Shown piece by piece: positions 1-64,000 of a stretch of DNA of 64,000 nucleotides. The position numbers and the translations under genes were made by a program. The DNA is from an uncultured Chitinophagales bacterium (GTDB lineage: Bacteria > Bacteroidota > Ignavibacteria > UBA10030 > F1-140-MAGs086). The DNA lies in NCBI GenBank assembly GCA_964358705.1, contig CAYHPL010000004.1, positions 62,750-126,749 of the forward strand. The letters are read 5' to 3'. Position 1 is the first letter of the stretch. Each line of letters starts with the position of its first letter. A model generated the notes under the pieces. The model saw nothing but the letters and a program-made list of their open reading frames with translations. It was not told the DNA's origin and ran no database searches.

Positions 1-1
1 A

Positions 2-2308
2 CAAAAGTTGGGAGTGTTTTGGCATACACAAGGAAGCGGAAAATCTTATTCAATGGTTTTTATGTGTCAGAAAATTCACCGCAAGTTTTTTGGTTCATAT
101 ACTTTCTTAATTCTTACCGACCGAAAAGAATTAGAAAAACAAATTTATGGAACCTTCAGTGGAGTAGGTGCGGTAAGGCAAGGAGCTATAAGAACAATCA
201 AAGCTGAAAGTGGAAAAGAGTTGAGACATCTTTTACAGCAAGACCACCGCTATTTATTTTCAATGATTTATAAATTCAATTTTGATGAAAAAATAACGGA
301 GAGTGAAGACATCATTGTAATTTCTGATGAAGCACACCGAACACAAGGCGGCAGTTTAGCATTGAACATGCGTAACGCTTTGCCGAATGCTTCTTTCATT
401 GGTTTTACAGGCACACCGCTTTTCAAAGACGATGAATTGACACGGAGAATTTTTGGCGAGTATGTTTCCAAATATAATTTCAAAAGAAGTGTTGATGATG
501 GTGCAACCGTTCCGCTTTACTATGAAAATCGTGGTGAGTATTTAGGGTTGAAAAATCCTGAACTCAACAAACAAATTCGTGAAGTGTTGGACACACACGA
601 AGATTTGGACAGCGACCAACTTTCAAGAGTAGAGCAATTGATTGGCAGAGATTATCACATTCTCACAGCAAAAAAAAGATTGGATGCAATTGCAAAAGAT
701 GTTGTTTGGCATTTCTGTAATCGTGGTTACAAAGGCAAAGCAATGTTTGTTGCGTTAGACAAACTCATCACCGTAAAAATGTATAACTACATCACACAGC
801 ATTGGAATGAATATGTAACGAAACTTGAAAAAGAAATTGAGAAAGGAAAATATGGCGACCAGGAAGTTTTAGAAAAAGCAAGAGAGTTGGAATGGATTAA
901 GGAAACTGAAATTGCCGTTGTAGTAAGCGGTGAGCAAAACGAAATTCAGAAATTCAGAAAGTGGGATTTGGATATTGAACCACATCGGGAAAAGATGAAT
1001 GACCCGACAAGAGATTTGGAAGTTGATTTTAAAGACGAAGAACATCCGTTCCGTTTCGTGATAGTGTGTGCCATGTGGATTACAGGATTTGATGTGCCTA
1101 CACTTTCAACCATGTATATTGACAAGCCCTTGCAGTCGCATACACTCATGCAAACAATCGCAAGAGCAAACCGCATAAGCGAAGGCAAGAACAACGGAAT
1201 GATTGTGGACTACATTGAAACTTACACAGCGTTACTTGATGCACTTGCAATTTACGGAGCAGGTGAAACTACAGGAGGCGGCAAAGGCGGAGAAGAACCA
1301 CCAGTGAAACCGAAAGCGGAATTGATAAAATTGTTGGAAGAAGCATTGGAGCAAACAGAAACTTTCTTGTTGGATGAAGTGAGTTTTAATTTGAATGATT
1401 TAATAAATGCTCCCGATAATATTCAAAAAATAAAAGTGTTTGAAGGCATCAATGCAGTTTACACCAATGATGAAACGAAACGGAAATTTCAATTGCTTGC
1501 AAGAGCAGTTTTCAAAAAATATAAAGCCATAATGCCAGACACAATTTTGAATTTGTTTGCACCGAGAAAAAATGCGATTGATGTAATCTACACAGCCATT
1601 GAAGATAATATTGAGAGTGCAGATGTTTCAGAAATCATGAGAGTAATTCAAGGTGTAGTTGATGAAAGCATTGAAAACATGGTTGCAGAGCCAAGCCACG
1701 ACACAGGAAAAATTATTGACCTGAGCGGATTGAACTTTGAATTGCTGGAGCAGCATTTTCTGAAATCAAAAAATAAAAATGCAGTTCTGCAATCTCTCAA
1801 AGACAAAATAGAAAAGCAGTTGAAGCAAATGGTAGAAAGAAATCCATTGCGAGTTGATTACTACAAGCGATATCAGGAAATAATTGCAGAATATAATTTG
1901 GGAAAAGAAGCAGTTACGATTGAAGAAACTTTCAAGAAACTGATTGATTACATGAATTCACTTTCAGCAGAAGAAGCAGAAACCAAACGGGAAGAACTAA
2001 CGGAAGAACAAAAAGCAGTGTTTGATATTTTACGTAAACCGGCATTGACAGAAGCGGACAAGAAACGAGTGAAAGAAATTGCAATTGAATTGTTGGAAGA
2101 ACTCAAAAAAGAAAAACTGAAAGTTGACCAAGTGTGGGAGAAAACGGAAACATCGGCAGCAGTTTTCAATGCTGTAAACAAAATTCTCTTTGACCAGTTG
2201 CCCTACCCCACCTATCAAACAGACGATATTGATTTGAGAACAAATTTAGTTTATAACCACTTGCGAAATCAGTATTATGGAGGGGGAAACAGTATTTACG
2301 GAAGCTAA
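2..2308 (+). CDS. hsdR: Type I restriction enzyme R subunit (HsdR), 5' end cut by window edge
   Basis: The frame is open from the first bases. SF2 helicase motifs are visible: HTQGSGKS (motif I), ISDEAHRTQ (DEAH, motif II), GFTGTP (motif III), QTIARANR (motif VI). A long helical C-terminal tail is typical of HsdR. No hsdM or hsdS lies in the window. Confidence 0.9.
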   Translation, partial: QKLGVFWHTQGSGKSYSMVFMCQKIHRKFFGSYTFLILTDRKELEKQIYGTFSGVGAVRQGAIRTIKAESGKELRHLLQQDHRYLFSMIYKFNFDEKITESEDIIVISDEAHRTQGGSLALNMRNALPNASFIGFTGTPLFKDDELTRRIFGEYVSKYNFKRSVDDGATVPLYYENRGEYLGLKNPELNKQIREVLDTHEDLDSDQLSRVEQLIGRDYHILTAKKRLDAIAKDVVWHFCNRGYKGKAMFVALDKLITVKMYNYITQHWNEYVTKLEKEIEKGKYGDQEVLEKARELEWIKETEIAVVVSGEQNEIQKFRKWDLDIEPHREKMNDPTRDLEVDFKDEEHPFRFVIVCAMWITGFDVPTLSTMYIDKPLQSHTLMQTIARANRISEGKNNGMIVDYIETYTALLDALAIYGAGETTGGGKGGEEPPVKPKAELIKLLEEALEQTETFLLDEVSFNLNDLINAPDNIQKIKVFEGINAVYTNDETKRKFQLLARAVFKKYKAIMPDTILNLFAPRKNAIDVIYTAIEDNIESADVSEIMRVIQGVVDESIENMVAEPSHDTGKIIDLSGLNFELLEQHFLKSKNKNAVLQSLKDKIEKQLKQMVERNPLRVDYYKRYQEIIAEYNLGKEAVTIEETFKKLIDYMNSLSAEEAETKREELTEEQKAVFDILRKPALTEADKKRVKEIAIELLEELKKEKLKVDQVWEKTETSAAVFNAVNKILFDQLPYPTYQTDDIDLRTNLVYNHLRNQYYGGGNSIYGS

Positions 2309-2383
2309 TAGTGATAATTATTTTATTAAAGAATTATATTCGTATCGTTTACTTCAATTACTCAAACCAATAATATTACATTT

Positions 2384-3844
2384 ATGAAACACACTCTATT
2401 TCTCATGTTTATCTTCTCCATCCTCTCCGCACATTCCCAAACGCTGAACTTTCCCATTGATACGATTGCGCGGGATGATTTTTATAATTACCGCAGTATG
2501 ATTAAACACGATGTGAACGGCAATCTCCATATCGTCAACTCGCGGCAACTCGGTACGAACAGCAGCACACGCGAAGTATTTTACCGCACGAATATCAGCG
2601 GACACTTTGATACGACGCAACTGAGCAACAACACGATTGATGATAATTATGCTACATTTGATTTCGACAAGAACAACAACGTGCATATTGGCTGGGAACG
2701 GCGCGATGCAAGCAATAATTTTCAGGTGGTGTATGCAAATAATATCGCAGATACTTTTTCTGCGCCGGTCTGGATTACTTCCGGCGGACTGAATAAAGCA
2801 ACGCCATCCATCGCAGTCGGAAAAGACAGTCTTGCGCATTTTGTGTATCTCACGTTTGTTACAGGACAGGATTTTGCTTTTTACCGCACGTACAATTTTA
2901 TTTCGCATACACTGAACGCGGAAATAAATCTCGGCGCAATGGAAGCAAGCAGTGAAAATGATATTGAAGTTGCAGTGGATTCAAATAATCGCGTGCATAT
3001 TGTCTTTGCAGCAAACGGCGCACTGAGCACCAGCGCGCTGAAATATTTCAACAACGAAAGCGGCACACTGACGGAATATTCCACGCCGCAAACTGCATAC
3101 ACGGAGTACCCCGACATTCTGATTGATAAAAATAATACGCTGCACATTATCTATCGCGTTTCAACGGATAAAAGAATTTACACAATAGAGCGACCCGCCG
3201 GCGGAAATTTTACTGCGCCCAAACCGGTTACGCCTGCAAGCGTCGGCAATCCATCGTATTGGCGCGCGTTTGATACAGATGATGAAGGACGCTTGTACGT
3301 TACGTATCAGAACAGCGTGAGCAGCGGTGCAAAAGGAATTTTTCTCGTGCATAGGAAAAACGGAAGTTTCAGTGCGCCGATTCTTGTGTTTGAAGACAGC
3401 AGCGGTCAATATGTAACACGCGGCTCATCCTCTGTTGCAGCGCAGGGCAACGGAGAAATTGCCGTGCTGTTTGATGTTGCAGGCGCGCGGAACGGACAAG
3501 TATTTTCCGATATGTTTTTGAAAAAAGGAACATTGATTTTTACTGATGTTGTAGAAAACGAAATACAGCGCGAACTGGCATTTGTATTATTTGAAAATTA
3601 TCCAAATCCGTTTAATCCGAAAACTGCTATTGGCTTTTCGCTGTTGGCAGTTGGAAATGTTTCATTGAAAGTATTTGATGTCCTTGGAAGTGAAGTAGCA
3701 ACGTTACTGAATAATGAGACATTAGAAGCAGGCGAACACAACATTCAATTTGATGCAAGTTTATTTTCGAGCGGAATATATTTTTATCGTTTGAATGTAG
3801 ATGGAAAGTTTTCGGAAACAAAAAAAATGATGTTGTTAAAATAG
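2384..3844 (+). CDS. Secreted beta-propeller-like repeat protein with T9SS C-terminal sorting domain
   Basis: Signal peptide MKHTLFLMFIFSILSAHSQ. A blade-like signature recurs about 7 times (DVNGNLHIV, DKNNNVHIGW, DSNNRVHIVF, DKNNTLHIIY, DDEGRLYVTY). The C-terminus ENYPNPFNPKTAIGF...GIYFYRLNV...KKMMLLK fits the Por/T9SS CTD pattern. Confidence 0.8.
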   Translation: MKHTLFLMFIFSILSAHSQTLNFPIDTIARDDFYNYRSMIKHDVNGNLHIVNSRQLGTNSSTREVFYRTNISGHFDTTQLSNNTIDDNYATFDFDKNNNVHIGWERRDASNNFQVVYANNIADTFSAPVWITSGGLNKATPSIAVGKDSLAHFVYLTFVTGQDFAFYRTYNFISHTLNAEINLGAMEASSENDIEVAVDSNNRVHIVFAANGALSTSALKYFNNESGTLTEYSTPQTAYTEYPDILIDKNNTLHIIYRVSTDKRIYTIERPAGGNFTAPKPVTPASVGNPSYWRAFDTDDEGRLYVTYQNSVSSGAKGIFLVHRKNGSFSAPILVFEDSSGQYVTRGSSSVAAQGNGEIAVLFDVAGARNGQVFSDMFLKKGTLIFTDVVENEIQRELAFVLFENYPNPFNPKTAIGFSLLAVGNVSLKVFDVLGSEVATLLNNETLEAGEHNIQFDASLFSSGIYFYRLNVDGKFSETKKMMLLK

Positions 3845-3845
3845 C

Positions 3846-4580
3846 GTGAAGGATAATTTTTCAGCGCAGGCAAAACTCTACGTGCAATTTCGTCCAGCGT
3901 ATCCTGCTGAACTTATTGCATTTATTCTCTCCGTTGTTGAACAAAAAAATATTGCGTGGGACTGCGGAACAGGGAACGGACAAATTGCAGCCGCGCTTGC
4001 AGAATATTTTCGCACCGTGTACGCAACCGATATCAGTGAACGGCAAATCGAAAACGCACTACAGAAAAAAAATATTATGTATCGCGTTGAAGCCGCAGAG
4101 AGCACTTCTTTTCCGGATGAATTTTTTGATGTCATCACCGTTGCGCAGGCAATTCATTGGTTTGATATTGAGAAATTTTACTGCAACGCGCAACGGACAT
4201 TGAAAACCAATGGAATACTTGCAGTCATCGGTTATTCTCTTCCTCGCGCGGATGAAAAAATAAATGCAATCATTGATGATTTCTATTCCCGCACACTCAA
4301 CTCATACTGGGATGCAGAGCGAAAATATATTGATGAATTGTATCAGACAATTCCATTTCCGTTCAGAGAAATTTCGTCCCCGCAATTTTCCATCACGTAT
4401 GAATGGCGTTTGGAAAATATGCTTGGCTATTTGCAAACGTGGAGCGCTGTGCAAAATTATGCAAAGCGGAATAATGTAAATCCTGTACATGCAATTGTAA
4501 ATGATGTGCAGCAATGCTGGAAAGAAAATGAACTGAAGCGCATCACTTTTCCCACGCTGCTGCGCATCGGAAGGAAATAA
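3846..4580 (+). CDS. Class I SAM-dependent methyltransferase (small-molecule type)
   Basis: Motif I WDCGTGNGQ, followed by an acidic post-I residue (YATDIS) and AQAIHWF. The GTG start lies 1 nt after the preceding stop. There is no NPPY/DPPY motif, so it is not a DNA N6-methyltransferase. Confidence 0.75.
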   Translation: MKDNFSAQAKLYVQFRPAYPAELIAFILSVVEQKNIAWDCGTGNGQIAAALAEYFRTVYATDISERQIENALQKKNIMYRVEAAESTSFPDEFFDVITVAQAIHWFDIEKFYCNAQRTLKTNGILAVIGYSLPRADEKINAIIDDFYSRTLNSYWDAERKYIDELYQTIPFPFREISSPQFSITYEWRLENMLGYLQTWSAVQNYAKRNNVNPVHAIVNDVQQCWKENELKRITFPTLLRIGRK

Positions 4581-4620
4581 AAAAAGGCGATGCAGAATTT
4601 CTTCCGTATCGCCTTTCGTG
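4578..4620. terminator. Hairpin terminator between convergent genes (member of a repeated terminator element)
   Basis: aaaaaaa-GGCGATGC-agaatttcttcc-GTATCGCC-tttcgtg. The A-run on one side and T-rich run on the other allow termination in both directions. Confidence 0.65.
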
Positions 4621-4672
4621 CGTTCTTCCAATGGAAATTAAGTGCTACGTATTTCAAGAATGCGTAGCACTT

Positions 4673-4710
4673 AAAAACTAATCCCCCTTGTAAAGGGGGT
4701 TAGGGGGATT
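4673..4710 (-). terminator. Rho-independent terminator immediately after the 903-aa gene
   Basis: Minus strand: AATCCCCC-(15 nt)-GGGGGATT-ag-TTTTT. An alternative CCCCCTT/AAGGGGG pairing is possible. A further 10-bp perfect hairpin lies at 4640..4672. Confidence 0.6.
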
Positions 4711-4711
4711 T

Positions 4712-7423
4712 CTATTTCATCAGCATCATTTTCTTTGTTGCAGAAAAATTTCCTGCGGTGAGTTTGTAGATGTACACACCGCTCGAAAGTTTCTTTGCAT
4801 CGAATACTATTTCGTGATACCCTGCTGCTTTGAATTCATTTGAAATGAGATTTATTTCTTTTCCTAAAATACTAACAATTTTCAATGTTACATTTGCATC
4901 CACCGGCAACGCAAATTTAATTGTCGTTGTCGGATTGAATGGATTTGGATAGTTTTGCTCAAGGGCAAACTCTTTGGGGAGTTCGCGCAGATTTCCTGTG
5001 TGGATTTTCTGCTCATTATTTTCATACACTGTAAATGAAACAGAATTTGATGGTTGCGATAAGTTTCCTGCAACATCAATCGTTTTTACGTGGTAGTACA
5101 CCGTTGTTGGCTCCCCGGGTGCATCGAGATACTCATTATCATCTATGAAATCATTGGTTGATGTGATGCCAATGTATGTCCAGGGACCAGTATCTCGCTT
5201 CTTATATATTTTATATTTCTGCGTTGGCAGATCTGATTCAAGTGAAACATCCCACGTAATGCGCGGATGATTGATGAGTTCAGGATCTTCAACATTGCTT
5301 CGAGCATTTTTCGGCGCTTCCGGCGGAGGATTAATACGATACAGACCTTTCGCTGTCGCGGCATAAATAATTGAGTCATTGCTGTTATTTCTTCGCAAAT
5401 CATAAATCGGCGTTGGAAGATTTCCCGTTACATCTGTCCAGGTTGTACACGCATCTGCAGTTTTAAATATTTTTCTCCCATTGGAAGATATTACCCACAA
5501 ATAATCTCCTGATGTCGGATAACTCGGATGCATAAGAATTTTTGTTACTGTATCACTACGTGTGAAAACGGGATTCCAATTACTGCCGGAATTTTCGGAT
5601 TTCCATAAACAAATAGAATCTGATACCAATGAAATATCCGAACTTGCATATACTATAGATGGAACTCTGATATTTAAAGCCACATCATAGACGGTGCGGT
5701 TTTCATCATAGTTCATCGGTGAATTTGGTAATGTCCATTGCGCCCAATAATTTCCTGAATTTGTCGTTTTATACAGACCAAATCCATACGAGCCGACATA
5801 ATATTTCTCTGTTTGTTGTGTTGCTCCCGATGTATCAAGCGCTATGGCTAAGAGTGTTGGTCTATACGTCGAATTAACTATTACTTCTTCCCAACTATTT
5901 GTTGCTCCATAATTTCCATTCGCAAAAAAATTGCTAGTACTACCAGCATTTCCGTTATTACCAACCATATACAACTTATTCGTAGCAACAGGGTCAACTA
6001 CTGCATCAAAAAAGCAAACATTCCACGCAGAAGAAGCAGCACCTGTATAAGAACTTTGCCACGTTTTTCCCGAGTCAGTGGAACGGATAAATTTCGCTGT
6101 GTCCCCCATTTTTCCCGCCGCAAATGCATACTGCGAGTTCGATGAATGCAGCAACATAAATTCTCCGTCAAAATTTTTATCATTCGTGCCACTTGCATCT
6201 ACACTCTGCCATACTGTATTCGGATTGCGCCAGACTGCCGGATAGTTTTCAGTCGTTGCCATTTGTAAATTTCCTCTGACACTTGCAGATGAAATTCCTA
6301 ATTTTTTAATATTGATATTGATGTCTGCCCAATCTGTTCCGGTGTTCGTGGTTTTGTACAGACTTCTGTACGACCCTGCATATACACGCGCTGAACTTTG
6401 CGGACTGACTGCGACAACATTGATGGAATCATCATACATTCCGCTGTCATACTTTGTAAAATTACTGCTACCCGATGGTTTGATGCAGAGTCCTTTATTG
6501 GTCGCAACATACACATTACTCCCGCTTGTTTTGATGTCGTAAATATGCACATTGGAAACAGGGAGTGAAACGATTGTCCACGAACTGCCATCCGTTGAGT
6601 GCAGTAATTTACTGTACACTGATTCTTTTGCCGCATACAAATGAATGTCTTCCTCAAACTGATACACACCGATTGCCGTTATTGTATCATTTTTCAATCC
6701 GAGCAAACACCAATGCGAACCCGCATCGGGAGAGTAAAATACACCGCCAGTGGTATCACTGGGTCCAAATACATTCATTGTTTTATTATGTCCCTCGATG
6801 GGATGAGAGCCCGCCGCCCACACTTTCTGATTATTACCAGAAAGTGTTGTGATTGCATTTACATCTGTTTTTACATCGCCAAAAAAGTAAGTAACGTGAC
6901 TCCAAGAATAACCAATGTCGTAACTTCTGTACATTGAGTAGTATAAAGAATCTTTTTCGTACCCTGCAAACATCAGTGCAGAATTCGCTTTCGCGATTTC
7001 GATGGATGTATGGTAAAGCGCGGAATTACTGTTTTTATCCGTCCAGGCACTTCCGCCGTCCGTGCTGAGCTTCAATTTTCCGCTCACTGATGCTAAAACT
7101 ATATTTGTATTCGTAAAAGCGCATACGACATTTACCGGCGAGGTAATCGTAGAACTACCTATTTGCGTCCACGATGCGCCGCTGTTCACCGATTTCAGCA
7201 AGCGCGTAGATTCAATTGCGTATAATGTATCCGCAGAACTTCCCGACGTTCTGTTCCCGACCGAAATATCTGTAACGGAATCTGCTCGCCACGGACCGTT
7301 CATATCTGTCCAGTTCCATGTTTGCGCAGAGACCTGCGAAGTAAATTGCGCCATTACGGCACAACAAAGTAATAATATTACCAATGCATGCGATGCATTG
7401 ATTTTTACTGTTATAGAATGCAT
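4712..7423 (-). CDS. Secreted BNR/Asp-box tandem beta-propeller protein (sortilin/VPS10- or GH74/Ycf48-like) + Fn3-like domain + T9SS CTD (903 aa)
   Basis: Signal peptide present. At least 9 Asp-boxes (SVNSGASWT, STDGGSAWT, SPDAGSHWC, STDGSSWT, TTNTGTDWA, STDSGKTWQ, TTNSGNYWA, SENSGSNWN, TADACTTWT). The CTD reads LEQNYPNPFNPTTTIKF...GVYIYKL...KKMMLMK. It is a paralogue of 15173..17878. Confidence 0.8.
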   Translation of the reverse strand: MHSITVKINASHALVILLLCCAVMAQFTSQVSAQTWNWTDMNGPWRADSVTDISVGNRTSGSSADTLYAIESTRLLKSVNSGASWTQIGSSTITSPVNVVCAFTNTNIVLASVSGKLKLSTDGGSAWTDKNSNSALYHTSIEIAKANSALMFAGYEKDSLYYSMYRSYDIGYSWSHVTYFFGDVKTDVNAITTLSGNNQKVWAAGSHPIEGHNKTMNVFGPSDTTGGVFYSPDAGSHWCLLGLKNDTITAIGVYQFEEDIHLYAAKESVYSKLLHSTDGSSWTIVSLPVSNVHIYDIKTSGSNVYVATNKGLCIKPSGSSNFTKYDSGMYDDSINVVAVSPQSSARVYAGSYRSLYKTTNTGTDWADININIKKLGISSASVRGNLQMATTENYPAVWRNPNTVWQSVDASGTNDKNFDGEFMLLHSSNSQYAFAAGKMGDTAKFIRSTDSGKTWQSSYTGAASSAWNVCFFDAVVDPVATNKLYMVGNNGNAGSTSNFFANGNYGATNSWEEVIVNSTYRPTLLAIALDTSGATQQTEKYYVGSYGFGLYKTTNSGNYWAQWTLPNSPMNYDENRTVYDVALNIRVPSIVYASSDISLVSDSICLWKSENSGSNWNPVFTRSDTVTKILMHPSYPTSGDYLWVISSNGRKIFKTADACTTWTDVTGNLPTPIYDLRRNNSNDSIIYAATAKGLYRINPPPEAPKNARSNVEDPELINHPRITWDVSLESDLPTQKYKIYKKRDTGPWTYIGITSTNDFIDDNEYLDAPGEPTTVYYHVKTIDVAGNLSQPSNSVSFTVYENNEQKIHTGNLRELPKEFALEQNYPNPFNPTTTIKFALPVDANVTLKIVSILGKEINLISNEFKAAGYHEIVFDAKKLSSGVYIYKLTAGNFSATKKMMLMK

Positions 7424-7500
7424 AAAGTTTATTCCTTTATATAAGGGTTATAGAAATTAGTGTTAATTAACTGTTTCCTTATATTTGAAGTAGTTTTTTC

Positions 7501-7599
7501 TGCGGCGGAAATAAAACACCCGTTGCAGAGCGGACGGTGAGCGGGAGAGTCTTCTTCGGAATCGCTCAATTCAGTGAATCGGACACTCCCCTCGCCGCA
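7501..7599 (-). other. GC-rich, self-complementary ~100-nt core inside the 514-aa/903-aa intergenic region
   Basis: TGCGGCG (7501..7507) can pair with CGCCGCA (7593..7599), and inner segments GGGAGAGTC/GACACTCCC are also complementary. The flanks are conserved with copy 2, whose core 17970..18066 differs in sequence but is also GC-rich (two GGCGCC hexamers). Confidence 0.35.
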
Positions 7600-7687
7600 T
7601 TATTTCCTTTGCATTGAAAACATTGCGAAAACGCGGAAACAAAAAATACCTTTTCGCACGTTCCTTCAAAACTTGTTTCGATAGACT

Positions 7688-7707
7688 GACAGACAAGAAT
7701 GTCTGTC
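7688..7707 (-). promoter_or_regulatory. Conserved 3' hairpin motif, copy 1 (after 514-aa gene)
   Basis: GACAGAC-aagaat-GTCTGTC followed by CTACC, about 15 nt from the stop. No adjacent U-tract. Confidence 0.5.
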
Positions 7708-7722
7708 CTACCTGTAAAATTT

Positions 7723-9252
7723 TTATTTCATCAAAATCATTTTCCTCGTCAATATGCTTGTTTTGTTTTTATCATTTGTTACGGAAAGTCGGTAAAAATA
7801 TATTCCGCTTGCCAGTCCTTCCGCATTCCATTCCGCAGTATATTTTCCTGCTTCCTTTTTTTCACTGACTAATGTTGCGACTTCTTTCCCGAAAATATCA
7901 TACACTTTTAATGAAACATTCCCAAGAGCCAACAGCGAAAAGCCAACAGCCGTGTGCGGATTAAACGGATTGGGATAATTTTGTTCAAGCGTAATACTTT
8001 GCGGGCTGTGTTCATCCTCTGTAACCGGAGTCGTTATAAATGTTCCCCGTCTCCCATAGAGTTGCCACGTCTGTAATGTGGAGTCAAATTCTGACCATGT
8101 AATAAACGCATAAGAGGATGTTATAATAGCTTTTGCCAGCACTCCTTCTTCACTAATGTACATCGGCGTACACCAGTCCCCTCCCGCATTGTAACTGATA
8201 CCTGCCTGTACACCATTGAAAAACATACTATCTACTGTCCAGGCACATATTATTTTTTCTCCATAATAAAATGAATTTGCAGCAAAACCAACCGGATGTT
8301 CTGTCAGCAGGTATTCTTCCTCCCATGATTCTCCGCCTGTCGTGCTGTACCGTCCGAGTATGCTGCATCCTGCTAATCCCATACATCCGTATTTGGTATC
8401 CTGCCATGTAATATTTAAATTTGTATTCCCATCTGATGATATAGATTGATCGGCAGTATTGTGATCGGAGTCTATTGTAGAAATGATGATGGAATCGTGC
8501 CACGTGTCCCCAAGGTCGGTACTTTTCTGATAGAACATCATAAACTCCAATACTCCTGAAATACCCCATCGCTTGCTCAGGTGCAGTGCGTTTTGCGTCA
8601 GCGTATGGGTAGGAAATTCTGCTGTTGTTAGTTCAGAAGAAAAACTCCACGACACCCCTGCATTTGTAGTTCGCAAGAGTTGCATTCTGTTGCAATGCAA
8701 AGCATAAACGGAAAATATAATTGTATCTCCCTTAATAATCGGATACTCTCTCGCACTGATTGTGTCTGTTGTAACAGAAGGCAAGGTAAAAGTTTCTCCC
8801 TTATCAGAACTTTTTTGCATCCAGAGCGCGTTTCCATGTACAACGCTGTCATCCATCTCTCTGAAAAAAACAAAGAGCATTTCTTTGTTTGCTAAAATAA
8901 ATTCATCATACGGCAAACGGTTATTTGAACCAAGCAGTAAATTTTTAGTATGAGAAAACGTTCTTCCTGTATTTGTGCTTTTTATGTAGGGAATCGTTGG
9001 TGTATCACGCCAGACATGCCAGATACAATAAATGATATTTTCATCACTGCTATCCAATGCAAGCCGCGCAGAAAAGTTATTGTAATGCGGATAATCGGCG
9101 GAGAGATGTATTTTAGGTTCCCATGCAATGCCGCACATCGTATCAATTTGTGCGTATGTCGTAAAATTCAGGAGGAGACAGAGAGAGGCAAGCAGAGCCA
9201 GTGTAGCCGTGCTGCAAGTGAACAACGAAGAAATGTAACGAGTACTGAGCAT
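7723..9252 (-). CDS. Secreted BNR/Asp-box (sialidase-fold-like) protein with T9SS CTD (~509 aa)
   Basis: Asp-boxes STNTGRTFS, SSDKGETFT, TTNAGVSWS, STDLGDTWH, STTGGESWE. CTD reads LEQNYPNPFNPHTAVGF...GIYFYRL...RKMILMK. I placed the start at ATG 9252 (MLSTRYISSLFTC), matching the paralogue 18155..19666. The ORF track extends to a TTG at 9267. Confidence 0.8.
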   Translation of the reverse strand: MLSTRYISSLFTCSTATLALLASLCLLLNFTTYAQIDTMCGIAWEPKIHLSADYPHYNNFSARLALDSSDENIIYCIWHVWRDTPTIPYIKSTNTGRTFSHTKNLLLGSNNRLPYDEFILANKEMLFVFFREMDDSVVHGNALWMQKSSDKGETFTLPSVTTDTISAREYPIIKGDTIIFSVYALHCNRMQLLRTTNAGVSWSFSSELTTAEFPTHTLTQNALHLSKRWGISGVLEFMMFYQKSTDLGDTWHDSIIISTIDSDHNTADQSISSDGNTNLNITWQDTKYGCMGLAGCSILGRYSTTGGESWEEEYLLTEHPVGFAANSFYYGEKIICAWTVDSMFFNGVQAGISYNAGGDWCTPMYISEEGVLAKAIITSSYAFITWSEFDSTLQTWQLYGRRGTFITTPVTEDEHSPQSITLEQNYPNPFNPHTAVGFSLLALGNVSLKVYDIFGKEVATLVSEKKEAGKYTAEWNAEGLASGIYFYRLSVTNDKNKTSILTRKMILMK

Positions 9253-9458
9253 AATGTTACCAATCAATTATTACAAAAATTTGATATTAATGATTACATC
9301 ACTACTGAACTAACATTCTCTACATTCATCAGGTTATGATGTAATCGTAAAAAAACTGGGCGTAATATACAATTCAATACAATTCAATACAATTCAATAC
9401 AATTCAATACAAGAAAATTTTGAAAATATTTTTTGAAAACGGACTCATTTGTCTTTAA
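9214..9458 (-). promoter_or_regulatory. Conserved upstream block, copy 1 (first 13 codons + 5' leader + tandem repeat + distal TTGAAAA repeats)
   Basis: Nearly identical to 19628..19872, with only a handful of mismatches by eye over the ~150 nt from taatgattacatcac to tattttttgaaaa. The flanking coding sequences are strongly diverged. It contains an inverted repeat ATTACATCA/TGATGTAAT in the leader. Confidence 0.7.
9367..9412 (-). repeat. Perfect 10-bp tandem repeat, 4 full units plus partial units (plus strand AATTCAATAC; gene-sense GTATTGAATT)
   Basis: Read directly: atac aattcaatac x4 aa. It lies about 115-160 nt upstream of ATG 9252. Confidence 0.95.
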
Positions 9459-9459
9459 C

Positions 9460-9495
9460 AAAAAAAAGGCGACACAGAATTACTTCCGTATCGCC
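9460..9495 (-). terminator. Rho-independent terminator after the 1642-aa gene (repeated element)
   Basis: Minus strand: GGCGATAC-ggaagtaattct-GTGTCGCC-TTTTTTTT. Confidence 0.75.
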
Positions 9496-9528
9496 TTTCG
9501 TGCGTTCCCCCAAATGAAGAGTATTTTT

Positions 9529-12500
9529 CTATTTCATCAGCATCATTTTTTTCACTGATGAAAATTGCTCCTCCGTATCAACATCCTTCGCGGTCAAACG
9601 GTAGAAATATACGCCGCTTGAAATTATATTTGCATCAAATGATACGTTGTAAATGCCAGCATCCATCGTTTCGTTACTGATGAGTGTTGCTACTTCTCTT
9701 CCGAGTACATCGTACACTTTCAAAGAAACATTGCTAACTGCCAACAGCGAAAAGCCAATAGCCGTTTGCGGATTGAACGGATTCGGATAGTTTTGCGTCA
9801 GCGCAAATTCTGTTGGAATAATACCATCCGTTGCGAGCATTCGTGTTTCATCTTTTGTGCCGGGAATGCGTTTGACAATGCCTGACTGATTTGCAGAAAG
9901 AGCGCCAAGTAATGTTACTGCGTACACGTTCTTTTTTCCCGCTACGCTGTCATCGCGCACGACAATTCCCAACGAATCCACTTTGTAATTTGTACTTGCG
10001 AATGTTGTCCAGAATCGTGTATTTATTGGGCGGAGAATATTTTCTGCAAACGACTGCAGATTTGCATAATCATCCGCATTATCAATATTCAATTCATCCC
10101 AGTACGTCATCAGACTATCCATATATTTTCCGATGGCGGAAAGCGTCATTCTTTCCAACTGTCGTCCTGCAAGCGTGAAAGTGGTATCGAGCACAAGCGC
10201 CCCAAATCCTTTTGGAGTAATTCCTTTTGCACTCGCTTTCATATTCAGATTGAAAATGATGCCCTGTTCCCACATAATGTTGTTATACGTTTTTTTATCT
10301 GCTTTGATTGCTTTGGAAAGTTTCTTTGCTTTCTTGCCGGTAGGTCGCAGAGAATCTATCGGATAATATTTTTCTGTGTGCGCGGCAGTGAACATTTTTC
10401 CCAAATCCGCTGCTTTCTTGTATAAAATCCAGCCGTGTGTTTTTGCCGCATCGCCGGTTTGTTCGTAGCCAAGAAATGTTGCGCCGAGTTTTCCCACACG
10501 CAAAAAGAAATTTTCCATTACGGTTGCAGTATTCGGTTGCTCGAGAAGTGCGCCGCTTTTGTATTTCAGTTTTACCGGTTTTGCAGTGAGAGCAACATCT
10601 GCTTTGAATGTGCGGAACGTATATGTATCTGCAAACACGCCGAAGTTCACTGTTGCATTATTTGTGCTGAAGGAAACTTCTGCGCCGTCGCTGTTTTGTG
10701 TGCCAACATAATTCGTCTGCAACACGACTGCAAGAGAATACTCTGCAAGTTCGAGCGCGTTAAAAGAATATTCACCGCTTTCGCTTGTTGTTGCTGTATC
10801 TGCTGCAATGCCGCCGCTACTGAGTATAACGCTCCAACCGTTCAAACCGCTTTCGCTTTCATCTTTTGTGCCGTCTCCATCTGCATCGTTATACACTGTT
10901 CCGCTGATTGTGCCGGTGAGTGATGAAATTTCTTCCGCTCTGAACGGCGTAAAATCTACTGTTCCGAATGAAACGGAATCTGTTCTATCGTAAATTTTTT
11001 CTGCAATAGTTACAGCATTCGTTGTTCCCCACCAGTTATTTGTTGCGTCAATATCATTCGGCGTGCCGTTGTAGAGATTGTAGCCGGTGTTTCCGGAGAA
11101 GTTTTGGTAGTTCAATCCTTCGACGACAATATTTCCTTCCAAATGAATTCCATCGCCGCCGTTATTGATAAATTCGTTTGTTCCATTATTATTGAATTTA
11201 TCTTCCTCAGTTATTGCTCTAAAACGATTAACCCACACATCAATTCTTGGTTCATTACGTAGAAGTATTCCATTTCCAGTGTTGTCAGCGAAAATATTTT
11301 TTAGGATGGTGGAAGTAACACTTCCCGAATCAATGGAAATCTCCAATCCATTTCCTTCATTGTTGGAGAACGTATTTGCGCCAAATCCGACATTCATCGT
11401 ATCATCTGCTTCGTTCGTGAGTGTTGCAAGCAATCCACCATCGCTGAGATTGGTGAAGGAATTATTACTTATTGCAAGACAGTATTCCGTTGCGGATGAA
11501 GTTTTTTGATAGTTTTTCGATTTTCTCGCAACAACTTCATATTTATTTCCTGCGGGCATTTTGTTTGCGCTTTCGCCATCAAACGTATTGCTATCGAGCG
11601 TTGCGCACACATCTTCAAGTCCAATCAAACCGCCTTCACCAAAGTTTGTATGTGTGTTCTTTGTGTAAGTCAGGAAGTCTTCTTGTCCAACGGAAGTAGT
11701 TTTCTGATAGTTTTTGGATTTTCTGACCGCGATTTCATATTTATTTCCTGCGGGAAATTTACTTGAAACAGGTGCAATTCCGTCAAACGAATTTCCATCC
11801 ATTGTTACGGAAGAAGCAACATCGGAAGAATCATCAATCGAAATTGCAACATCGTAACCGATAACGGAATTGTTGTTATACGTGAACATATCTTCCACTG
11901 TTGCAACAGAAGAAGAAGTTTTGCCGATTTTTGAACCGCGACGAAAATTCACTTCATATTTATTTGCCGCTTTGTTTGTTGCGCTTGAAGCATTAAACGT
12001 ATTATTTTCAATCGTTGAAACAAAATCGTCAACATTGAACACGACATCGCCGCCGGAAAAATCATTATCAGCCATTTCCAACACAAGTTGAATTTCAGAA
12101 AATGCAGTTTTGCTAAATCTTTGACCGCGACGAACACTTACTTCATATTTATTTCCCGCTTTGTTGAATACCGGTGTTGCATTGTTGAACGTATTACCCG
12201 TCATTACGAGCGCAACATCCGTATCGTTCACTGTTACATCATAACCATCAAAGGAATTATCTTTCATACTTGCGTAAAACATACTATCGCTTTCCGATTT
12301 ATTGAAACGACTGCTTCTGCGAAATTGCAACTCGTATTTATTGGTTGCTTTTGCAAATGCAGTTCCACTTGTCGCAGTGTTATTTTCAAAATTCATATCC
12401 ACATCTTCCGAAGCAATTAACACATCCACGCTGCAAAAGTGATTGTTCTTTACGTTTGCGGTAAGCGTATCATCACTTGCTGTAGTTTTACCAACTTTTG

Positions 12501-14457
12501 AACCTCTCCTATAATTGACTTCGTATTTATTCGCCGCTTTTCCTGCAACGATAGCGCCGCCGGTAATAGTGTTGTTTTCAAATGTAAGATTTCCGCCTTC
12601 TACAGTTGTAATCGCTTCAACGCCGCAATAATTATTTCCGCTGACGGAAACGTTCATTACGTCAATTGTTGTTCCTGTTTTGCGAACACGATTACTTCCA
12701 CGCACTTGGAGTTCGTATCTGTTTCCCGCTTTATTCTCTTTCGGAATTCCGGGATTGCAATCGGTACATTCGCCGGAAGTAAATAAGTTGTTATCGAATT
12801 TTACATCCGTGTAATCGGCAATATCAAACGTTCCATCTCCATCGGTAAAATGATTGTTTGAAATACTTAATGGCGCACCAGTCCAAAGTTCATCGTGAAC
12901 ATAATCTTGAAGCGCTAATCTACCAAGCGACATTCCGGAAATATTATTGTTATCAAACGTGAACGAGTGAACGCTCAATAACGATTCGGGAAGTGAAAAG
13001 AATGTTGGTTCGCTTAAAAATCCGCCGCTTTCGTAGTCAACAGTGTTGTTTGCAGTTCGGATTGCATCTACATTGGTCGGAAGTTCACTTCGTTTTGATT
13101 TTAACTGCATTGCAGAGGGTGAAGGACCAGTGAATGATGGCACGAGTGTAATAGTGTTTCCGATGGATTGAATTTTCGGAAATTTAATCGAGTCGAGAGG
13201 AATTCCACCAGTGTTTTCGTTATCGAATTCAATATCAATTCCTTTCGGAGTATTGGAAATGGTATTCCCGTCTATGCGATACGTAATATCGAAGAAACTA
13301 TCAACGTGCCAACCGCCGGCAATGGTTCGGATAGCGCTTCCTGTTCCATCGAGGTCAATCAAGTTTCCATACATTCCGACATCTTTATTCGGATTTCCAA
13401 CGACAGAAATTCCATCGCCGCCCGCCCAATAAATATCGTTGTCGTAAATAGTAATTTGGGTTTTTGCAAAAGCATCATTATCAATGGAAATATCAATTGC
13501 ATTTTCTGCGGGAGTAGAAGAAAATCGCGGCGTTCCGTTTTTGCCAAGAAGTTTTAACATCGAAGCGCTTGCACGTCTTGCTTTCTTTCCGCTCAAGGTA
13601 TTTGATGAACCGATAGTAATCGAGGCAAGATTATGCGCATTTGGAATATGCACGGAAGACGTATAAACGGAATCCACTCCACCGAGAATGTGAATTTCTC
13701 CGCCTTCTTCTGTATTGGTAATTACTGTTCCTACATCACAATACAATACGTTGTTATCTTGCTCTGTAATATTTGTTCCGCCGCTCACAGAAATTCCAGT
13801 TGTTGTTGCAGAACCGTAAACCGTGTTGCCTTCTATCATTGCAACTCCTGCTGTTGCAGATTTTGGTCCTGCGCAAGCAGAATATTCAATATTGATTGCA
13901 GTTGTCTGCACATTGATAATTAAACAACCAAAGACATTTACTATACCGCTGTTATCTGCGTGCACATCATATCCGCGTTCCGCGGTTGCTCCCGTAACGC
14001 CACCGCTTTGTATATACACATTACCGTTTTGTTCGCAATCATCAACACGGACTGCGGCTTTCCAGATTTCTGCAGGATTGGGAAACCAAATACAATTGTA
14101 AATCGTAATATCGCGAACTCCTTCGGCTTTAAATGCAATGGAATCGCTAACAAATCCTGGAGGAAGCTGTGAAATGTTGATTTCCGGTTTTTTACTGCCG
14201 CCCTGAAACATAGCAAAATAACCGGGTTGCGATGTTTGCGGATTTAGTTTCAGTTCAAAATCTGTATAAGTCGTATCCATCAGCATCAGCGAAACGGAAT
14301 CTGCGATACCGTTTGTATTGATGTCATCAAGTGCGACACGGAGCGTGGGATAATCGTAACCACCGCTGATGCCAACGGTTTTCGTTACGTTTGAAGCAAA
14401 ACTTGATTGCACGAACAGCGCAAGCAAGAGCGTTACGAATAGTATGAATTGTTTCAT
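9529..14457 (-). CDS. Giant secreted parallel beta-helix repeat protein + SdrD-B-like domain + conserved pre-CTD module + T9SS CTD (1642 aa)
   Basis: Signal peptide MKQFILFVTLLLALFVQSSFA. Short N/G/T-rich PbH1-like coils run throughout (NNTI.G, GNTF.N, NNSF.N). Seven ~64-aa repeats carry AGNKYEV.VRRGSK..KT. The SdrD-B-like segment reads ISGTVYNDADGDGTKDESESGLNGWSV. The CTD reads LTQNYPNPFNPQTAIGF...KKMMLMK. Confidence 0.8.
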   Translation of the reverse strand: MKQFILFVTLLLALFVQSSFASNVTKTVGISGGYDYPTLRVALDDINTNGIADSVSLMLMDTTYTDFELKLNPQTSQPGYFAMFQGGSKKPEINISQLPPGFVSDSIAFKAEGVRDITIYNCIWFPNPAEIWKAAVRVDDCEQNGNVYIQSGGVTGATAERGYDVHADNSGIVNVFGCLIINVQTTAINIEYSACAGPKSATAGVAMIEGNTVYGSATTTGISVSGGTNITEQDNNVLYCDVGTVITNTEEGGEIHILGGVDSVYTSSVHIPNAHNLASITIGSSNTLSGKKARRASASMLKLLGKNGTPRFSSTPAENAIDISIDNDAFAKTQITIYDNDIYWAGGDGISVVGNPNKDVGMYGNLIDLDGTGSAIRTIAGGWHVDSFFDITYRIDGNTISNTPKGIDIEFDNENTGGIPLDSIKFPKIQSIGNTITLVPSFTGPSPSAMQLKSKRSELPTNVDAIRTANNTVDYESGGFLSEPTFFSLPESLLSVHSFTFDNNNISGMSLGRLALQDYVHDELWTGAPLSISNNHFTDGDGTFDIADYTDVKFDNNLFTSGECTDCNPGIPKENKAGNRYELQVRGSNRVRKTGTTIDVMNVSVSGNNYCGVEAITTVEGGNLTFENNTITGGAIVAGKAANKYEVNYRRGSKVGKTTASDDTLTANVKNNHFCSVDVLIASEDVDMNFENNTATSGTAFAKATNKYELQFRRSSRFNKSESDSMFYASMKDNSFDGYDVTVNDTDVALVMTGNTFNNATPVFNKAGNKYEVSVRRGQRFSKTAFSEIQLVLEMADNDFSGGDVVFNVDDFVSTIENNTFNASSATNKAANKYEVNFRRGSKIGKTSSSVATVEDMFTYNNNSVIGYDVAISIDDSSDVASSVTMDGNSFDGIAPVSSKFPAGNKYEIAVRKSKNYQKTTSVGQEDFLTYTKNTHTNFGEGGLIGLEDVCATLDSNTFDGESANKMPAGNKYEVVARKSKNYQKTSSATEYCLAISNNSFTNLSDGGLLATLTNEADDTMNVGFGANTFSNNEGNGLEISIDSGSVTSTILKNIFADNTGNGILLRNEPRIDVWVNRFRAITEEDKFNNNGTNEFINNGGDGIHLEGNIVVEGLNYQNFSGNTGYNLYNGTPNDIDATNNWWGTTNAVTIAEKIYDRTDSVSFGTVDFTPFRAEEISSLTGTISGTVYNDADGDGTKDESESGLNGWSVILSSGGIAADTATTSESGEYSFNALELAEYSLAVVLQTNYVGTQNSDGAEVSFSTNNATVNFGVFADTYTFRTFKADVALTAKPVKLKYKSGALLEQPNTATVMENFFLRVGKLGATFLGYEQTGDAAKTHGWILYKKAADLGKMFTAAHTEKYYPIDSLRPTGKKAKKLSKAIKADKKTYNNIMWEQGIIFNLNMKASAKGITPKGFGALVLDTTFTLAGRQLERMTLSAIGKYMDSLMTYWDELNIDNADDYANLQSFAENILRPINTRFWTTFASTNYKVDSLGIVVRDDSVAGKKNVYAVTLLGALSANQSGIVKRIPGTKDETRMLATDGIIPTEFALTQNYPNPFNPQTAIGFSLLAVSNVSLKVYDVLGREVATLISNETMDAGIYNVSFDANIISSGVYFYRLTAKDVDTEEQFSSVKKMMLMK
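9811..10617 (-). other. Conserved uncharacterised pre-CTD module, copy in beta-helix protein
   Basis: FRTFKADVALTAKPVKLKYK...HGWILYKKAADLGKMFTAAH..YYPIDSLRPTGKKAKKLSKAIKADKKTYNN...FNLNMKASAKGITPKGFGALVLD...IGKYMDSLMTYW. Confidence 0.8.
11482..12738 (-). repeat. Seven in-frame tandem repeats (~190-215 bp, ~64 aa) inside the 1642-aa beta-helix gene
   Basis: Protein motif at aa ~578, 642, 705, 768, 832, 904 and 969: AGNRYELQVRGSNRVRKT, AANKYEVNYRRGSKVGKT, ATNKYELQFRRSSRFNKS, AGNKYEVSVRRGQRFSKT, AANKYEVNFRRGSKIGKT, AGNKYEIAVRKSKNYQKT, AGNKYEVVARKSKNYQKT. On the plus strand the string ttcatatttatttcc recurs with this period. Confidence 0.9.
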
Positions 14458-14475
14458 AAGTGTACCTAAGATAGA

Positions 14476-14501
14476 TGTGAGTAAATAATATGTGAGTAAA
14501 A
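14476..14501 (-). repeat. Direct repeat 2 x 11 bp (ATGTGAGTAAA), 15-bp period, just upstream of the 1642-aa gene start
   Basis: Read directly. It shares the core (G)TGAGTAA with 15021..15059. Confidence 0.8.
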
Positions 14502-14518
14502 AATTATTTTGTAAAACG

Positions 14519-14538
14519 GATAACGCCGTCGTTATCCT
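14519..14538 (-). terminator. Hairpin after the receiver-only gene
   Basis: GGATAACG-ccgt-CGTTATCC is a perfect 8-bp stem. The T-tract is weak on the minus strand (GTTTTAC) and stronger on the plus strand (TGTTTTCTGTTTTTT). Confidence 0.5.
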
Positions 14539-14550
14539 GTTTTCTGTTTT

Positions 14551-14919
14551 TTAAAAAATTGTTTGTGTTCGTTCTGCTTTTGCTATCGTTAATTTCAATT
14601 CCGCAATGTTTATCGGTTTCAATAAATAATCTAACGGGTTATATTTTATCGCCTTCACCGCATATTGCGAGTGTGCTGTAACAAACACAACTTTAAAATC
14701 AATGCGCTCAAACGACTGCAGCAAATCAAATCCTGTCTGAAACGGCATCTCGATATCTAAAAAAACTATATCGGGATTATGTGTTTCAATGGCATGTTTA
14801 CCGGTTGTTGCAGAATCTGCTAATGCAACTATTTCTACATTTGTGCAATATTTTTGCAGCATTGTTTTCAGCACTTGCTGACCTTTATGTTCATCGTCAA
14901 TAATTACGGCGCGAAGCAT
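14551..14919 (-). CDS. Stand-alone response-regulator receiver domain (LytTR-family receiver lacking the LytTR DNA-binding domain)
   Basis: The 122 aa align along their whole length with the receiver half of 19948..20694 (IIDDE, FLDIEMP, VVFVTAH..YA.KAIK...LDYLLKP). The protein stops right after the linker and no LytTR segment follows. Confidence 0.8.
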   Translation of the reverse strand: MLRAVIIDDEHKGQQVLKTMLQKYCTNVEIVALADSATTGKHAIETHNPDIVFLDIEMPFQTGFDLLQSFERIDFKVVFVTAHSQYAVKAIKYNPLDYLLKPINIAELKLTIAKAERTQTIF

Positions 14920-15020
14920 TCTTTAAAAATTTCTAATCGGAAATTAAATCTGTATAGTAAAAAATTCTATGGTAAAATTACTGTTCTCTTTGTTCTTCGC
15001 AAATGAAAAAAAAAGGAAAT

Positions 15021-15059
15021 TGAGTAAGCGGCAGGTTTTGTGAGTAAGCGGCGGGATTT
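15021..15059 (-). repeat. Direct repeat 2 x 19 bp (TGAGTAAGCGGC(A/G)GG(T/A)TTT), 20-bp period, upstream of the receiver-only gene
   Basis: Read directly. It lies about 100-140 nt upstream of ATG 14919. Confidence 0.8.
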
Positions 15060-15102
15060 ATTTAGTATTGAACAGAGAGAAAATGTGGGTTTTGACAAAA
15101 AT

Positions 15103-15137
15103 AAAAAAAAGCGACACAGAATTACTTCCGTATCGCC
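15103..15137 (-). terminator. Rho-independent terminator after the 901-aa gene (repeated element)
   Basis: Minus strand: GGCGATAC-ggaagtaattct-GTGTCGC-TTTTTTTT. The sequence gcgacacagaattacttccgtatcgcctttcgtgc is identical to 9469..9503. Confidence 0.75.
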
Positions 15138-15172
15138 TTTCGTGCAAATGTAAATGCTGGATAATTAAATTG

Positions 15173-17878
15173 TTATTTCATCAAGAGCATCTTCTTTGTT
15201 GCCGAATAATTTCCTGCGGTGAGTTTGTAGATGTACACACCGCTCGAAAGTTTTTTGGCGTCGAACGGGACTTCATAGTAGCCCGCTTCTTTTACGCCAT
15301 TCACTAATGTTGCAATTTCTTTTCCGTTGACATCAAAAATTCTCAAAGAAACAGTTGCATCAACCGGCAATGCAAATTTAATTGTTGTTGCCGGGTTGAA
15401 TGGATTCGGATAGTTTTGTGAGAGTGCAAACTCTTTGGGGAGGTCGCGTAGATTGCCGGTACGTATTTTCTGTTCGCTGATTCCATTATTGCACATAAAT
15501 GAAATTGTGTTGGATTGACCTGATACATTGCTGCCGTTGTCTATCACTTTTACATAATAATATATTCTTACTGGATCTTCGTCCGTGAGAAGTTCTTCTG
15601 AAATATCTGTATAGTTTGTTGTTGATACGGTCGCTTTTTCTATCCACGTTCCAATTGTTCCTCGTTTCTTGAACACTTTGTATTTCAGAGAAGGAAGGTC
15701 TGTTTCAGGCGATGCATCCCATCTGAAACTTGGATGCACAGACGAACCGGGATTATCAGTATCAAGCTGAAGGTTTTTAGGTGCTTCAGGTTTTGGATTT
15801 ATTTTATAAACGCCCTTTGGTGTGCTTACATAAATAAGAGTATCATTAAGTGGGTCGCGAACAAGTTGGTATATTGGAGTTGGAATCGTATCGGTAACAT
15901 CACTCCACGTACTTCCGCCATCAGCAGTTTTGAAAATTTTTCTTCCGTTCGCCGCTATTACCCAAAGATATTTTGATGAATCCGGATACGTCGGGTGCAT
16001 CAATATTTGTTTCACTGTATCCGAACGTGATATCATATTACTCCAGCTTGAACCAGAGTTGGTTGATTTCCAAAAACAGGTTGAATCTGTAGAAGAATAA
16101 CGTTCTCCTCCTGCATAAACTACCGATGGAACTTTAGGATTCAATGCAACCGCATACACTGTTCTGTCTTCATGCGTTGTACCAAGATCCCACTGAGTCC
16201 AATCTGTTCCGTTATTTGTGGTTTTCCATAAACCTTTTGCATCCACTCCTGCATAAATTTTCTGTGAATTATTATTTACAGCATTTGTTGAATCTATCGC
16301 AAGGGAAAAAATATCTTTGTTTTCACCCGGCGGTACTCGTGTGAATGAAGACCACGAAACACCGTCATCCGTGGATTGATAAAGATTATTATGGTCATAC
16401 ACTCTCCCTCCGCAAAGTATTCTCTGTGAATTTTTCGGGTCAAGTGCAAATGTATTGAACCATGAACTGTAATTCAAAGATATTTTATTATTCCAGTCTT
16501 TACCGTTGTTGCTTTCATATATCACGCCGTCATTGCCATTGCTGACACCACATAAAAATCTGTGCGTTCCGTTTTTATGCCAGAAGGTATTGTTTACTGT
16601 TGTCGTGATATCTTCTTCAATTTCATAGTTTGTCCATGTACTGTTTTTATATTGACTTACAGAATTGATTAAAGCGTTACTGCTTACTACCGAATCACGA
16701 TATACTGAAAGCGTTGTACTCCCAGCCATTCCAATCCCTCGGCTTATATCTTCCCAGACTTGCGACCCAATATTCTGAAAAACTCCGGTAGTTGTGCCGA
16801 CAAAAAATGCATCATCACTTCCTTCCGGCTGTATCAATGCTATGGATTTTGTATTCAGTTCATATAATCCTGAATGAACTCCTTCCCGTGCGAAAGATGT
16901 ACAGGCTAAGTTGTCACTGTAATACACGCCATCATTCGTTGCTACATATACTTCTCCGGTGGTTTTATCTACTGTAATGCCATAAATTTTATCTACTGCG
17001 GACGGTAAACTATATGCGTTTTGCCAGCTTTCACCATCGTTTGTTGAATATTTTACTCCTGCCTCACCGCCACTCACGGGCCTGTCTCCATATCCTGCAT
17101 ACACTACTGAATCTCCATACGTCGGGTCATAGTAATACGCCATTGCGGTTACGTTTCTTCCGCCAAGACCACTCTCGCTCCAGTTCACTCCGCCATTTGT
17201 GGAAAACCACACGCCGCGAAATTTTGGAGGTGGCGGGTCTTCTACTCCTGCTTTTAAATCTCCGTCTTCATATTGACTGCCTCCCAACCATACAAGATTT
17301 GGTTTTGTTGGATGAAACACAAGAGACGTAACTGATGTGCGGTTGACAAAGTATGAATCCGCTGCAAATGAATTTCCAAAATCATTACTTTTCCAGAGAG
17401 TCGAAACTCCCGGAATTGAATCTATACCAAGCCACACGCGGTTTGCATCCGATTCATGCGGTGCAAATACAAGACTGCGGGGAACAAGAGTTGAATAATT
17501 TTCAATTTTTACACCCCAACTTGTTCCGGAATTTGTACTACTCCAAATCTCGTGTCCATTATTAGTTACAACATACTTCGGACTATCAATATTACACGCA
17601 ACCACACGGGGGTTTGTAATAGTATTGATATGGTTCCATTGTTCGCTGGCGAAGTCATATTTTATTAAAGTGGTGCCGGAATCGGCGGCATACAAAAACA
17701 GTGTATTGGTACTATCATACGCTGTGGCAATCTGAAGAACAGTATTTGCTCTCCAGGGTCCGTTCAAACTGCTCGTAATTTGCTGAGCATTGGCAACATT
17801 CGCAAACGTCAATAATAGCATTGATGCGAAAGCGCTTATAATACTGAAGCATACGCTTCTCATAGATAATTTTTTCAT
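15173..17878 (-). CDS. Secreted BNR/Asp-box tandem beta-propeller protein + Fn3-like + T9SS CTD (901 aa), paralogue of 4712..7423
   Basis: Asp-boxes TNSGTSWG, STNGGVNWS, STNDGESWQ, STDDGVSWS, TTNNGTDWT, STNSGSSWS, TADGGSTWS. The C-terminal half is collinear with the 903-aa protein (LWVIAANGRKIFKTADGGSTWSDVTDTIPTPIYQL). The CTD reads LSQNYPNPFNPATTIKF...KKMLLMK. Confidence 0.8.
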   Translation of the reverse strand: MKKLSMRSVCFSIISAFASMLLLTFANVANAQQITSSLNGPWRANTVLQIATAYDSTNTLFLYAADSGTTLIKYDFASEQWNHINTITNPRVVACNIDSPKYVVTNNGHEIWSSTNSGTSWGVKIENYSTLVPRSLVFAPHESDANRVWLGIDSIPGVSTLWKSNDFGNSFAADSYFVNRTSVTSLVFHPTKPNLVWLGGSQYEDGDLKAGVEDPPPPKFRGVWFSTNGGVNWSESGLGGRNVTAMAYYYDPTYGDSVVYAGYGDRPVSGGEAGVKYSTNDGESWQNAYSLPSAVDKIYGITVDKTTGEVYVATNDGVYYSDNLACTSFAREGVHSGLYELNTKSIALIQPEGSDDAFFVGTTTGVFQNIGSQVWEDISRGIGMAGSTTLSVYRDSVVSSNALINSVSQYKNSTWTNYEIEEDITTTVNNTFWHKNGTHRFLCGVSNGNDGVIYESNNGKDWNNKISLNYSSWFNTFALDPKNSQRILCGGRVYDHNNLYQSTDDGVSWSSFTRVPPGENKDIFSLAIDSTNAVNNNSQKIYAGVDAKGLWKTTNNGTDWTQWDLGTTHEDRTVYAVALNPKVPSVVYAGGERYSSTDSTCFWKSTNSGSSWSNMISRSDTVKQILMHPTYPDSSKYLWVIAANGRKIFKTADGGSTWSDVTDTIPTPIYQLVRDPLNDTLIYVSTPKGVYKINPKPEAPKNLQLDTDNPGSSVHPSFRWDASPETDLPSLKYKVFKKRGTIGTWIEKATVSTTNYTDISEELLTDEDPVRIYYYVKVIDNGSNVSGQSNTISFMCNNGISEQKIRTGNLRDLPKEFALSQNYPNPFNPATTIKFALPVDATVSLRIFDVNGKEIATLVNGVKEAGYYEVPFDAKKLSSGVYIYKLTAGNYSATKKMLLMK

Positions 17879-18118
17879 AATAATAATTTGAAAAAGTTAA
17901 TAAATATTGTTAATTAACGGTTCCATTGTGCCAAAGGCATACCTTTCGGTATATTTGAAGCGGATTTTTGGCGGAAGCATAACAATGCCTCTGTCTCAAA
18001 CACGGTGTACAGGCGCCTTTCCTTCCGGATATTGCAACCCTGTGAAAAGAGGGGCGCCATCCACCGTTAAAAAACTACACGAAACCAAATTCGTTTTTTT
18101 CACTTCAAAACTTGTTTC

Positions 18119-18138
18119 GACAGACAGGAATGTCTGAC
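18119..18138 (-). promoter_or_regulatory. Conserved 3' hairpin motif, copy 2 (after 503-aa gene)
   Basis: GACAGAC-aggaat-GTCTGAC followed by CTACC. Confidence 0.5.
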
Positions 18139-18154
18139 CTACCAGTAAAAATTC

Positions 18155-19666
18155 TTATTTCATCAAGAGCATTTTCTGCGTGAGTATTGTTTGCTTCCCA
18201 TCATTGGTTACTGAAGTAAGACGGTAAAAATACATTCCACTCGCAAATTCTTCCGCGTTCCAATCCACGTTGTATTTACCTGCTTCATATTGTTTGTTAT
18301 TGATGAGTATTGCAACTTCTTTTCCGAACATATCGAATATTTTTATTGTAATTTTGCTGACTGCTGATTGCTTAAAGCTGATTGCTGTTTGCGGATTAAA
18401 CGGATTCGGATAATTTTGTTGTAATACAATATTCGATGGAATATTCTCTATTGGCTCTTTTACGGAGGTGCGCACTATTTCTCCACGTACATAATACATC
18501 TTCAAAGTGATTGCGTGCGAGAACACCACGTGGATTGCATTAGGTGAAATTGCTATTTTCGCATCTCCTGTTTTGGGAACTCCCGTATGGTGAACCGGAC
18601 AATATGTTTTTCCTCCGTCAAAACTTACACGTGCATAGACTTCGTACTCTACATCATTCCCGCCGCTCCAGGTAGAGGCAACTATATTTCCCTGTATGGC
18701 TACATCAGAGGTAATTCCATTTTGAATTTCGGTTAAAAGTTGGTCATCGTACCATTGCTCACCTCCTGAATCACTTCGTCTGCTCACGATACCGCACCCT
18801 AACGAACTGAAACATCCTCCGAATTTTGTATCGCGCCATGTTGCAATAATATTATTTCCTTCTGCCGCTACTGTTGCAATGGATGAACCAGCACCGTCGT
18901 GAGAGGAAAGGAACATTTTTTTTGTCCACGAAAACCCTAAATCCGTACTTTTCCAATATAAGATTTCCGGTGAAAGTAATGGAATACCGGTAGCGCTCAT
19001 TACAACGTGTAGTGCACCAGAGCCAAGTGCACATACCGGAACAAAACCAAGAATAGTATCCGTAGAAAAATTCCATGAATTTCCACCAGTGGTTGATGAT
19101 GCGATAACTGGAAGTATGACATAACCTGGAATAGGACGATAGTTAATACCCAATGCAATTGTATCATCATTAATAGTTACAGGGTTTTTTGATAACTCCT
19201 CTGGAAAAATTTGATTCGGTAAATTCCATGAAAGTCCTTTGTTGCTACTCTTTATAAACTGGATATAATCTTTTCCAGTACTATCATTAACAAATTGATA
19301 AAACAAATACAGCGATTGTGATGTTGGGATAATTTGATGATGAGATGCATGACTTCTTGGAGTATTCCATAGTTCCATTACTTCACTCCATTGCTCACCT
19401 TCCGTTGTAGAACGCATATATGGCAATTTTGTATATCCACTGCTCCAAGTTAAATGTACAATATTTCCTTCTGTTGCAATTTGAGGTAAACCTCTGTCAT
19501 TCATTAGTACGACCGGCTCGTGCCAGATAATGCCGCAGGCGGTATCCTGTGCATACGTATATGAGACACAAAAGGGAATATTTAAAAGGAGTGTGAGGGA
19601 GGCAAATCGCGCTATTTTTGCAATGGCGCAAGTGAACAACGAAGAAATGTAACGAGTACTGAGCAT
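18155..19666 (-). CDS. Secreted BNR/Asp-box protein with T9SS CTD (503 aa), paralogue of 7723..9252
   Basis: The first 13 residues are identical to the paralogue (MLSTRYISSLFTC). Asp-boxes STTEGEQWS, SSNKGLSWN, STTGGNSWN, STDLGFSWT, SDSGGEQWY. The CTD reads LQQNYPNPFNPQTAISF...GMYFYRL...QKMLLMK. Confidence 0.8.
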   Translation of the reverse strand: MLSTRYISSLFTCAIAKIARFASLTLLLNIPFCVSYTYAQDTACGIIWHEPVVLMNDRGLPQIATEGNIVHLTWSSGYTKLPYMRSTTEGEQWSEVMELWNTPRSHASHHQIIPTSQSLYLFYQFVNDSTGKDYIQFIKSSNKGLSWNLPNQIFPEELSKNPVTINDDTIALGINYRPIPGYVILPVIASSTTGGNSWNFSTDTILGFVPVCALGSGALHVVMSATGIPLLSPEILYWKSTDLGFSWTKKMFLSSHDGAGSSIATVAAEGNNIIATWRDTKFGGCFSSLGCGIVSRRSDSGGEQWYDDQLLTEIQNGITSDVAIQGNIVASTWSGGNDVEYEVYARVSFDGGKTYCPVHHTGVPKTGDAKIAISPNAIHVVFSHAITLKMYYVRGEIVRTSVKEPIENIPSNIVLQQNYPNPFNPQTAISFKQSAVSKITIKIFDMFGKEVAILINNKQYEAGKYNVDWNAEEFASGMYFYRLTSVTNDGKQTILTQKMLLMK

Positions 19667-19872
19667 AATATTATAATTAAATACTATAAAAATTAGATAC
19701 TAATGATTACATCACCACTGAATAAACATTCTCTACATTCATCAGGTTATGATGTTATCGTAAAAAAACTGGGCATAATATACAATTCAATACAATTCAA
19801 TACAATTCAATACAATTCAATACAAGAAAAGATTGAAAATATTTTTTGAAAAAAGATTAAGTTGTCTTTTGA
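19628..19872 (-). promoter_or_regulatory. Conserved upstream block, copy 2
   Basis: See 9214..9458. The 39 nt gcaagtgaacaacgaagaaatgtaacgagtactgagcat, which include the start codon, are identical in both copies. Confidence 0.7.
19778..19825 (-). repeat. Second copy of the same 10-bp x4 tandem repeat
   Basis: tacaattcaa x4 + tacaa, with the same unit and copy number as 9367..9412. It lies about 112-160 nt upstream of ATG 19666 and about 120 nt downstream of the LytTR regulator stop. Confidence 0.95.
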
Positions 19873-19898
19873 AAAAAATATTATACTCAGTGAAACAA

Positions 19899-19918
19899 GA
19901 CATACAAGAATATCTGTC
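19899..19918 (-). promoter_or_regulatory. Conserved 3' hairpin motif, degenerate copy 3 (after LytTR regulator gene)
   Basis: GACATAC-aagaat-ATCTGTC followed by CGACC. A near-palindrome ACCAATGTACATCGGT follows at 19921..19936. Confidence 0.4.
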
Positions 19919-19947
19919 CGACCAATGTACATCGGTACTTCTTTCTT

Positions 19948-20694
19948 TTACACAAGCAGCAATCGCTTCATCAGTTCCTCTTTGTGCCTGCGCGAAACTT
20001 CAACAGTGGAATTATCGGTGAGTATAATTGTTCCGCCATCGCCTTTTAGGTATTGCTTAATATGCAGCGCATTGACAAGATGCGATTGATGAATACGGAT
20101 AAAATTGTACTCCGTGAGAAGTTGCTCAAAATCTTTCAGCGTCTTTGCCGATGTGTGTTTTTCTCCGTTCGCAAGAAAAATTGTTGTGTAATTGCTTTCC
20201 GATTCGCAGCGCAGAATATCATTGATTTGCACAAACACAACGCCTATACGTGTCGGCAATCCGATTTTACTGTGCGCGCTTTTCATCGTCTGCAAAAAAC
20301 TTTCTACTGCAACGGGTGACTTTCCTGCTTTTATTTTTTCTTCTGCACGTGCTACGGCATCTTTTAATTCTTTGAGATTCACCGGCTTCAGCAAATAATC
20401 CAATGCGGACATTTTTATTGCCTGTATTGCGTAGTTCTCGTGCGCGGTTACAAATATGACCTCGAAATCAATTTTTCCGAATGATTGCAGTAATTCCAAC
20501 CCGGATTCTTTCGGCATTTCCACATCAAGAAAAACCAAATCGGGAGAACACTCCGCAATTGCTTTTCTTCCCGCATCTGCAGATTCTGCCATTGCAACTA
20601 TTTCCACTGTTCCGCTGCAATACTTGTGTAGCATTTGCTGCAAAACACTGCGTCCCCTTTTTTCATCATCTATTATTATTGTTCGTAGCATCAT
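19948..20694 (-). CDS. LytR/AlgR (LytTR) family response regulator
   Basis: Receiver domain (IIIDDE, FLDVEMP, LLKP) followed by a LytTR domain (IGVVFVQINDILRCESESNYTTIFLANGEKHTSAKTLKDFEQLL..FIRIHQSHLVN). The start lies 9 nt downstream of the kinase gene. Confidence 0.9.
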   Translation of the reverse strand: MMLRTIIIDDEKRGRSVLQQMLHKYCSGTVEIVAMAESADAGRKAIAECSPDLVFLDVEMPKESGLELLQSFGKIDFEVIFVTAHENYAIQAIKMSALDYLLKPVNLKELKDAVARAEEKIKAGKSPVAVESFLQTMKSAHSKIGLPTRIGVVFVQINDILRCESESNYTTIFLANGEKHTSAKTLKDFEQLLTEYNFIRIHQSHLVNALHIKQYLKGDGGTIILTDNSTVEVSRRHKEELMKRLLLV

Positions 20695-20703
20695 AGTATT
20701 TTT

Positions 20704-23700
20704 TTATGAATAGTAAAGCGGCAGCACAATTTCCACCCGCGTTCCTGTTGCGTTTCCTTCAGCATCGTGCAAATCAAGAATGCGCACGGAAGAATGTTTT
20801 GCGCCCGATGCATTCAGTTTTTCGATACGGTCAAATGTTACGCGCATTCCTTTCGATTCAAAATCCTGTTTCAACGGATGTTTGATGTGTTGCGATTTTT
20901 CTCTGCCAATGCCGTTATCTTCAATGACGCAAAGTAAATTTTCATTCTGCTGCGCAACAGTTATTTGAAGATTTCTTTCGCCATCTTTGTGCCGCAATCC
21001 GTGACCAATTGCATTTTCCGCAAAGGGCTGCAATAACATTGGCGGAAGAAAACATTCTCCGGTATTCAGTGTTTCATCAACGGAAATGGTGTAGGTAAAT
21101 TCATTTTCAAAGCGCAGCGATTCAAGTTGAAGGTACAGCGTCAGCACTTCAATCTCGCGGGCAAGCGTAATGAGCGGCACTTCGGCATTTTCAAAAATAA
21201 ATCTGATGAGCCGCGCAAATTTGGAAAGATAGTCGCATGCGGCTTCGGTGTTATCGCTGAGAATGCTTTCCTGAATTGCATTGAGCGAATTAAAAATAAA
21301 ATGCGGATTCATCTGCGCACGTAAAGCGCGGGATTCCAATTCGACCAGTTGTTGCTGCAATGTTGCTTTCCTGCGCTCTTCTGCCTGAATTTTCTTCTCT
21401 CGCTTTTTTACAATAAATGTAATGCCGCCAGCAATGAGCAGAAAGGTGAGAATCTGAAACCACCACGTCTCCCAAATATGCGGAGGAATAATTATTTTCA
21501 ACACTGCTCCCTGCGAATTCCACTCTCCCGTATTACTCGCGGCAATAACCCGAAACGTATATTCGCCTGCGGGAATATTTGTATAGTATGCTTTGCGCCG
21601 CGTTTCTGCTTCGTTCCATTGTGTTTCAAATCCTTCGAGCATATAGCGGAAGCGGATTTTTTCCGACGCAAAAAAAGAAAGCGCGGTGTATTCAATTTCA
21701 AATTTCTTTTTTCCGGGAGAAAGCGCAAGCGGTTCATTGACAAGCAACGTATCTTCATTGGAAATCAGCCGCTCAAAAATCACCTGCGGAGGCATACTGT
21801 AATTATTTATATCATTCGGATTCAGCAGTACAAATCCTTTCACTGTCGGAAACACCAACATTCCGTCGCGCGTCATTACTGATGTTGGCGTTGAGCCTCC
21901 GTTGCACTCCACACTTTTCATTCCGTCATCCATTCCGAAAGAAACGGACGTAATGGAAGAAATTTTTCCATCCGCGCAATCATTGAGTTCTTGCCTGCTT
22001 GCGCGGAAGATTCCGTGATTGCTACTCATCCAGAAATAGCCGTTGCTGTCTGCAAGAATAGAAAAGACGACGTTATCGTACAATCCGTGTTTTTTATTGA
22101 TGGAAATAAATTTTCCATTTTTGTAGCGAATGAGTCCCGCATTGTATGTCCCAATCCACATTGTAGAATCGTCTTCAAAATGAAATGCAAATACTTCGTT
22201 ATCAGGCATTCCTTCTTTGATACCGTAAAAAGTTATCGTTGTATCTTCAATACGATTGATGCCCGCCTGTGTTCCTATCCACAAAATGCCATTGTTATCT
22301 TCCGTAATTACGCGCACAAAACTGTTTGTCGTTTCATTATAATGCGGAAGACGGTTGAAAGAAATTTCCTTCCCGCGAATAATTACAACGCCCGCGCCGT
22401 ACGAACCGCACCAGATAATGTTATTTTTATCGCTATACACGGAACGAAACCGTGCTATTAATTTATTATCGTGCGGGTCATGCAAATTGTTGTAATAGTG
22501 AAAACGCGGCGTGGAAGAAATTGAACTGCTCATCAGTTGCGATAATCCGCTGATGCTGCCAAACCACATATTTCCTTCCGCATCTTCTTCAATTGCACGC
22601 ACCTGATTTTCCAGCAATCCGTTTGCGGTGGAATAATGCTGTGTAAATTTTCCGTTTTCAAACACATCTACTCCGCTGTTGCGCAACCCAATCCACAAAC
22701 GCTGCTTGCTGTCTTCAAACACACAATGCACATAATCGCTCGAGAGACCGTTCTCTTCCGCATACACAGAAATATTTTTGTCTTTCAATCTGCACAAACC
22801 GCCGCCGCGTGTACCAAGCCAGAGATTTCCTTCTCTGTCCTCGCAAATAGAAATTATGCGATTACTTTTTAAGCCGTCTTGTAAATTGAATTGAGAGAGC
22901 GTCCCATTCGTATAGCGAAATAATCCGTCCCCTTCTGTCCCTATCCAGAGATTGCCTGATTTATCTTTTATCACTTCACGTATCGGCGAAATAAAATCTT
23001 TCTTTGCGAAAGAAAACAAATTTTCTTTGCCGTCTTTTATAAAATAAAGCCCGTCTCCTTTTCCTCCCCATATTGTTCCCTGCGCATCCTCGCATATCAC
23101 GGAAAGAATTTCGCTTGTTGTCTGCGGGATTTTTGTAACAGAAAAATCTTTATTGTAGTATTTAAAATTTCCTGTGCCAAACCAAATTCTATTGTGAGAA
23201 TCTTCAAAAATGGTGCGCACATTATTAAACTGCGAAGTTTCTTCGGTAGGAATTACTATTGCTTTTTCGTTTTGAAAACGCGCGATTCCCATGTGCATAA
23301 ATCCGAGCCACAAATTATTTTTACTATCTACAAAAACTTCTACTACTTCATTCGTAGGCAAACCGTTTTCTTTTGTATAAAAATAAAATTTACCTTGATA
23401 ATATTTTCCCAATCCGCCGCGCAACATTGCAAACCATAAATTGCCGTTGCCGTCTTCAGCAAGCGACATAATGCTGTTATCAGACATTCGCGGAACTGTT
23501 GCAGAACTGAACGTGGTAAATTCAACGCCATCAAACCGAATAAGCCCGACATCTGTTCCAAGCCAGATGTAACCGTCCTTTGTTTGTTTAATTGCGTGAA
23601 TTGCGAATGCAGAAAGTCCGCGCGATTCATCCCACATATCAAGCCCGTACTGAGAAATATTTTTTGTCGGGTTCAATGCAAAAAGAGTATTGTGCAGACA

Positions 23701-23757
23701 AGTACTGCACAACACAACGGCGGAGAGAAACAATATTTTCCGTAGCACAACTATCAT
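20704..23757 (-). CDS. Sensor histidine kinase: periplasmic Reg_prop beta-propeller repeats + Y_Y_Y domain, TM, LytS/YehU-type His_kinase + HATPase_c
   Basis: Repeated GN(L/I)W(I/L/F)GT..GL motifs. Y_Y_Y-like FEIEYTALSFF..RFRYMLEGFETQWNE..IPAGEYTFRV. TM segment WWFQILTFLLIAGGITFIV. LytS-type box NPHFIFNSLNAI. ATPase box VIEDNGIG. Confidence 0.9.
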   Translation of the reverse strand: MIVVLRKILFLSAVVLCSTCLHNTLFALNPTKNISQYGLDMWDESRGLSAFAIHAIKQTKDGYIWLGTDVGLIRFDGVEFTTFSSATVPRMSDNSIMSLAEDGNGNLWFAMLRGGLGKYYQGKFYFYTKENGLPTNEVVEVFVDSKNNLWLGFMHMGIARFQNEKAIVIPTEETSQFNNVRTIFEDSHNRIWFGTGNFKYYNKDFSVTKIPQTTSEILSVICEDAQGTIWGGKGDGLYFIKDGKENLFSFAKKDFISPIREVIKDKSGNLWIGTEGDGLFRYTNGTLSQFNLQDGLKSNRIISICEDREGNLWLGTRGGGLCRLKDKNISVYAEENGLSSDYVHCVFEDSKQRLWIGLRNSGVDVFENGKFTQHYSTANGLLENQVRAIEEDAEGNMWFGSISGLSQLMSSSISSTPRFHYYNNLHDPHDNKLIARFRSVYSDKNNIIWCGSYGAGVVIIRGKEISFNRLPHYNETTNSFVRVITEDNNGILWIGTQAGINRIEDTTITFYGIKEGMPDNEVFAFHFEDDSTMWIGTYNAGLIRYKNGKFISINKKHGLYDNVVFSILADSNGYFWMSSNHGIFRASRQELNDCADGKISSITSVSFGMDDGMKSVECNGGSTPTSVMTRDGMLVFPTVKGFVLLNPNDINNYSMPPQVIFERLISNEDTLLVNEPLALSPGKKKFEIEYTALSFFASEKIRFRYMLEGFETQWNEAETRRKAYYTNIPAGEYTFRVIAASNTGEWNSQGAVLKIIIPPHIWETWWFQILTFLLIAGGITFIVKKREKKIQAEERRKATLQQQLVELESRALRAQMNPHFIFNSLNAIQESILSDNTEAACDYLSKFARLIRFIFENAEVPLITLAREIEVLTLYLQLESLRFENEFTYTISVDETLNTGECFLPPMLLQPFAENAIGHGLRHKDGERNLQITVAQQNENLLCVIEDNGIGREKSQHIKHPLKQDFESKGMRVTFDRIEKLNASGAKHSSVRILDLHDAEGNATGTRVEIVLPLYYS

Positions 23758-23787
23758 TTACGGCGAAATATAAGTGAAAGAAGAAAT

Positions 23788-23826
23788 GAAAAAAATAAAA
23801 AAGGCGATATGTTTTTAATATCGCCT
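23788..23826 (-). terminator. Rho-independent terminator after the 143-aa ORF, separating the NarL-type and LytTR-type two-component operons
   Basis: Perfect 9-bp stem AGGCGATAT-(7 nt)-ATATCGCCT, followed on the minus strand by TTTTTTATTTTTTT. Confidence 0.85.
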
Positions 23827-23850
23827 GTCTATATTTTTATCCTGTTCTAA

Positions 23851-24282
23851 TTACAACTCGTCAGTAAAATCGCGAAAATTACTAATCGCAATGGGCTGAT
23901 AATTTGGAAATTTTAAGGAATGAAGTTCGCGCTCCTGTAGTACGGTAAATTTCAGTTGCTTATTGCTATCGCGGGAAATTCTTTCTTTTATTTTATCAAA
24001 AAATTTCTCTGACAGTATGAAACGTGTTACATTTTTTTTGCTGTCTTCACACAATAATGCAATTGTTGTGTATTCATCGTCAGGCAAATTTATAAGCCAT
24101 TGGCGAGGCATCCGTTCAATACCAATTCCTACACCGATAATTTTCCCTCCCGATGTGTATGAATTACCGCGAATAAATTTGAGTTCTATCTTTTGTGTGC
24201 GCAAAAAATCAGTGAACCCGTTAATGATGATGCGCTTTTCTGCTTCTTCCTTTAAATGCAGGAAGCGTGTTTCTAAATCCAT
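23851..24282 (-). CDS. Hypothetical cytoplasmic protein (143 aa)
   Basis: ATG-initiated ORF 11 nt downstream of the NarL-type regulator and followed by a strong terminator. It has no signal peptide and no motif I can name with confidence. Confidence 0.5.
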   Translation of the reverse strand: MDLETRFLHLKEEAEKRIIINGFTDFLRTQKIELKFIRGNSYTSGGKIIGVGIGIERMPRQWLINLPDDEYTTIALLCEDSKKNVTRFILSEKFFDKIKERISRDSNKQLKFTVLQERELHSLKFPNYQPIAISNFRDFTDEL

Positions 24283-24293
24283 ACGATAGTATT

Positions 24294-24923
24294 TTATTTT
24301 TGCATTACTTTCATCATTGCTTCTGCGCGCGAGCGCACGTGGAGTTTTTCATAAATTTTGTGCACATGCGTACGCACTGTTTCGATGCTGATAAATAGTT
24401 TTTCGGCAATTTCTTTATAGCGAAATCCATTGGTGAGATAGCCGAGTATTTCCATTTCCCGTTTGGACAATTGCTCCGTAACGTCCGAAGATGCAACGCG
24501 GAATTGTTGAAAAACTGTAACAACTTTTCTGGCAATTTCTGCGGACATTGGCGCGCCTCCATTAATGACTTCCTGAATTGCTTCGAGAAGTTTTTCCGGT
24601 TTGGTACGCTTTACTAAATATCCCGTTGCGCCTGCGGCAAGCGCCTGAAAAATGCTTTCATCATTCTCATAGACCGTGAGCATAATGATGTGCGCAGGAG
24701 TATTTCCATCTTTCAGATTGCGCACGCAATCTATACCGGACATTCCCGGCAAATGAATATCCATCAATATTACGTTGGGAGGCTGCTGCCGTAAGGGAGA
24801 AATTGCTTCTTCGGCGGTTCGATAGGCACCCAGACAACGAAATCCGCGCGATGAATTTAACAGCATTGTTAATCCTTCACGAATCGTGGTATCATCTTCA
24901 ACTATGGCAACGGAAACAGGCAT
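24294..24923 (-). CDS. NarL/FixJ (LuxR-type HTH) family response regulator
   Basis: Receiver domain (VAIVEDD, MDIHLPGMSG, YLVK) plus a GerE/LuxR HTH (LSKREMEILGYLTNGFRYKEIAEKLFISIETVRTHVHKIYEKLHV). Confidence 0.9.
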   Translation of the reverse strand: MPVSVAIVEDDTTIREGLTMLLNSSRGFRCLGAYRTAEEAISPLRQQPPNVILMDIHLPGMSGIDCVRNLKDGNTPAHIIMLTVYENDESIFQALAAGATGYLVKRTKPEKLLEAIQEVINGGAPMSAEIARKVVTVFQQFRVASSDVTEQLSKREMEILGYLTNGFRYKEIAEKLFISIETVRTHVHKIYEKLHVRSRAEAMMKVMQK

Positions 24924-25008
24924 AACACTTATCAGGTTTTGTTCATTTTTTTCAGAAGAAAGATAAGAGAAGTTTTCTCATTAATCAATCACACGAAAGT
25001 TGTATTTT

Positions 25009-28000
25009 TTATAACGTTGCAATGCGTGTTGCTCCGTCGCAATGTACACGAAATTGTACGATTGTTCCGTTGTTGTCGGATGCGATGCTGTAAATTCCAT
25101 TGATGCGCTCAATGCGTTTTTGCATATTCGTTAAGCCATCGCTGAACGGAGAAATCTGTTCTTTTGAAAATCCAATGCCGTTATCCTTTACAACTGCTTT
25201 TATACTATTGTTATGAACAGAAAGAGTAATATGTACTTTTTCTGCCTGCGCGTGCTCTACGACGTTGTGCGCTGATTCTTTGAGGACAAGAAAAACATTA
25301 TGTCGAACATCCGGCGGCAAATTCAACGATGGTATATTTTCCGGAAAATCAAAGGTGAAATTTACACTGGAGGATTCTAAATATTCTGCAAGGTATTCGC
25401 GGACAAATGCAACAAGACTTTGGAGTGAATCGTGTTTGGGATTCAGAAACCATACAATTTCATCAAGACTTTCTGTTACGTTTTGCGCGGTTGCAGTAAT
25501 GCGTTTAATATTTTTTTCCACAATATTCACATCACCGAGATTGCGCTCTGTCAATTCACTGAGCATAGAAATTTGTGAAAGACTCGCGCCAACTTCATCA
25601 TGCATATCCTGCGAAATACGCGAGCGCTCTTTTTCCAGCGATTGCTGCATTTCTAATTTACGCAGTTTCGCCTGCAATTTCCGCAAGGAAATAAAACGAA
25701 CTCCTCCATACACGCCGCTTAAAAATATAAAAGCAAAAAATGAACGGAACCACCACGTTTCCCAATACAACGGAGGAATAGAAACAGGAAAAGAAATTCC
25801 CGCATTGTTCCATACGCCTTCGCCGTTGCATGCGCGCAAACGAAACACATAATCGCCATAGGGAAGTTTCGCGTAGATTGCTTTGCGCACTGTTCCTGCA
25901 TCAATCCATTCTTCATCGTATCCTTCCAACTTATATTTGAATTGAATTTTATGAATATTGCGATAGGTTAATGCGGTGTATTGTATTTCTAATTGTTTCA
26001 ATCCGCTGTTGGTAAGAATACTGTTGCACAAAGAAAAAGTATCTTTGTCTGCAATACATTGTTCAATCACAATTTCCGGAGGGCTGTATTCTTTCAATAA
26101 TCTTTTGGGATTTACTATTGCAACGCCGGCGGCAGTGGAGAACCATATTTGACCGTTGCGCGTTTTGCAAACGATGGGCTGGGTTGCGGCATTACATCCG
26201 AAATCTTTCATTCCTTCCTGCATACTGTAGGAAACATTTGTCAGCCGCGCACGCTTTCCATCTGCGACGGCATACAATTCTTCTTTGATAACACGAAAAA
26301 TCCCCTTGAACGAACCAAACCAGAAATTGCCAAAATCATCTTCTGCCATTGCAGAAATGATATCATCCAACATTCCGTTTGCGCGCGTTATGCTTGTAAA
26401 TTTTTTATTGCTGTCTGCGTTGGGATGATATTGCTGAATACCAAATCCCCACGTTGAAACCCAAATTTTGTTTTCTGCATCAGCATAAATTCCGATTACA
26501 ATATTTCCCTGCAAGCCATCTTTTTCCGTAAATTTAATATAGCCCGTATCCGTTACACAATGCAAGGCAAATTGCGTTCCCACCCACAAATTACCGCTAC
26601 TATCTTCACATATTGCACGGACGTTACTTAAAATTTCAGATTTTCTTCCGAAAAAATCTCTGATAAGATTTCCTTTTTCAAACTTCCCGACACCGGCGGC
26701 AAGAGAACCAACCCACGTATTTCCTTTTCTATCTGTAAAGACGGAGCGAATATCCTGAAAGCCAAGTGTATCAATAACAAATTGTTCCCACTGCTCATGG
26801 TAAAATCTGTTGAAGCCGTTATACGTGCCGACAAAAATACTGCCATCGCTTCCTTCGCAAACGGCGCGAACATTCGGGCAGGAAAGACCGTTGCGTTCAT
26901 CGTACACAATGTTCATAATTTTTTTCGGCTGCAAATTAATTGTGCCATTTTTTTCACGCTGCACAAACAAGCGATTAATTCCTCCACGAGCAGTGCCAAT
27001 CCAGATTTCGCCGCGCGAATCTTCAAAAATGGAATACACTAAATCGTTGGAAAGTCCGTCCTCTTTGGAGAACGTTTCAATGCTGTTATCTTTTAACTGA
27101 TACAAACCGCCGCCGCGTGTTCCGAACCACATACTGCCTTCGCGGTCTTCATAAAAACAGGCGACATTATCAATCATCAGATTATCAGACGGATGAAGTG
27201 AATCCAATGTTCCGTCGGGACTGATTCTATACAAACCGCTGCCTTCAGTTCCTGCCCATAATTCCCCATGCGAATCTGTATAGAGCGCAATGATGTACGA
27301 AACTTTCATTGATGATGCTAAAGGAAATAACGAAATTTTTCCTTGTTCATATTTATAGAGAAATTCTTTTGAGCCAGCCCAAAGCACACCGACTGAATCG
27401 AGCGCAATCGGACGTATTGTAGAAAAAGCATGGAGCGTGTCTATTTTTTCAGAAGCGATAGACATACGGTAAATATTTTCGCCTGTAAACCAAAGCGAAC
27501 CTTTTTTATCTGAAATAATTCTGTGTGCAAGATTTATTTTATCAGGAGGAACATTCCTTTTATCATACGCCTGAATGGAAAAATAATCGCGGCTATCAAA
27601 ACTTAACTTGTTAATGCCATTCGATGTTCCAGCGTATAAAACATTTTCCTGCTCAAAGAGAAGCGTATATATTTTATTGCTTGCGAGACCGTTGCTATCA
27701 TTTATGACAGTTATTATTCCCTGCGGGGTTCTTTTAAATATTCCTGCGCCGCGCGTACCGAACCACAAATTTCCTTTGTTATCTTCAGCAAGGCAGGTAA
27801 TATCGTTGTGCCTCATTCCGGGAGTATTTGTTTTATCATAGATAGTGAAATGCACGCCATCAAAACGCATCAAACCTTCATCAGTGGCAAGCCACAAATA
27901 ATTATCGCGTGTTTGAAAAATTGCGTTGATGGAATAAGTGGTAAATCCACGCGGCGGGTCCCACTTATCTATTCCGTATTTGTATAGCGATTTAGTAGGA

Positions 28001-28080
28001 TTGAGAGCAAATGAAGCAGATGCAGAAAAGAGCATTGCAGAAAAAAATACAGTACAACGAATGAAGAAAAGAGTTTTCAT
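25009..28080 (-). CDS. Sensor histidine kinase: Reg_prop repeats + Y_Y_Y domain, TM, HisKA_3 (NarX/DesK-type) + HATPase_c
   Basis: The periplasmic architecture matches 20704..23757 (GNLWFGTRGAGIF, GSMWFGTRGGGLYQL; LEIQYTALTYRN..FKYKLEGYDEEW..LPYGDYVFRL). TM segment WWFRSFFAFIFLSGVYGGV. HisKA_3 box ERSRISQDMHDEVGASLSQI. ATPase box VVKDNGIGF. Confidence 0.9.
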   Translation of the reverse strand: MKTLFFIRCTVFFSAMLFSASASFALNPTKSLYKYGIDKWDPPRGFTTYSINAIFQTRDNYLWLATDEGLMRFDGVHFTIYDKTNTPGMRHNDITCLAEDNKGNLWFGTRGAGIFKRTPQGIITVINDSNGLASNKIYTLLFEQENVLYAGTSNGINKLSFDSRDYFSIQAYDKRNVPPDKINLAHRIISDKKGSLWFTGENIYRMSIASEKIDTLHAFSTIRPIALDSVGVLWAGSKEFLYKYEQGKISLFPLASSMKVSYIIALYTDSHGELWAGTEGSGLYRISPDGTLDSLHPSDNLMIDNVACFYEDREGSMWFGTRGGGLYQLKDNSIETFSKEDGLSNDLVYSIFEDSRGEIWIGTARGGINRLFVQREKNGTINLQPKKIMNIVYDERNGLSCPNVRAVCEGSDGSIFVGTYNGFNRFYHEQWEQFVIDTLGFQDIRSVFTDRKGNTWVGSLAAGVGKFEKGNLIRDFFGRKSEILSNVRAICEDSSGNLWVGTQFALHCVTDTGYIKFTEKDGLQGNIVIGIYADAENKIWVSTWGFGIQQYHPNADSNKKFTSITRANGMLDDIISAMAEDDFGNFWFGSFKGIFRVIKEELYAVADGKRARLTNVSYSMQEGMKDFGCNAATQPIVCKTRNGQIWFSTAAGVAIVNPKRLLKEYSPPEIVIEQCIADKDTFSLCNSILTNSGLKQLEIQYTALTYRNIHKIQFKYKLEGYDEEWIDAGTVRKAIYAKLPYGDYVFRLRACNGEGVWNNAGISFPVSIPPLYWETWWFRSFFAFIFLSGVYGGVRFISLRKLQAKLRKLEMQQSLEKERSRISQDMHDEVGASLSQISMLSELTERNLGDVNIVEKNIKRITATAQNVTESLDEIVWFLNPKHDSLQSLVAFVREYLAEYLESSSVNFTFDFPENIPSLNLPPDVRHNVFLVLKESAHNVVEHAQAEKVHITLSVHNNSIKAVVKDNGIGFSKEQISPFSDGLTNMQKRIERINGIYSIASDNNGTIVQFRVHCDGATRIATL

Positions 28081-28188
28081 GTTTTTTTAGATGTAACAGG
28101 TATTCGGGATAAGGAAATAAGTTTTCAACATAATGTGAAATTACAGATATAATTATCGGAATGAAAATTGCTGTTTTTAGTACAAACA

Positions 28189-28221
28189 ATAAAAAAGCGA
28201 TTCCGGAAAATCCAGAACCGC
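28189..28221 (-). terminator. Terminator after the SBBP cargo gene
   Basis: Minus strand: GCGGTTCTGGA-ttt-TCCGGAATCGC (two mismatches) followed by TTTTTT. Confidence 0.6.
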
Positions 28222-28273
28222 TTTCGTGCTGTTGCTTTTTTCCTCTTGTTACAGAGAAAAAAAATCGAGGATT

Positions 28274-30778
28274 TTATTTCATCAACACCATTTTCATGGA
28301 TTTTACAAACGATACGCCGTTTTCTCCGTTTGCATTGAGACGATAAAAATACACACCGCTTGATAAGTAACTTGCATCAAATTGCAATTCGTGCGCACCT
28401 TCTTCCATCAGTTCATTATCCAAAAGCGTTGCCACTTCCTGACCAAGAACATCGTACACTTTCAGAGTTACTAATGATGAATTACTGATACCAAATGACA
28501 ACGTCGTTTGCGGATTGAAGGGGTTGGGATAGTTTTGCAGAAGAGAAAATTCATCCGGATTTTCATCTGATGATGTTATAAAATTCGTTTGCGCCTGTTT
28601 CCAGTTAGGGTTTTTTGCTACGATACCTACTTCATCTGGTGTTTTCACGCCGGAAAGTGTTACCGCATACGGTTTCTTTCCTGTTTTTACGAGAACTGAA
28701 TCTATCAGATAATTATCAAGCGACATAGTTTCATAGAATCCGCTATTTAAAATACTTAACAGATTAGCAAAGTTTCCAAGATTATTATATTCACTATCAG
28801 CGTTTGCACCTCCAATATCAAACTGTGCATACAAAGACATGAGCGAATCAAGATAATCTGCTATTGAGCGTAATGTCATACCTTCCAGTTCCTGACCGAT
28901 TAGAGTAAATGATGTATCGAGAACTAATTCTCCGAAACCGCTGGGTGTAACTCCATTATCGCAGGCAAGTATATTCAATCGCAAAAGAACACCTTGCGCC
29001 CATAGCGGATTATTATAACTTTTTCTTGTCGGTGTTATTGCTTTTGATAATACTTTGGATTTCTTGCCTGCTTTACGTACTGAATCTATCGGATACGATG
29101 ACCCTGTATGGAGGGCTGTATAAAATGCCTGAACAGATGATGCTTTTTTAAAGAGAAGCCAACTTTGTGTTTTAGCTTTTATTTTATCAGTTGTCGGAAT
29201 GCCAAGAAGTGTTGCACCGGCTTTTGGAACACCAGACAAAAAAACTTTTTCCAATACTGTTCCTTCGTTCGGTAATTCTGAAAGAATACCAGATTTTATT
29301 TTTAATTTAACTCCTTTTGAAGAAATAGCATTTATTGACTGTTGTGTAGATGCGCTGAATGTTCGAAACTTTCCCGATGAACCTAATTTAAATATTACTA
29401 AATCATAATCTTCAAAATTCTTGTTTTCCACAGTTATGCCATCAAAAGTTATTGTTTTACCGTAAAAATAACCTATAACAAAATTATTCCCTTTTGTGTC
29501 AACCGCAATACCGCTTAAATAATTACTCTGATTTGTTTGTACGTACTTTACCCATTTCATGCTACCGTTTGAATTATATTTAGCAACAAATATTATATTT
29601 CGATTGTTCGTATTTGTTAGTGATATCGCTCCAAAAATTGTTGTGAAAATATCTAGCTCTCCTGTTAGAAAAACATTCCCTATTGTGTCAACTGCGATGC
29701 TGTTATTAATATTACTATTTGCATAATCAACATAATTAATCCATTTAACATTTCCGGTACTATCGTATTTCATAATAAACATATTCCACTGACCATTATT
29801 TGTTGTTAATGTGGTGGAATCAAAAGTAATGGAATTACTGGCATAATATCCAGTCACATAGCAATTATTATTTAAGTCTATAGCAATATCGCATCCATAA
29901 TCTTCACTCATTCCTCCTCCTCTTTTTGCCCATAGAACATTTCCATCTGTATTAAATTTTACAATAAAAATATCACGAGCTCCGCTGCTATCATTTGTTA
30001 AGGTTTCTAAATTAAATTTGATGGTTGAACTCTCAAAAAATCCGGTTACATAACTATTTCCATCCCCGTCAGCTGCAATACCATTTCCATAATCATCCTT
30101 ATTCCCGCCTGCATTTTTTGCCCAAACAAAGTTACCATTAGAGTCATATTTTGCAATAAAAACATCATAAGTTAATCCAGTAGTATCATTATTTATTAGA
30201 GTTTCTGAGTCAAATGAAATTATTTTGTTGCCGAAAATACCAGTAACATAACTATTTCCACTTTTATCAACGCTGATACTACTACCCCATGCACTACCAT
30301 CACCTAGTGAATTTTTTGCCCATATTACATTCCCGTTAGAATCGTATTTAACTATAAAAACAGAAATGCCAATACCATGAGTTAACGTAGTCGTACCAAA
30401 TTGTATTGTTGGGCTATAGAAATAACCTGTTATATAAATATATCCATTTGCATCAACGGTAATGTCAATCCCTTGATCATCTCCATATCCCATGGAACCC
30501 TTTGCCCACACAACATTGCCGTTTATATCATATTTTGCTATAAATATTTGTATTCCGCTTGCAAAATTCGTTAATGTGATTGTTCCCAATGTAATTGTAG
30601 TGCTCGAAAAAGTACCAATAATGTAACTATTCCCATTTTTATCAACTGCAATACTTTTTCCAATTTCCTGAAGCGTGCCTCCAGCACTTTTCGCCCATTG
30701 CCAATCCGGAGTCTGTGATGAACTTTGAGTATTAAAAAATAAAATAATTATAAATAAAGTGAGAAAAATATGTTTCAT
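28274..30778 (-). CDS. Secreted SBBP-type beta-propeller repeat protein + conserved pre-CTD module + T9SS CTD (834 aa)
   Basis: Signal peptide present. About 9 repeats follow the pattern GNSY(V/I)TG.F.......F......D.FI(A/V)KYDSNGN..WAK. The shared module starts at FRTFSAST. The CTD reads LLQNYPNPFNPQTTLSF...KSMKMVLMK. Confidence 0.85.
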   Translation of the reverse strand: MKHIFLTLFIIILFFNTQSSSQTPDWQWAKSAGGTLQEIGKSIAVDKNGNSYIIGTFSSTTITLGTITLTNFASGIQIFIAKYDINGNVVWAKGSMGYGDDQGIDITVDANGYIYITGYFYSPTIQFGTTTLTHGIGISVFIVKYDSNGNVIWAKNSLGDGSAWGSSISVDKSGNSYVTGIFGNKIISFDSETLINNDTTGLTYDVFIAKYDSNGNFVWAKNAGGNKDDYGNGIAADGDGNSYVTGFFESSTIKFNLETLTNDSSGARDIFIVKFNTDGNVLWAKRGGGMSEDYGCDIAIDLNNNCYVTGYYASNSITFDSTTLTTNNGQWNMFIMKYDSTGNVKWINYVDYANSNINNSIAVDTIGNVFLTGELDIFTTIFGAISLTNTNNRNIIFVAKYNSNGSMKWVKYVQTNQSNYLSGIAVDTKGNNFVIGYFYGKTITFDGITVENKNFEDYDLVIFKLGSSGKFRTFSASTQQSINAISSKGVKLKIKSGILSELPNEGTVLEKVFLSGVPKAGATLLGIPTTDKIKAKTQSWLLFKKASSVQAFYTALHTGSSYPIDSVRKAGKKSKVLSKAITPTRKSYNNPLWAQGVLLRLNILACDNGVTPSGFGELVLDTSFTLIGQELEGMTLRSIADYLDSLMSLYAQFDIGGANADSEYNNLGNFANLLSILNSGFYETMSLDNYLIDSVLVKTGKKPYAVTLSGVKTPDEVGIVAKNPNWKQAQTNFITSSDENPDEFSLLQNYPNPFNPQTTLSFGISNSSLVTLKVYDVLGQEVATLLDNELMEEGAHELQFDASYLSSGVYFYRLNANGENGVSFVKSMKMVLMK
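28553..29368 (-). other. Conserved pre-CTD module, copy in SBBP protein
   Basis: FRTFSASTQQ..KGVKLKIK...QSWLLFKKASSVQAFYTALH..SYPIDSVRKAGKKSKVLSKAITPTRKSYNN...LRLNILACDNGVTPSGFGELVLD...IADYLDSLMSLY. Confidence 0.8.
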
Positions 30779-30820
30779 TGTTCTATTGTTTTTATGTTTT
30801 GGGAAATTAATTTACTATAA

Positions 30821-30862
30821 CGAAAAGATGCTGCGCACCCGATTCGAAAGGCACGCAGCATC
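30821..30862 (-). terminator. Terminator after the FG-GAP cargo gene
   Basis: Minus strand: GATGCTGCG-(18 nt)-CGCAGCATC followed by TTTTCG. Confidence 0.6.
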
Positions 30863-30873
30863 TCGTTTCTATT

Positions 30874-33800
30874 TTATTTCATCAACACCATTTTCATGGA
30901 TTTTACAAACGTCGCGCCGTTTTCTCCCTGCACATTGAGCCGATAAAAATACACGCCGCTTGATAAACGACTTGCATCAAATTGCAATCCATGCGTGCCT
31001 GCTTCCATCAGTTCATTATCCAAAAGCGTTGCTACTTCTTGTCCGAGTACATTGTATATTTTCAACGTTACTAATGACGAATTACTAATACCAAATGACA
31101 ACGTCGTTTGTGGATTGAAGGGATTGGGATAGTTTTGGTCAAGTCGAAATTGCAAAGGACTTGAAAAAATTTCCGTTTCTTCTTTGGGAATTTCTACCAG
31201 TCGTTTAAGGAAACCTATTTCTCCCGCAGAACGCGCTCCTTGCAATTTTACTCCGTATGGATTCTTTTTAACAACAACTTCTACGGAATCAATATCCTGC
31301 AACGTGAGACTGTCATAAAATGCTTCATTGATACCTCGCAGAACGGAATCACTGAACGTATAAAGTTGCTGCCGCGCATCGGTGTTGGTGAATCCTTTTT
31401 TATTAAAGTACGTCATTACAGTATCAAGCAGTTTTCCAATTTCTTTGAGCGTAACACCGCGTAGCTCTCTTCCTGCGAAAGTAAAATCTGCATCGTACAA
31501 AAGGTTGCCAAGCGTTGGCGGTAAAACAGAATCTTCGCTTGCTTCAAGATTGAATTTAAAGAGGAATCCTTGCTCTATTGCAATATTATTATAATTCTTT
31601 CGATTGGGTTTCAATGCTTTTAATAATTTTTTCACTTTGGAATTTCCATTATCATCGCGGGCAACATCAAAAGGAAATGCTAATTCATTTTCATTGGTAT
31701 GTGCTGATGTGTACAATTGTGTCATATCCGATGCTTTTTTATACTCAGCCCATCCATAAAATTTTGCTGAATCAAGACGTTTGATTCCTAATACAAGCGA
31801 ATTTGTTTTTCCGAATTTTTTAAATTGCGCTTCTAATACCGTTACCCAGTTTGGCGCATTCGGTACGCCTGCAATGTATTTTATTTTGCTGGCTTTTCCG
31901 GTTAATGCAATATTTGCTCCGGTTTTTACCGTGCGGAAAAATACCGGGTCATCGGGAAGATTTCCAAAATTGATGCTGGAAATTTCCTGACCGGCATCCA
32001 GAGTTTTATTATACGCACGTTGTCCGTCACCATACGGAGTAACATCTGTACCGGGTTTTGGCGCGCTCTGCTTCCAAAATGTCAGCAGACTTTCTTTAAT
32101 CGTGTACGTTCCTTCCGGAAGATTTGCAATAACAAAACTGCCGTTAATATCTGTTTCCGTCGAATACGATTTCCCACTGTTTACGGCGGTAACGCTCCAG
32201 TTCTTGAGTCCTTTTTCACTTACTGTAAGCAGACTGTCGCCGTTTTTATCGTTGAATATTTTCCCTGAAATTGATTGTACATTTTCATTTAACAAAATAG
32301 AAACGGTATTGGAACTTTGATTCACGACTGCAAAATCAATATCGCGGTCGCTGTCAAAATCGCCATACGAAATAGCAACGGGTTCACTGCCGACAGTAAC
32401 AGTTGTTACAGAATCGAAAGTGAGTTCGCCGCCATTGTACAAAACAGAAATACTGTTTGCACTGGAATTCGCAGTGATAATATCCGTCATTCCATCGCCA
32501 TTCACATCCGCGGTAAAAATAAAGCGCGGACTTGTATTTAAGGAAACTATAACGGTAACGGAATCTGCGCCCGAAAATGTGCCGCCATTGAAATTTTTGT
32601 GAATATAAATTTTATTTTCATTACTTGCGGCAACAAGAACATCAACATATCCATCATTATTCATATCGCCCGTTGCAACAGAAGAGGGACGGCTTCCTGT
32701 ACTAATTATTCCTGACTGCGTAAAGTTTCCCCTTTTTAAATTGCTGACTACTGATACTCTGTTTGAAAGTAAATTAGCAACTGCCAAATCAATACAGCCA
32801 TCATTATTGAAATCATCGGTGGCAATGGAAATCGGAAGCGAACTTACGCTTGTACTATCACCAGCTGAGAATGCAAAATTTCCGTCATTGTGTAAAACGC
32901 GAAGATTTGTTGAGAGGTACAGCGACGTAACAAGGTCCACAAATCCGTCATTATCAAAATCGCCGGCAGTAAGCGCGAACGGGTCTGTTCCTGATATTGT
33001 AGCGACGGGAACAGTTGCTCGTAAAGTAAAAGTACCCGTGCCGGAATTCTCATAAATAGAAACGGTATTACTTCCTGAATTTGCAACGGCAATATCAAGT
33101 ACGTTATCATTATCGAAATCCGCCGCCGCAATGCCCTGTGGACGTGTTCCGGTATTTATTGTTCCGCCAGCAGAAAATTTATTGCTCACGGAATCATAAA
33201 TTAACAATGCAAGTGTATTGGAACTTTGATTTGCTACAATCAGGTCAAGATAATTATCGTTATTGAAATACCCTGCAACCACTGCAACCGGTTTTGTTCC
33301 GCCCGATGAATAATTCGAATCGAGAACAAATATTCCTTTTCCGCCGACTGATTGTGCAGTAAACTTCCAGGAATATCCGCCCAATAATGTATCTCCGTTT
33401 TGCGTAAGAACTTTATTATTCATTACTACGCTAACCTGTTCGCCAAGTGAAAAGTCTTTGGCGGGATTAAATGAAAAAGAATTTGTACTTGCGGACAACG
33501 CTCCTGAAAATTTTCCGGAGAATGAGCCCTGAACAGTTACATTTGATGTATTGATTGAATTCGCATTCATATCATCATCAAATTCTGCTCTGAACGGAGC
33601 GTCTTGTTGCACATTTATTTCTCCGTTTACCGGTGTTGTGTTATCAACTAAATTGACCGGCGTATTGCGTAAAAAATATATGGAATTGGGACCGCCAAGA
33701 ACAACATCAATATCTCCATCGCTATCAAAATCCGCTGAAATTATTGCAAACAGTGAGTCATCAACTACCATTGATTTTTTTGTAAACTCACCATTGCCAT

Positions 33801-35100
33801 CATTGTAAAAAAATGTAACGTTGCTGGAACTCATAAAATGTGAAAAAGCAATATCCATATTCCCATCATTATCAAAATCACCTTTCGTAACCATCTCTGA
33901 TTTTAATGCAATAGCAGAATTGCTATCCGACAAAAAAACTCGGTTTCCTGCATTTCTATGAAACGTATAATTTCCGGAAAATTCATTTGCCAAAATAATA
34001 TCTGCATCTCCATCAGAATCGAAATCCGCAGAGACGGATGATGCGCTTATTTTTGTTGCGGGATATGTTATTTTGTCAACCGGGGCGCTTCCGTTGTTCC
34101 ACACGCCTAATGTAAAATATTGATTAGAGCCAAACATTATATCTGCATCACCATCATTATCAAAATCATTTGTTGCAATGCTGTACGGTCTTGCATCATT
34201 AAATCCTGTTATCGTGTTCGTTACAGCAAACGTACCCAATCCATCATTCGTAAGCACTGATACATTTAAAGCGTCGTGATTTCCCACCACAAGGTCCATA
34301 TCTCCATCGTTATCCCAATCAAGCGATGCAATATTATTAGAAAAACTGCCAACGTTAATTGTATCTGATGGAGTGAACGCTCCGTTTCCATTATTCAGCA
34401 CGACAATAACATTATTTGAAATCTGATTTGCAACAGCAATATCAAGTTTTCCATTATTATCAAAGTCCGCCGCGCAAATTCCCGCGGGCTCTTTACCGAC
34501 CGGAATGGTTGCCATTACAGTAAAATCTTCGTTTCCGTTGTTTTGCAACACCGTTACGGAACTATCCGAAATATTTGAAACAGCAATGTCAATATCGCCA
34601 TCACCATCAAAATCACCGGGCACCAATCGTGAAACAGAGAAATTAAATTTTATTCTCTTGGAGTAATAAAAATCTCCATATCCTTTTGTTGTCGCAATAG
34701 TGAACTTCCAGAAATATCCGGTTGTCAAACTATCGCCATTCGCATTTTTAATTTGTTGCGTAAGTGATACTGAAACATCTTCTCCAGTAACAAAATCGTT
34801 TGCTGGATTAAATGTAACATCGGAATTGCCATTGCTGAAGGCATAAGTTCCGGAATGATGTCCGCTGAGATTGCCTTGCACGACAAACGTACTGTTTGTA
34901 ACCGAAGCAGTATTCAACGCACTGTTAAAGGATACTTGAATATTCGCATTTTTTGCGATGTGTAATGCGTTCATTGTTGGAGTAACAGAGCTCACTGTTA
35001 CCTGCGCATACAATACATTGCTAATGGATTGTATTAAAAAAAGTACGAATGTTGCAGCAAGCAAATTAATACCTGTAACTATTTTGCAAAAAGACTTCAT
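30874..35100 (-). CDS. Secreted Big_5(SbsA-Ig)-like + FG-GAP/VCBS repeat protein + SdrD-B-like domain + conserved pre-CTD module + T9SS CTD (1408 aa)
   Basis: Signal peptide present. Two Ig-like segments (VSSVTPTMNA..., VDNTTPVNGE...). About 20 repeats of the (G/A)DFD.DG..D(I/L) type (GDFDGDGDIDIAVSN, ADFDNNGKLDIAVAN). The SdrD-B-like segment reads ISGKIFNDKNGDS..GLKNWSV..TDINGSFVIANLPEGTYTIKE. The CTD is nearly identical to that of 28274..30778. Confidence 0.85.
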   Translation of the reverse strand: MKSFCKIVTGINLLAATFVLFLIQSISNVLYAQVTVSSVTPTMNALHIAKNANIQVSFNSALNTASVTNSTFVVQGNLSGHHSGTYAFSNGNSDVTFNPANDFVTGEDVSVSLTQQIKNANGDSLTTGYFWKFTIATTKGYGDFYYSKRIKFNFSVSRLVPGDFDGDGDIDIAVSNISDSSVTVLQNNGNEDFTVMATIPVGKEPAGICAADFDNNGKLDIAVANQISNNVIVVLNNGNGAFTPSDTINVGSFSNNIASLDWDNDGDMDLVVGNHDALNVSVLTNDGLGTFAVTNTITGFNDARPYSIATNDFDNDGDADIMFGSNQYFTLGVWNNGSAPVDKITYPATKISASSVSADFDSDGDADIILANEFSGNYTFHRNAGNRVFLSDSNSAIALKSEMVTKGDFDNDGNMDIAFSHFMSSSNVTFFYNDGNGEFTKKSMVVDDSLFAIISADFDSDGDIDVVLGGPNSIYFLRNTPVNLVDNTTPVNGEINVQQDAPFRAEFDDDMNANSINTSNVTVQGSFSGKFSGALSASTNSFSFNPAKDFSLGEQVSVVMNNKVLTQNGDTLLGGYSWKFTAQSVGGKGIFVLDSNYSSGGTKPVAVVAGYFNNDNYLDLIVANQSSNTLALLIYDSVSNKFSAGGTINTGTRPQGIAAADFDNDNVLDIAVANSGSNTVSIYENSGTGTFTLRATVPVATISGTDPFALTAGDFDNDGFVDLVTSLYLSTNLRVLHNDGNFAFSAGDSTSVSSLPISIATDDFNNDGCIDLAVANLLSNRVSVVSNLKRGNFTQSGIISTGSRPSSVATGDMNNDGYVDVLVAASNENKIYIHKNFNGGTFSGADSVTVIVSLNTSPRFIFTADVNGDGMTDIITANSSANSISVLYNGGELTFDSVTTVTVGSEPVAISYGDFDSDRDIDFAVVNQSSNTVSILLNENVQSISGKIFNDKNGDSLLTVSEKGLKNWSVTAVNSGKSYSTETDINGSFVIANLPEGTYTIKESLLTFWKQSAPKPGTDVTPYGDGQRAYNKTLDAGQEISSINFGNLPDDPVFFRTVKTGANIALTGKASKIKYIAGVPNAPNWVTVLEAQFKKFGKTNSLVLGIKRLDSAKFYGWAEYKKASDMTQLYTSAHTNENELAFPFDVARDDNGNSKVKKLLKALKPNRKNYNNIAIEQGFLFKFNLEASEDSVLPPTLGNLLYDADFTFAGRELRGVTLKEIGKLLDTVMTYFNKKGFTNTDARQQLYTFSDSVLRGINEAFYDSLTLQDIDSVEVVVKKNPYGVKLQGARSAGEIGFLKRLVEIPKEETEIFSSPLQFRLDQNYPNPFNPQTTLSFGISNSSLVTLKIYNVLGQEVATLLDNELMEAGTHGLQFDASRLSSGVYFYRLNVQGENGATFVKSMKMVLMK
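31153..31938 (-). other. Conserved pre-CTD module, copy in FG-GAP protein
   Basis: FRTVKTGANIALTGKASKIKY...YGWAEYKKASDMTQLYTSAH...FPFDVARDDNGNSKVKKLLKALKPNRKNYNN...FKFNLEASEDSVLPPTLGNLLYD...IGKLLDTVMTYF. Confidence 0.8.
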
Positions 35101-35167
35101 AGTAATTGTTCTTTCTTTGAATTGTGATTAAATAATGTAAGTAAATAAAAATTGAGATGGCATTGTT

Positions 35168-37396
35168 TTATTTCATCAACACCATTTTCTTTGTCTGTAC
35201 AAACGAAACACCGTTTTCTCCCTGCACATTGAGCCGATAAAAATACACGCCGCTTGATAAACGACTTGCATCAAATTGTAATTCGTGTACGCCTGCTTCC
35301 ATCAGTTCATTATCCAAAAGCGTTGCTACTTCCTGACCAAGAACATCGTACACTTTCAGCGATACATTCCCGGCGTCCAACAATGAAAATCCAATAGCCG
35401 TTTGCGGATTGAAGGGATTGGGGTAGTTTTGAAGTAATGCAAATTGAGATGGCTCTGTTTCATTTTGTGAGTAAGCATGGCTTGTTGTTTGTTTCTCGGA
35501 AAGTGTGCGCATCAAGTAATCAACACTGCTAATTTCAATAAGCCCCTTCAATTTCAAAACTCCATTGCTGATGGAATCACCGTTGGATAATAAAATGGTG
35601 GTATCAAAAGCACTATTAACATTGTTGAGAACCAAGCGCAGAGTTTCTAACGCAGAATCGCCAATGGATACAAATGTCGAATCAAATAATGGTTTTGATT
35701 TATAATATGTAAGAACTGTATCAACATAATTGGAAATTTGCATAAGAGATGAACCATTCCATGGGCTTCCTGAAGAAACATAAATGAGAGAATCAAAACC
35801 AGTTGGTGTTACTCCTTTGATGCTTGAAGCAAGATTTAACTTAAACAAACCAAACGCCTGAACAAATGGATTGGTATATGTTTTTGAACTTATCATTACT
35901 TCTTTTATGAAACGTTTTTTCTTGCTTGACCCTTCTTTCCTTACTGTATCAAAAGGAGCGTTGTACTTCGCATTCGTTTGTAATTCTGTGTAGAATTTTC
36001 CAAAATCTGCACCTTTTTTAAACCGTACCCAACCAAAATTTTTTGCCGTATTTTTATCTGTCTGTGGAATTCCAAGCACTAAACCACTCTTACCACCATA
36101 ACGAGCGATTGCTGTATCGCGCCAATTGGCAACATTTGGTACAACCGCAGGTTTTCCTGCTTTATTAAGCTTGTTCGGTTTTACTGAAACATTCGTTGAA
36201 AGTGAAAATGTCCTGTATTTTATAGAATCATAACTACATTGAAAATTCGCAGGAATAGTATCAATTGCAGCCAGTTCAGTTACAAGTGTTCCAGTAGATG
36301 AACTATTCAATCCACCAGCAACTAACAATTTTTCAGTTGAAAGTAGTGCTGTTATATGGTCAGAATGTTTTTGATTCATTTCCGGACCTGGTAACCATTC
36401 ATTCGTATTGGGATTATATATCTCTGTTAAATTAAGTGGTCCAGATTGATTACTTCCACCACACACTATAACTAAACCAGATGGCAGAATGGTTGCAGTA
36501 TGTCTTGCACGTGGCACGCACATTGGTGAAGCATCTGTCCAAATACCAGTATTGGGATCATATATTTCTACAGTTCGCGTCGTAGTTAATTTTTCATCTC
36601 CGTCAGATGAAATAAAACCTCCAATAACTAAAACTTTTCCTGATAACAACAAAGTTGCAGTATGACCTAAGCGCGAAAAATGCATAGAGCTTGTTAAAGA
36701 CCACGCTCCGGTTTGGGGGTCAAACAATTCTGCTGAGTTTCTGAAAATATATGGATTGCGTTGAGCGCCTCCTGCAACTAATACTTTGGTTGACTGCAAA
36801 AGTGTGGCAGAATGTCCCGCCCTTGACTGTATCATTTGCTCAGTCGTAGTCCATTGATTACTTGTACGATTATATATTTCTGCAGTTTTATATGTACTTC
36901 CACAACATGTTCCATCATATCCTCCCGCAAGCAATACTTCGCCGGATGATAATAGCGTTAAGGAAGAACTATATCTTGAAATTGATGGCACTCCGGTGAT
37001 AATCCATTCATCTGTTATTTCACTATATAAATATCCTGTTGGAGGAGACGATGGAGTATCTTCTCCGACAACTAATATTTCATCTGTTGTAAGTTTTAGT
37101 GCATGCAAACGGTGAGGGGATGGCATAGAATTCGCCTGAGTCCATAATTCTGTCGTTGGGTCAAATATATAAGCATTGGATGAATAAACAACACCAGGTT
37201 GTGTATAACCACCAACTACAAGTATTTTTCCTGATGGCAATGTTGCTGAACCTGGATAAATGTAACCATCTTGCAGAGGAGAACTTGTTTGCCAAGAATG
37301 AATTTGAGCATGAGAAATAAAAGATATAAATAATAGTAAAACGCCGCATGTAAGCATGGAAAAAAGATTCCATGAAATAAATCGAAGTAAATTCAT
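35168..37396 (-). CDS. Secreted Kelch-repeat beta-propeller protein + conserved pre-CTD module + T9SS CTD (742 aa)
   Basis: Signal peptide present. Six or seven blades carry the Kelch signature (.R..H.AT.L..GKVLV.GG: SRAGHSATLL, SRLGHTATLL, PRARHTATIL, KHSDHITALL). The module starts at YRTFSLST. The CTD reads LLQNYPNPFNPQTAIGF...TKKMVLMK. Confidence 0.85.
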   Translation of the reverse strand: MNLLRFISWNLFSMLTCGVLLLFISFISHAQIHSWQTSSPLQDGYIYPGSATLPSGKILVVGGYTQPGVVYSSNAYIFDPTTELWTQANSMPSPHRLHALKLTTDEILVVGEDTPSSPPTGYLYSEITDEWIITGVPSISRYSSSLTLLSSGEVLLAGGYDGTCCGSTYKTAEIYNRTSNQWTTTEQMIQSRAGHSATLLQSTKVLVAGGAQRNPYIFRNSAELFDPQTGAWSLTSSMHFSRLGHTATLLLSGKVLVIGGFISSDGDEKLTTTRTVEIYDPNTGIWTDASPMCVPRARHTATILPSGLVIVCGGSNQSGPLNLTEIYNPNTNEWLPGPEMNQKHSDHITALLSTEKLLVAGGLNSSSTGTLVTELAAIDTIPANFQCSYDSIKYRTFSLSTNVSVKPNKLNKAGKPAVVPNVANWRDTAIARYGGKSGLVLGIPQTDKNTAKNFGWVRFKKGADFGKFYTELQTNAKYNAPFDTVRKEGSSKKKRFIKEVMISSKTYTNPFVQAFGLFKLNLASSIKGVTPTGFDSLIYVSSGSPWNGSSLMQISNYVDTVLTYYKSKPLFDSTFVSIGDSALETLRLVLNNVNSAFDTTILLSNGDSISNGVLKLKGLIEISSVDYLMRTLSEKQTTSHAYSQNETEPSQFALLQNYPNPFNPQTAIGFSLLDAGNVSLKVYDVLGQEVATLLDNELMEAGVHELQFDASRLSSGVYFYRLNVQGENGVSFVQTKKMVLMK
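35447..36217 (-). other. Conserved pre-CTD module, copy in Kelch protein
   Basis: YRTFSLSTNVSVKPNKLNK...FGWVRFKKGADFGKFYTELQ..YNAPFDTVRKEGSSKKKRFIKEVMISSKTYTNP...FKLNLASSIKGVTPTGFDSLIY...ISNYVDTVLTYY. Confidence 0.8.
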
Positions 37397-37451
37397 AACA
37401 ATAACCTTTCAGAGTTTTAATTTTTAAAGTAAATAATGTGTTAAAAAAAAT

Positions 37452-37502
37452 CCCGCAAAACCCTAAACAATACATTCGCATCTGTTCATTCAATTTTGCG
37501 GG
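37452..37502. promoter_or_regulatory. 9-bp inverted repeat CCCGCAAAA...TTTTGCGGG in the divergent intergenic region
   Basis: CCCGCAAAA lies at 37452..37460 and TTTTGCGGG at 37494..37502. A third half-site, CCCGCAA, lies at 37645..37651 just before ATG 37668. Confidence 0.5.
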
Positions 37503-37522
37503 TAAAATATAGAAACTCTCAT

Positions 37523-37556
37523 TTTGGCAGTCAATACAACGAAAGTTGTATTTTTG
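37523..37556 (+). promoter_or_regulatory. Candidate Bacteroidota-type sigma-A promoter for the oxidoreductase gene
   Basis: TTTG (37523..37526), then a 22-nt spacer, then TAttTTTG (37549..37556), matching the -33 TTTG / -7 TAnnTTTG consensus described for Bacteroidetes. It lies about 110 nt upstream of the ATG. Confidence 0.4.
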
Positions 37557-37667
37557 CATTCGTGTGATTTTACCCAAAATCTCCTTTTCTGCAATTCTTC
37601 GCTCCCTTTTCCTACTCCATTACTCCCGCTTTTCTTATCTTTTGCCCGCAATTTTTTAAAATGGACA

Positions 37668-40600
37668 ATGGAAAACTTACACATACATCTTCCCGGTTTC
37701 ACATACTACGATTTTCACAATCCCGATAAACTCGCAGAACTCACTTCACTTTTTTATGATGAGGTAAAGAAAAAAAATCCTGCACTGTACGAGCAATTCT
37801 TCTCTTATAAAACTTCAAATGGAAAAGAATTTTCTGAAATACAGATATCCAATCTCCTCGTAGCAATGGCTCCGTATATCAGCGAATTTATTGCTGCAAT
37901 CTTCGGCATTCAAAGTGAATGGAAAGCATTGCAGATTATTGCAGATAAAGAGCATATTCTCTTCCATTGCAAAAAAGAATTTTTCACACGCCGTGTGTTG
38001 AAAAAATTTCAACAATCCGATGCGAAACAATTTAATCTCGCAGAATTGACACAGCAAGTTACAGCAGTAAAGAAAACATTCAGCGGGATTCCTGAAAACG
38101 ATGATGAGCTTGCGTTGGCTGCAATTTTGTATGAATTATTGCCTCACGACAAACTTTTAAAAGAAGGATTGCCGGAAGAATCTCTCGTGTATGTTCGTGC
38201 ATTGAAGAAAAAATTACCGCAGGAAGAAACGCTCGCATATCTCCATTCACTTCCCGATTCCAAGGAAGGCATTGCCAAATTATTAGAAGAACTTGTTTCA
38301 TTGTTTGAACACTATCTTGCCGCAAGTTATTTTCAAAAAGAATCTGCGACAAAAAGCTGGGTAATGTTTCGTCAGCCGAATAAACTTGATTATGCACATC
38401 TCGTTGCATTTGAAGAACTGCACACGCCTGTTACAGAATTTTTCGGACACGAAGAACACTATCGCCATCGCGATGGATTTGATTTAACGGATGAACGGTA
38501 TTCACGCCGTGAAGTGAAAAGCGAAGTGGATTATTGCATTTTCTGCCACGACCGCAGTAAAGATTCGTGTTCAAAAGGTTTGAAGGAAAAAAATGAATTC
38601 AAGAAAAATCCCATTGGCTTCGAATTAAAAGGATGTCCGCTTGACCAGAAAATTTCTGAATCACACGCACTGCAAAACGTCGGAGATTCTATTGGTGCGC
38701 TTGCGTTGATAACAATTGATAATCCGATGTGTCCCGGAACAGGTCATCGTATTTGCAACGATTGTATGAAAGCGTGTATTTATCAAAAGCAGGAGCCCGT
38801 CAATATTCCGCAAATTGAAACGCGCGTACTGACTGACGTGCTGCATCTTCCGTGGGGCTTTGAAATCTATTCTCTTCTCACGCGCTGGAATCCGTTGAAT
38901 ATCGAGCGTCCTCATTCTTTACCGTACAGCGGAAAGAAAATTCTTGTCGTCGGTATGGGTCCTGCAGGATACACAATGGCGCACTATCTTTTAAACGAAG
39001 GGTTTGGCGTTGTCGGTATTGATGGATTAAAAATTGAACCGCTTCCGGTGGAGATTACGGGCAATGCAACTACTCCATTTCAACCAATCAAAAATTTTTC
39101 TTCCATCAATAAAAAACTCAGCGAAAGAATTTTGCTCGGATTTGGCGGCGTTTCAGAATACGGCATTACCGTGCGTTGGGATAAAAATTTTCTTACTGTT
39201 GTCTATCTCAATCTGATTCGCCGCAATACATTTCGCGTCTTCGATGGCATTCGTTTTGGCGGAACGCTGACAGTGGAAGATGCATGGGAGAAAGGATTCG
39301 ACCATATTTGTTTTGCAATGGGTGCAGGAAAACCAACGTTTGTTTCCATAAAAAATAATTTGCTGCGCGGCATCAGAAAAGCAAGTGATTTTTTGATGGC
39401 GTTGCAACTTACCGGCGCAGGAAAAAAAGATTCGCTTGCAAATTTACAAATTCAACTTCCCGCAATTGTCATTGGCGGCGGCTTAACTGCTGTGGATACC
39501 GCAACGGAATTAATGGCGTACTATCCCGTGCAGATGGAAAAAGTACAATTCCGTTACGAAGCATTGTGCAGAGAAAACGGAAAAGAAAACACCGACGCAA
39601 TAATGAATGAAGAAGAGAAAAAAATTCTTGCTACATTCTTGCAACACGCAAAAGAAATTACGGAAGAACGTAATCGAGCCGCAAAGAAAAATGAATCGCC
39701 GAATTTTATTCCGCTCATTCGCAAATGGGGTGGCGTTCATTTGTACTATCGAAAAAGTCTGAATGATGCACCCGCGTATCGTTTGAATCACGAAGAAATT
39801 ATCAAAGCATTAGAAGAGGGAATTTTTATTGCAGAAAAAATGAGTCCTGTCGAAGCGATTGCTGATGAATACGGCGCAGTAAAAGAATTAATTTTTGAAA
39901 AGATGGATGTAATCAGCGGCAAATGGAAATCAAGCAACGAGCAGATTTCTGTGTATGCAAAATCTGTACTTGTTGCGGCAGGAACTTCACCGAATGTAAT
40001 GTACGAGCGCGAACATCCGCAGACAATTCAACTTGATGAATGGGGAGAATTTTTTCAGAGTTTTCAGATTGTGAAAAACGGCAAAACGGAATTGCTGCAA
40101 ACATCAAAAGGAGAAACAGGATTTTTTACATCGTATGAAAAAGACGGAAAATATATTTCGTTCTATGGAGATAATCATCCCGTGTATGAAGGAAATGTTG
40201 TAAAAGCAATGGCATCTGCAAAACACGGGTATAAAAAAGTGATTGCACTGTTTGAGCAATCAGAAAAAAATCGTCCGCTACAGAATACAATCGGAGAATG
40301 GAATAATTTTGCTTTGAAACTTGATAGCGAATTTCGTCCGCGTGTCGTTGAAGTAAATCGCCTTACACAAACAATTGTGGAAGTAGTTGTTCACGCACCG
40401 CAAGCTGCAAAAAAATTTCAACCGGGACAGTTTTTCCGCTTGCAGAATTATGAAGTAGATTCTCCAACGATTGAAAACACATTGCTGATGATGGAAGGAC
40501 TTGCACTCACAGGCGCGTGGGTGGATGTTGAAAAAGGATTGCTCGGAATGATTGTTCTCGAAATGGGCGCAAGTTCACGAATGGTGAGTATGCTGAAACC

Positions 40601-41306
40601 CGGACAGCGTGTTGTCGTGATGGGGCCAACGGGAACACCGACAGAAATTCCGGAAAACTCGACGGTGTTATTACTTGGCGGCGGTTTGGGAAATGCCGTA
40701 TTGTTTTCCATTGCAAAAGCGATGAAAGAAAAAAACACAAAAGTAATTTATTTTGCCGGCTACAAAAAGCGAGAAGATATTTTCAAGCGGGAAGAAGTAG
40801 AAGCAGGAACGGATGTTGTTGTGTACAGTGTTGATGCAGGAGAACTAATTGTACCGCAACGTCCACAGGATAAGACATTTGTCGGCAATATTGTGCAGGC
40901 AATGGTTGCGTATAGCAAAGGAGAACTTGGAGAAATTCAGATTCCGCTGAATGAAGCAACAAGAGTAATTGCTATCGGTTCGGATAGAATGATGGCGGCG
41001 GTTACGGCGGCAAGACATACCGTACTCAAGCCATATTTGAATGAAGAGCATATTGGCATTGCATCCATCAATTCGCCGATGCAGTGTATGATGAAAGCCG
41101 TGTGCGCGCAATGTTTGCAACGACACGTAGATAAAGAAACAGGAAAAGAGAAATTTGTTTTTACGTGCGTGAATCAAGACCAGTGTATGGATGATGTTGA
41201 TTTTGACCATTTAAGTTCGCGCCTGAAAGTAAATACACTGATGGAGAAAATTGCGAATAAATGGTTTGAACATATTTGCGAACGCCACCACCTTGAAAAA
41301 GTGTAG
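37668..41306 (+). CDS. Large fused Fe-S flavoprotein: N-terminal helical extension + GltD/NfnB-like (4Fe-4S + FAD/NAD(P) Rossmann) + PyrK/NfnA/SudB-like ferredoxin-reductase module with 2Fe-2S
   Basis: Cys clusters CIFCHDRSKDSCSKG, GCPLDQ and MCPGTGHRICNDCMKAC. Dinucleotide folds KILVVGMGPAGYTMAHYL and IVIGGGLTAVDTATEL. FNR-like RVVEVNRLTQTIVEVVVHAP..FQPGQFFRLQ and LLLGGGLGNAVLF. Terminal Cys cluster CMMKAVCAQC..FTCVNQDQC. I placed the start at ATG 37668 (MENLHIHLPGF); the upstream 48 codons of the ORF look non-coding. Confidence 0.7.
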   Translation: MENLHIHLPGFTYYDFHNPDKLAELTSLFYDEVKKKNPALYEQFFSYKTSNGKEFSEIQISNLLVAMAPYISEFIAAIFGIQSEWKALQIIADKEHILFHCKKEFFTRRVLKKFQQSDAKQFNLAELTQQVTAVKKTFSGIPENDDELALAAILYELLPHDKLLKEGLPEESLVYVRALKKKLPQEETLAYLHSLPDSKEGIAKLLEELVSLFEHYLAASYFQKESATKSWVMFRQPNKLDYAHLVAFEELHTPVTEFFGHEEHYRHRDGFDLTDERYSRREVKSEVDYCIFCHDRSKDSCSKGLKEKNEFKKNPIGFELKGCPLDQKISESHALQNVGDSIGALALITIDNPMCPGTGHRICNDCMKACIYQKQEPVNIPQIETRVLTDVLHLPWGFEIYSLLTRWNPLNIERPHSLPYSGKKILVVGMGPAGYTMAHYLLNEGFGVVGIDGLKIEPLPVEITGNATTPFQPIKNFSSINKKLSERILLGFGGVSEYGITVRWDKNFLTVVYLNLIRRNTFRVFDGIRFGGTLTVEDAWEKGFDHICFAMGAGKPTFVSIKNNLLRGIRKASDFLMALQLTGAGKKDSLANLQIQLPAIVIGGGLTAVDTATELMAYYPVQMEKVQFRYEALCRENGKENTDAIMNEEEKKILATFLQHAKEITEERNRAAKKNESPNFIPLIRKWGGVHLYYRKSLNDAPAYRLNHEEIIKALEEGIFIAEKMSPVEAIADEYGAVKELIFEKMDVISGKWKSSNEQISVYAKSVLVAAGTSPNVMYEREHPQTIQLDEWGEFFQSFQIVKNGKTELLQTSKGETGFFTSYEKDGKYISFYGDNHPVYEGNVVKAMASAKHGYKKVIALFEQSEKNRPLQNTIGEWNNFALKLDSEFRPRVVEVNRLTQTIVEVVVHAPQAAKKFQPGQFFRLQNYEVDSPTIENTLLMMEGLALTGAWVDVEKGLLGMIVLEMGASSRMVSMLKPGQRVVVMGPTGTPTEIPENSTVLLLGGGLGNAVLFSIAKAMKEKNTKVIYFAGYKKREDIFKREEVEAGTDVVVYSVDAGELIVPQRPQDKTFVGNIVQAMVAYSKGELGEIQIPLNEATRVIAIGSDRMMAAVTAARHTVLKPYLNEEHIGIASINSPMQCMMKAVCAQCLQRHVDKETGKEKFVFTCVNQDQCMDDVDFDHLSSRLKVNTLMEKIANKWFEHICERHHLEKV

Positions 41307-41435
41307 TAGGATATTTACCGACAATTGCGCAGCAAAAGAAAAATACTATTTCTCTATTGTTTCACAGATAATTTTTTCATATTCACATCAGAAAAAAGGG
41401 CAACAAAATTTCTATGACAAACTCTGCATTTGACT

Positions 41436-43244
41436 ATGAATAAAAATACACTTCCGTTGCTGCAACGCAAACTCCTCACAAACCTGATGCTCGCAATATG
41501 CGGGGTCAGTATTCTTTCGCTCATACTCGGCATTTATATTCAAAATATTTCCATTGGCATTGGTATGTTAATATTCAGCATTCCGCTGTTTGCCTATCCG
41601 GTGCTGAAGCGCAATATCAAACCACTCACGCGCGCGTTTCACTCAATGATTGAAGAGCAGGAACGCCTTGAAGATGAATTGCGCGAGTACACGGCAAAAG
41701 TATCTGCAATGGTGGAGGAAAAGACAAAAGTGCTTCGCGAAAAGGAATCGCGCTTTCACGATTTTATAGAAAATGCAAGCGATAGTATTCTGATTTTTGA
41801 AATGAGCGGAAAACTCATCTACATCAATCCGAAAGGAATTGAAATACTCTGCTTCGATTCCGCTCAGGATGCTCTTGCTTCTGCAACAGTAAAAAATTTG
41901 ATGGTATTTGATACGCGCACAGAAAAATTTTTTACCGAACTGCAACTGAAAAATTCCGTTGCACAAAAAGAATTATCTTTTATTACAAAGAAAAAAGAGC
42001 ATCTTACCGTAGAAGTTTCTGCGACACTTCATCTTGATGCGCAATCGCAAACGCAGCATATTCATATCATTCTTCGCGACATTAGCGAGAAGAAAAAGCG
42101 TGACGAGCAGCAATTCCGCGCGCTCAAAATGGAATACATCAGTTCCATCGCAGGAGGATTAGCACACGACTTTAACAATATGCTTGGCGGAATACTTGGC
42201 TACGCATCATTTTCAAAAGCAAAACTTTCTCAAAATGACCCGCTATATCATAATCTTGACGCGATTGAGCAATCTGCTATTCGCGCCGCCGAATTTACAC
42301 AAAAACTGATGGGATTTTCTCGCGGTGCATCGCATGGATTTCAACAAATAAATCTCAACGCGCTCGTTGGCGATTCATTGATGATGCTGGAAAAAAGTTT
42401 TGATAAAACAATTGCAATTCAGCGACGGTTTGCATCAACGGAATTATTTATTGAAGGAGATTTAGCGCAACTTGAACAAATGATGCTGATGCTGTGTTTT
42501 AATGCACGTGATGCAATGCCAAACGGCGGCGTGTTACAAATCAGTACAGCGCACATTTCTGTTTCAGAGGCAGATGCGCACAAGCACTACAACAGCATTG
42601 AAGGCGATTATGCTGTAATTACTATCAGCGATTCCGGAACGGGAATGCATCCTGATGTGCAACAACGTATTTTTGAACCTTTTTTTACTACAAAAGATTC
42701 GGGAAAGGGAGCCGGATTGGGACTTGCAACAGTGTATCGTACCGTGCATAACCACAAAGGATTTATAACATTTCAAAGTGAATTGAATAAAGGCACAACT
42801 TTTTCCATCCACATTCCCATTGTTTCCAAGCGAATTGTTGCGGAAGAAAAAATTGCAGAATCATCTTCGTATTCAGGTGAATCAACGATACTCATTGTGG
42901 ATGACGAGCAAATTATGCGGCAGATTCTTCGCGAAGGTTTGGAGGCAGAGGGATACAGAACTCTTGAAGCGTGCAATGGAATAGAAGCAGTGCAAATCTT
43001 TATAAAAGAAAAAGAAAATATTGATTTGATTATTCTTGATATGATTATGCCAAAGCAAAATGGTTTGGAGACCTTTAAACAAATGAAAGCGCTGCAACTC
43101 AATGTTCCCGTTATTCTCTCCAGCGGCTACGGGGAAAATAAACAAGTGCAGGAAATGATTAACGAAGGTGTGCGCGATGTTCTGCAAAAGCCATATCGCG
43201 TAGATACGCTCACGAAAAAAGTAAAAGAAATTCTCGATGAGTAA
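41436..43244 (+). CDS. Hybrid sensor histidine kinase/response regulator (2 TM, PAS, HisKA, HATPase_c, REC)
   Basis: Two N-terminal TM helices and a coiled linker. PAS-like FIENASDSILIFEMSGKLIYINP. H-box LAHDFNNMLGGILGY. N/G boxes NARDAMPNGG, DSGTGM and GKGAGLGLA. C-terminal receiver ILIVDDE..DLIILDMIMP..QKP. Confidence 0.9.
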   Translation: MNKNTLPLLQRKLLTNLMLAICGVSILSLILGIYIQNISIGIGMLIFSIPLFAYPVLKRNIKPLTRAFHSMIEEQERLEDELREYTAKVSAMVEEKTKVLREKESRFHDFIENASDSILIFEMSGKLIYINPKGIEILCFDSAQDALASATVKNLMVFDTRTEKFFTELQLKNSVAQKELSFITKKKEHLTVEVSATLHLDAQSQTQHIHIILRDISEKKKRDEQQFRALKMEYISSIAGGLAHDFNNMLGGILGYASFSKAKLSQNDPLYHNLDAIEQSAIRAAEFTQKLMGFSRGASHGFQQINLNALVGDSLMMLEKSFDKTIAIQRRFASTELFIEGDLAQLEQMMLMLCFNARDAMPNGGVLQISTAHISVSEADAHKHYNSIEGDYAVITISDSGTGMHPDVQQRIFEPFFTTKDSGKGAGLGLATVYRTVHNHKGFITFQSELNKGTTFSIHIPIVSKRIVAEEKIAESSSYSGESTILIVDDEQIMRQILREGLEAEGYRTLEACNGIEAVQIFIKEKENIDLIILDMIMPKQNGLETFKQMKALQLNVPVILSSGYGENKQVQEMINEGVRDVLQKPYRVDTLTKKVKEILDE

Positions 43245-43270
43245 GAAATAATTTCTATTGCTGATTCATA

Positions 43271-43300
43271 AAGGTAATACAAGTTGTATTACCTTTTTTT
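43271..43300 (+). terminator. Rho-independent terminator after the hybrid kinase gene
   Basis: AGGTAATAC-aagtt-GTATTACC-TTTTTTT. Confidence 0.85.
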
Positions 43301-43424
43301 ATGTCTGAACAGAAAATTCCGGAGACATTTTTTTCTCTTAAAAAAAAGACGCCCTTGTCCCGTATTTCAAAAATACTGTATATTCACGTTGCAAAAAAAC
43401 AGGAACAATTACACCCGAATATTT

Positions 43425-44168
43425 ATGCAACACCATCCGATATTTTCAATTCGCTTACGGGAATTGCCAACAGAAATAAAACTTCTCGTAACATTTTTCC
43501 TCTTAACGCTGGGCGCGGGATATTGTATTTCGCTCATCAATCTGAACTATCAGTACAGCATGCTTGACGGAGAACCGGGCGTAACTCCCGCAGATATGAA
43601 GCGTGCGTTTTTCGGAGACCGCACCAATACACGGCTAGCGGCAAAAATCAGCGGCGGCAGTATGGAGCAATATCTTCCGAATCCCGCGGATAAAAATGTT
43701 ATTTTAAACTGGATACAGGATGGCGCGAATGAACATAATTTTGCGTCAGTGCAAAAAATTATTCATCGCAATTGCGTACGCTGCCACAGCGATGATGGCA
43801 TAATGTCGCAGCGTCCATTTATGCAATACAGCGACATAATGACGGTGGTAAAAATTGACCGCGGCGAACCGCCTTCACTGTGGGCGCGCGTTGCACATAC
43901 ACACATTCAGGCAATCGGAATGATTTTATTTTTACTTGGCATTATTTTTACTTTCTCCTCCATCTCCTCTAAAATAAAAATAATTACAATTTGTGTTCCG
44001 TTTGTTGTACTCGTATTGGATTTTGCCTCCCGCTATCTTGCAAAATACAACGCAGATTTTGTGTACGTTATGATGGGAACAGGCGCAATGCTTGGTCTTT
44101 CAATCGGTACGATGATTATTGTTTCTCTTTGGGAAATGTGGCTGAAAAAAAAGGAGCAATTATTTTAA
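43425..44168 (+). CDS. Integral membrane protein with a single CXXCH (haem c-type) motif in an extracytoplasmic loop
   Basis: TM1 is LLVTFFLLTLGAGYCISLI. The loop contains IIHRNCVRCHSDDG. Three more TM helices follow. I placed the start at ATG 43425 (MQHHPIF); the upstream ORF part overlaps the terminator of the preceding gene. Confidence 0.6.
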   Translation: MQHHPIFSIRLRELPTEIKLLVTFFLLTLGAGYCISLINLNYQYSMLDGEPGVTPADMKRAFFGDRTNTRLAAKISGGSMEQYLPNPADKNVILNWIQDGANEHNFASVQKIIHRNCVRCHSDDGIMSQRPFMQYSDIMTVVKIDRGEPPSLWARVAHTHIQAIGMILFLLGIIFTFSSISSKIKIITICVPFVVLVLDFASRYLAKYNADFVYVMMGTGAMLGLSIGTMIIVSLWEMWLKKKEQLF

Positions 44169-47100
44169 TAACAACAGTTTCTTTGTTTCTGCTTTTTCAC
44201 CGGCGATAAGTTTGTAGTAATACACACCGCTGGGCAACATACTTGCATTGAACTCGATTGTGTGTTCGCCTGCATCCATTACTTCATTATGCAATAATGT
44301 TGCAACTTCCTGCCCAAGTACGTTATAGATTTTCAATGTAACATTACCAAAAGCCAACAGCGAAAAGCCAATAACTGTTTGAGGGTTGAATGGATTCGGA
44401 TAGTTTTGCTCGAGTATAAAATCATCTGCTACTGTTTCGTTAGTAAAGGAATTTAACGGCTCAGTTTTTCCATTGGGAAGTTTTTGCAGTTTTGGAAATG
44501 TATAGAGCGCAATTGTTCCGGGAAATTTTAATCCCGCGTTTGCTACTATCGAATCCCCGTTGACGAATGATATCGAAGTATAAAATGCTTCGTTGATTCC
44601 ATTCAACATTTTTCTCAATTGTTCTAATTCTGTTGCACCTGCAATCGCAAAACTTCCATTCGGTAATTGTTTCCATGCATATTTGGAAAGAAGGGTATCA
44701 ACTGCATTTGCAATTTGCGAAAGTGTTTTTCCGCTCCACATACTTGCAGCATCACTATAGGTGAGTGAATCTAATCCCGATGGTGTAATGAATTTTCTGC
44801 TCGCATACAGGTTCAGTTTAAATACACTAAACGCCTGCGCAAGCGGGTTCGTGTAACTTTCCGAAGTTGGCTTCAGTTCTTTCAAAAATTTTTTCTTTTT
44901 CCCAGACCCGGCTTTTCTCACCGTATCGAATGGCGCATTGTACAAAGAATCTGTTTGCAGCGATGTATAAAATTTTCCAAAATCAGTTCCCTTTTTGAAA
45001 CGAATCCATCCGTATTTTTTTAAAGAATCTTTATTCGTTTCAGCAATACCAATGACGATGCCTGCTTTACTATCAAATCGCGAAATCACCGTATCGCGAA
45101 AATTAGCGACATTCGGTAATGCGGCTGGGCGGGCGGATTTCACTTTGAGTTTATTGGGTTTTGCAGAAAATGCAACTTCGGTTTTGAACGTTCTGTATTT
45201 CACTAAATCCGTTAATGGAATTTCGTAATTGTATCCGAAATTTTTTCCGCTTGCATTGGTGTTGGAAGTAATAACGACCGTATAAAAAGAAAATTCTGTT
45301 GGTTGTGTTTGAATCCAGAGCGATTGTGATTGCGCAGAAATCTGATACGTTCCCGATAATAAATCGGAAAAAAAGTAATTGCCATTGGTATCAGAAATTG
45401 TGCTGTCGAGGAGGAGAATATTCTGCGACAGATAAATTTTTCCGGATGTCAACGCAGTGTCATTTCCATTAAATATACCGTTGCTATCAATATCGTGATA
45501 GAGTTTACCGCTGATGTTTCCCAGTTTAAACACGCCAAAATTATTTCCTGTGGAATAACTGTTGCTCTGCATCGTTATTGAATATGTTTCGGGAGAAGTG
45601 GGAAGAGTTTGTATCCAATTCATTGGAGGAATTTCTTCGAGAGAATACTCTCCTGCAAGTAAGTTGCTGAAAATATAATTGCCGTCTTCATCCGTAAGTG
45701 TCGAATCATTTTCTGCGCCGCTCAATGTTATTTTCCAATCGGAAAGCCCAAGTTCATTTTCCTCTTTTGTACCATCGCCATTGACATCATTAAATACTGT
45801 TCCCGTAATCGTTCCAACAGCAAAGTTCGCAAAATTTTTATCTGCAACATTTTCTCCTGCGTTCAAAGTAATATTATACTCATTGCTTTCCGGAAAAGTG
45901 ATAATCCAATTGCTTTGTATTTCTTCGCTCATAGAATAGTTTCCAACAATTAAATTTGAAAAGGTATAATTTCCGTTTTCATCTGTAAGCGTCGTTTCAT
46001 TCATTGCTCCGGAAAGAAAGACTTTCCATTGTAATAAACCGCCGTCCTCACTATCTAATGTTCCATTACCTTCGACATCGTTAAATACTTTTCCGCTAAT
46101 TGATGCCGGAAGTCTGTTCCCAAAATATCTTCCTGTAAAATTACTGCCACTAAAGATAGAACAAGAATACGTCCCGTTCCCGGTAGGAAATGTTTGTATC
46201 CAATCAGGTTGCTGAATCTCGTGAATCGAATAATTTCCTACAACGAGGTTTTGAAAAGTATAATTACCATTTGCATCTGTGAGGAGGGTATCATTTCGTG
46301 TTCCGTTCAGAATTATTTTCCAGTTTTGTAATCCTGCTTCACCGTTATCAATATTACCATTTGCATTTACGTCATGAAATTTTTTTCCCGCAATCGTGCC
46401 CAGCTGAAAACTGCCGAAATTTTTATTTGAAAAAGTACCGCCGCTCTGTATCGTTACGGCGTAAAATGTTGGTGCAGCAGGAAAAGTTTGTATCCATCCC
46501 GTTCTGGTTTCTGCCGTGATGTTGTACGTTCCGTATGATAAATTAGAAAACAAGTAATTCCCCTCTACACTTGATAAAAGGGAATCTACAACCGTATTAT
46601 TCTTTTTGAGATAGATTTTCCATTGTGCAATGGTATTTTCTGCATTACCAAAAATGCTGTCCCCGTTGCTGTCATTAAAAATGCTTCCGCTAACAGTTCC
46701 TAAATGAAAATTGCCAAAGTTTTTATTGGTTGCACTATCTGTTCCTGTCAGTGTTATAGAATATGTTGTCGGCAATGTTGTTTGCGTCCATCCGGTGGGA
46801 ATAGATTGTGTGAGGATATAGTTTCCTCCTGCTAAATTTGAGAAGCGGAATGTTCCGTTTCCGTCGGTGATAACCGAATCTGTTTTTGTGCCGCTTAATT
46901 TAATTTTCCACTGCGTAATTCCATTCTCACTAATATCTTTAATTCCATTGCCATTTATATCATTAAAAATATTTCCGCTAATTGAACTTGCAAATACCTG
47001 TTGTTGTAATTGAAACGCAAACGTATCCGGCGAAACTGTTTCATTGAAGTCATCTGTCGTTGTGATGTTCCATTTATAATTTTGCGACGGCTGAAATTGA

Positions 47101-48377
47101 GAAGTCAATGTAAAATTATATGTACTGTCCAATGCTTTTACTGTTGTATCTACACCGGGACCGAAAATATGCAGGCGATAGTAATGCGGGTCATTGGAAA
47201 TATTTGCCGTGCGGTTCCAGCGAAATGTAATATTCGCATTTAGTTGAAACGTAGAATTTTCTGCCGGAGAAATATTGTAAACCACAACACGCGCTCTCAA
47301 CGAATCGTGCGTAAACACATACGTGCCTGTTTGCAAATCCGATGCAATTATTTTTCCCGAAGGAAAATACGGATACACACCCCATACACCATCGTAGCCG
47401 CCGCTGTTTCCCGGATACGAATCGTATGAGCCCGCCGTTGCAGGATTGTTCGGGTCACGAATATCCACGGCAACTGTTCCTGCCGTGTACCACGCAACAT
47501 ACGCATACTTTCCGCGCACGGTTACGTTATGCACAATGTCTGCAGGATTGATGGAGTACGTCATAGCAGGCGATGATGGCGGCGTTGGAAGCGAAGATAA
47601 ATCCCAGAACTTTAAATTTTTATTTGTACTGCCGATTTCATCGGTGGAGATTACATATTTGCCGTCTGCTGTTGTCCACGTATTGTGCGTACCGGAACCG
47701 CTGTATGTAATGCGTGCAATAAGTGCAGGAGAAGTTTTATTCGCAACATTCACAATATCCACGCCGCCGTTGCTATAGACAGCCGCTGCAAACATCGTAT
47801 CGTTACGCACGTAACTATCGTGTATATACCGTTGCGCATATTCACCCTGAAATACAGGCGCAGTCGGATTGGCAAGGAGTGAAAATATCAATACGCCGCC
47901 CGGACTCCAGTTTGCACATCCGTTGAGATACAAATAGCCGTCAAAGATTTCCAGCGAGTGTGCTTTCTGTGTATGCTTTGCGCCGCTTGTATAAACATAA
48001 GAAGTTACAAGCGATGCAGAAGTGGGAAGATTGGAGAGGTCAATTATTTGCATTCCGCTGCCGCCTTCCGTTACTACATACGCATAATTTTTATACGTGC
48101 GGATTTCTCGCCATATCGAAGAAGGTCCGCTGATGAATGCGACTTCGGTTGCGCCGGTGGTTATATCAATGATTGCTGTTCCGGTATATGTGCCGACTAT
48201 TGCATATTCTTTTCCATTGGGCGCAGTCCATCCCCAACAGCCGCTGTATGCATCCGTTCCGCTTTGTCCGTGCTTTTGGTCGAGATGCGCGAACAGCGAA
48301 ATGCCATTGGGCGGAAGTGCAAACGTAGTACCGCATAAAATGAAAATGCTTAAAAAAATATAGATACATAGTTTCAT
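44160..48377 (-). CDS. Secreted LVIVD-repeat (choice-of-anchor-B-like) beta-propeller + Ig-like + 6x SdrD-B-like repeats + conserved pre-CTD module + T9SS CTD
   Basis: N-terminal segment DAYSGCWGWTAPNGKEYAIVGTYTGTAIIDIT. LVIVD-like blades (AYVVTEGGSGMQIIDLSN, AVYSNGGVDIVNVAN, AYVAWYTAGTVAVDIRDPNNP). Six ~97-aa repeats ISG.(I/V)FND.NG(N/D)G......GL..WK(I/V).L.G...TD.NGNY.FSNL..G.Y. CTD LEQNYPNPFNPQTVIGF...TKKLLLLK. ATG 48377 (MKLCIYIF...) is preferred over TTG 48404. Confidence 0.85.
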   Translation of the reverse strand: MKLCIYIFLSIFILCGTTFALPPNGISLFAHLDQKHGQSGTDAYSGCWGWTAPNGKEYAIVGTYTGTAIIDITTGATEVAFISGPSSIWREIRTYKNYAYVVTEGGSGMQIIDLSNLPTSASLVTSYVYTSGAKHTQKAHSLEIFDGYLYLNGCANWSPGGVLIFSLLANPTAPVFQGEYAQRYIHDSYVRNDTMFAAAVYSNGGVDIVNVANKTSPALIARITYSGSGTHNTWTTADGKYVISTDEIGSTNKNLKFWDLSSLPTPPSSPAMTYSINPADIVHNVTVRGKYAYVAWYTAGTVAVDIRDPNNPATAGSYDSYPGNSGGYDGVWGVYPYFPSGKIIASDLQTGTYVFTHDSLRARVVVYNISPAENSTFQLNANITFRWNRTANISNDPHYYRLHIFGPGVDTTVKALDSTYNFTLTSQFQPSQNYKWNITTTDDFNETVSPDTFAFQLQQQVFASSISGNIFNDINGNGIKDISENGITQWKIKLSGTKTDSVITDGNGTFRFSNLAGGNYILTQSIPTGWTQTTLPTTYSITLTGTDSATNKNFGNFHLGTVSGSIFNDSNGDSIFGNAENTIAQWKIYLKKNNTVVDSLLSSVEGNYLFSNLSYGTYNITAETRTGWIQTFPAAPTFYAVTIQSGGTFSNKNFGSFQLGTIAGKKFHDVNANGNIDNGEAGLQNWKIILNGTRNDTLLTDANGNYTFQNLVVGNYSIHEIQQPDWIQTFPTGNGTYSCSIFSGSNFTGRYFGNRLPASISGKVFNDVEGNGTLDSEDGGLLQWKVFLSGAMNETTLTDENGNYTFSNLIVGNYSMSEEIQSNWIITFPESNEYNITLNAGENVADKNFANFAVGTITGTVFNDVNGDGTKEENELGLSDWKITLSGAENDSTLTDEDGNYIFSNLLAGEYSLEEIPPMNWIQTLPTSPETYSITMQSNSYSTGNNFGVFKLGNISGKLYHDIDSNGIFNGNDTALTSGKIYLSQNILLLDSTISDTNGNYFFSDLLSGTYQISAQSQSLWIQTQPTEFSFYTVVITSNTNASGKNFGYNYEIPLTDLVKYRTFKTEVAFSAKPNKLKVKSARPAALPNVANFRDTVISRFDSKAGIVIGIAETNKDSLKKYGWIRFKKGTDFGKFYTSLQTDSLYNAPFDTVRKAGSGKKKKFLKELKPTSESYTNPLAQAFSVFKLNLYASRKFITPSGLDSLTYSDAASMWSGKTLSQIANAVDTLLSKYAWKQLPNGSFAIAGATELEQLRKMLNGINEAFYTSISFVNGDSIVANAGLKFPGTIALYTFPKLQKLPNGKTEPLNSFTNETVADDFILEQNYPNPFNPQTVIGFSLLAFGNVTLKIYNVLGQEVATLLHNEVMDAGEHTIEFNASMLPSGVYYYKLIAGEKAETKKLLLLK
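44424..45197 (-). other. Conserved pre-CTD module, copy in LVIVD/SdrD protein
   Basis: YRTFKTEVAFSAKPNKLKVK...YGWIRFKKGTDFGKFYTSLQ..YNAPFDTVRKAGSGKKKKFLKELKPTSESYTNP...FKLNLYASRKFITPSGLDSLTY...IANAVDTLLSKY. Confidence 0.8.
45225..46982 (-). repeat. Six in-frame tandem ~290-bp (~97-aa) SdrD-B/CarboxypepD_reg-like repeats
   Basis: Each repeat opens with ISGNIFNDINGNG, VSGSIFNDSNGDS, IAGKKFHDVNANG, ISGKVFNDVEGNG, ITGTVFNDVNGDG or ISGKLYHDIDSNG, and contains TD.NGNY.FSNL..G.Y. Confidence 0.9.
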
Positions 48378-48530
48378 AGTATTATTCCCTGTTAAGTAAT
48401 TCAAATCGTAAAAATCACGTGCGTAATTTAAGGAAATTCAATTCAAAAAAAAACAGCCCCCTTTTGCACTTGTACATTAATTTCTCCCTTTCGCGATTTT
48501 CCTATATTTATTCCGCAATTATTACCATGT

Positions 48531-50201
48531 ATGAACATCAACTATTTAAAAATACTATTAACTCTCTGCCTGTTGTTTTCCGCTTTGAGCAAAACTTACT
48601 CCCAATCGTTGCTCGAAGCGCATCCCTCGTCGTTGAATTTCGGAACGAAGCAGACTTCTAAAACTGATTCGCTTGCCGTTTGGTTAGTGAATACAAGCGC
48701 AAATGAAATACATGTAACAGATATAAATTCCTCTCATCCGCAATTCACAGTACGCGATACGAATTTTACTCTTGCTCCGTCTGAAAGCGTGAAGACGTAT
48801 GTATTTTTTTATGCGAAAGATAATCTTTCGTTTCATAGTGTTGTGCTTATTGAAAACAATGGCGGACGTGGCGATATAGGTGTGCGTTGTTCCGCGACAG
48901 CATTCTATGCGGATACAATGTATGCTTTCACACAAAACCTGCGCGATGAACCTTTGAAAACTGCGCTGTATAATTTTAGCAAAAACCATACAGCGTTCAG
49001 TTATAATGCTGCGCGGGATAAGATGTTTGCAACAGTGGATGATTACAATAATGATGATTCGATTGAGTGCGTTTATACGGGAAGAAAAGTGTATGCGCCA
49101 ACCCGCAACGATGCGCAAAATCAGGGATTCAATACGGAACATACATGGCCGCAGAGTTTTTTTAACAGCGCAACTCCGATGGTTTCCGATGTCTATCATT
49201 TATATCCAACTGATGATAATGCGAATAACGTGCGCTCCAATTATCCGTTTGGTGTTCCCACCAGCAATATTACGTGGCAGCAAGGCGGTTCCAAACTCGG
49301 CAAGAATTCACAGAATCAAACGGTGTTCGAGCCGCGTGATGTGCATAAAGGAAATGTTGTGCGCAGTATTCTTTATTTTGTTGTACGGTACGATAGCAAC
49401 TACGGAGGGTTTCTCGATAATCTACAGGAATTTTGGTTTCGCAAATGGAATACAAGTGATGCAGTGGACGCGCATGAACGCACACGCAATAACCGCATTG
49501 CAGCATTTCAATTGAAGCGCAATCCGTTTATTGACCATCCGGAATTTATTGACCGCATTTCAAAATTCACCGGTACTGCAACAACTTCAACGGCGCCGGA
49601 GGTTTCTGTTTCTGAACAATCCATCAATTTCGGAACGGTGAATGTAGGAGATACGAGCCATTGGGCATTAGTAATTGTCAATAGCGGCAATGCTGTTCTG
49701 CAAATTGCATCACTGCAATTTACATCATCGTATTTTTCTTATGAAGGAACAATTACTTCTGTGCCAGCAGAAAATTACGCAATTCTTCCGTTGCGATTTA
49801 TTCCGACAATGCCAAATCAATTGTACGAAGATACGCTGACGCTTATGAGCAATGATAATGATGAAAGCGAAATAAAAGTTTTCGTTGCGGGCAATACAAA
49901 TCCTGTTTCTGTCAGTAGCGAAATGAATGCGCCATTACATTTTTCACTTGCGCAAAATTATCCGAATCCGTTTAATCCAATGACGGCAATCAGCATTCAG
50001 CTTTCAGCAGTCAGCGCCGTTTCATTGAAAGTGTACGATGTTCTCGGCAGAGAAGTCGCTACGCTCATTAACAACGAACGAAAAGTTGCAGGAAATTACT
50101 CCGTAGAATTTGACGCGAAAGACTTACCAAGCGGAATATATCTCTATACACTTACCGCTGGCTCGTATATGGAAGTGAAGAAAATGTTCTTGATGAAATA
50201 A
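48531..50201 (+). CDS. Secreted endonuclease I family nuclease with Ig-like flanking domains and T9SS CTD
   Basis: Signal peptide present. Endonuclease_1 signatures NTEHTWPQSFF, YHLYPTDDNANNVRSNYPFG, FEPRDVHKGNVVRSILYF and RNPFIDHPEF. CTD LAQNYPNPFNPMTAISI...GIYLYTL...KKMFLMK. Confidence 0.85.
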   Translation: MNINYLKILLTLCLLFSALSKTYSQSLLEAHPSSLNFGTKQTSKTDSLAVWLVNTSANEIHVTDINSSHPQFTVRDTNFTLAPSESVKTYVFFYAKDNLSFHSVVLIENNGGRGDIGVRCSATAFYADTMYAFTQNLRDEPLKTALYNFSKNHTAFSYNAARDKMFATVDDYNNDDSIECVYTGRKVYAPTRNDAQNQGFNTEHTWPQSFFNSATPMVSDVYHLYPTDDNANNVRSNYPFGVPTSNITWQQGGSKLGKNSQNQTVFEPRDVHKGNVVRSILYFVVRYDSNYGGFLDNLQEFWFRKWNTSDAVDAHERTRNNRIAAFQLKRNPFIDHPEFIDRISKFTGTATTSTAPEVSVSEQSINFGTVNVGDTSHWALVIVNSGNAVLQIASLQFTSSYFSYEGTITSVPAENYAILPLRFIPTMPNQLYEDTLTLMSNDNDESEIKVFVAGNTNPVSVSSEMNAPLHFSLAQNYPNPFNPMTAISIQLSAVSAVSLKVYDVLGREVATLINNERKVAGNYSVEFDAKDLPSGIYLYTLTAGSYMEVKKMFLMK

Positions 50202-50242
50202 TCATTGACGTTCTCGAAAAAATACGTTCTTTCATTTTGACT

Positions 50243-50866
50243 ATGGATTGGTATCAACTTATCGGCTATGCGGGTTCATTGCTCATTGCAATTGCATTGA
50301 TGATGAACAATATCTGGAAACTGCGCTGGATTAATATGTGCGGTGCGGCGACCTTTGCTGTCTATGGTTTACTCATTCATTCGTATCCGGTGCTTCTTCT
50401 CAATGCGTGGAATACGTGCGTCAATGCATACTATCTTTTCATCGTTGCAAAGAAGAAAGATTATTTTTCCGTGCTGCAACTTCCCGAAGTAAAGACAAAT
50501 TACCTCGAGCGCTTTCTGCATTTTTATCAGAAGGACATCCATAAATTTTTTCCTGCATTTGATTGGGATGCATTAGAAAAACCGCAGGGATATTTTATTC
50601 TCCGCAATCTTTTTCCTGTTGGGCTGTTTGTCTATACTACAAAATCAGATGGCGTGATTGAAATTATTCTTGACTATGTTATTCCCGATTACCGCGATTT
50701 GAAGAACGCGCATTTTTCATTTAATGCGCAAGCAAAAATTTTTAAAGAACAAGGTTTTCGCTGCTTTGAAACACGGACAACGATACAAGCGCATCGTAAG
50801 TATTTGCTGCAAATTGGTTTTAGAGAAATTTCCTCCGATGCAACACTCTTTCGCAAAGACATTTGA
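50243..50866 (+). CDS. Membrane protein: YgjV-like 3-TM N-terminal domain fused to an uncharacterised (possibly GNAT-like) cytoplasmic domain
   Basis: The N-terminus MDWYQLIGYAGSLLIAIALMMNNIWKLRWINMCGAATFAVYGLLI..LLLNAWN resembles the YgjV inner-membrane family. The C-terminal ~130 aa carry no clear motif. Confidence 0.45.
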   Translation: MDWYQLIGYAGSLLIAIALMMNNIWKLRWINMCGAATFAVYGLLIHSYPVLLLNAWNTCVNAYYLFIVAKKKDYFSVLQLPEVKTNYLERFLHFYQKDIHKFFPAFDWDALEKPQGYFILRNLFPVGLFVYTTKSDGVIEIILDYVIPDYRDLKNAHFSFNAQAKIFKEQGFRCFETRTTIQAHRKYLLQIGFREISSDATLFRKDI

Positions 50867-50867
50867 A

Positions 50868-51335
50868 ATGAAACACGTAACAATTTATACCGATGGCGCA
50901 TGTTCAGGAAATCCCGGTCCTGGTGGTTGGGCTGCAATTCTTATTTTCGGAACACATCGCAAAGAAATTTCCGGCGGATTTTTAAACACAACAAATAATC
51001 GTATGGAACTCATCGCAGTTCTCGAAGCGCTTTCTTTGCTAAAAGAGCAATGCAGTGTTGCGTTGTACAGCGATTCGCGCTATATCGTTGATGCAATAAA
51101 TGCGGGCTGGTTAAAAAAATGGCAGGCGAATAACTGGAGGAGAAATAAAAAAGAGAAAGCACTGAACGTAGATTTGTGGCAACGACTTCTTCCATTCATG
51201 CAGCAGCATCAAATAAAATTTTTGTGGACGAAAGGGCACGCAAATGATGAACGGAACATTCGCTGCGATGAACTCGCCGTTGCGGCATCAAGGAAAAAAG
51301 ATTTGCAGGAAGATGTACGCGGTGAAGAGGGATAA
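50868..51335 (+). CDS. rnhA: Ribonuclease HI
   Basis: MKHVTIYTDGACSGNPGPGGWAAIL, TNNRMEL, LYSDSRY, WTKGHAN..NIRCDELA: the complete RNase H DEDD signature. The ATG lies 1 nt after the previous stop. Confidence 0.92.
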   Translation: MKHVTIYTDGACSGNPGPGGWAAILIFGTHRKEISGGFLNTTNNRMELIAVLEALSLLKEQCSVALYSDSRYIVDAINAGWLKKWQANNWRRNKKEKALNVDLWQRLLPFMQQHQIKFLWTKGHANDERNIRCDELAVAASRKKDLQEDVRGEEG

Positions 51336-51343
51336 AAAAAAAT

Positions 51344-52846
51344 TCACTTCCAGTTTTTCATCATTTCCACAAGCAATCGCACACCAACACCGCTTCCACC
51401 TTTTGGACAATAAGGTTGATTATCTTCGAGTATTGCTGTTCCTGCAATATCAAGATGTACCCATTTATAATTGCCGATAAATTTTTTCAAAAAGAAAGCC
51501 GCGGTAATTGCACCCCCCCAGCGTCCACCGACATTCTTTACGTCCGCAATATCGCTCTTAATCAGTTTTTCATATTCATCAAACATAGGAAGTTGCCACA
51601 CACGCTCGTAGGTTTTTTCTCCGGCTGATTTTAGTTTACTCATCAGTTCATCGTTGTTGCCCATCATTCCCGATGCATAATGTCCCAGCGCAACAACACA
51701 CGCACCGGTGAGTGTTGCTAAATCAATAACTGCTGATGGTTTAAATTTATCTGCATACGCAAGCGCATCAGCAAGAATTAATCTTCCCTCTGCATCCGTG
51801 TTATCAACTTCGGAAGTTTTTCCTCCGTAATGGCGCACAATATCTCCCGGTTTCACTGCGTTTCCGCTCAATAAATTTTCTGTTGAAGGAATTAATCCGA
51901 TAACGCGCACAGGAAGTTTTAAACGCGCAACGGTCTGCATCGTTCCGATAACTGCTGCTGCTCCGCTCATATCCATTTTCATTTCCGCCATATTTGCCGC
52001 AGGTTTTATGGAGATTCCGCCGCTATCAAACGTTACGCCTTTTCCGACGAGTACGATTGGTTGTGTAGTTTTTTTTCGTGTTCCGTTGTATTCCATAATA
52101 ATAAATCGCGGCTCTTTATCGCTACCGGAACTGACGGCAAGCAATCCGCCGAATTTTTCTTTCGCGATTCTTTTTTTATTCCACACATCGCAACTGAATT
52201 TATATGTTTGCGCAGAAGATTTTGCCGTAAGCGCAAGTGTTTCAGGATAAATTTCATTGCCCGGCGCATTTTCCAAATTGCGTGCGAGAATTGTTCCTTC
52301 ACAAATTACTTCCGCAATAGAAAAAGCATCGCTCATTTTTTTCACAACGCCTTCCGCACCATCGAACAGAATAACTTCTGTAATTTTTTCTTTCTCTTTC
52401 TTTTCAGAAAAATATTTATCAAATTTGTATTGCGAGAGCATTGCGCCTTCCACAATTGCCTGCGCTATTTCTTCCGAAGAATGTTGCAGCAATTTTGCTG
52501 CGGAAGAAAAATCGAACGCGACTTTTTTGGCGTTAAACGATTTGGTCGAGTTCAACGCCAATGCACTTGCGCGGCGAAGAAATTCTAAAGAAAATTTTTC
52601 TTTTTTCCCGATTCCGATGAAGAGTAAAAACGGCGATGCAATTGAATTATCCGTAAACACTTTGCACACTTCTCCCTCTTTGCCTTTAAAATTTTCGAGC
52701 GAAGAAATTTTTTCGGCAATACTTTTTAATTGCTTTGGGAGAGTTTCAAATTGTTTAACAATGGGTTTTGTTTCTTCGGCAACGAAAAAAATTATTGCGG
52801 CGGATTTGATTTGTTGTAATGTAGATTTTTGTGCTGTCAGTTTCAT
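51344..52846 (-). CDS. pepA: Leucyl aminopeptidase (M17 family)
   Basis: VGKGVTFDSGGISIKP and NTDAEGRLILADAL signatures, 500 aa. Confidence 0.92.
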   Translation of the reverse strand: MKLTAQKSTLQQIKSAAIIFFVAEETKPIVKQFETLPKQLKSIAEKISSLENFKGKEGEVCKVFTDNSIASPFLLFIGIGKKEKFSLEFLRRASALALNSTKSFNAKKVAFDFSSAAKLLQHSSEEIAQAIVEGAMLSQYKFDKYFSEKKEKEKITEVILFDGAEGVVKKMSDAFSIAEVICEGTILARNLENAPGNEIYPETLALTAKSSAQTYKFSCDVWNKKRIAKEKFGGLLAVSSGSDKEPRFIIMEYNGTRKKTTQPIVLVGKGVTFDSGGISIKPAANMAEMKMDMSGAAAVIGTMQTVARLKLPVRVIGLIPSTENLLSGNAVKPGDIVRHYGGKTSEVDNTDAEGRLILADALAYADKFKPSAVIDLATLTGACVVALGHYASGMMGNNDELMSKLKSAGEKTYERVWQLPMFDEYEKLIKSDIADVKNVGGRWGGAITAAFFLKKFIGNYKWVHLDIAGTAILEDNQPYCPKGGSGVGVRLLVEMMKNWK

Positions 52847-52912
52847 AATTGATTAAATTTTGGTTTGTTGCTTATAGTGAGATTCTCTCTGCTCACTTCT
52901 CTCTGCTCTCCG

Positions 52913-53911
52913 CTATTTGCTCTCTGCTACAAGGTACTTTTCTGCTCTCCTGATAATATCGCTCACGATGGCATCAAGTTGCACATCAAATATTCTTGCG
53001 CCTGCTGCATTTTTATGTCCGCCGCCGCCGTACTCTTTGGCAAGTTCATTGAATGCAATATTTCCTTTTGAGCGAAAACTTATTTTCACACCGTTTTCGA
53101 GTTCATTGATGAGTATGCCTGCAACAACACCTTCAATGCTCATCGGATATGTTGTAAAATTATCCGTTTCAATTTCGCTTGTATTTGTTTCCTGAAACAT
53201 TTTTTGCGTGCAAATGATGTACGCAAGTTTTCCGTTGTATGCGAATTGCATTTCCCCGAGCGCGCGTCCGAGCAATACCATCCTTCCCTGCGACCAGCGT
53301 TCGTACACATTTGCAAACGCATCTGTTGGGTCAACGCCGAATGAAAGTAAATCTGCAATAATATTGTGTGTAGAAATATTGGTACGCGGAAAACGAAACG
53401 AACCGGTGTCTGTCATTATCGCAACGTAAAGATTGGAAGCAATTGCTGTGTTCAAATCGAAATGCGGACGGAATGACGTGAGTAAGTGATACACAATTTC
53501 TCCGGTGGAAGCAAACGCATCAGAAATAATGTAATGGTCTGCAAATAATTCTTCATCAAGATGATGGTCAATAATTATTTTTTTTGCTGAACTTTTCTTT
53601 ACAGCATTTTCCATCGAGCGCAAGCGGTTTCCCTGATTGGTATCGAGTATCATTATACACTCCGCAGAATAAATTTTTCCCGCATCACGCGCTTCATCGT
53701 AGCAAATAATTTCATTCGTCGGGTCAAGAAAATCGTATTGCTTCGGTGTTTCGCTGTGATTGATAATGGAAACCTTCTTTCCCATTTGCGTGAGAAAATG
53801 TTTCATTGCTACTTCACATCCCAATCCATCGCCGTCAGGATTGACGTGCGTAGTGAGAACGAACGAAGTATGTTCTGCAATTATTTTTTGAAAAAGTTGT
53901 GTATAGGGCAT
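52913..53911 (-). CDS. nrnA: DHH/DHHA1 phosphoesterase (NrnA-like oligoribonuclease / pAp phosphatase)
   Basis: HVNPDGDGLGC, LDTN, IIIDHH and the DHHA1 motif GGGHKNAAG. Confidence 0.85.
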   Translation of the reverse strand: MPYTQLFQKIIAEHTSFVLTTHVNPDGDGLGCEVAMKHFLTQMGKKVSIINHSETPKQYDFLDPTNEIICYDEARDAGKIYSAECIMILDTNQGNRLRSMENAVKKSSAKKIIIDHHLDEELFADHYIISDAFASTGEIVYHLLTSFRPHFDLNTAIASNLYVAIMTDTGSFRFPRTNISTHNIIADLLSFGVDPTDAFANVYERWSQGRMVLLGRALGEMQFAYNGKLAYIICTQKMFQETNTSEIETDNFTTYPMSIEGVVAGILINELENGVKISFRSKGNIAFNELAKEYGGGGHKNAAGARIFDVQLDAIVSDIIRRAEKYLVAESK

Positions 53912-53920
53912 TGTTGGGAA

Positions 53921-53950
53921 TAAAAAAGCGAGAAAAGAATATTTTCTCGC
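53921..53950 (-). terminator. Rho-independent terminator ending the korA-hicBA-korB-lipoprotein unit
   Basis: Minus strand: GCGAGAAAA-tattc-TTTTCTCGC-TTTTTTA. Confidence 0.8.
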
Positions 53951-53977
53951 TTGGTATAATCAAAAAAAAAAATAGTG

Positions 53978-54373
53978 TTAGTGAGCAATAATAGAAATAG
54001 TATCCGAAATTATATTTCTGTATTTCTCTCGCAGCAACATAGAAATTTTATAAACTCCCGGTCGGTCTAATAGTGCTGTATCAACATAAGTTCTTTGCGC
54101 ATTAATTAATGTATCTGGAAGAGTATAAATAAGTACCTTTCTTCCGCCTTTACCAAACACGAATTTAGCTGGAACAAACATTTTCATAGAATCAATTTTT
54201 CCAATTAGATTTCCTGTCAATGTAACTTTCAATGGAGATACACCGTTGTAAATATTCGCTTTCAGGGATAATTCTTTTTCTTGGACTTTCGTTGGCTCGA
54301 ACAACTCACTGCAAGAAAATGAAATAAAAACACAAACAAGAAAAAAAAGGAAGTACTTAAATGAATTTACCAT
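53978..54373 (-). CDS. Small putative lipoprotein, unknown function
   Basis: MVNSFKYFLFFLVCVFISFSC has a lipobox-like ISFSC. It is the last gene of the kor transcription unit and is followed by a terminator. ATG 54373 is preferred over TTG 54427. Confidence 0.5.
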   Translation of the reverse strand: MVNSFKYFLFFLVCVFISFSCSELFEPTKVQEKELSLKANIYNGVSPLKVTLTGNLIGKIDSMKMFVPAKFVFGKGGRKVLIYTLPDTLINAQRTYVDTALLDRPGVYKISMLLREKYRNIISDTISIIAH

Positions 54374-54440
54374 TTTTATTAAATGCTCTGATACTTCTTC
54401 TCTTGAAAAAGATTCTTCACGATTCAAATTCTTTACAAAA

Positions 54441-55487
54441 TTATTTTATTTCCCACGTCTGTCCGCTTCCAAGAAGTTCGTTGAGACTTCCTTTTTTCTT
54501 AGCGGCGGCTTTTTGTACCTGTGTTTCCATATCTGCATCATACGTCGGGCGTTCAATTGCGCGGAAAATTCCAATCGGTCGCGGCATTCCTTCCATTGAT
54601 GAAAAACTCGCAAGTATAAATGCAAGCACGGAATCTTTCTCATTATGGACGAGTAAATCATCAACGGAAATTCCATCACCGAGCGTTACCACTTTCGGCG
54701 TAAATCCGTCAAGTTTAATTCCTCTCGTTTTTTCTTTTCCGAACACCATCGGTTTTCCGTGTTCAAGAATGAGCACAGTATCATCCCGTGTGTCTTTTTC
54801 TGTAAAAGCAAAAAAAGCGCCATCGTTAAAGACGTTGCAGTTCTGATATATTTCCACAAATGCAGTGCCTTTGTGTTCGCCCGCACGTTTTAAAATGTAC
54901 TGCATGTGTTTCGGGTCGCGGTCAAGTGTGCGTGCGACAAAACTTCCTTCTGCACCCAGCGCAAGCAATGCGGGAATAAACGGATGGTCAATATTTCCGT
55001 ACGGTGTGGATTTGGTTACTTGTCCGTATAATGATGTCGGAGAATACTGTCCTTTCGTCAATCCGTAAATTTGATTATTGAAGAGCACAATTTTTATATC
55101 CACATTGCGGCGCAACGTGTGAATAAAATGATTTCCTCCGATACTCATTCCATCGCCATCACCTGTTGCAACCCACACGGAAAGGTCGGGACGGGAAATT
55201 TTTACTCCTGTTGCAATTGCAGTTGCGCGACCGTGAATACCGTGAAAGCCATACGTATCCATATAATATGGAAAGCGGCTGGAACATCCGATGCCCGATA
55301 CCCATACGATATTATGTTTTGCAACACCGAATTCCGGCATTGTCCGTTGTACCTGTGCGAGAATTGAGTAATCACCGCATCCGGGACACCATCGCACATC
55401 CTGATTGGATTGAAAATCTCGCGCAGAGTATTTTGGTTGTGTAAAATTTTGTTTTGCTTTTTCTAATGTTTCTGTTACAAGCGACAT
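54441..55487 (-). CDS. korB: 2-oxoglutarate/2-oxoacid:ferredoxin oxidoreductase beta subunit
   Basis: WCPGCGDYSIL and the TPP-binding motif GDGDGMSIGGNHFIH; 348 aa, the typical KorB size. Confidence 0.9.
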   Translation of the reverse strand: MSLVTETLEKAKQNFTQPKYSARDFQSNQDVRWCPGCGDYSILAQVQRTMPEFGVAKHNIVWVSGIGCSSRFPYYMDTYGFHGIHGRATAIATGVKISRPDLSVWVATGDGDGMSIGGNHFIHTLRRNVDIKIVLFNNQIYGLTKGQYSPTSLYGQVTKSTPYGNIDHPFIPALLALGAEGSFVARTLDRDPKHMQYILKRAGEHKGTAFVEIYQNCNVFNDGAFFAFTEKDTRDDTVLILEHGKPMVFGKEKTRGIKLDGFTPKVVTLGDGISVDDLLVHNEKDSVLAFILASFSSMEGMPRPIGIFRAIERPTYDADMETQVQKAAAKKKGSLNELLGSGQTWEIK

Positions 55488-55506
55488 AGTTTTTTAGTTT
55501 TTGTTT

Positions 55507-55746
55507 TTAATTTTTTTTATTAAATAAAATGACAAATTCGTCAAGTGTTAATTCTAAATCTTCCCGGATTATCTTTCTCAGCAATCCTTTCGGAATTTCT
55601 CTCTTTGCATGAACCGGAATTGTTGTTACTCTACCATCTTCTGATTTCATTCGGATATGTGAGCCTTTTGTTCGCACGTTTTGAAATCCAATGGATTCTA
55701 ACAAGCGCACCAATTGCTTTCCGCTAAGCGAAGGCAACTTTGGCAT
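55507..55746 (-). CDS. hicA: HicA-family toxin (YcfA-like mRNA interferase)
   Basis: LSGKQLVRLLESIGFQNVRTKGSHIRM....TIPVH..EIPKGLLRKIIRE is the classic HicA dsRBD-like pattern with the GSH motif. The start overlaps the hicB-like ORF by 23 nt. Confidence 0.8.
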   Translation of the reverse strand: MPKLPSLSGKQLVRLLESIGFQNVRTKGSHIRMKSEDGRVTTIPVHAKREIPKGLLRKIIREDLELTLDEFVILFNKKN

Positions 55747-55969
55747 GCGTGTTTATTTCAATTTCACGAAAGCCAACAAACGTATTTAACTTTTCTACGT
55801 TTGTTTCTTCTATGCAAAGTTCTATTACTTCACGAATATTATTCAGTGCTTCCTCAATAGTTACACCATATGAATGGCATCCCTTAAAGAGCGGACAACC
55901 AACAATATAATAACCGTCTTCGTCCATTTCGATGATAATGGGAAAGTGAAAAGATTTTTGTTTATCCAT
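55724..55969 (-). CDS. hicB: HicB/UPF0150-family antitoxin, N-terminal (toxin-binding) domain only
   Basis: FHFPIIIEMDEDGYYIVGCPLFKGCHSYGVTIEEALNNIREVIELCIEE matches the HicB N-domain pattern. The 81 aa carry no RHH/HTH extension. Confidence 0.75.
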   Translation of the reverse strand: MDKQKSFHFPIIIEMDEDGYYIVGCPLFKGCHSYGVTIEEALNNIREVIELCIEETNVEKLNTFVGFREIEINTHAKVAFA

Positions 55970-55991
55970 TTTGAAAAATATATATAGTAAT

Positions 55992-57824
55992 TTATTTCAT
56001 CCCCAGCACTTCATCAATTTTCTTTTCCAGTTCCGATGCCTTGAATGGCTGTCCCTGAATTTTATTGTATGAAATTGTTGGAATGAGATAGCGGAAGCGC
56101 AATACTTTTGAAAGTTGTCCGAGATTTAATTCCGGCACGAGAATATGTTTAAAGCGATAAAGAATTTCGCCGACATTTTTCTGCATCGGATTGAGATAGC
56201 GCAAATGCAAATGCGATACTGATTTTCCTTCTCTGCGTTTATTCATCACTGCTGTTTTAATTGCTCCGTACGTGCCGCCCCAACCAACTACAAGTACATC
56301 ACCGCTTTCATCACCTTCAATTTCTGCAAGCGGAATGTCATCGGCAATGCGGTCAATTTTTTCCTGACGCAATTTGCACATATACTCGTGGTTTCCTGCT
56401 TCGTAATTTACATTACCGGTGATGTGTTGCTTTTCCAAACCGCCGATACGGTGCTCAAGTCCGGGAGTTCCGGGAATTGCCCACGGACGCGATAAGGTTT
56501 TCTCATCACGCAAGTATGGGAAAAATCCTTCTTTTTCTGTTCGGAATGTTGGATGTAATTCCGGTAAATCTTCTTCCGCCGGATATTTCCATGGTTCTGC
56601 GCCATTTGCAATGTATCCATCGGAAAGAAAAATTACCGGCGACATTGTATTCAACGCAATACGAGCCGCTTCAAATACTGTTTCAAAACAATCTGAAGGT
56701 GTTTTAGATGCAATAACGCATACTGGCGCTTCACCATTTCTTCCGTACATCGCCTGCATTAAATCCGCCTGCTCTGTTTTTGTCGGAAGTCCTGTGCTTG
56801 GTCCGCCGCGCTGAATATTTACAATGACGAGCGGAAGTTCCGTCATCAATGCAAGCCCGATAGCTTCACCTTTTAATGCAAGACCTGGACCGCTTGTCGT
56901 TGTTACGGCAAGCGCACCAGAATATGATGCGCCAATCGTACTTGCAATTGCCGCAATTTCATCTTCTGCCTGAAATGTTTTGACGCGGAAATTTTTGTGC
57001 CGTGAAAGTTCGTGCAAAATATCGCTTGCAGGCGTTATCGGATACGTGCCGAGAAATAAATCCAATCCTGATTTTATCGAAGCGGCAATCAATCCGAATG
57101 CAACCGCTTCATTTCCGGTAATGCTGCGATACGTGCCGGGCGTAAGTTTTGCAGGCGCAACATCGTAACGGACGGCGAAAATTTCTGTCGTCTCTCCGTA
57201 ATTATAACCGGCTTTCAACACCCGTGAGTTCGCTTCAACAAATTCCGGCGTTTTTTTGAACTTGTCCTGAATCCATTCCAGAGATGGCTCCATCGAACGG
57301 TTAAACATCCAGTACATCATTCCAAGCGCAAAAAAGTTTTTGCAACGGTCAACGTGTTTGGAAGACATATTCATATCTGCCAACACATTTCCTGTCAGTT
57401 TTGTAATATCAACGACGTGCAATTTATATTTTTGCAGAGAGCCATCGTCCAGCGGACTTTTTTCATAGCCGGCAAGTTTCAGATTTTTTACATCAAAGCC
57501 ATCGCGATTGGCGATGATAATGCCGCCATCTTTCAGACTGTTGAGATTTACTTTGAGCGATGCAGGGTTCATTGCAACAAGCACATCGCACGTATCGCCG
57601 GGCGTGTGAATATCAATTGCACCAAAGTGCAGTTGAAATCCGCTCACACCGAAAAGTGTTCCGGCTGGAGCGCGAATTTCTGCAGGGTAATCGGGAAATG
57701 TACTCAAATCATTGCCAAACAAAGCGGTTGTTTTGGTAAATTCCATTCCGGTTAATTGCATACCGTCGCCGGAATCGCCGGCAAAACGTATTGTTACTTC
57801 ATCAAGGTTTTGGAGTGTTTTCAT
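55992..57824 (-). CDS. korA: 2-oxoglutarate/2-oxoacid:ferredoxin oxidoreductase alpha subunit (fused gamma-alpha type)
   Basis: 610 aa. The N-terminal POR-gamma-like domain reads RFAGDSGDGMQLTG. The pyrimidine-binding/transketolase-like core reads GNEAVAFGLIAAS..YPITPASDI..EDEIAA. Confidence 0.9.
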   Translation of the reverse strand: MKTLQNLDEVTIRFAGDSGDGMQLTGMEFTKTTALFGNDLSTFPDYPAEIRAPAGTLFGVSGFQLHFGAIDIHTPGDTCDVLVAMNPASLKVNLNSLKDGGIIIANRDGFDVKNLKLAGYEKSPLDDGSLQKYKLHVVDITKLTGNVLADMNMSSKHVDRCKNFFALGMMYWMFNRSMEPSLEWIQDKFKKTPEFVEANSRVLKAGYNYGETTEIFAVRYDVAPAKLTPGTYRSITGNEAVAFGLIAASIKSGLDLFLGTYPITPASDILHELSRHKNFRVKTFQAEDEIAAIASTIGASYSGALAVTTTSGPGLALKGEAIGLALMTELPLVIVNIQRGGPSTGLPTKTEQADLMQAMYGRNGEAPVCVIASKTPSDCFETVFEAARIALNTMSPVIFLSDGYIANGAEPWKYPAEEDLPELHPTFRTEKEGFFPYLRDEKTLSRPWAIPGTPGLEHRIGGLEKQHITGNVNYEAGNHEYMCKLRQEKIDRIADDIPLAEIEGDESGDVLVVGWGGTYGAIKTAVMNKRREGKSVSHLHLRYLNPMQKNVGEILYRFKHILVPELNLGQLSKVLRFRYLIPTISYNKIQGQPFKASELEKKIDEVLGMK

Positions 57825-57850
57825 TGTTGCTAAATTATATTTGTAAATTT

Positions 57851-60800
57851 TTATTTCAAGTGTACAAGTTTTTTCGTTTCTACAAATTCACCTGCTTGCA
57901 AACGATAAATGTAAATACCAGATGGGAATTTTGTAGCATCCCATTCTGTATCGTGCATACCCGCTAAGAGTTCATCATTTACTAATGTTGCAATTTCTTC
58001 CCCTATCAAATTATATATTTTGAGAATTACATAACTTGGTTTTTGCAAATGAAATTGAATTGTTGTTGTAGGATTAAAAGGATTGGGTGTGTTCTGCAAA
58101 AGTTTTGTTTTTCGTAATGATGAATCTTGTTTGTTATTTATAACTGGTTTTAAGATTTTTTGTGTTGCAACCGCTTCATATCGTCCACGTGTTACAAAGA
58201 TAAATGACCGTTCCATTCCTTCCTGTAAAGGTGGTGCGTTAAATTCAAGGTCAATCCATTCACCGGGATTCAATTCTGCATAATCTTGATCCCAGTTTTG
58301 CAAATGATTTTTTATATCGCCGATATCTGAGTGAACTGCTTGAAGCAACTGTGTTGAATGAACGGTAAACGGCAATTCTAATTTGTTACTTAATTCTGTA
58401 TAGTCAATTTCAGAGTCTTCTTTCCATTGAATATTAATTTGCAAGGTGCTTGTATCTGCGGCTGGAACCATCATCCATGTAAAAGATGGATTTCTTCGTA
58501 AATGAAATGAAGAAAATGTTTTTTGTCCTTCTTCTCCATTAATAGTAACCTCCCCAGCAGTATTTTTCTTTGTTGAATTTGGTTTTAACCGAGCAACCAG
58601 AAGCAAACCGTTTTCGTAAGATTGTCCGCCGTTTTGAGTGAATAATAATTGGAGGTTGTCGTTCTTTGCTGCTTCAACTTTTACTCCATCTAATGTTGAT
58701 ATTTCTTTTATCACTTCTTCAGAATCAAGTTCGGCGCTTGCGACATAAATGGGCTTTGCAAACTGTATAATTGTTCCATTATCATCAATTGTAATTGAAA
58801 CATCGGAAGAGTGGTCTATTGCGAGCAATTGAAAACGATCAAACCACGAATGTTCTTGTTCAAACTCTGCAACGGCTAACTTATATGTTTCTCCTTCAAC
58901 AACTGGAGAAGAATAGAGCTGATAATAATCGGTAACATCTTGTCCGTGGTTTTCAGGAAATTCACTTTGAGGTAAAATGTTGTTGTCTTCTATATATGTT
59001 CCACCGTTCCAGACGTACACAAACGGGCATCCGTTTCCACCTGCAAAAGTAGGGTGATAAACAATTGTTTGTGATATTCCGGCCTGATTAGTAACATAGC
59101 ATTCCAATTCCCACGTAGGTGCTTTAAATGAATGATTACTGCTTAATTTATTATTGCCATAATGCAGAATAGCCTTTTTTCCGTTAAATGTAACCGTAGA
59201 ACCAGATGGTTCATTTCTTGATATCCAATGGTATTGCAGATTTCCATTGCCCTGCGAAAGGCTACAAATTACTTCACCATTTTGGTAAGGGAAAAAAGGA
59301 AATGGATTTTGACTAATATTGGAAATCAATGGCGGAAAAATGGGAGGATGTTGATAAAAAAATGGGTACTCTCGAATTACCCAATCTTGTTGATAAACAC
59401 CATAATCTCCATTAAAATATGGCTTTACTTTAATGACTAGAGAATAATTGTCCGAAGTCCATTGAGATGCATCTATAAAATAATTATGTAAATATGCGCC
59501 AGTAGTATCGTATGATTGTATAAGAGTTTCCACAATACTACCAGTGCTATTCTTTTTTATATATGCATGAATTTTACTCAAATTCGTAGGTAAAAATTTC
59601 GCATTAACAGTTGAACCTTGTACATTTACGTTCATTTTTATTATATCTGCCCCAGGAAGAAATGTCCTCATTCCCGTAGTATTGCCCCAACTATCAGCCG
59701 TATATAAATAAAATGCTCTACCATAATGTGCTATCCCATTATTATCTTCATACATCAGCCATGGAGATTTACTTATTCTTTGTGGAGATGAAAATCCTAC
59801 GGTCGAAACTATATATTCACCCGTCCAGGAAAATTTATGGACCATTTCTAATCCTTCATCAGTAATCCACCACTCGTCTACATCATCTTGACCAATGTCC
59901 GTTAGATAAGAATTCGATAAAAACTCTGTACTACGAATAGCTATCGCGGTTTGAGTTGAATTATTTATTGAATTGGGATCTATAAGTACAAAAGAATTTC
60001 TTGCACCATCAATGACACCGATATAATTACTCCATGAAAATGAGTAACCTTCTGAAGCAAGAATTTTCCTTGGACGTAAAAGTCTGTATGTTTGTCCATC
60101 AAGGGTATAATATTTTATAGTTCTTAATACATTACAATTCATATCGGTTTCAACGATTTGTCCTGCTCTATCATCAGCAATCCAGAGGCGGTTGTTGTCT
60201 GCATTATAAAACCCGCCATCTAATTTTAAAGATATATCACAGAGATGTTCTATGCCGTCAATTACTACATCAGATACATAACCAAGAACACCCTGATAAA
60301 TGTAATAAACTAGTCGTACTATTTTATTACCATCAATAACATATACTCTTGAATTATCTTGTTGTAAATAAGACAATGGTTCTACTGCAATTGCTTGAGG
60401 ATTAAAAAATTCATGATTCCCCAAATGGTCTCCATATGATTTTACCCAGTTCCCGCTTTTATTTAAGTACACAATTCGATTCCAATCTGGATCAAGAAAA
60501 AATGAAACGGCATTAGCCTCATTAGTGTTAATGTAAAGCCCGTCTGCATCAATTTTACTGTTATTTGCAAAAAGTTTGAGTTGAAGATGTTGTTGAGTTA
60601 CTGTCGCATTTAATACCTGAATATTCGTGTTCGGATGATTGATAGATAACAATGCTTTGTCGCTCGTAATTAAATCATTTAATATCAGAACGGAAGAAAC
60701 ATTATTTGATTTGTTATTCTGGTATTCAATGTTCATCAGATACTCCGGTATTTCAATAAATATCCATCCCCTCTTTGACCTCTCGAATTTGATAAGTGAA

Positions 60801-61168
60801 CTTGTCAAGTTAATATTTTTCCCATCAGTAATATCACATATAGTGTAAGCCGAATTCCCTTCTATCTTTATTTGATGAGGTTTTATTGTAAAATTTTCAA
60901 AAGAAATTTTCTCCTTTTTAAAAAAAATCCTTTTCGCTGATTTATTGACTTTTGAAGCAAAGTATTTATTGGGGAGGTATTGCTGAATACTTGATATATC
61001 TCCTCTTCGCAAAGAAAACATAAATTGCTGCAAGAGCAATTTTATTTGTACTTCTTCAGATGGTCTTTCTCCGGGGAGCAACAAGGGCTGAATTCCTTGA
61101 GAAAAACTTGGAAAGAAAATCTCTAATTCAAGAATTCCTATTGCTAATATGAAGATGATATATTTCAT
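57851..61168 (-). CDS. Large secreted protein of unknown function with divergent T9SS CTD (1105 aa)
   Basis: Signal peptide present. NHL-like stretches (RLWIADDRAGQIVETDMNCNVLRTI). The CTD LLQNTPNPFNPTTTIQF...GIYIYRLQ...KKLVHLK differs from the other 11 CTDs. The gene is AT-rich. Confidence 0.7.
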   Translation of the reverse strand: MKYIIFILAIGILELEIFFPSFSQGIQPLLLPGERPSEEVQIKLLLQQFMFSLRRGDISSIQQYLPNKYFASKVNKSAKRIFFKKEKISFENFTIKPHQIKIEGNSAYTICDITDGKNINLTSSLIKFERSKRGWIFIEIPEYLMNIEYQNNKSNNVSSVLILNDLITSDKALLSINHPNTNIQVLNATVTQQHLQLKLFANNSKIDADGLYINTNEANAVSFFLDPDWNRIVYLNKSGNWVKSYGDHLGNHEFFNPQAIAVEPLSYLQQDNSRVYVIDGNKIVRLVYYIYQGVLGYVSDVVIDGIEHLCDISLKLDGGFYNADNNRLWIADDRAGQIVETDMNCNVLRTIKYYTLDGQTYRLLRPRKILASEGYSFSWSNYIGVIDGARNSFVLIDPNSINNSTQTAIAIRSTEFLSNSYLTDIGQDDVDEWWITDEGLEMVHKFSWTGEYIVSTVGFSSPQRISKSPWLMYEDNNGIAHYGRAFYLYTADSWGNTTGMRTFLPGADIIKMNVNVQGSTVNAKFLPTNLSKIHAYIKKNSTGSIVETLIQSYDTTGAYLHNYFIDASQWTSDNYSLVIKVKPYFNGDYGVYQQDWVIREYPFFYQHPPIFPPLISNISQNPFPFFPYQNGEVICSLSQGNGNLQYHWISRNEPSGSTVTFNGKKAILHYGNNKLSSNHSFKAPTWELECYVTNQAGISQTIVYHPTFAGGNGCPFVYVWNGGTYIEDNNILPQSEFPENHGQDVTDYYQLYSSPVVEGETYKLAVAEFEQEHSWFDRFQLLAIDHSSDVSITIDDNGTIIQFAKPIYVASAELDSEEVIKEISTLDGVKVEAAKNDNLQLLFTQNGGQSYENGLLLVARLKPNSTKKNTAGEVTINGEEGQKTFSSFHLRRNPSFTWMMVPAADTSTLQINIQWKEDSEIDYTELSNKLELPFTVHSTQLLQAVHSDIGDIKNHLQNWDQDYAELNPGEWIDLEFNAPPLQEGMERSFIFVTRGRYEAVATQKILKPVINNKQDSSLRKTKLLQNTPNPFNPTTTIQFHLQKPSYVILKIYNLIGEEIATLVNDELLAGMHDTEWDATKFPSGIYIYRLQAGEFVETKKLVHLK

Positions 61169-61178
61169 TTTGGCTCCA

Positions 61179-62261
61179 TTATTTATTTATTTTCAATATT
61201 TGAATATATAATTTAGTAAAGTCTTTCACGTTAATCTTGTCCACTTTTTCGTCAGACGTAACCACCATAATATACATACTCCCGTTAGGACTGATTTTTA
61301 ATTTCGTCTGGTCAGTAAAAATATTTTTCTCCTCAAATTGTTTTAAAGGAGTCGAGTAATCTTTTACTAAATTTAAGTTCTTGTCGTATTGTTTTGTAAT
61401 TTCACCGTTTGTAACATATAAGTTATCCTTCCAGTCTATTCCTGCAAAAGTATAAAAGTTTCCATACATTGAACCAGTGTTTCCAAATGGAAGATGTTCT
61501 TCCTTACTTTCTCGCACTAACTGATCTGATGCGACCATTCCTTTATTAATTCCTTTTAGATATTTGACAAACGATTTATAACCCTTATGTTCAGAAGATA
61601 ATCTATAAACATCTCCTTCGGAATTTTCAATATAATAATCTACCTGCCCAAGAAGTTTACCATTTTTGTCATAAGCAAAGTCGGGATTAGAGGTATCTAA
61701 TGGATTGCCAACAGGAGAAGTATGTAAATAAATGATTCCATTTTTGCTTACAAAAAAGCCAATTACTCTTTTATCTATGCCAGGAATTTTTCCATTTAAA
61801 GAAATTTGTACTACAGAGATTCTATTGGTATCAATTTTGTAGATGCCGTATTCATTTACACCGAAGCATACATTGATGTAGATTTGGTTTAGTCCATCAA
61901 GCGAGAGTTTCATTCTTGTTCTCGTTCCACCAGTCCACTCTAACCTTGATTTACCGTCATCAACAAAAGTCGGCATACTAATACTTTTTTCCCAATGCCC
62001 AAACTTATTAAAGAAGTGAATTTGTTCTTTATCATTATCCGCTATTATAATATTATCTTTTTGGTCAACAATGAAATCACCTGGAAAATTATTAAAAACA
62101 GCCCCTTCATTTTTATTAAACCCTATCTTTTTATCTTCCATCCCAAATTGAGCATTGACAATAACCTCATATTTTGTGAACTGCTGACAGATGGAACTAT
62201 CAATTAAGATGTACGTTAAGGTTATTGATAGAAGAACGAATTTAATTATTGAGTTTTTCAT
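61179..62261 (-). CDS. Secreted protein, unknown function (NHL/beta-propeller-like?)
   Basis: Signal peptide MKNSIIKFVLLSITLTYILIDSSIC. Strand-rich repeats (GDFIVDQKDNIIIADNDKEQIHFF). It lies 10 nt upstream of the 1105-aa gene and is very AT-rich. Confidence 0.55.
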   Translation of the reverse strand: MKNSIIKFVLLSITLTYILIDSSICQQFTKYEVIVNAQFGMEDKKIGFNKNEGAVFNNFPGDFIVDQKDNIIIADNDKEQIHFFNKFGHWEKSISMPTFVDDGKSRLEWTGGTRTRMKLSLDGLNQIYINVCFGVNEYGIYKIDTNRISVVQISLNGKIPGIDKRVIGFFVSKNGIIYLHTSPVGNPLDTSNPDFAYDKNGKLLGQVDYYIENSEGDVYRLSSEHKGYKSFVKYLKGINKGMVASDQLVRESKEEHLPFGNTGSMYGNFYTFAGIDWKDNLYVTNGEITKQYDKNLNLVKDYSTPLKQFEEKNIFTDQTKLKISPNGSMYIMVVTSDEKVDKINVKDFTKLYIQILKINK

Positions 62262-62275
62262 ATTTGTAATAAATT

Positions 62276-63082
62276 TTAATTATGATTTTCGTTATATCGT
62301 ACGAATACCCAGTTATAGCCAGAATAATTAGGTATACTACTATCAAATTTTCCTATTCTTACTTCTGCAACACCAAATTGAAAGTCCTGATAAATATCTA
62401 AACAACTGATTGCGTCCCAGTCTTTTGAAGATACTTGTCCTCTTTTATTAGTAACAATAGCAATGTGATCAAAACTAAGATTATTATCCCAATCAAATAG
62501 TACAAAATCGCCGACTTGTACAGTACCCAATGTAACTACAGTGGAGTCTTTTATTCGAATTAAAGTAGACTTCTGATACCACCAATCACAATCTTGGTAT
62601 TGAACATTCAAGTATCCAGCGTCAATCATTGCCTTTCCAACAAAACGCCAGCATACCATACCAGCTTCGTTCGTAGCATTATCCAGTACATACATAGAAA
62701 AAGGATATCCATATTTCTTATTATTATCACTACCAATTGTATATTGACTCCAAGTTGTTTGGTTAGCAACACTAGAATTATTAATTCGCTCTCTGTATGT
62801 GGAAATAGGTTCCGGAACATGATAGCCATATGCCATTGCACCAGTTGTGTTTGAACCACCGGTTGAGTATCCATAACTATAACTAATACCGCCAATTGTT
62901 ACATTGGCATATGGAGGAATAAAGAATTGAGGATTACCGCTCAAGTAATCTTTTGCTTTGCTTACCAAGGTTCTATTTTTTGTTAGGTCCCCCCCTGTTT
63001 GAGTTGTATCGGTTCCGACACATCCATAAAACGATAAAACAAATAAAATTGCAACGGTGCAAGAAAAAGATGGTATTTTCAT
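62276..63082 (-). CDS. Lipoprotein with putative papain-fold (CHAP / NlpC-P60-like) cysteine peptidase/amidase domain
   Basis: Lipobox LSFYGC. Candidate nucleophile in GMVCWRFVGKA and candidate His in GDFVLFDWDNNLSFDHIAIVT. This ordering is typical of CHAP/NlpC-P60 enzymes but was called by eye only. Confidence 0.45.
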   Translation of the reverse strand: MKIPSFSCTVAILFVLSFYGCVGTDTTQTGGDLTKNRTLVSKAKDYLSGNPQFFIPPYANVTIGGISYSYGYSTGGSNTTGAMAYGYHVPEPISTYRERINNSSVANQTTWSQYTIGSDNNKKYGYPFSMYVLDNATNEAGMVCWRFVGKAMIDAGYLNVQYQDCDWWYQKSTLIRIKDSTVVTLGTVQVGDFVLFDWDNNLSFDHIAIVTNKRGQVSSKDWDAISCLDIYQDFQFGVAEVRIGKFDSSIPNYSGYNWVFVRYNENHN

Positions 63083-63150
63083 AATAATAGATTGTTAGTT
63101 ATAATAATTTGAATTATTGAAAAACAAAAATTCAATCGCGTGCATTGTCT

Positions 63151-63891
63151 TTATCCCACCTCATTTAAGAACGGAAACCATTTGGAAAAATAGCCCGCAA
63201 GTATCGTCAGTGAGTTGGTAAAAATTAAAATGCCCACAATAATCAGCATAATGCCGCCGATAACTTCTACTGTGTGCATGTGTTTCTTGAGTTTGTTAAA
63301 AAAATTATAAAACCACGTTATACTCAATCCGGTAATTAAAAACGGAATGCCGAGCCCCAAAGAATAACTCGTGAGCAAAACGATTCCCTGCCCGACTGTT
63401 TCCTGCTGACTTGCGATGGCAAGAATTGCGGCGAGTATCGGACCAATGCACGGAGTCCAGCCGAAAGCAAATGCAAGCCCGACGAGAAACGCGCCGAAAA
63501 ATCCGAGCGGTTTAGCATCGCTGTGAAATCGTTTTTCGTAGTTCAAAAATGGAATTTTAAAAACGCCAATCATATTCAAACCGAATATGATAATTATTGC
63601 GCCTGCTATTTTACTGATGATGTTGAGTTTACTCAGAAGAAACTGTCCCACCGCAGAAGCAGATGCTCCGAGCGCGATAAAAACAAGTGAGAATCCTGCT
63701 ATAAAAAAAAGTGTGCGGAGTAAAATCTGATTGCGCATTGCTTTTTTCTCGTTCTCATTTTTCATTGCTTCGATGGAAACGCCGGAAATAAATGAAATAT
63801 AACCGGGAACAATTGGAAGCACGCAGGGAGAAATAAACGAGAGGAATCCGAAAAAAAATGCGGTGAGGATGTTGACGTTGTCAGTTGCCAT
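63151..63891 (-). CDS. ccdA: Cytochrome c biogenesis thiol-disulfide transporter CcdA/DsbD-TM family
   Basis: FLSFISPCVLPIVPGY and GWTPCIGPIL Cys motifs in a 6-TM protein. ATG 63891 (MATDNVN...) is preferred over the longer ORF. Confidence 0.85.
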   Translation of the reverse strand: MATDNVNILTAFFFGFLSFISPCVLPIVPGYISFISGVSIEAMKNENEKKAMRNQILLRTLFFIAGFSLVFIALGASASAVGQFLLSKLNIISKIAGAIIIIFGLNMIGVFKIPFLNYEKRFHSDAKPLGFFGAFLVGLAFAFGWTPCIGPILAAILAIASQQETVGQGIVLLTSYSLGLGIPFLITGLSITWFYNFFNKLKKHMHTVEVIGGIMLIIVGILIFTNSLTILAGYFSKWFPFLNEVG

Positions 63892-64000
63892 TAATAATAT
63901 TGTAAAATTGCGGGTTAAAAATACGCGAAATTGCAAGAATACCAAAAACAATGCACGTGTTATTCATTGCAGAATGGTTTCTATTTCTTTTTTCGCAATT

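What the first reader, a model, noticed from the sequence alone, without database searches (positions are those of the whole stretch)
55507..55969. hicB/hicA-like toxin-antitoxin pair inserted between korA and korB
The 504-nt gap between korA (stop 55992) and korB (start 55487) is filled by two same-strand ORFs. An 81-aa HicB-N-domain protein starts 22 nt after korA. A 79-aa HicA-like toxin overlaps it by 23 nt and ends 19 nt before korB. No terminator or obvious promoter is visible, so the pair is probably co-transcribed with this central ferredoxin-dependent operon. Single hand counts give 37 G+C per 100 nt at 55801..55900 versus 51 per 100 at 56401..56500 (korA), consistent with foreign origin. 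The HicB-like protein lacks the usual RHH/HTH DNA-binding extension. It probably cannot autoregulate and depends on the kor promoter. That would couple the toxin/antitoxin balance to kor expression, or make the operon addictive.
Basis: partly seen in the sequence, partly recalled or inferred. Interest (0 to 1): 0.6.

Follow-up and report, generated by a model that had tools for sequence, protein, structure and literature searches.

The report
Toxin-antitoxin pair inside kor operon
A small, mobile "poison and antidote" gene pair (hicB-hicA) has landed exactly between the two subunit genes of a central ferredoxin-dependent 2-oxoacid oxidoreductase in this one bacterial lineage; the pair is an ordinary known type and only its position is unusual.

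Summary
Two same-strand ORFs fill the 504-nt korA-korB gap: an 81-aa HicB (PF15919, 38 bits against a cut-off of 27) and a 79-aa HicA (PF07927, 70 bits). They overlap by 23 nt.

All 29 relatives examined, from all nine families of the order, have korA and korB 11-35 nt apart with no insert. The insertion is therefore lineage-specific.

The nearest relatives of the pair are only 68-81% identical. They are scattered over methanogens, Asgard archaea, Atribacterota, Dehalococcoidia and Bacteroidota, whereas the best match within the order is 49%. This points to horizontal acquisition.

The pair is a typical "Class 2" hicBA module (Gerdes 2024): hicB first, small HicB without a DNA-binding domain, overlapping genes. 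The missing DNA-binding domain is therefore the class norm, not a local oddity.

The G+C argument is weak, because korA is unusually GC-rich and the insert is only mildly AT-rich.

No terminator, promoter match, repeat footprint or RNA family lies in the insert, so co-transcription with kor is the best inference, but it is untested.

Related cassettes sit between nuoF|nuoG, FdhB-like|FdhA-like and recX|alaS elsewhere. A control shows no enrichment for such embedding.

This scan has already found hicBA inside atp, nuo and pheST operons on other DNA.

The parts
55992..57824 (-). korA: alpha subunit of a two-subunit 2-oxoacid:acceptor (ferredoxin) oxidoreductase, 610 aa
   Evidence: TIGR03710 OAFO_sf scores 650 bits against a cut-off of 483, with POR, POR_N and PFOR_II domains. 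It is the only strong match in the genome. Its C-terminus ...EVLGMK* matches that of relative G001.
55970..55991 (-). 22-nt AT-rich spacer between the korA stop and the hicB ATG
   Evidence: Sequence read. It holds no promoter-like or TAnnTTTG motif.
55724..55969 (-). hicB: 81-aa antitoxin consisting of the HicB N-domain only, with no DNA-binding domain
   Evidence: PF15919 scores 38.3 bits against a cut-off of 27. It matches the PDB entries 6g1c/6g1n (HicB) and 2yzt. The AF2 model has pLDDT 88.5 with a beta-beta-beta-alpha core, and the top Foldseek hits are HicB structures. All invariant subfamily residues are kept.
55724..55746 (-). 23-nt overlap between the hicB 3' end and the hicA 5' end, a candidate translational-coupling region
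   Evidence: Coordinates. The hicA start MPKLP is conserved in homologues. HicB carries a 5-aa C-terminal extension relative to homologues. The same 23-nt overlap occurs in 14 of 157 related loci, while the commonest overlap is 8 nt.
55507..55746 (-). hicA: 79-aa HicA-family mRNA-interferase toxin
   Evidence: PF07927 scores 69.8 bits against a cut-off of 27. It matches the PDB entries 1whz and 4c26/6g26 (HicA). G28-S29-H30 and all other invariant residues are kept.
55488..55506 (-). 19-nt A-rich spacer between the hicA stop and the korB ATG
   Evidence: It resembles the A-rich leaders in front of korB in relatives.
54441..55487 (-). korB: beta (TPP-binding) subunit, 348 aa
   Evidence: PF02775 scores 109 bits. 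TIGR02177 PorB_KorB scores 258.6 bits, just under its cut-off of 261.9. Its N-terminus is collinear with the relatives' korB.

Best explanation
A compact Class 2 type II toxin-antitoxin cassette (hicB then hicA) was acquired horizontally. It inserted cleanly into the short intercistronic spacer of the korAB (2-oxoacid:ferredoxin oxidoreductase) operon in the lineage of this genome, leaving both kor genes intact.

Shown: family membership of both proteins; intact conserved residues, including the HicA Gly-Ser-His motif; absence of the insert in all relatives examined; no terminator, recognisable promoter, repeat footprint or RNA family within the insert.

Inferred mechanism: the pair has no room for its own regulatory region (22 nt upstream, 19 nt downstream) and no DNA-binding domain. 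It is therefore transcribed as part of the korA-hicB-hicA-korB polycistronic mRNA. HicB is translated first, and hicA is translationally coupled to it through the 23-nt overlap, which keeps antitoxin at or above toxin levels. HicB neutralises HicA by direct binding, as in solved HicAB complexes. If synthesis stops and HicB is degraded, free HicA would cleave mRNAs and arrest growth.

The location is most likely a tolerated accident of a selfish module rather than part of Kor function.
For: Pfam: HicB_lk_antitox scores 38.3 bits and HicA_toxin 69.8 bits, both against cut-offs of 27.

Solved-structure relatives are HicA (1whz, 4c26, 6g26) and HicB (6g1c, 6g1n, 2yzt). The HicB AF2 model has pLDDT 88.5, and its best Foldseek hits are HicB structures.

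Alignments show that all invariant residues are retained and that the hicA start MPKLP is conserved.

All 29 korA loci from relatives, spanning 9 families, have korA-korB gaps of 11-35 nt and no hic genes.

The best HicA match in 276 other genomes of the order is 49% identical, and none of those hits lies beside kor. Own-genome paralogues are at most 45% identical. Relatives at 68-81% identity occur in many archaeal and bacterial phyla.

The order hicB->hicA holds in 157 of 160 related loci, the other three being cut by a contig end or lacking a nearby hicB match, and overlaps are usual. The Class 2 definition and its unresolved regulation are described in Gerdes 2024, PMC10865869.

There is no terminator, no Rfam hit, no flanking repeats and no Bacteroidota-type -7 motif before hicB or korB.
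Against: No expression data exist, so co-transcription is inferred only from spacing. The promoter rules of this lineage are unknown, so a promoter inside the 3' end of korA cannot be excluded.

No Class 2 hicBA module has ever been tested experimentally, so toxicity and neutralisation are extrapolated from Classes 3 and 4.

The window copy sits on a long terminal branch (0.30 against a median of 0.075) with no supported sister. This could reflect relaxed constraint.

9 of 154 related hicA copies carry premature stops, including two operon-embedded ones. Decay of such cassettes is therefore common.

No second genome of the same genus was available to date the event or measure selection.
Confidence: 0.8

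Rival explanations
1. The cassette is autonomous. It is transcribed from its own promoter lying in the last codons of korA or in the 22-nt AT-rich spacer, independently of kor expression. korB is served by read-through or by a promoter inside hicA.
For: Most related cassettes stand behind spacers of more than 60 nt and so must have promoters of their own. The spacer TATATATATTTTTCAAA is AT-rich and TATA-like. One TAnnTTTG match lies inside hicB at 55784-55777, 30 nt upstream of the hicA ATG.
Against: The sigma-70 scan finds nothing upstream of hicB beyond chance: 7 sites against 8.4 expected in the region, with the only nearby site inside hicB. The single TAnnTTTG hit is what chance predicts for 3.6 kb and lacks a -33 TTTG. 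No upstream sequence is conserved among related cassettes, so none could have travelled with the genes.
Confidence: 0.2
2. The pair is a neutralised remnant. The toxin is no longer active, or is barely expressed, and the two ORFs persist only because removing them cleanly from inside an important operon is unlikely.
For: The terminal branch of the window copy is long. HicB departs from two nearly invariant positions (S24G, L53I) and has lost the usual stop, gaining 5 residues. 9 of 154 relatives have nonsense-mutated hicA, including the nuoF|nuoG copy L124 and the MCM-adjacent copy L092.
Against: Both ORFs are full length, with every invariant residue present, including HicA G28-S29-H30. The 23-nt overlap variant recurs in 14 other intact loci.
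Confidence: 0.2
3. The position is functional. The cassette has been co-opted to couple growth arrest, or mRNA processing of the kor transcript, to the expression state of a central redox operon. One form of this would be a transcription-shut-off sensor for abortive infection.
For: The same subfamily lies between subunit genes of other redox complexes: nuoF|nuoG in L061 and L124, NuoF-like|molybdopterin subunit in L097, and GATase_2|GXGXG in L113. Earlier notes of this scan report hicBA inside atp, nuo and Mo-hydroxylase operons. HicB of this subfamily has conserved Cys and His residues.
Against: A control shows hicBA blocks are less often tightly embedded than ordinary ORFs of the same loci: 6% against 19% with tight neighbours on both sides, and 26% against 41% upstream. 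Tight contexts are heterogeneous, including recX|alaS, urocanase, AnmK, glycosidases and miaA. The insert is confined to one genome among 30 kor loci.
Confidence: 0.08
4. The insert is an assembly artefact, that is, a chimeric join in a metagenome-assembled genome.
For: The genome consists of 57 contigs and appears to be a MAG.
Against: The insert sits precisely in the spacer, with both kor genes complete and collinear with relatives to the last codon. The window lies in the interior of its contig (C4:62750-126749). A chimera would not respect both gene boundaries.
Confidence: 0.02

Closest known systems
Class 2 hicBA modules (Gerdes 2024, mBio 15:e03293-23, PMC10865869)
   Same: The gene order is hicB then hicA. 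HicB is 60-90 aa without a DNA-binding domain, and HicA is 60-85 aa. The genes overlap. The class is widespread in bacteria and archaea.
   Different: This copy lies inside an operon between two enzyme-subunit genes, with only 22 and 19 nt of flanking spacer. Its overlap is 23 nt, against the commonest value of 8 nt.
Burkholderia pseudomallei HicAB (PDB 6g26, 6g1n, 6g1c, 4c26) and E. coli K-12 HicAB (PDB 6hpb)
   Same: The HicA has the same dsRBD-type family and Gly-Ser-His motif. The HicB N-domain has the same partial RNase H fold.
   Different: Those systems have hicA first. Their HicB carries a C-terminal RHH or HTH domain that autorepresses its own promoter. Here the order is reversed and the DNA-binding domain is absent.
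Thermus thermophilus TTHA1756 (2yzt) and 1whz HicA-like protein
   Same: These are the best single-domain structural and sequence relatives: a short stand-alone HicB-like protein and a roughly 70-aa HicA-like protein.
   Different: They are structural-genomics proteins without functional data. Their identity to the window proteins is only about 25-35%.
hicBA cassettes at intercistronic junctions of other housekeeping operons
   Same: These are promoterless-looking insertions between subunit genes: nuoF|nuoG (L061, L124), NuoF-like|FdhA-like (L097), GATase_2|GXGXG (L113) and recX|alaS (L080). Unchecked earlier notes of this scan report atpG|atpD, atpA|atpG, Mo-hydroxylase and pheS|pheT.
   Different: The host operons and lineages differ. 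None of these cases involves korA|korB. Some of the copies have a nonsense-mutated hicA, whereas this one is intact.

Membership tests
HicA toxin (PF07927) | Match to the family HMM above the curated cut-off | tested here: met
   69.8 bits against a cut-off of 27, covering profile positions 1-55 of 58.
HicA toxin (PF07927) | Conserved Gly-x-His catalytic motif (His24 in B. pseudomallei HicA) | tested here: met
   G28-S29-H30 is invariant in 15 subfamily members. It aligns to the GS(H->A) site of the 4c26/6g26 chains. That this His is catalytic is taken from the published HicA literature, not tested here.
HicA toxin (PF07927) | mRNA-interferase activity and growth arrest on expression | not testable with these tools
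   This needs expression in a laboratory host. No Class 2 member has been tested.
HicB antitoxin (PF15919) | Match to the family HMM above the curated cut-off | tested here: met
   38.3 bits against a cut-off of 27, covering profile positions 1-48 of 123, which is the N-domain only.
HicB antitoxin (PF15919) | Partial RNase H fold (beta-beta-beta-alpha-beta) | tested here: met
   The AF2 model has pLDDT 88.5 with E12-15, E21-24, E32-35 and H38-55. The top Foldseek hits are 2yzt, 6g1c, 6g1n and 4p78, with probability 0.97-1.00 and E-values from 3e-3. The fourth strand is not formed in the monomer model.
HicB antitoxin (PF15919) | Encoded next to hicA on the same strand | tested here: met
   Same strand with a 23-nt overlap.
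Class 2 hicBA (Gerdes 2024) | hicB upstream of hicA; HicB 60-90 aa with no identifiable DNA-binding domain; HicA 60-85 aa; genes closely linked or overlapping | tested here: met
   The proteins are 81 aa and 79 aa. There is no DBD family in Pfam or NCBIfam. Residues 56-81 of the model form no helix-turn-helix or ribbon-helix-helix. The overlap is 23 nt. The definition was read.
Classical autoregulated type II TA operon | Antitoxin carries a DNA-binding domain that represses its own promoter | tested here: not met
   There is no DBD and no room for an operator-promoter in the 22-nt spacer.
2-oxoglutarate:ferredoxin oxidoreductase KorAB | Two-subunit OAFO-type alpha and beta subunits | tested here: met
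   The alpha subunit scores 650 bits on TIGR03710 against a cut-off of 483. The beta subunit scores 109 bits on PF02775 and 258.6 bits on TIGR02177, against a cut-off of 261.9.
2-oxoglutarate:ferredoxin oxidoreductase KorAB | Specificity for 2-oxoglutarate | tested here: inconclusive
   The equivalog models for 2-oxoglutarate synthase (NF007206, NF007207) score far below their cut-offs. 'kor' is therefore a conventional name here; the substrate is not established.

The most novel reading that the evidence does not exclude
Class 2 hicBA cassettes, which lack any DNA-binding domain, may habitually solve their regulation problem by hitch-hiking on strongly expressed housekeeping operons, for example kor here and nuo, fdh/hyd-like and recX-alaS in relatives. 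Unchecked notes of this scan add atp and pheST. The toxin would then report on the transcription state of central metabolism, for example as a host-shut-off sensor in abortive infection. The conserved Cys/His set of this HicB subfamily (H8, C25, C31, H32, C52) could add redox or metal sensing.
Probability: 0.08. Interest if true: 0.6.

Novelty: new member of a known kind. Interest (0 to 1): 0.3.

Why it matters
The insertion places an untested class of RNase toxin inside the only two-subunit 2-oxoacid:ferredoxin oxidoreductase operon of an anaerobic Ignavibacteriales-type bacterium.

It is a clean natural example of a promoterless, DBD-less TA module that must live on host read-through. It could therefore serve as a test case for the open question raised by Gerdes 2024: how Class 2 hicBA modules are regulated.

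For genome annotation, it is a reminder that conserved subunit gene pairs can be split by selfish cassettes without being broken. It does not point to new biochemistry.

Tried and rejected
I could not look for other assemblies of the same species or for exact-copy contexts.

(2) I looked for an insertion footprint. No target-site duplication, terminal inverted repeat or duplicated stop/start junction flanks the insert. The joined spacers resemble the TTTTCAAAACAA spacer of relative G003. That sequence is low-complexity A/T, so I draw no conclusion from it.

(3) I found no sequence conserved upstream or downstream among related cassettes.

(4) Rfam at a permissive threshold returned nothing.

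(5) A Bacteroidota-type promoter motif search gave only chance-level hits.

(6) G+C as evidence of foreign origin is rejected as weak.

(7) I tested whether the subfamily prefers operon-embedded sites. With a crude ORF caller and an internal control it does not; it is less embedded than neighbouring genes.

(8) A tree of concatenated HicB+HicA from 154 loci gave no supported sister for the window copy, so no donor can be named.

(9) An order-wide measurement of the korA-korB gap was started. Only 150 of 270 matches were listed and korB coordinates were not collected, so the junction statistic rests on the 29 loci.

(10) Model coordinates are not exposed, so the spatial clustering of the conserved Cys and His residues in HicB could not be checked.

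Full report
**Observation**

The minus strand of the window carries, in order:
- korA, 55992-57824, 610 aa
- an 81-aa ORF, 55724-55969
- a 79-aa ORF, 55507-55746
- korB, 54441-55487, 348 aa

The gap is 504 nt. There are 22 nt from the korA stop to the first ATG, the two small ORFs overlap by 23 nt, and 19 nt separate the second stop from the korB ATG. Its hand G+C counts are also exact: 37/100 and 51/100.

**What the two ORFs are**

Against Pfam, the first ORF matches HicB_lk_antitox (PF15919) at 38.3 bits and the second matches HicA_toxin (PF07927) at 69.8 bits. The curated cut-off is 27 for both. NCBIfam has no model that fits either.

By sequence, the HicA is nearest to the Thermus HicA-like protein 1whz and to Burkholderia pseudomallei HicA (4c26, 6g26). 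The HicB is nearest to B. pseudomallei HicB (6g1c, 6g1n) and to the 67-aa Thermus protein 2yzt.

An AlphaFold2 model of HicB, built on 116 homologues, has mean pLDDT 88.5. It shows three strands and a long helix. Its best Foldseek matches in the PDB are HicB structures: 2yzt, 6g1c, 6g1n, 4p78 and 6hpb. Residues 56-81 form no helix-turn-helix or ribbon-helix-helix, so there is no DNA-binding domain.

**Integrity**

In alignments with the closest homologues, every invariant residue of both proteins is present in the window copies. This includes the Gly28-Ser29-His30 motif of HicA, which corresponds to the catalytic-histidine site mutated in the 4c26/6g26 chains.

The hicA start MPKLP is conserved in all homologues, so the ATG at 55746 and the 23-nt overlap are real. 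HicB is 5 residues longer at its C-terminus than its relatives. In 157 related loci the commonest overlap is 8 nt (101 loci), but the 23-nt form recurs in 14.

**The class**

The subfamily has HicB of about 73 aa and HicA of about 80 aa, always with hicB first. This is Class 2 of Gerdes 2024 (PMC10865869). That class is small HicB without a DNA-binding domain, hicB upstream, and genes overlapping. The paper calls it the most common bicistronic arrangement. [quoted passage not shown]

Makarova et al. 2009 (PMC2701414) likewise note that the HicB domain itself is probably not DNA-binding and that only some HicB proteins are fused to RHH or HTH domains.

The own genome holds 11 HicA_toxin matches and 6 HicB matches. 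In the four other loci where both are found, hicB is again upstream.

**Lineage-specific insertion**

KorA was found in 40 of 41 related genomes. In all 29 fetched loci from other genomes, representing nine families of the order, korB follows korA after 11-35 nt. No hic gene lies between them.

The two same-family genomes with 83-84% identical KorA end korA with ...EVLGMK* or ...EVLAMK* and start korB with MSL..., as the window does. The cassette therefore entered the spacer without touching either gene. KorA is the only strong match in the window's genome, so the insert lies in its sole operon of this type.

'kor' is a conventional name here. The alpha subunit passes the OAFO subfamily model, but the 2-oxoglutarate equivalogs are far below their cut-offs.

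**Origin**

Among 277 genomes of the order, the best other HicA is 49% identical, and none of the 13 genomes with a hit has it beside kor. The own-genome paralogues are at most 45% identical.

In the large protein collection and in genome and metagenome contigs, relatives at 60-72% (HicA) and 68-81% (HicB) identity occur widely. They are found in Dehalococcoidia, Atribacterota, Methanosarcinales/ANME, Methanomicrobiales, Methanothrix, Asgard archaea, Omnitrophota, Cytophagales, Bacteroidales and others. This patchy, cross-domain spread is what a horizontally mobile cassette gives.

A tree of concatenated HicB+HicA places the window copy on a long branch (0.30 against a median of 0.075) with no supported sister, so no donor can be named.

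G+C adds little. The genome is 38.7% G+C. The insert, at 33.3%, is at the 8th percentile of 500-nt windows, and korA, at 44.5%, is at the 96th percentile of long ORFs. Most of the contrast comes from korA.

**How it is probably expressed**

Several checks found no regulatory or structural feature in the insert:
- No terminator-like hairpin lies between korA and korB, and sigma-70-like matches are not above shuffled expectation.
- No Bacteroidota-type TAnnTTTG motif precedes hicB or korB.
- Rfam finds nothing.
- No direct or inverted repeats bracket the insert.
- No flank is conserved among related cassettes.

With 22 and 19 nt of spacer and no DBD, the simplest reading is read-through transcription from the kor promoter. 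HicB would be translated first, and hicA translation would be coupled to it through the overlap. This is inference; nothing here measures RNA.

**Is operon embedding a habit of this subfamily?**

Several relatives do sit between co-directional genes with tiny gaps:
- nuoF|nuoG in two Cytophagales MAGs (L061, L124)
- a NuoF/HydB-like subunit and a molybdopterin subunit, with overlaps of -1 and -4 nt (L097)
- GATase_2|GXGXG in Thermodesulfatator (L113)
- recX|alaS (L080)
- directly after methylmalonyl-CoA mutase (L092, L133)

Earlier notes of this scan report hicBA inside atp, nuo, Mo-hydroxylase and pheST operons on other DNA. I did not check those notes.

A control argues against a preference. 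With the same crude ORF caller, hicBA blocks have a tight same-strand neighbour on both sides (60 nt or less) in 7 of 112 cases, against 47 of 247 for other ORFs of the same loci. For upstream neighbours alone the figures are 26% against 41%. The tight contexts are also heterogeneous.

Embedded copies are thus a tolerated minority, and some are decaying. 9 of 154 hicA copies have premature stops, including L124 and L092.

**Verdict**

It needs correction on three points: the G+C argument, the significance of the missing DBD, and the idea that the position is adaptive.

It is a new member of a known class in an uncommon place, of modest interest. Its main value is as a natural test case for how DBD-less hicBA modules are regulated.

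Noticed in passing
window 55724-55969 (HicB) and alignment A3: This short-HicB subfamily keeps H8, C31 and C52 invariant and C25 and H32 nearly invariant across 116 sequences. The Cys positions are not conserved in B. pseudomallei HicB or in 2yzt. They may form a metal or redox site.
   Followed up: partly
L124:3001-3186, L092:3001-3051, L134/L135, L142/L152, L073: Premature stop codons, several of them TAA in place of GAA or CAA, interrupt hicA in 9 of 154 related cassettes. These include the nuoF|nuoG-embedded copy and the copy after methylmalonyl-CoA mutase. The toxin gene therefore decays while hicB stays open.
   Followed up: partly
L061:1424-4324, L124:1371-4327, L097:99-4597, L113:1581-3994, L080:2086-5949: The same hicBA subfamily is inserted between nuoF and nuoG (two Cytophagales MAGs), between a NuoF-like subunit and a molybdopterin subunit (with start/stop overlaps), between the GATase_2 and GXGXG subunits, and between recX and alaS.
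   Followed up: partly
window 57825-61168: korA starts only 26 nt after the stop of a 1105-aa T9SS-type cargo gene. In several relatives a conserved gene of about 250 aa, ending ...PFLNE(I/L)G*, occupies that position instead. The kor locus of this genome has therefore been remodelled on its upstream side as well.
   Followed up: partly
whole genome G000 (C2, C8, C14, C21, C26, C29, C30): The genome carries 11 HicA_toxin matches above the Pfam cut-off and 6 HicB matches. Three of the HicA matches lie on contig C29. The genome is rich in hicBA modules, and none is closely related to the kor copy (45% identity or less).
   Followed up: partly
window 53978-54427: A 149-aa ORF follows korB after 13 nt on the same strand. 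It is followed in turn by a DHH-type phosphoesterase-like gene and an aminopeptidase-like gene, forming a long co-directional array. It was not examined.
   Followed up: no
L066:261-1979: In a Methanothrix chromosome, a related hicBA lies about 800 nt from a korA/korB-like pair on the opposite strand. I take this to be coincidence.
   Followed up: no
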